A DNA stretch of 63,956 bases, the filler included, from Collodictyon triciliatum (lineage: Eukaryota): NCBI GenBank assembly GCA_043381765.1. It is 26 parts of 26 records of this genome, joined end to end, with 100 filler letters (N's around TTAATTAATTAA, not from the genome) between each part and the next. Parts side by side here need not be neighbours in the genome. Positions count along the whole stretch, not along the records: positions 1 to 2,409 come from JBHJMP010008947.1; 25 more parts are not named here. One strand, written 5' to 3'. Position 1 is the stretch's first letter; each line of letters opens with the position of its first letter. The notes below the pieces were generated by a model. It saw nothing but the letters and a program-made list of their open reading frames with translations, did not search any database and was not told the DNA's origin. Position numbers and translations under genes: made by a program. Shown in pieces: positions 1 through 63,956 of the stretch.

Positions 1-5
1 TTTTT

Positions 6-60
<55 letters not shown>

Positions 61-63
<3 letters not shown>

Positions 64-2407
64 AACGCAGTTTCCTTGTCTGAAGAAAAAGGAATAGCCA
101 ACGTCGAATATGTGTCCCTCTCGATGAAGGTTCTCTTTGTTTCTCGCATCGGCCTGAGTGAAGGTGATTTGGACAAGTATATGAAGGATGCGATTGGCAC
201 AGGATTCGAGCTTGCTGAATGGTTTGCGCACCTTTTTTTTAAAAAAAAAAAAAGAAAGAAAATAATCAATATCGCCTGCTTTTTGTTCGTGTTTTAATAT
301 ATTTTGTATATCAAATAGGAAGTCATTCTTCTTTACCCTCATCGAGTCGCTATTCGTCCGTAATGGAAGGTTAGCCCTATTTATCAATATTTTTTCCCTT
401 TATTCGATTCAGAGGTTTATTCGATATTTTAATACTTAAATCGGTATTTTGGCTACAGTTATACTTGATAAAAACTTAATAACTGTTTATAATAGATACA
501 TGTACTTCCACCAGCTGCTGTTGGAGACTGCCGAAAAGGTTTACTTCCCTGAAAAGAAAGAGATGGAAAAAACGCATGAAAAATACGGAAAATGGCTGTT
601 CGGCCAATATTCTGAGGCTGTTGATGTGGATGAGGAGCTTGCTGCTGAGATATGCTACCAGCTTCTGAAGGGAAATTCGTTCGACTTGCTTGTCGAATAT
701 ATGAAGCAAAAACATGTACTTTATTTATATCTGGAATTTATTTTATTATTTTTTCAAATATTTTAATCATAATAAGACGGTATCGCTTATACATCAAAAA
801 TTATCATTATAGGTTATTAGCATCATGCTAGGTGGTCGCTATCGCTACGAGTTCTTTACGTGCTGGAGAGCAATCAACAAAAATGGAGCGGCAAACTACA
901 AAGATGTCTATGGAACTCTGGCTAAGGTAATTTATTATATTTTCTTCTGGGTGTATATGTGTTGCCACTCAAAAAACATACATAAATATGTATCATGATT
1001 TAAATTTAATCTCTTTTTTTCAGTCTTTGGATAATGTGGGGGACCTGCTTGTTGAGTTTTTCTTGGAGTCTTTCGAGAACTCGTTTTTGTTGTCTGTTCT
1101 TAATGTGCGTCTCGGAAAGCATCAATCAGAAGGTATTCAATTCAGCTTTTTTTTTAATCATTTTTATTATGAAAAGGAATTTTTGCGTAGATATAAATAT
1201 ATATTCAATTATGTCAATTTTAGATTCAAAGGCGGCTGATTACCTGAATCTTGGTCGTGTCTACAAGAATCTCCAAAGGTAAAAATACAAGACAACTGTA
1301 TTACAAAAACATCATTATACATCGAATGGAAGCCTTTTCTAAAAAAAAAATAAAATCGAAAAGCTGGGCTGAATCCACAGTCTACTACAAGAAATGTCTC
1401 GATTCGGTTGGGAAAAATGAAGATAATTCCCTGCGTATCGCCACCATTCACGAAGAGATGGGGATTATCTACCAGCAACAGGATAAGTAAGGCTCATCAA
1501 CCACTGTAAAAATATTAGAAATGTTTCAAAAAATGTTCTAATTTTTTCCTTCAATAGAATTGATGAGGCCCTCGATGAATACAAGAAATCACTGGACTTG
1601 AGAGTCAAAGAACTTGGAGAGAACGACTTGCAAGTGGCTCAATCGTACGACCGTTTCGGAGACATCTATGTGAAGCAATCGAGGTAATAATTTAATGTTT
1701 ATCTATTTCTTCATCTTATTTTATGGTTACTTTATGTATGTGTGCTGAACAAAGTTATTATAGGAATGAGCAAGCTCTGGCTGAATACACTAAGGCCATG
1801 GAAATCCGCCAAAAGAAAGTAGGAAACGAGCATCCGCTTGTCGCAACATCGTATCAGAACTATGGCCATGTCTCTCTGGCTGGGAAAAAGTAGTATATTT
1901 ATTCGATTTAAGCTTAATCAAACAAGATTATCATTTATTTTGTGAAAGATTAATCTGATTGAATTGCTAAGGTATGACAAGTCTATCGAAGATTACAACA
2001 CGGCTAAATCAATTCTTGAAAAATCATTGGGAGTGAAGCACGCATATGTTGCCTCAACAATCCAGTTTATTGCAAACGTTCATTTCGCTGGCGGAAAGTT
2101 CGAATTCATCATTTTTAGATTATTTCATACACTTATAGTTTATTCTTCCTCTCAGGTTTTTCAAGATGGATGCTTTGGATTTGGTTTCATATCTTTCTTG
2201 TTTTGGCTCTTCTTTGAGGACGATATTTTTCATAATATAATTAATTATCATAAAACTCTATAAATTTTTTTTTTTTTTTAGGAAAACTGAGGCCTTATCC
2301 TCATTAAAGCAATCGCTAAATATTTTCGTATCTGCCCTGGGTGAAAATCATCCGAATGTTGTGACCTGCTATGAGATGATTGGAGACATCAGCCATGATT
2401 TGAAAGA
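61..2407 (+). CDS. Multi-exon STAND/NACHT (NPHP3/NWD-like) protein fragment: winged-helix/HD2 region followed by TPR repeats; partial at both ends
   Basis: Spliced translation gives LFVSRIGLSEGDL...ESLFVRNG.YMYFHQLLLETAEKVY...H..YGKWL...EICYQL, resembling the post-NTPase region of NPHP3/TEP1/NWD proteins. It is followed by 42-aa TPRs (EALDEYKKSLDLRVKELGENDLQVAQSY; LGENHPNVVTCYEMIG). GT-AG exons at 1364-1486, 1558-1683, 1764-1889, 1972-2097 and 2282-2407. Confidence 0.8.
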
Positions 2408-2409
2408 GT

Positions 2410-2509
2410 NNNNNNNNNNNNNNNNNNNNNNNNNNNNNNNNNNNNNNNNNNNNTTAATTAATTAANNNNNNNNNNNNNNNNNNNNNNNNNNNNNNNNNNN
2501 NNNNNNNNN
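2410..2509. other. Artificial contig linker N44-TTAATTAATTAA-N44 (first of 25)
   Basis: The same 100-nt spacer, with stops in all six frames, recurs about every 2.5 kb through 62597. Confidence 0.99.
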
Positions 2510-2969
2510 TTGTTTTTTTGTTTTTTTGTTTTTTTGTTTTTTTGTTTTTTTGTTTTTTTGTTTTTTGTTTTTTGTTTTTTGAGCCAAGCCTCTAACGACG
2601 AATAGAAGTCTTGAAGAGAAGTCTTCTAAAGACGAGGCAAGGGATTCCATGTCGGCATGTTTCCCTGGGCTTTGCCTCGGTGTTGGTGGAGGAATGATTC
2701 CGTTCGTGATCGTCGGCTTCCACAACTCCAGCTTTGACGGCAGGTTTTTAAAATAGGAAATTCTTGTGTGCAATTCTGGAAAGAGCTTGAGGGTGGAAGC
2801 AAATTCTTGCTTGTATCTCGGTTGTTCATTTTCTCCAGCTTCATTCACCCTTTTACCCACAAGGTGCTCTACTTACCTTTTCTTATCATTTCTCTGTTTG
2901 TTGCTGTTGTTATTGTTGTTCATATATGTTTATCATAGCTAGATTTACTTGGGTTTTATTGTTATCCTT

Positions 2970-4706
2970 TCATCGCGACTTGAAGGCATTCTTGAAATCT
3001 CTAGCTTTGTAAGTCCACAAGACCATGAGAATAAAGTAAAAGGCAATCGGGAGAGCAAAGAGGTAGCGCGTTCCGGCGTAGGAGTAGAGTGCGCTGCCAA
3101 TCAAAGGCGAGAAGGTGAGTGCAAAAGCCATGATAAAAGTAAGTCGAGCCATATGGGCCCCTTGCGTGGCAGGGTTTCTGTGCAGTCTGGAGTAGTGGAG
3201 GGGGACATGCACCGTCAAGACCACATACCCCGCAAACAACAAGCACAACGCAGGGATGTATCTCTCGGGCACCAACTCAGAATGATCTTCAGGGGGCGCT
3301 GAACCGTCCGGGTCCAGTAACAAGCATGCCCCACAGAACGATAGGAAGAGGCCGGTAAGAATCGATTTCCATGCCAACGTCCCCAGGTCCAATCTTTTGC
3401 CACTCGGGGTAATCTGGCTGATGCTCTGCGTCATCTTCCTCGTGACGCTGCCGACCAAACGGAACCCAAGGCCGCACCATATCGCTATTCCCGAGAACAG
3501 CAAACTGATGGGGATTTCGCCCCATTCAAACACATCTGCCGATAAAGGTGTGATGCTGACACGTATGAGCCCAACAAGCCCCCAATTGAGTCCATGCACG
3601 AGATAAAGCAGCTTCTTGGCTGCTTCCATATCGACAGTAGGTTGGTTCCTCTCCTTTGCATCGGCCGTAGTCTTATTGACGCTCTCAGCAGCCGCATCCT
3701 GTGTCGACTGGTTGATACCGACGGGAGATGCCTGCCCAGCCGTATTTGCCGCATAGGCCCGAGCTGTCTGTGCGAGCTGAGTTAGAGACGCAGTTGCCGA
3801 AGGGAATGCACGTAGAAGCATCAGAGTGCTAATGCCGTTCAGGACTGTGCAGGCCCAGGCCGGAGCTGTGTACGAGTCCAGCGCCATGACAAAAGGAATG
3901 GGCACGGGGCCAGGCAGAGGCGTGGTCTTTGTGCGCAAGTCGGGGAGGCCCAGGACGAGGGCGATGAGCGGGCCGACCAAGAATCCAAACGACTGGCTTG
4001 CCTGGTAGATTCCCAGTGCCTCGGAGCGCTGCGGCAGCGGAACAACACCCGAGATGTAGCCGTAGCCGCAGGCCATGTTTCCACTGGCTATGCCGGACAG
4101 GATGCGGGCGAGCACGAGGCCAGCCGGGTGGGCCACAACCGCGTAGATTGCGTTGCTGAAGGCGTCCAGAAACTGGGTTGCCACCAAGAGGCCTCGTAGC
4201 CCGCGCTTGTCTGCTGCGCGTCCAAGGTAGATGCCTGCGACTCCTTGCGCCCCGGCGTAGCCTGCAAGTGCGCAGCCGGTAAGAACCGCGCCTGTGGAGC
4301 CTTCTGCCCCCAGTTCTTCCATGTAGAGATACAGCGACGAGATGAATGCGCTGTTTGCAAAGGCGCTCAGGAACTGGATGAAACAGAGTTGGTAGAAGTC
4401 GTATGTGCTGTACGGATTCTCTGCGCGGTCTGTCTGCGGGTTTGTCTGGTATCCGCCGTGCCCGAGACGGGGGCTTGAGGCTTGGATGTGCTGAGGTTGT
4501 GTTTGCGGCTGTGATTGTAACTGTGACTGTGCCCTTGATTGTGCTGTGGGTGCTGGGCGCGGCTGCGGTTGGAAAGGAGACTGTGGATCGTATGCGCTGA
4601 ATGCGCGATTGCCTTCGTCGGGCTCTCGGGATGACTGAAGGAGTGGAAGGCGAACGGACTCTTCATCCTGGCTGCTGGAATGGGCTGCTTTGTCGGTGCC
4701 GCTCAT
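2970..4706 (-). CDS. Major facilitator superfamily transporter (MFSD8/TCR-like), intronless
   Basis: 578-aa ORF with about 12 hydrophobic segments, motif A-like GRAADKRGLR and motif B-like ARILSG. Confidence 0.9.
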   Translation of the reverse strand: MSGTDKAAHSSSQDEESVRLPLLQSSREPDEGNRAFSAYDPQSPFQPQPRPAPTAQSRAQSQLQSQPQTQPQHIQASSPRLGHGGYQTNPQTDRAENPYSTYDFYQLCFIQFLSAFANSAFISSLYLYMEELGAEGSTGAVLTGCALAGYAGAQGVAGIYLGRAADKRGLRGLLVATQFLDAFSNAIYAVVAHPAGLVLARILSGIASGNMACGYGYISGVVPLPQRSEALGIYQASQSFGFLVGPLIALVLGLPDLRTKTTPLPGPVPIPFVMALDSYTAPAWACTVLNGISTLMLLRAFPSATASLTQLAQTARAYAANTAGQASPVGINQSTQDAAAESVNKTTADAKERNQPTVDMEAAKKLLYLVHGLNWGLVGLIRVSITPLSADVFEWGEIPISLLFSGIAIWCGLGFRLVGSVTRKMTQSISQITPSGKRLDLGTLAWKSILTGLFLSFCGACLLLDPDGSAPPEDHSELVPERYIPALCLLFAGYVVLTVHVPLHYSRLHRNPATQGAHMARLTFIMAFALTFSPLIGSALYSYAGTRYLFALPIAFYFILMVLWTYKARDFKNAFKSR

Positions 4707-4836
4707 GGCAAGATTGTGCCTGGCTTGCTTGCTTGTGGCGATTCACTGCGAATCAGTTCTCTATTTCTTGTTTGTTGTTTTTTGGTTTTTGGTTTTTGGT
4801 TTTTGGTTTTTGGTTTTTGTTTTTTGTTTTTTTTTT

Positions 4837-4918
<82 letters not shown>

Positions 4919-5922
4919 NNNNNNNNNNNNNNNNNNNNNNNNNNNNNNNNNNNNNNNNNNNNTTAATTAATTAANNNNNNNNNNNNNNNNNNNNNNNNNN
5001 NNNNNNNNNNNNNNNNNNTTGTCTTTTTGTCTTTTTGTCTTTTTGTCTTTTTGTCTTTTTGTCTTTTTGTCTTTTTGTCTTTTTGTCTTTTTGTCTTTTT
5101 GTCTTTTTGTCTTTTTTTCTTTTTTTCTTTTTTTTTCTTTTGATTTTTAGTCATAATTTGTTTTCTCTTTTCTTTCATTTTTTTTTTCTAAAATTGCTTT
5201 TTTTTTTTTTTTTTTTTTTTGTGATGGGTCAAACGCCATCATAAATTATTTTCAAGCATGCCTTTTTCCTTGTCAAAATTCATCGTTATGTTTCAGCTGC
5301 TCATATGCTCCTCTTCTGTGATCTAACCGCGCCACAGGATTCGAATGTGTCTTTATCAGAAATGTATTTTTACTTTAGAAAATAAATTCTTGACATATTG
5401 TAAGTTCAAGAATTGGGTGTCCTGTTTAACTATTAGACTAGAGAACTTCACATTTTATGTTTTTTTAACACCACATTTTAATATTACGGAAGTTACAGTA
5501 GAACAAGAAGAAAATTACTTGAAAAGCTGCGAGCATCTTTGACCTTTTATCTCCCCTTTGACTCAAACAACACAAGGGTTTTTCTTTTCTTGTCTGCTCA
5601 GAGCAACATGGATTGTCTTTGCTTACAGAATCTGGATATTCACACAATAAAATATCCAAAGAGCAAAATAATAATAGTAATAACAATAATTTTTAATGAA
5701 TAACGAAAAGCCTATTCAATAACCAACCAAGCAGCCAAACAATCAAAAGGCGTTGATTAAAAAAAAAATTTTTTTGGCTTCTCCATTCATCATCTCATCA
5801 CAGTGTTTTTGGGCGTGGCTGTTTTTTTTCTTCATTTCATAAATAATTCATCATAAAAATAAAGCCACAGCATGAACTCGCCTGTAAAGCGCGAGGCTTG
5901 ACCACCATTTCTCAGTAGCCAT

Positions 5923-7304
5923 TTATTCATTCGATAATTGAATCCCATACGATGTGTTTTTGTCTCCGGTCGGATTCGTCGATGCATGAAAGCTAAGTGA
6001 TGAAAAGGGCAATGCGAAGCCAGATAAAGACTCTGGAAGCAACATACGAACACCAGAAGTGAACCCAGTGTCAGAGTCTGTGGCCCACCAAAGAGTCCAT
6101 TTGCTCGAGGGTTTCCATTTAATCCCAGCCGCCAACCCGCTCTCAAAGGAATAAAGGTGCATGCGGTAGTGACAGGCCACGGAGACCTTATCGTCTCGGC
6201 TTAAGCGCTGAAAGTAAGATGCGGCGATATCACCAAACGCACCAAAAGTCATAGCAAATACCTTTTCCGGGCCTCGTGCGTGTTCGTCCTTGGCTGCTGG
6301 AGACTGAACACGAAGCCCAGCGGACACTAAGTCGGTGATATCATCAGAATATACTTTAGAGAATAACCTAGAACATAATGCGAGGTGGTCACATATAAAA
6401 TAATACAAAACAAATGCAAACAAACAAAAAAAAAAACAATAAATTAATAAATAAACAATTTGTCTCAATATTTACAAATTAAGCGAAAATATATAAAAAA
6501 AAATACCAGCAGCAAGCTTTTCAGCGAACGAGAAGCCTAGCTCACACCCAAGAGTGACAAAAGTATTTGGACGGATGGAGAGATTAGTGGTAATGAATTG
6601 CTTCTGCGTACAGACACTTGTTTGGGATGTAAGGCGCTCATGCTCGTAATGAGTATTTACGATAATCTATTTAAGGGGTGACGAGAAAAAAAATATGTAA
6701 ATGAATTATGCAAATTTCTGTACCTTTGATGCGTTAGGGATATACCATGAAAATACACTATGCAATCGATTATCTTGCCATTATTTTTTTTTTTTTTTTA
6801 CTAATACATGCAACAAAAAAATGTTGTCATGCGATGATTTGGTACATCTCCAAAAAAAATAATTTTACCGCTCCGTTCTGGACGTTTCTCGGGGCCATGA
6901 GGACAACTTGCATCCCAAGCCTCTCGCTGGTAGCCCAGCTGCAGTCGAGAAAGCAGGTTTCCTGAACAGAATCACACGCAATCTGAAGACCGTACGAGTG
7001 AGGAACTTCTCCGAGAGACATATTCCGTGATTCGGTGCTGATGTCATCTTGGATTTTTGTTCGGGCTCTATGAGTGGGGTGCATATTCAATCCCAGCATA
7101 TACGTGAGCCTCCTCAGCATCCATGGCGTAGTGTTTGGCCTCGAGTGAATGCCAGAAAGCCCAAGTGTGTGCTTCAATCGGAAAGGTGCGAGTGACTGGG
7201 ACTCACGGTTCCATACACATTCAACTCCGTGGACAGCTCTTGGTCGCAGATGGGCTATGGTAGAGTGGGTTTCATGAACAGGTATCCCGTGTAAATGCCT
7301 TATC
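5923..7304 (-). CDS. Mitochondrial outer-membrane beta-barrel of the Tom40/Mdm10 family, multi-exon, 5' partial
   Basis: N-terminal ETHSTIAHLRPRAVHGVECVWNRESQSLAPFRLKHTLGLSG resembles the Tom40 helix plus first strands. Alternating beta-strand pattern. C-terminal FGDIAASYFQR...HYRMHLYSFESGLAAGIKW and final YGIQLSNE beta-signal-like strand. Confidence 0.65.
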
Positions 7305-7798
7305 TGACAACGACATGGATACGATATAATATAATATAATATAATATAATATAATATAATATAATATAATATAATATAATATAATATAATATAATATAAT
7401 ATAATATAATATAATATAATATAATATNNNNNNNNNNNNNNNNNNNNNNNNNNNNNNNNNNNNNNNNNNNNTTAATTAATTAANNNNNNNNNNNNNNNNN
7501 NNNNNNNNNNNNNNNNNNNNNNNNNNNAAAATGGGAATCCACCAAAACATCATCGCAAATGAAATACCTTGCACACGACAAATAACCATAAACAAATTAC
7601 TTCTTAAACTTCCAGAATATTCTTCTGGTATAATTGCGAATAATTGTAAGATTCTACCAACCACAACATAACCAAATATAAATAAAAATCCCTGTGTTTT
7701 TGTTTTACTTTTCAATCCCTTGCTCAACCGCACCACCTATTGTTGTTATATATCATAGTCTTTATTTAAATGACATTCTCGTTGAAGAATATAATAAC

Positions 7799-8170
7799 TG
7801 TCTGACATATACAGGTAATAAAACTCCTTGGAATCATTTTTAAGGTAACTGATTTGTGAGTACTTTTATCAACCCGACAATTTTATCCGCCCTTCTGTCA
7901 GTCTCGAACACTGTGTGAAACCGTGTTGGAGTTTTTTTATTCATGACAGAATAAGATGTTGGCACCCGTGCCTACAATCTTAAAACCATGTTTCATTAAA
8001 CCCACTTCAGGAAGAAAAGTCTGTGTGTAAAAACACTTTGCTATCTTTCTATTTCACCAACCAGTTTATCTTTTCTTACATTCCTATTCATATCTTTCTA
8101 TCTATCTTTTATTTTTATAAACGAAAAATCCAACTACATAAAGTTCAAGTTTTCCGCTGTCTCATCCGTA
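7799..8170. repeat. Dispersed repeat homologous to 40313-40580
   Basis: Collinear conserved blocks, e.g. acccgacaa.tttatccg..cttctgtcagtctcgaacac, agtctg.gtgt....acacttt and gttttcc.ctgtctc.tcc. Confidence 0.8.
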
Positions 8171-10037
8171 TATCGTTTTTGTCCTAGAGGCGCAGGCAGT
8201 AGCTCGACTTTGTTTTCTATTAGTAAATAGTTGAAATGAAACCAAGGAAAATAAAAAACTGCTACGTTAAATCAATTAAAAGCAACATAACTCATATGTA
8301 AAAAACCATCGTCATCTAAATTTTTGTATCTATTATAAAAGATGTTTGGCAAATAATAAAAAAACCTTCAAAGCTTCACCACAAGCTTATCGATTTGCTT
8401 GCACATTTGTAAGGATTATATTGAAAACACTTGCTATTTTTCGCTGGAATACCTCAAAAAATTGCGTTTCTAAAGGAGCAGAGAGCAATTACTGATGTTC
8501 GCAATATTGCCACCTTGCTTGAGTGTGGATTTCTGTTTCTTAAAAACAAAGAATCTGAAACTGTTCCTTTCAATGCTTTTCTTATTCGAATATTTGTTTT
8601 GATAAAACTATTCTTTAAATTATTCATGTTTGATACCACCATAAATACTTTTCGTGACCGGGTTTACTTCTCTTGGTGTTTATGCAAATCCAGTAAGTTT
8701 AAGTCAGTTTGAATTATTCATAATATTTATTATTATTTATGCATATATAATTTTACATATTTTTTTGTTAGTTTTCGTTTCAATAGCTAACAAGTATGCG
8801 AACAGATGGAGGAACCGCATGTGCGAATCGCATCACTCACAAATGTGCCAGTGATGTGGATAAATAGAGACCTCACAAACAGAATAAGGACAGTGTCATG
8901 CGAAATTCCTTAACATTCTCTACTGCAACAACAGGTAGAAATATCGCCTATGCTTACACGCTCTGAAGCTTTATGAACACGTTTGCTAGAAATCATTAAA
9001 TACATATATATAAAAACAACTTAATATTTTACAAAAAATATTACATTACAATAGTTGGACAACACTGCCGGTGCCTTACACGCTCGAAGAAAGTAGTAAA
9101 GTTGAACAGGCCACGAAAAGCCTGCATCTTGAAGATATTACAATAACATACATTTCATAAGAAAAATATAATAAAATTATCATATTGAGAGCAAGTGACA
9201 CACGCGCAAGAGTTGAATACTGTCCACACAGGTTGTGTAAATTATGATTTTGTATATATACTTTGATAATAAAAATAGCAAAATCTTCCAGGAACACAAT
9301 ATATGCAAACACAATCAACATACCTTACAATATTTTTGCATATGACGGAATGCATGCTTTTCGCCCATGAAACACAGAACAGTGTACTGCAAATAATAAT
9401 ACTTTTAATAATTTTATATCCTTCGTTCAATTCAAAAAAAGGGGTTTTTTTTGCATTTTTCTACAGTCCGCTGTTGTTGTATGCATCTTGTTTGAACGCA
9501 AAGAACGCGTCAAATTTGGGTCAAGGTCATCTTGGTACGGAAGCTGGATTCTTGCTTCATCACTATGCATCCGAGAGGGTTGAGAAATATTACAACTCTA
9601 AACAACCGCAACTACCAAGGGCCCTGACATGGATTCGATCTGAGGCCAAACTTTCCCCCGAAGCATCATATTGTCTTATTTATTGATTCAAGATATATCG
9701 TAGCACACTGGAGATAATCTGAAGCGCAGATATTTCAATGATGTGTCAATTTTTTTTGGGTGAAAGATAAATGCATATATTTTCCTAACCAAGTGAATTA
9801 CGTTCCTGTTTGAAACTGCGAATGCTATTTTTTCAGACTATTTCATGAGCATGCATAGAGCTCTATCGGTGATGCAAGTTAAGTGCTATCACAGACTAGC
9901 TCGTCTTTTGGCTTTTCGAGTGGGTCAAAGCCACANNNNNNNNNNNNNNNNNNNNNNNNNNNNNNNNNNNNNNNNNNNNTTAATTAATTAANNNNNNNNN
10001 NNNNNNNNNNNNNNNNNNNNNNNNNNNNNNNNNNNCG

Positions 10038-10121
10038 TTCCCCAACTTCCACTACGGATACGGCCGCATCAACGCGCTCAAGGCCGTCCAGGTGGCCACG
10101 TCGCTTGCCCAGGACAACTAA
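10038..10121 (+). CDS. C-terminus of a subtilisin-like (S8) serine peptidase, 5' partial
   Basis: FPNFHYGYGRINALKAVQVATSLAQDN*; the YGYGRINA..AV motif typically ends S8 catalytic domains. Confidence 0.7.
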   Translation, partial: FPNFHYGYGRINALKAVQVATSLAQDN

Positions 10122-10999
10122 GCAGGCTCTCTCCATAGAATAAACGAAGTACCGAGTCAGTTTCACGTGTATTCGAGGTGACGTAATTTATGGGTCTTCA
10201 TCTTATATTCTGCAATCCATGGTAAGGAAGCCTTTCAACCAGGATCTCAAAACCACCAACCTCCTCTGGGTCATTAGAGACCCTTGTAATCGGATAGGAA
10301 CAGTCGTATATGATGAGATGGAGTAAGAAAACTCTGAAGAAATTAATCCGTACTTTTAACAAAAAAGCAAAAGGTGATACTCAACTCTTCACTTTACTTT
10401 TGCAACCTGAAGTTCTTTTTCGTTCTCGTATCCTGATATTCCTATTCTCAATCCTATCTTATCATCGGATTTTAATCATATGATCTTCCTTGGGTTAGCA
10501 ATATGTGCAAAATAGGAAAGAGTGGTCACTTTTGAACAATGAAATTGTGTTGAATTTTTTTAACCAGTCCAATTGGTGAAGATGTGCCCCAAACCCAACA
10601 AAAAAAAAGTAAATGAGATGCTAAATTAACAATGCCATGAAAGTGAGAAATTGGATTATCTAATTTTCCATTCATAATAGCGCTTTCTGAGACTTTCGGA
10701 TTAAATTCCATAATTGGAAAAAGATCGATCACTTTTGTAATGTTCTTCCGTTTGTTTTTAAATATCTTGACTATTTGCACATGTCAACAATGTTTCACAC
10801 AACCATCAAACAAGTTATTGTATGTAGGTGGAAATATGCAGGGATGACATATGAGGAAATACCAATGAGAAAAAGAAAAAGAAGAAAAAGAAGAAAAAGA
10901 AGAAAAAGAAGAAAAAGAAGAAAAAGAAGAAAAAGAATCAGAGAAAGGGAAAGATAGGCCCTTGAGGCTCGATGGGAGGCGTATGATAGAATCCCATGG

Positions 11000-12441
11000 A
11001 GATGGGCGTGGGGAGGGGGTTACTTCTGTAACATAAAGCGTCAGAACCTTCCAATCGACCAATCGTGCCTAATATACAGCGATAAAAGTATACGATTGAT
11101 AATGAGCTTTTGAAAGACAAAAATTTCGTTCGCCATCGTGGCCAGTGAAGACCAGTCCTTCTTAAACTACACGAATATATGAATTCAATTGCGAGATGCC
11201 GTGGATGCCCGAAAATTCTGCAAAAATAATGTGACACTCATGCGCACAATCTTGCACTCACACCCAGAATCTATTTCTGATTACCAAAAGCAATAGGTAT
11301 CATCTCCCAAAGCCAGAAAAGGTAAAATCGAGACAAGACACCCGTGGATGAAGCGCCCAGAGTCTCAATCAAGACAAAGGTTCAAGAGCGGCCCCAAAAT
11401 CAAGAAACGGATATCGAAATAATGGACGAAACAACAGGCGATTTGCCCGAAAGTGCATCAAGTTCACCAATGAACACGGAAAAAGCAATATCAATCGTGG
11501 AATGGCTTCGAATTGGAGGAAACATCGCCTACCTCCAAGATTCCCAACCTCCTCAAGCCGGTGATATCTCGCCAAGCTCTCCTTTAAACCATGGAGAGGA
11601 CGCCGAGGAAAGGGAAGCCCAAGCCAACTCGGAAACAGAATCGGGAAACAGCATAATGGCACCCAGCAAACCACATCCACTAGCCACCTTAGAGGGCATG
11701 GCTCCTGGGACCACTCAAGAGACTCCGTCTTCAGCAAGTACTGCGCAATCCATAAGAAGCAACGTCCCAGACTCGGGATGGGAAGAACAACAGTCCATCC
11801 AACCTATCGTCGTCATAGAGGGTTCTGCTGAAGAAGAAAGCGAGCAGCTCGAAGCTTCGGGAGCGACAAATTACTCCTCAAGTACTGTTTATGGGCGCAG
11901 ACCTGCTGTCGAAATGCTTGCGACTCCCCAGCGAGAAACGGCTTCCTATTCAAGAAAAAGAAATGTAGACGAATATAAAACACCGGTTACCCATCCTGCA
12001 ATCACTAGCGCACCAAAAAAGACCGAAACCGTCAAAGATAAAGCCTCGCCCGAGGAAAAGAGAATAAATCAGTCAAGTACACCACCGAATATAGCGAGCC
12101 AGAAAGCAATTCAAAATGAAAGTGGAAACATGGTGGCCCTGCCTACCGTGTGGATGAGGGAGAAAAATTGGAACCGAGGGGTACCGATGGTCAACAGAGT
12201 GCATCTCCCAACACACCGGCTACAAAGGGGCTGCAGCCAAAAGCCCAAGACCATCCGACAAACCCTGGTCGAACCGCGAGCAATCATAACACCGGCCAAA
12301 TGAAGGATAACTCGAGTAAACCATCCCACTCTGAGCAGCCCAGCTCCAGCGGAGAGGGCCAATCACCGGAGGCTACGGCCTCCAAAAGCCAATAGATTAT
12401 TAATGCGTTTTAACGTTCTGTCGTGGAACGTTAGGGGGATT
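11000..12441 (+). mobile_element. Degenerate non-LTR retrotransposon (L1/Tx1-like): frameshifted ORF1 and start of ORF2; left boundary approximate
   Basis: Low-complexity S/P/T/E-rich ORF1 pieces (11344-12303, 12150-12395) end in TAG. Seven nt later an ATG at 12403 gives MRFNVLSWNVRGI, the start of an APE endonuclease. Confidence 0.8.
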
Positions 12442-13900
12442 NNNNNNNNNNNNNNNNNNNNNNNNNNNNNNNNNNNNNNNNNNNNTTAATTAATTAANNN
12501 NNNNNNNNNNNNNNNNNNNNNNNNNNNNNNNNNNNNNNNNNGAGTTCGCGTGAAGCAGAGCTGCTCCACTGATTTATATGCAAGAGAAATGTTAGTCAGA
12601 CACCTCATTGTGAACACATTTTACACACATATATATTTCTTAACAACTAAGTAATAGGAAACTTATATTGAATTATTTTTTCCACTTTTGTTTTTTTAAT
12701 AAAAAAATGAAGAAAAATTCAGTACCTTTCAACACCAGCTGCTTTGTCTTACATGCACATAATTGAGAAAAGCAAATATTATTGTACAAGGTTTATTCTC
12801 TATTTATATCTATGCTTCTGAACCACACTTGGCATCCCTAACGCACCACTCATTATATCTTGTATAATGCCAGAAAAAAGATTTGGAGCCGAGTTTTATT
12901 CTCAGAGGCGGTTTCCCTTTAGTTAAATAGAGTTTGCATCCCATGAAATCATACTATAGCCGAGCAACTGGTTAAATTTAATGTGATTTTTTGGATTAAT
13001 ATATGCGCTCCATAGAGCAGACATTCTATTACTTAAATTATATGAAGATAGCAAAGGTATGAATAGGACTCTGAAATAATAATTATATTTTTGCATATTA
13101 TATCCGCTTTGTAGCCTAATTTTTCTTTGGTGATAAAATACTCGAGAATTAAGCATGCATTTTGTTAGATTTATTGTTCGACTGTATTGTGCTGTTTTGG
13201 TTCTGGAGATATATATATATACCATGAATTTTCCAATTAATGTATTTTTTTCACTAATGTTTTTGTATCTCACACCTTTCAATTATTATATTTCATGTAG
13301 GTTTTCATCGTATATTGAACATCATATACCGTTTCTATTTTCCATTTATTTTTGAAGTTAGAGTGTTTCAGTTCTTATAGATTGAAAGATTGGTTATTGT
13401 GTGTAATATCAGTCCTTAGATCGACTATGAATTGTTTAATCAAAAAAGAAATCTATATTTTTCATACGTTGCCGTATGCGATTGCTTTGTATTTATTTTT
13501 GTCTGAATCCTCTGAATATGTTTTTAATATATTTCTGGAGCTATCTTATTTAATACTAATTATTCTCATTTATTTAATGCACCTGGCAAACAAATAGTTT
13601 GGCGACACAATTTCGTTTAATACAGACAAATTATCATGTAATGGACTATATTGAGTAACCACTCATCTTTTACATAAAATATGCATCATTGATTGAGTTT
13701 TTCCTCATATATGTCATTTTTTTTATAGGATGCTAATTTATATGCCAGGCTTGATGGATTATTCTCCCCCTTTTTCTAAAATCAAAACTCAATCTATTAA
13801 ATTCTTGGTATTCATCGATGTTAGCAAACATAGACAATATTGCCTCAATGGTTTCGTTCATATTTACTTGGGAAGATGAAATTGAATGAAATCATAGCAT

Positions 13901-14002
13901 GAGACAACCACAGTGAGCCATGGCTATATATTTGACCCCGATACTCCACGACTAATGTCTCGGAGGCCTATAAAAAACACTTCAACAATTGAACAGGGTC
14001 AA
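13901..14002 (+). ncRNA. Candidate HDV-like self-cleaving ribozyme (possibly degenerate)
   Basis: P1 GAGACA(13901)/TGTCTC(13956-61) followed by GG; P2 TTGACCC(13932)/GGGTCAA(13996); L3 TCCACGA (13945-51) with canonical 3-7-3-7-GG spacing. Confidence 0.5.
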
Positions 14003-15069
14003 GTGAAGCTGTAACAACTAACCGATTATGTCGTCATATATTTCTCACGGCTCTAATTGAAGTTTGTTTGCATATTACATCATTCCAATCGCATACTAAA
14101 AGACATTATTATTGAAAGAATACACAAAAAATATTGGCAGCATTGAATAGAACCATCATATGAGATATACCAATTTTCTTACATTTTCTGCAATTATCAT
14201 TATCCTGAATGTTCTCATACATGACAGGAAAGAGGTTCGTTATTATTTATGACTATGATTTCTTAAATCTATTGCATGTGGAGGTTGACGGTTTCATATC
14301 TTTCAATAAGCTATTCGCTCCAAAGTTGAAAAATCCAAAAAATACAATATTGATAAAGTTGCAGGGTCATCTATGCAAAATAAATGATGAATAAATACTG
14401 GAGTCGGTAAATGTAATAAGGAGAGGTTTTTTTACTTTTTTTCTATTATCTCTACTGATTAAACTACACATTTTATTTTACACGATTTAAACCTCAAGTG
14501 GAAGTACGGGCGTCAATTCCAGTTTTCATGATTATGTGAGTGGCTTGTGAAAAATTTGAACATATTGATTTTTCTAATACGTATTGGTACTTCAGCTTGT
14601 ATTTTCAATTTTTTAAATATTTATTTTTTGCATCGTGACATTTTCACAGATACCGATGGTTGGTAGATATCATTAACATTTTTTAGTAATATTAAGTGTT
14701 GTTCTTTCATCTTTCTCTAACACATTTAACCATTATTCTCCTTTTTTTCTTTAGGCTGTATGAAGTGTGTGCTTAATGAAAAAGGGTTTGCTACTGCATC
14801 AATATTCATTACAATAAGTCAATTGTCACAAAATACCTCCCTCCACCAGATTTATATCTCACAGGATACACGATTCTTGTAGTGATGATTTAGCCCAGCT
14901 ATCACCCAAATCGGAGCTTGCATCACAGTGGAATCAACAAAAAAANNNNNNNNNNNNNNNNNNNNNNNNNNNNNNNNNNNNNNNNNNNNTTAATTAATTA
15001 ANNNNNNNNNNNNNNNNNNNNNNNNNNNNNNNNNNNNNNNNNNNNAAAAAAAGAAAAAAAAAAAAAAAA

Positions 15070-15143
<74 letters not shown>

Positions 15144-15280
15144 AGCGGAAAGGGGGAGAAAAAAGAGGGAAAAAAGGGGAGAAAAATAAGAAGCTAATAA
15201 AAGGAAAGGAAAGGAAAGGAAAGGAAAGAGAATAAAAAAAAAAGAGAATAAGAGGAAAAAAACGTGGATCAGATGAATAC

Positions 15281-15485
15281 CTAGATCAAGAAGAGCAAGT
15301 TCGTCCGTGGGCTTCCCGTTAGCCAAGCAGCCGCCGAAAACAAGCCAAGCAGGCTGGTACTCATCAAGAAGAAGAGAGGCGGAGTGGCTGAATCGTCCAC
15401 GTGGCCCAAACAAGGTGGCTATCGTAGTCTTTGCAACTAACTTCACCGGCAGCTCGGAGTGTGATCCAAAAAAGCTTGTGGACAT
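15281..15485 (-). CDS. First exon of a kelch-repeat protein
   Basis: MSTSFF...GPRGRFSHSASLL...WLVFGGCLANGKPTDELALLDL followed by a GT donor; matches the kelch PR.xHS...FGG pattern. Confidence 0.7.
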
Positions 15486-16335
15486 CTTCTCCTTCTTCCC
15501 TCCTTTCTGCTTAATGCGAAGATTAGCTTGGAAGCTGAACTTAAGGTGTGCCTTGACTTTTTTTTTCTTTTCCCAGCATCTTCTATGAATTGGTTTCGTT
15601 ATTGTTGTTTTCCCGTTCGTTTCTTTATGTTTGTACAATTATCGTCGTTGTTTAAGTCAATGGTATTGTTTTGCTACTTGCACAGTATGGGAAGAGCTTT
15701 GATTTGCTTTCAGCTAAAAGGCTGTGTACTTTATTGGCCACAAATAGGATACCACAAACACTGAATACCATACATCTACAACCCGCATCCATTGTGTAAT
15801 TTGATCAATTTGTTTGTTTGTTTGTAAGGTGCGACGATGTTCGAGTCCAGGCCAGAAAAATTTAATCTACTCCACACGCCGCAATGCCAATAAGTGTGGT
15901 GATCGCGCTGAGAGAGACAGAGTTGAGGAGAGCAATAAAAAAAAAAAAGAACACAATGAAAAAGAAAAAGTCTCCTTTGCTGAGAAATAATAAATACACT
16001 GACAGAGAACAAAGGACACGTTCTCTGGAAAATAATATGATTACACTGGCGTTCTTTCCTTCTCCTCCAAACCCACCACGTTTTAAAGCCGAAAAAAAAA
16101 AGCAAGCAAGCGATCGGAAAGAGCGATCCCAAGAAGGACGAGACCGCCTACCATGAGACTGTACGCAAACCGAGAAGGCCGACGCAGCCAACGCAGTGAG
16201 CGAAAAGGTCACTTTACCATACGCTATGCAACAAAGGTTACGCACAGAGACACACCGACGATCAGGACGCCAGCTGCCACCAACCCTTGAGTACAACAAA
16301 CTACTGATAAGACACAGCGAGCTCTTTGAAACGAA

Positions 16336-16384
<49 letters not shown>

Positions 16385-18089
16385 GGGGTTCATAGTCCTC
16401 AAGCTCAAGCTATCGACCCACGGGCAGCATGATAAGTATGATTATAGTGCTCAGTATTAGCTGCTCTGATTCATTCATCTTTTTCTTTTCTTTTTCTTTT
16501 CTTTTTCTTTTTCTTTTTCTTTTTCTTTTTCTTTTTCTTTTTCTTTTTCTTTATTTTTCTCTTTTTCTCTTCTATTTCTTTTTCTTTTTTCTCTTTTTTC
16601 TCTTTTTTCTCTTTTTCTTTATTTTTCTTTATTTTTCTTCGGTCTCATTCAGTCTGTAAATGGATAAACTTCATTACAAGGGTTGAGACGAACTTGGTTT
16701 TATCCCTTTCAAGGAACAACACTTTTTATACAACGAAAGTGTACCCACGTATATACCAATTTATTGCACAGACAACCAGCGAATTAAATCTGCGTTGACA
16801 AAAGCTGGAGCTTTGATGAATCCAAGAAACAACCTGAAAAATATATAATTATAATTAGAATATATAATAAGGTTAAAAATACTTAAAATACCATTCTATT
16901 CCTATAATAAATGTATATTTATTTCCCATTTACGTAATAAAAATTCAAAAATTACAACAAGCCTTTGTCTTCGCCCAGACAGAACCCACACCTATAAACT
17001 TGCCACCAAACATACATTTCAAAAAAAGCATCCTATCCACACTTGCGGCAGTAATCATGTTGTTTGGGGCCGATATGTTGACTTTCAGTCGCAATGGCTA
17101 TACGGCCGTCCTTTCGAACTCGCCGAATCGGCTCTCAGCGTTTTGTCTCAAATAATCACTCGTAAAAAACTTTGTGTGTTTGTTTGCCGCAATGCACACA
17201 TTTTGAAAGTCTCGGCAGATGCTTTTTTTTTCTTTTTTCCCTTTATTCGATTCAAAGTGTAGCGAGGTTATGCCAAGTCTCGGCAGATGCTTAATTTTAC
17301 CTAAATTGATTTTATGCATTTTTTATTTTATTAAATTGACTGATTGACCTAAGTTTTATAAAAATTGAAAACTCGGTAGTTTTCTAAAGGAAAACGTAAG
17401 ACAAAGACCTTCACATGAAGAAAAGAAAACGCCTTGAGTTTGAGAATCTAANNNNNNNNNNNNNNNNNNNNNNNNNNNNNNNNNNNNNNNNNNNNTTAAT
17501 TAATTAANNNNNNNNNNNNNNNNNNNNNNNNNNNNNNNNNNNNNNNNNNNNAATAAAACAAAAATAATAAAACAAAAATAATAAAACAAAAATAATAAAA
17601 CAAAAATAATAAAACAAAAATAATAAAACAAAAATAATAAAACAAAAATAAAACAAAAATAAAACAAAAATAAAACAAAAATAAAACAAAAATAAAACAA
17701 AAATAAAACAAAAATAAAACAAAATTAAATCTAAGTAAAAGAGAACTTCTGCCATTTTAGACTAAACACATTCCCTAAAGTTTTGGTTTGGTATTTTCCT
17801 AATAGAGGGCTACATCTTATTGAGAAACCCGACCCGGCTCTCCTGTTCCTTTATACAAAGCCTCCGCTCTGATAGATGAAAGCAACTGTTCCATAAATAT
17901 ACACATGTACTTATATCCTTTTTTCATCCCAAAAGTGATAACGGATGTATGCAGCTTTGTTTTTCTTATCTATGAATTTGACGAGTGCCATGCGAAAAAA
18001 TAAACGTAGTAACCAGTTGTTTTTGTTTTGTTTCTCTTGTCTTTTAGTCAGCTCGCTCGCAATCTACTTGTGCTTGGGGTTCTGTGTGG

Positions 18090-19814
18090 TTACATATCCT
18101 GCAGCTCCCGACAAAGCGAGCATCCTAGCGAAAACTCCTCTCCTTGGGGCGGATGTTTTGCTTTGCAAGTGCATTTTGGCAGTCGATTTCTTGGAAGTTC
18201 TTTCACTTCATACGCCCGACGATGGCACGGTTCACAGAAATGTGTGTTTCCTAGTGCCGTGTAGTTAAGGGGAAAAGAGTTGAGTTTGCAAACGCAACTA
18301 TTTTCAACGGCGAGTGATTACGGAATAACGAAGATGAAATATACATGTATATATATGAATTTTTTTTTTTAGAGCTGGAGTAACAACATGTATATACACC
18401 AGAGAATGGTAGTATATATATATATATTAAAAAAAAAGTACCAAAGCAAAACCACGAAGCAACATTGCAACAATACCGACACTTGAACTGGCTGTCACAT
18501 GATAAATATATAATAGGAACTTCAGTTATGGGATATGCAAATGCAAGAAAATAAGCATTTTCTCCATATTCTATCCCATTTTTTTTCTCCATCGAATATA
18601 TTGAATTTTACTCAAAGTATTTAGATGCCATAACATACATAAAGTCTGTTCCATGGCGTGGGCACTCCTTCTGTTGTCCTCCTGCTGAACTGCACGCTGC
18701 ACAAACAAGTTCTTCTGGATTATGCTCTTCAACCCCAGCAGCGCATTGGGCTTGTCCAGCAAAATAAGGATTCTTTGGAAAATGTTAAGGAATATAAAAG
18801 GAAGAAAGAACTTCAGGAATAGCCGTAATATATTTTTGCACTCATAGAAACAAAAATTACCTTGCATTTGAAACACATCGAGTAGCTATATCTGTGCATA
18901 GCATAGGCAAGTGGGTTTCCATGAAACTGACTTTGAGGATTCATCAACTCTTGACATTTTTCCAGACCTTCATATTTGAGGCGAGTAAGGGCTTTTTCCT
19001 GAGAAAGATAGTAGTTTTTTTTTTCAGTTCACTAAGAGTTACTTGCTCTTTTTCTAAAAGAAAAAAAGTGACGCCGTTCAGGCTTTGTGCTTTTGAATAT
19101 TTTAAGAGCATGGGCGGTAAAAAAGAAAAAAAAAACCTCTATCTTTGCTTTCAAGGAATCGCCTTCTCTAATCAATTCTGCCAGGGAAGGATGAGAAAAT
19201 TTTCTCTTGCATGTCGGGCAATCACAATAGTTAAAAGTTATTCTGGAGCCTGCAAGCCGAAATGGAGAGATGGTTAGATTTGTGGTAGATAATACTAATA
19301 CAAATTGCAATAATAAAACAGGAAATCAGAGCAGAATAAGCTGTGCATACGTGCCCAATAAACCTGAATACGGTAAGTGATTCAAAATGAGTGTAAAGTT
19401 TTTTTTTTTTAGCATCCTACCTGTCCATTTCTTTTCGAGTCTTTTCTTAACACAATGATAGTGAATAATGTGGCCGCATTCTAGTTGCACACACGGAGCT
19501 CCAAGCAAATCATCCACAAAACAGATTGGACAGAATTGTGAACCATCCTTTCAAAACGCAAAGCAAAGAAGCACTGATTAGTGATATACCGAGAGGCGGA
19601 ACCATATTATTTTTAAATAGTTCAAAAAACACCAATGAATAAGCATTTCCAGCCATATCACCTCTCTTTTCGAAGGACATTCAGACTCCATACAGGGCAG
19701 ACATGGGGAATTCCGAATACCGCCACATATGTGCCCACATGGCAGTTTTTTCCGACACATGTTAGCTGCATATTGAGCACATTCGAGGTTCTGGCAAATA
19801 TTCACATCGGTTTT
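18090..19814 (-). CDS. MYCBP2: MYCBP2/Highwire/RPM-1-like E3 ligase, C-terminal RING and tandem-cysteine domain, multi-exon, 5' partial
   Basis: Spliced exons give [110 protein letters not shown] and HPPQGEEFSLGCSLCR. Confidence 0.9.
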
Positions 19815-19922
19815 CTAAATTTAATAGTGTTAATCAAGACTTTTATTTGATTACGAAACGACCCTTTTTCTACTTTACTATTAAAAACAAAAAACAAAAA
19901 ACAAAAAACAAAAAAAAAAAAG

Positions 19923-19957
<35 letters not shown>

Positions 19958-20057
19958 NNNNNNNNNNNNNNNNNNNNNNNNNNNNNNNNNNNNNNNNNNN
20001 NTTAATTAATTAANNNNNNNNNNNNNNNNNNNNNNNNNNNNNNNNNNNNNNNNNNNN

Positions 20058-20425
20058 TATGGTTATTATGGTTATTATGGTTATTATGGTTATTATGGTT
20101 ATTATGGTTATTATGGTTATTATGGTTATTATGGTTATTATGGTTATTATGGTTATTATGATTATGATTATGATTATGATTATTATTATGATTATGATTA
20201 TTATTATGATTATGATTATGATTATGATTATGATTATGATTATTATTATGATTATTATTATGATTATTATTATGATTATTATTATGATTATGATTATGAT
20301 TATGATTATGATTATGATTATGATTATTATTATGATTATTATGGTTATTATGGTTATTATGGTTATTATGGTTATTATGGTTATTATGGTTATTATGGTT
20401 ATTATGGTTATTATGATTATTATTA
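20058..20425. repeat. Compound microsatellite (ATTATGGTT)n/(ATTATG)n
   Basis: Directly visible. Most contigs begin or end in similar simple repeats or homopolymers. Confidence 0.95.
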
Positions 20426-21000
20426 TATCTACCTCTATTATTAACTTCAATTAGTGTAAAATAGATGTTTTAGCCCTAGTTCTCAAACCTTTGTTCGTGT
20501 AGTCGTCTCTGGGAGCCGAGTGGCGGATATTTTGCCTGGTGCCAGGCTCCTCAAGACACGATTCAACCTATCACTTTAATGAGCTCAATCCCAAATAGAT
20601 TTGTTTCCATATAGCTGCCATATATCAAATGTTTAAACAAATTTATGAATTGCCGTATTATCACCTCTATAATATATAGGTGATAATACGACATGAATTA
20701 TGTTTTCTTCGTAAGAAATACGAGGGATGTTCATTTTCAGGTAGCCACGCATACACGGTTATCCATGTTAGACCCTTTATTTTGCTGGCCATGGCCCCGA
20801 GGTGGTTAAAAAGATTGAAATTATATTTATATGGTGTTCTTTTTATTAAACTAAGGAATCCTCATCCAGAACAAACAATAGATGATTGCAAGAAAAGTTA
20901 AACATCGAGATAAGGAAAGGAATTAGGTCCATGAATAAATGAAGTATCAGTAAACTAGCGTCATATAAAGGGTGATCAATGACCGACCAAAGATAGGATG

Positions 21001-21594
21001 TTAGTTGCAAGAATCAAGATGCAATAATGCAGTGTTAGTACATCGATTTTCGGGGTGCTGGTTGTGTTGGTACGAAAGGGCATTGGAGAAACGGTCATAA
21101 ACGCTTGGTTGCAAGGTAAGGCGGAACCGAATCCGCGTCAGGAAATCAACCTCCATCACTCCAAACTGACCCCCTGTGGTCCCCAATACCAGCGCAAATG
21201 TCCCGTTCCCATAGCAATCGTCCTCCCAATACTTGCACGAGGCCGACAGTGCGACCGCAAAGATCAGCAAAAGGTCCCTCTCTCTGTCGCTGTCAAGCAG
21301 GCTGTCCTGGGAGCTTGCTGGATCAATGACAGGTGCGCGAAGAAAGCGGTGGGTGTAAAGTGCAGCGGCGATAATGCTGGGTCGTGAGGCGAGATTGTGC
21401 GTGCGCACGTAAAACAGAAATCGGTCCACACGGCTCGCGTCGTGTGTGGGAGAGTCATTATGGGGCTGCTGGTCGCTGTGTGACGCAGACAGCGAGAAGG
21501 ATTGTGCGATGGACTGGACGAGTCTGATGTATGCGCTCATTATGGCCGCTCCCGCACCTGCGTTGAACAGATGATGAAAAACGGAGACTATCAT
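21001..21594 (-). CDS. PHO80-like (P/U-type) cyclin, intronless; start uncertain
   Basis: IAAALYTHRF...SCKYWEDDCYGNGTFALVLG...MEVDFLTRIRFRL cyclin-box pattern. Confidence 0.8.
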   Translation of the reverse strand: MIVSVFHHLFNAGAGAAIMSAYIRLVQSIAQSFSLSASHSDQQPHNDSPTHDASRVDRFLFYVRTHNLASRPSIIAAALYTHRFLRAPVIDPASSQDSLLDSDRERDLLLIFAVALSASCKYWEDDCYGNGTFALVLGTTGGQFGVMEVDFLTRIRFRLTLQPSVYDRFSNALSYQHNQHPENRCTNTALLHLDSCN

Positions 21595-22612
21595 AGACTC
21601 ACACAAAGTTATTCTCAGCTCAGCTGCTTTAGTCGGGCACCCATGCGTCTGCAGAAAAAAAAAATATGTTTGATCCAGGCAAATGCAAGTGCCGCTGTTT
21701 GGTGTCTTCTGGCTCTGCACAATGCTCCTGAGAGCATTGCTGAACCCGAGAGTAGCTCTATTATGTTTTGGTCCGTTTCGTGTTTGAATCAGTCAGGTAA
21801 CCCACTAGCCATGCGCCGGGTGAAGAAAAAGTGCAGAACAATCAGCCGTGTGAAACCACCAGCCTGTTTAATAACCCACAAAATTCTAGCGGTTTCTCTC
21901 CCTTTTTTGGCTGCTGGAAAAGCCTTGGAACGCTGTATCCAGAAATGCCTTCGTTGCGCCCTTCATTTGGCCTTTTGGTATCTATTGTTCTGGAAAATAT
22001 GCCGCATTAATAATTCCGCATATAGTTATATCTTCAATTGAACAAAGTTGATTGATAAGGAAAGGTACCAATTTTTTATTCGCTCAAGATAGAAAGGTAT
22101 ATTCCATGGTGGTTCCTAATGCATTCTTTGTGTCTAAATTAGGGTTACTCTTCAAAGGAATGATGAAAAAAGGAATGTGGGACATGCTTATGCTAATTAT
22201 ATAAATTTAGAATTTTTTATGCTATAATTAATTATATTATGATATCAAATACATTATATGGTAATTTTATTATATTCTCCAAAATTAATTACAGTTGAAA
22301 ACATTTGTGGATTTTTCAATTTTTCTTTTCCATGTTGTTTTGTTAGGCTCAACACACAAACGATCACTGCGTCACAAACAGATCAAGAGAGAAAAAAAGA
22401 AAAAAAGAAAAAAAGAAAAAAAGAAAAAAAGAAAAAAAGAAAAAAAGAAAAAAAGAAAAAANNNNNNNNNNNNNNNNNNNNNNNNNNNNNNNNNNNNNNN
22501 NNNNNTTAATTAATTAANNNNNNNNNNNNNNNNNNNNNNNNNNNNNNNNNNNNNNNNNNNNGTCATAAGTAATGAGATTATTGTAATCGGTTCCATTACT
22601 TATATAAATATT

Positions 22613-63956: not shown

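Follow-up and report, generated by a model that had tools for sequence, protein, structure and literature searches.

Gene content and exon structure

The window, i.e., the whole stretch of 63,956 nucleotides that was analysed, consists of 26 concatenated contigs of approximately 2.4 kb each, with spacers (N/TTAATTAATTAA) between them. The assembly is very fragmented, and many of the 26 contigs end in microsatellites or homopolymers. Two of them, contig 1 (1–2409), which carries a gene piece with 11 exons on the plus strand, and contig 23 (55106–57503), which carries three exons of a gene on the minus strand, together encode the C-terminal two thirds of an NLR-like STAND protein. The encoded order is a winged-helix/helical region, seven TPR units of the KLC type, about nine TPR-like helices, a pentapeptide beta-helix, a seven-bladed WD40 propeller and a Sel1-like tail. 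Upstream of exon 1 the gene is cut by the end of contig 1. The features are given below, together with their identity to Diphylleia rotans relatives, of which P0020, P0022, P0029 and P0030 are transcriptome ORFs (Trinity).

61..221, plus strand: contig 1 exon 1; open from the poly-T start of the contig, likely acceptor at 69–70; starts the winged-helix-like region, located after the NACHT NTPase in relatives; reading frame and GT donor identified
319..369, plus strand: contig 1 exon 2; winged-helix-like region
496..715, plus strand: contig 1 exon 3; end of the putative wing (F-H-Q stretch) and helical region
813..926, plus strand: contig 1 exon 4; helical region (HD2-like), 60–63% identity to P0020, P0022 and P0023 (tblastn)
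1024..1132, plus strand: contig 1 exon 5; helical region (exon model and tblastn)
1224..1278, plus strand: contig 1 exon 6; first helix of TPR unit 1, 74–78% identity to P0022 and P0023 (tblastn)
1364..1486, plus strand: contig 1 exon 7; TPR unit, 123 nt, phase 2, no Pfam match when scanned alone
1558..1683, plus strand: contig 1 exon 8; TPR unit, 126 nt, phase 2 (TPR_12, E value 1.3e-5)
1764..1889, plus strand: contig 1 exon 9; TPR unit, 126 nt, phase 2 (TPR_12, E value 2.2e-6)
1972..2097, plus strand: contig 1 exon 10; TPR unit, 126 nt, phase 2 (TPR_12, E value 1.2e-3)
2282..2407, plus strand: contig 1 exon 11; TPR unit, 126 nt, phase 2 (TPR_12, E value 3.8e-5)
57439..57503, minus strand: contig 23 exon A (incomplete); corresponds to exon 11 of contig 1, with the overlap at 57437–57503
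57244..57369, minus strand: contig 23 exon B; TPR unit 6/7, 126 nt, phase 2 (TPR_12, E value 1.9e-4; TPR_10, E value 1.9e-3)
56588..57152, minus strand: start of contig 23 exon C; last TPR helix and about nine more helices (TPR-like solenoid)
56405..56590, minus strand: pentapeptide-repeat beta-helix, about 12 pentads (PF00805, E value 4.4e-15)
55436..56389, minus strand: WD40 propeller, seven units of 45 aa each (one of 44) (PF00400, E value 1.2e-68)
55106..55435, minus strand: C-terminal tail, ending in the first half of a Sel1-like motif

The TPR region is laid out with one 126-nt, phase-2 exon per KLC-type unit (123 nt in exon 7). Exon 1 shares 63–65% identity with residues 897–944 of P0020 and 433–478 of P0023 (tblastn). 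For two introns the model is borne out exactly by splice joints in contigs from the sequencing run X3, whose RNA nature is only guessed: a joint from 367 to 494 (GT..AG, cut +2) agrees with the intron 370–495 after exon 2, and a joint from 715 to 813 (GT..AG) confirms the intron after exon 3. With exon 3 as the query, phmmer returned ten proteins at E values of 1e-3 or less, among them P0020, P0022, P0023 and P0026, and it was through this exon that the gene family was first found. A scan of metagenome contigs with the same exon matched 598 pattern stretches, of which 0 were confirmed. Word-based searches against longer proteins returned no match for region 1–195 of the contig 23 ORF and 17 matches for region 1–265, all of them pentapeptide proteins; these searches missed P0020 and P0022, which were later found by phmmer.

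Proposed joining of the two contigs

The end of contig 1 (2343–2409) is identical at 64 of 67 nt to the reverse complement of 57437–57503 in contig 23 (blastn, E value 5.6e-25). The three differences are one ACC/GCC change (Thr/Ala) and two synonymous changes (GAG/GAA and AAA/AAG), and contig 1 departs from contig 23 at positions 2364, 2375 and 2405. The GT donor of exon 11 (2408–2409) is formed by the last two bases of contig 1 and is common to both copies, contig 1 ending in ...GA followed by GT and contig 23 reading ...GA followed by GTATCT. The initial annotation had reported the overlap, the nature of the three changes and the common donor, and each was reproduced, by blastn, by codon comparison and in the two sequences, respectively. 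In an all-against-all blastn of the 26 contigs, three contig pairs gave any match at E values of 1e-5 or less; contigs 1 and 23 were the sole pair above 80% identity and the sole pair with an end-to-end overlap of contig ends.

The spliced model of the two contigs comprises 1170 aa, with GT..AG exons and no stop in 1170 codons. It aligns in a single HSP, ungapped across the junction, to P0020, P0022, P0029 and P0030; residues 18–1169 share 44% identity with P0022 (2–1197), and residues 12–1087 share 47% identity with P0020 (897–1981). The parts from contig 1 and contig 23 abut on the relatives (1326 and 1331 in P0020, 429 and 430 in P0022, 562 and 563 in P0030), and the order of similarity to the D. 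rotans paralogues is the same for both. The domain order in the D. rotans ORFs is a post-NACHT helical/winged-helix region, seven TPR units, TPR-like helices, the pentapeptide beta-helix, the WD40 propeller and the Sel1-like tail. The joined architecture proposed earlier is therefore found, in the same order, on four single ORFs, and the 67-nt overlap of contig ends had correctly predicted an architecture of 1170 aa. An X3 contig continues from position 2404 into the sequence of exon B and is spliced at the donor of the overlap. No contig among runs X1–X3 spans the whole joined stretch; X1 and X2, which are labelled freshwater metagenome, have small shares (0.09 and 0.08) with six and seven short contigs. 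The earlier assignment to a protist agrees with the finding that all close relatives are from the CRuMs flagellate D. rotans, and, judged from sequence, the host of the family appears to be a Diphylleia-type (CRuMs) freshwater protist.

Winged-helix region and repeat modules

Residues 12–225 of contig 1 share 58–61% identity with residues 897–1110 of P0020 and 433–643 of P0023, and the matching stretches in both relatives begin approximately 60–80 aa after the NACHT match. By this homology to family members, the region would be the winged-helix/helical region directly following the NBD, and the identity to the post-NACHT stretch is consistent with the previous assignment to winged-helix/HD2. 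As to the fold, the AF2 model of P0023 has a pLDDT below 50 at residues 441–507. Single winged-helix/HD exons gave either nothing in Pfam or one chance-level match (Cas6b_C, E value 0.12). A sequence search of the PDB gave chance-level matches only (best E value 0.32 for exon 3, none for exon 1), and with P0023 as the query the best match (E value 0.0048) was an unrelated superantigen-like protein.

At least six TPRs had been predicted, and seven units were found. They are tandem 42-aa helix-turn-helix units matching Pfam TPR profiles, with TPR_12 matched in the same profile register in five of the six single exons tested (E values 2.2e-6 to 1.2e-3); all of these single-exon scores lie below the cut-off of 30.1 bits because each piece has only 40–41 aa. 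The same profile matches the colinear relatives P0020 and P0022 with E values of 3.5e-40 and 4.5e-40, respectively. The helical stretch of exon C, which shares 37–41% identity with P0022 and P0020, was modelled by AF2 with helices at residues 11–197 (pLDDT 64–92). Its nearest clusters in the ESM Atlas are TPR families (score 0.95), a kinship that is a lead only because the recognition value of 2023 is below the mark of 2300.

The pentapeptide module (PF00805) scores 55.3 bits (cut-off 20.2) at approximately residues 197–258 of the ORF, and the AF2 model has a strand every five residues from 206 to 256. The module is present also in P0022, P0020, P0029 and P0030. PF00400 matches seven stretches of the following region, for which AF2 predicts a closed seven-bladed propeller (pLDDT 84–97) with seven-bladed propellers as the top Foldseek matches (E value 1e-27, TMt 0.87). 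The helical region, the pentapeptide repeats and the seven WD40 repeats of the initial annotation are thus all recovered. The C-terminal tail is cut by the contig end some 20–25 aa short of the stop seen in relatives. It shares 43–54% identity with the tails of P0020, P0022 and P0030, has an AF2 pLDDT below 50, and a Pfam scan of the C-terminal 125 aa found no family at E values of 0.01 or less. In the homologous tail of P0020, Sel1 (PF08238) matches one stretch with an E value of 3.2e-5 and 24.8 bits, below the cut-off of 30.7.

The seven WD40 units share 80–92% DNA identity with each other, and Tandem Repeats Finder reports a period of 135 with 6.9 copies. The mean pairwise amino acid identity between units is 0.76 (range 0.69–0.89), compared with 0.35 in P0022 and 0.43 in P0020. 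Differences cluster at unit columns 6, 7, 9, 28 and 30, where pN/pS is 1.6, as against 0.47 elsewhere, a contrast that is partly circular because the five columns were chosen after looking at the data. Since short-read assemblies can misbuild WD40-type repeat arrays (PMC12222747), the count of seven units is provisional.

N-terminal domains of the relatives

The P-loop had been described as lying outside the window, and indeed no NTPase of the family was found in any of the 26 contigs: tblastn matched only contigs 1 and 23, and the only Walker A ORF in the window, in contig 14, is unrelated to this family. When looked for in the relatives, an NTPase was found directly before the stretch that resembles contig 1. 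Residues 142–372 of P0023 score 27.5 bits with NACHT (cut-off 26.7), 27.5 with NPHP3_N (24.8) and 29.6 with nSTAND1 (27.1), ahead of a stretch with 58–59% identity to contig 1, and P0020 has a calponin-homology (CH) domain, then DUF4062 (E value 7.9e-11), and then NACHT at 25.6 bits, just under the cut-off. A NACHT/NPHP3_N-type NTPase is accordingly located upstream in both proteins, and, because the first 225 aa of contig 1 are 58–61% identical to the post-NTPase stretch, the lack of an upstream NTPase is contradicted at the family level. DUF4062 is present also in P0026 (E value 3.4e-11) and P0029. The TPR_NPHP3 profile scores on P0022 and P0026.

DUF4062 has been described as "NIR", the TIR-like NADase domain of TEP1, NWD1/2 and TTC41 (bioRxiv 10.64898/2026.09.04.749371; bioRxiv 10.64898/2026.05.01.722283). 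In the full-length relatives, the N-terminus consists of this DUF4062/NIR domain, with a predicted TIR-like NADase fold and a conserved Glu, followed by the P-loop NACHT. Extrapolation from these relatives, which are 34–61% identical, suggests that the window gene would have the same N-terminus. The DUF4062/NIR domain of the relatives was not foreseen by the earlier reading and sets the family beside TEP1, NWD1/2 and TTC41.

In a search, the NIR+NACHT module of P0020 matched 37 sequences, among them TEP1 orthologues and metazoan proteins with a DUF4062-NACHT-TPR layout. When DUF4062 domains were aligned, all 37 had Glu in one column, which in a bat TEP1 is residue 1013. In human TEP1, E1008 is given as the catalytic Glu (bioRxiv 10.64898/2026.09.04.749371), and the invariant Glu is probably its counterpart, as mapped via the bat orthologue rather than the human sequence. 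The NIR domains of human NWD1, NWD2 and NPHP3 are described in the same preprint as having no NADase activity under the conditions used, so that an active effector in the D. rotans-type family is not assured.

The AF2 model of P0023 (pLDDT 62) was compared with known structures. VIA-align gave Z scores of 13.0 for ORC/Cdc6, 12.9 for NRC2, 11.9 for ZAR1, 11.5 for a STAND-TPR protein, 10.3 for Apaf-1 and 10.1 for NLRP3; STAND and ORC/Cdc6-type AAA+ proteins match the model about equally (12.9 versus 13.0). The top Foldseek match was EfAvs5 (E value 4.4e-5), with low TM-scores (0.17–0.28).

Comparison with known systems

The full-length relatives of the window gene resemble TEP1, NWD1, NWD2 and TTC41 in having an N-terminal DUF4062 with the invariant Glu, a NACHT/NPHP3_N-type NTPase, and repeats, and the P0020 module shares 24–28% identity with TEP1 orthologues over 71–86% of the 761-aa query. 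However, in the named mammalian members that were checked or that bear repeat-type names, only one type of repeat occurs (WD40 in TEP1, as seen in the matches; WD40 in NWD1/2 and TPR in TTC41 by name alone), whereas the window family chains TPR, pentapeptide beta-helix, WD40 and Sel1-like tail in one protein, is without the TROVE domain and, in P0020, adds a CH domain in front.

The fungal HNWD NLRs (HET-E, HET-D and NWD) likewise combine NACHT with a WD40 sensor whose units are similar and differ at few positions; in Podospora the variable sites are reported to lie on the surface through which the propeller interacts (PMC12222747). The fungal criterion of high internal conservation is that repeats share more than 85% amino acid identity across 100 aa or more (PMC4986451), and the units of the window gene, with a mean of 76% and a maximum of 89%, fall short of it. 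In addition, the N-terminal effector of the relatives is NIR rather than HET, and TPR and pentapeptide modules precede the propeller.

STAND proteins with TPRs of the NPHP3/KLC type share 42-aa TPR_12/TPR_10 units directly after the NOD module, the TPR_NPHP3 and NPHP3_N profiles score on the D. rotans relatives, and a DUF4062-NACHT-TPR protein of Lineus matches the P0020 module (E value 1.1e-54). Among the matches to that module, however, proteins of this type are listed with TPR families and no WD40 families, while the window family goes on to pentapeptide and WD40 modules. Bacterial Avs-NIR and other STAND defence proteins also carry their sensor repeats, STAND-type NTPase and NADase effector on one polypeptide, and the P0023 model matches chains of Avs3/Avs5, MalT, CED-4 and plant NLRs. 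The likeness to the bacterial proteins is a fold-level match only, with ORC/Cdc6 AAA+ matching equally; the host here is a eukaryote and the gene has introns.

The gene family is real and is a variation on known NIR-NLR-like proteins. NB-TPR and NB-WD40 proteins have been treated as separate classes (PMC7145615), and a further source (PMC7159879) concerns bacterial systems. In the literature consulted on NACHT/TPR/WD40/pentapeptide proteins, on protist NLR-like proteins and on NACHT in Diphylleia, we found no description of the stacked layout. These D. rotans proteins may already be among the EukProt hits in Table S5 of bioRxiv 10.64898/2026.09.04.749371.

Proposed mechanism and alternative explanations

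We consider it probable that contigs 1 and 23 represent one gene, or two near-identical copies, of an expanded NLR-like STAND family whose members would act through their NIR domains. In the resting state, the repeat region would keep the NACHT domain closed. A ligand would bind to the repeats, most likely to the variable face of the WD40 propeller, and binding would lead to nucleotide exchange and oligomerisation of the NACHT protein. Oligomerisation would then bring the N-terminal NIR domains together and switch on NAD+ cleavage or signalling, with a defence or cell-death response as the outcome, as for bacterial Avs-NIR and TIR-NLRs. The window protein itself may be a non-self receptor.

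That the two contigs belong to the same locus, rather than to near-identical paralogues, is our inference. The three mismatches in 67 nt imply that the contig ends are not of the same haplotype. Run X3 has 83 contigs that match contig 1 at 85–99% identity, 17 of them at 95–99%, so that near-identical paralogues exist and contigs 1 and 23 may be different loci; moreover, at position 2364 every covering X3 contig has the base of contig 23 and not that of contig 1. If the contigs do come from different paralogues, the architecture would be right for the family and this particular joined gene would not exist. The 3' end of contig 1 could then bear other repeats, for example a set like that of P0020 or of P0026, since the C-terminal repeat load varies between members (TPR only in P0026, 7–8 WD40 in P0022, about 18 in P0020). 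On the other hand, both contigs rank the D. rotans paralogues alike, at similar distances and with exact abutment on each, the TPR-only P0026 is the most distant from contig 1 (41% and 27% identity), and the differences, two out of three being synonymous, are of the kind that alleles or very recent copies would show. We regard separate paralogues as a serious possibility, although on balance not the favoured one. An assembly artefact or chance match, with no such gene at all, is conceivable in so fragmented an assembly of 26 contigs of about 2.4 kb, many with microsatellite or homopolymer ends. It is nevertheless extremely improbable in view of the blastn E value of the overlap, of the independent transcriptome ORFs that hold the whole layout in one chain and so contradict this reading, and of contigs from three other public runs, which reach up to 100% identity with parts of contig 1.

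A different objection concerns function, namely that the protein may be a housekeeping scaffold of the TEP1/NPHP3/NWD1 type (vault-like, ciliary or metabolic) with an NLR-like layout rather than an immune sensor. The nearest named NIR-NACHT relatives are TEP1 orthologues and a protein called nephrocystin-3 by one source, TPR_NPHP3 scores on P0022 and P0026, P0020 starts with a calponin-homology domain, a cytoskeletal module, and little is known, according to bioRxiv 10.64898/2026.09.04.749371, of what TEP1, NWD1/2 and TTC41 do biologically. We nonetheless judge this explanation unlikely, as a single organism has a large and divergent set of members, with at least five distinct long paralogues at 34–61% identity, 83 related contigs in the single run X3, and a repeat load that differs between members. 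The WD40 units of the window gene are, furthermore, homogenised, with differences at few positions per unit, a pattern reported for fungal allorecognition NLRs and not for single-copy scaffolds in the sources consulted (PMC12222747; PMC4986451).

Implications

It was only in preprints of 2026 that STAND proteins of the NLR-like type headed by DUF4062/NIR were recognised throughout the eukaryotes, and the family described here offers a unicellular, culturable host with expanded NIR-NLR-like proteins. Its paralogues differ in repeat load, with TPR only, or with TPR, pentapeptide and 7 to about 18 WD40 units. This variable load, together with the homogenised propeller, means that a role of NIR-NLRs in defence could be tested in the family, as could the division of labour among stacked repeat modules, i.e., autoinhibition, spacing, and ligand binding. 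More speculatively, and with considerable doubt, the deep-branching CRuMs lineage may have built its own diversifying family of intracellular receptors from a TIR-like NIR NADase, a TEP1-clade NACHT and a three-tier TPR/pentapeptide/WD40 sensor, with propeller units first homogenised and afterwards diversified at surface positions, in the manner of the fungal allorecognition NLRs, and with the pentapeptide helix as a new NLR element. If so, the pentapeptide helix in an NLR would be a rigid spacer or a nucleic-acid mimic, and the arrangement of one exon per TPR would let the number of units change with the reading frame intact.

Gene structure and domain content

The gene fragment on contig 1 consists of 11 exons separated by GT..AG introns, with no stop codon, and its counterpart on contig 23 lies on the minus strand.

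Modelled exons of the gene fragments on contigs 1 and 23
61–221, 319–369, 496–715, 813–926; plus; contig 1 exons 1–4 (frame, GT..AG)
1024–1132, 1224–1278, 1364–1486, 1558–1683; plus; contig 1 exons 5–8 (frame, GT..AG)
1764–1889, 1972–2097, 2282–2407; plus; contig 1 exons 9–11 (frame, GT..AG)
57503–57439; minus; contig 23 partial exon (model)
57369–57244; minus; contig 23 exon B, 126 nt (model)
57152–55106; minus; contig 23 long exon, open to the contig end (model)
1–2409 and 55106–57503; extents of contigs 1 and 23

A script-built spliced model of both fragments encodes 1170 aa without a stop. The TPR exons (1364–2407 and 57244–57369) measure 126 nt each, with one of 123 nt, and all are symmetric in phase 2; therefore, one exon corresponds to one 42-aa unit. 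Contigs from the public run X3, which is guessed to be RNA, skip 367->494 and 715->813 with GT..AG ends, matching exactly two modelled introns. In one X3 contig, 1277 is followed directly by 1559 and exactly exon 7 is missing, which reflects either a paralogue shorter by one TPR unit or exon skipping. As 83 X3 contigs match contig 1 at 85–99% identity (identity classes of 3, 17, 40 and 23 contigs), a sizeable family that includes near-identical copies is indicated.

The seven WD40 repeats named in the initial annotation were recovered on contig 23, in an open frame of 691 aa (PF00400, seven stretches; E value 1.2e-68), as were the pentapeptide repeats (PF00805, residues ~197–258; E value 4.4e-15, 55.3 bits vs a cut-off of 20.2). 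The TPR units are borne out by TPR_12 matches in five of the six single TPR exons, in a common register (E values 2.2e-6 to 1.2e-3), all of them sub-threshold because the pieces are only 40–41 aa long. An AlphaFold2 model of the contig 23 frame (3-row alignment, mean pLDDT 72.9) predicts nine helices at 11–197, a strand per five residues at 206–256, and a seven-bladed propeller at 270–580 (pLDDT 84–97), with the tail unmodelled; the best PDB matches in Foldseek are likewise seven-bladed WD40 propellers (E value 1e-27, TMt 0.87). As for the suggested start of a Sel1 repeat, the C-terminal tail, cut by the contig end, has no Pfam match, and one Sel1 stretch was detected in the tail of the Diphylleia rotans relative P0020 (E value 3.2e-5, under the cut-off).

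Relatives carrying the whole layout

With the ORF of contig 23 as query, word-based searches returned pentapeptide proteins alone, or nothing, and a metagenome scan for family members with exon 3 of contig 1 found none. Using phmmer, the 73-aa exon 3 matched 10 proteins at E<=1e-3, including four long ones, P0020 (2619 aa), P0022 (1219 aa), P0023 (655 aa) and P0026 (2314 aa), all Trinity ORFs of D. rotans in EukProt. The spliced model aligns to P0022 as a single HSP (18–1169 on 2–1197; 44% identity) and likewise to P0020 (12–1087 on 897–1981; 47% identity), with the junction of contigs 1 and 23 ungapped in both; P0030 and P0029, also ORFs of D. rotans, align similarly. The joined architecture proposed in the initial annotation is thus colinear with single ORFs, and these alignments provide strong evidence that the post-NACHT region, TPR, helices, pentapeptide, WD40 and tail occur in single transcripts.

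When the NIR (DUF4062), NACHT and WH part of P0020 was used as query, 37 proteins were matched. As listed among these, TPR and WD40 families occur together in P0020, P0029, P0030 and P0037 only, the remaining matches having one repeat type. NCBIfam places TPR ahead of pentapeptide in P0020, P0029 and P0030, and P0022, found with exon 3, has the same layout as these three. Since P0020, P0022, P0029 and P0030 have it, the order TPR, pentapeptide, WD40 occurs in the window gene and in at least four distinct paralogues of D. rotans. P0037, an unnamed ENA protein (2162 aa, DUF4062-NACHT), also stacks two repeat types, but its propeller (from ~786) precedes its TPRs (~1902–2072), the reverse of the Diphylleia order.

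The relatives give the probable layout of the missing N-terminus. P0023 has a NACHT match at residues 142–372 (27.5 bits, cut-off 26.7; also NPHP3_N and nSTAND1), and contig 1 is 58–59% identical to its residues 433–654, directly C-terminal of that match. In P0020, the longest D. rotans relative, the homologous region is preceded by a calponin-homology domain (PF00307, within residues 1–280; E value 4.1e-11), DUF4062 (E value 7.9e-11) and NACHT (25.6 bits, slightly under cut-off); we know of no description of a calponin-homology head in NLR-like proteins. P0026 has DUF4062, NPHP3_N and TPR only. The P-loop is indeed absent from the window, as initially noted: the single Walker A among ORFs of at least 40 aa lies in an 86-aa frame of contig 14 (32584–34985, plus) unrelated to the NACHT family, and tblastn found no piece of the family in the other 24 contigs. 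The model of P0023 (pLDDT 62.3) matches ORC/Cdc6 (Z 13.0), NRC2 (12.9), ZAR1 (11.9), Apaf-1 (10.3) and NLRP3 (10.1); because the STAND matches are no better than ORC/Cdc6, the predicted fold is AAA+/STAND-like and no more than that.

Relation of the two contigs

The 3' end of contig 1 (2343–2409) overlaps the contig 23 gene at its 5' end, being identical to the reverse complement of 57437–57503 at 64 of 67 positions (blastn E value 5.6e-25). The differences, one Thr/Ala replacement and two synonymous substitutions, and the identical GT donor following both copies are as first reported. It is extremely improbable that this overlap is an artefact. An X3 contig on the last exon of contig 1 runs on into the first bases of contig 23 exon B with one mismatch. 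Both parts order the paralogues alike (P0020 > P0022 > P0030 > P0029) and adjoin each other on each of them, which is strong evidence that contigs 1 and 23 occupy the same place within the family, although one locus is not proven thereby. Because the overlap contains mismatches, the two ends do not belong to one haplotype. That they are separate paralogues is a serious, if less favoured, alternative, and would fit the family-level conclusion too. At the Thr/Ala site (2364), where contig 1 has A, all covering X3 contigs (4 contigs, depth 54.6/54.6) have the contig 23 base, G, as does one contig of X1, a run labelled freshwater metagenome.

Placement and possible mechanism

The 37 matches include D. 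rotans paralogues, metazoan DUF4062-NACHT-TPR proteins (Lineus; E value 1.1e-54), many TEP1 orthologues (24–28% identity), and unnamed proteins from metagenomes that combine DUF4062, NACHT and WD40. The gene family is a stacked-sensor variant of a kind now known, the NIR-NLR-like proteins of eukaryotes whose NACHT is of the TEP1 clade, and full-length relatives are already in a public transcriptome set. DUF4062 was shown to be a TIR-like NADase ('NIR') in two 2026 preprints (10.64898/2026.09.04.749371; 10.64898/2026.05.01.722283), which also draw on a EukProt v3 search. One Glu is invariant in 37/37 aligned DUF4062 domains (residue 1013 in bat TEP1), including P0020, P0023, P0026 and P0029, and we infer from the alignment that it corresponds to the catalytic E1008 of human TEP1. 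For NWD1, NWD2 and NPHP3, one of the preprints (10.64898/2026.09.04.749371) reports NIR domains without NADase activity under its conditions. The initial observation is confirmed, and its structural interpretation is supported. It is unlikely that the protein is a housekeeping scaffold like TEP1 or NPHP3. The most likely mechanism would be that of a STAND switch: NACHT would be held closed by the repeat region until a ligand, most likely bound on the variable propeller face, allows nucleotide exchange and oligomerisation, whereupon clustered NIR heads might begin to cleave NAD+ or to signal. Autoinhibition could be a role of the TPR solenoid, and the pentapeptide helix could act as a rigid spacer.

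Variation among WD40 units

At the DNA level, the window's seven WD40 units are 80–92% identical, and their mean protein identity is 76%, vs 35% in P0022 and 43% in P0020. Differences gather at columns 6, 7 and 9, just past G-H-T, and at 28 and 30, around the Asp that precedes T-I-R-I-W; pN/pS is 1.6 at these five columns, which were picked after seeing the data, vs 0.47 elsewhere. Fungal HNWD NLRs have a similar pattern, their variable sites being located on the propeller interaction surface (PMC12222747, PMC4986451). The 85% unit-identity criterion applied to fungal NLRs (PMC4986451) is not reached by the mean of 76% (protein) in the window. The count of seven is provisional, because short-read assemblies can misbuild such arrays (PMC12222747).

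Other contigs

The 63,956 bases comprise 26 separate contigs of ~2.4 kb (the last of 1.36 kb) with N/TTAATTAATTAA spacers, and are mostly AT-rich (GC 0.31–0.44; 0.47–0.60 in a few). Microsatellites or homopolymers, such as (TTGTTTTT)n, (GT)n, (ACAT)n, (AGAAA)n and poly-A/T, stand at the start of many contigs, which suggests that simple repeats are where the assembly breaks. Contigs 2 (2510–4918; GC 0.50) and 26 (62598–63956; GC 0.60) may derive from a different organism present in the sample; a 590-aa ORF of the former has an MFS_1 transporter domain (E value 4.1e-23), and the 413-aa ORF of the latter is without a Pfam family. Long open frames without a Pfam family (E<=0.01) are found at 22616–24196 (minus; 527 aa, contig 10), 30499–31884 (plus; 462 aa, contig 13) and 11326–12300 (plus; 325 aa, contig 5). 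Segments of ~90–110 nt with ~79% identity are common to contigs 4 and 17 (~7823–7933 and ~40338–40449) and to contigs 19 and 25 (~45948–46036 and ~60635–60723), and may be copies of a dispersed repeat or belong to a conserved domain.
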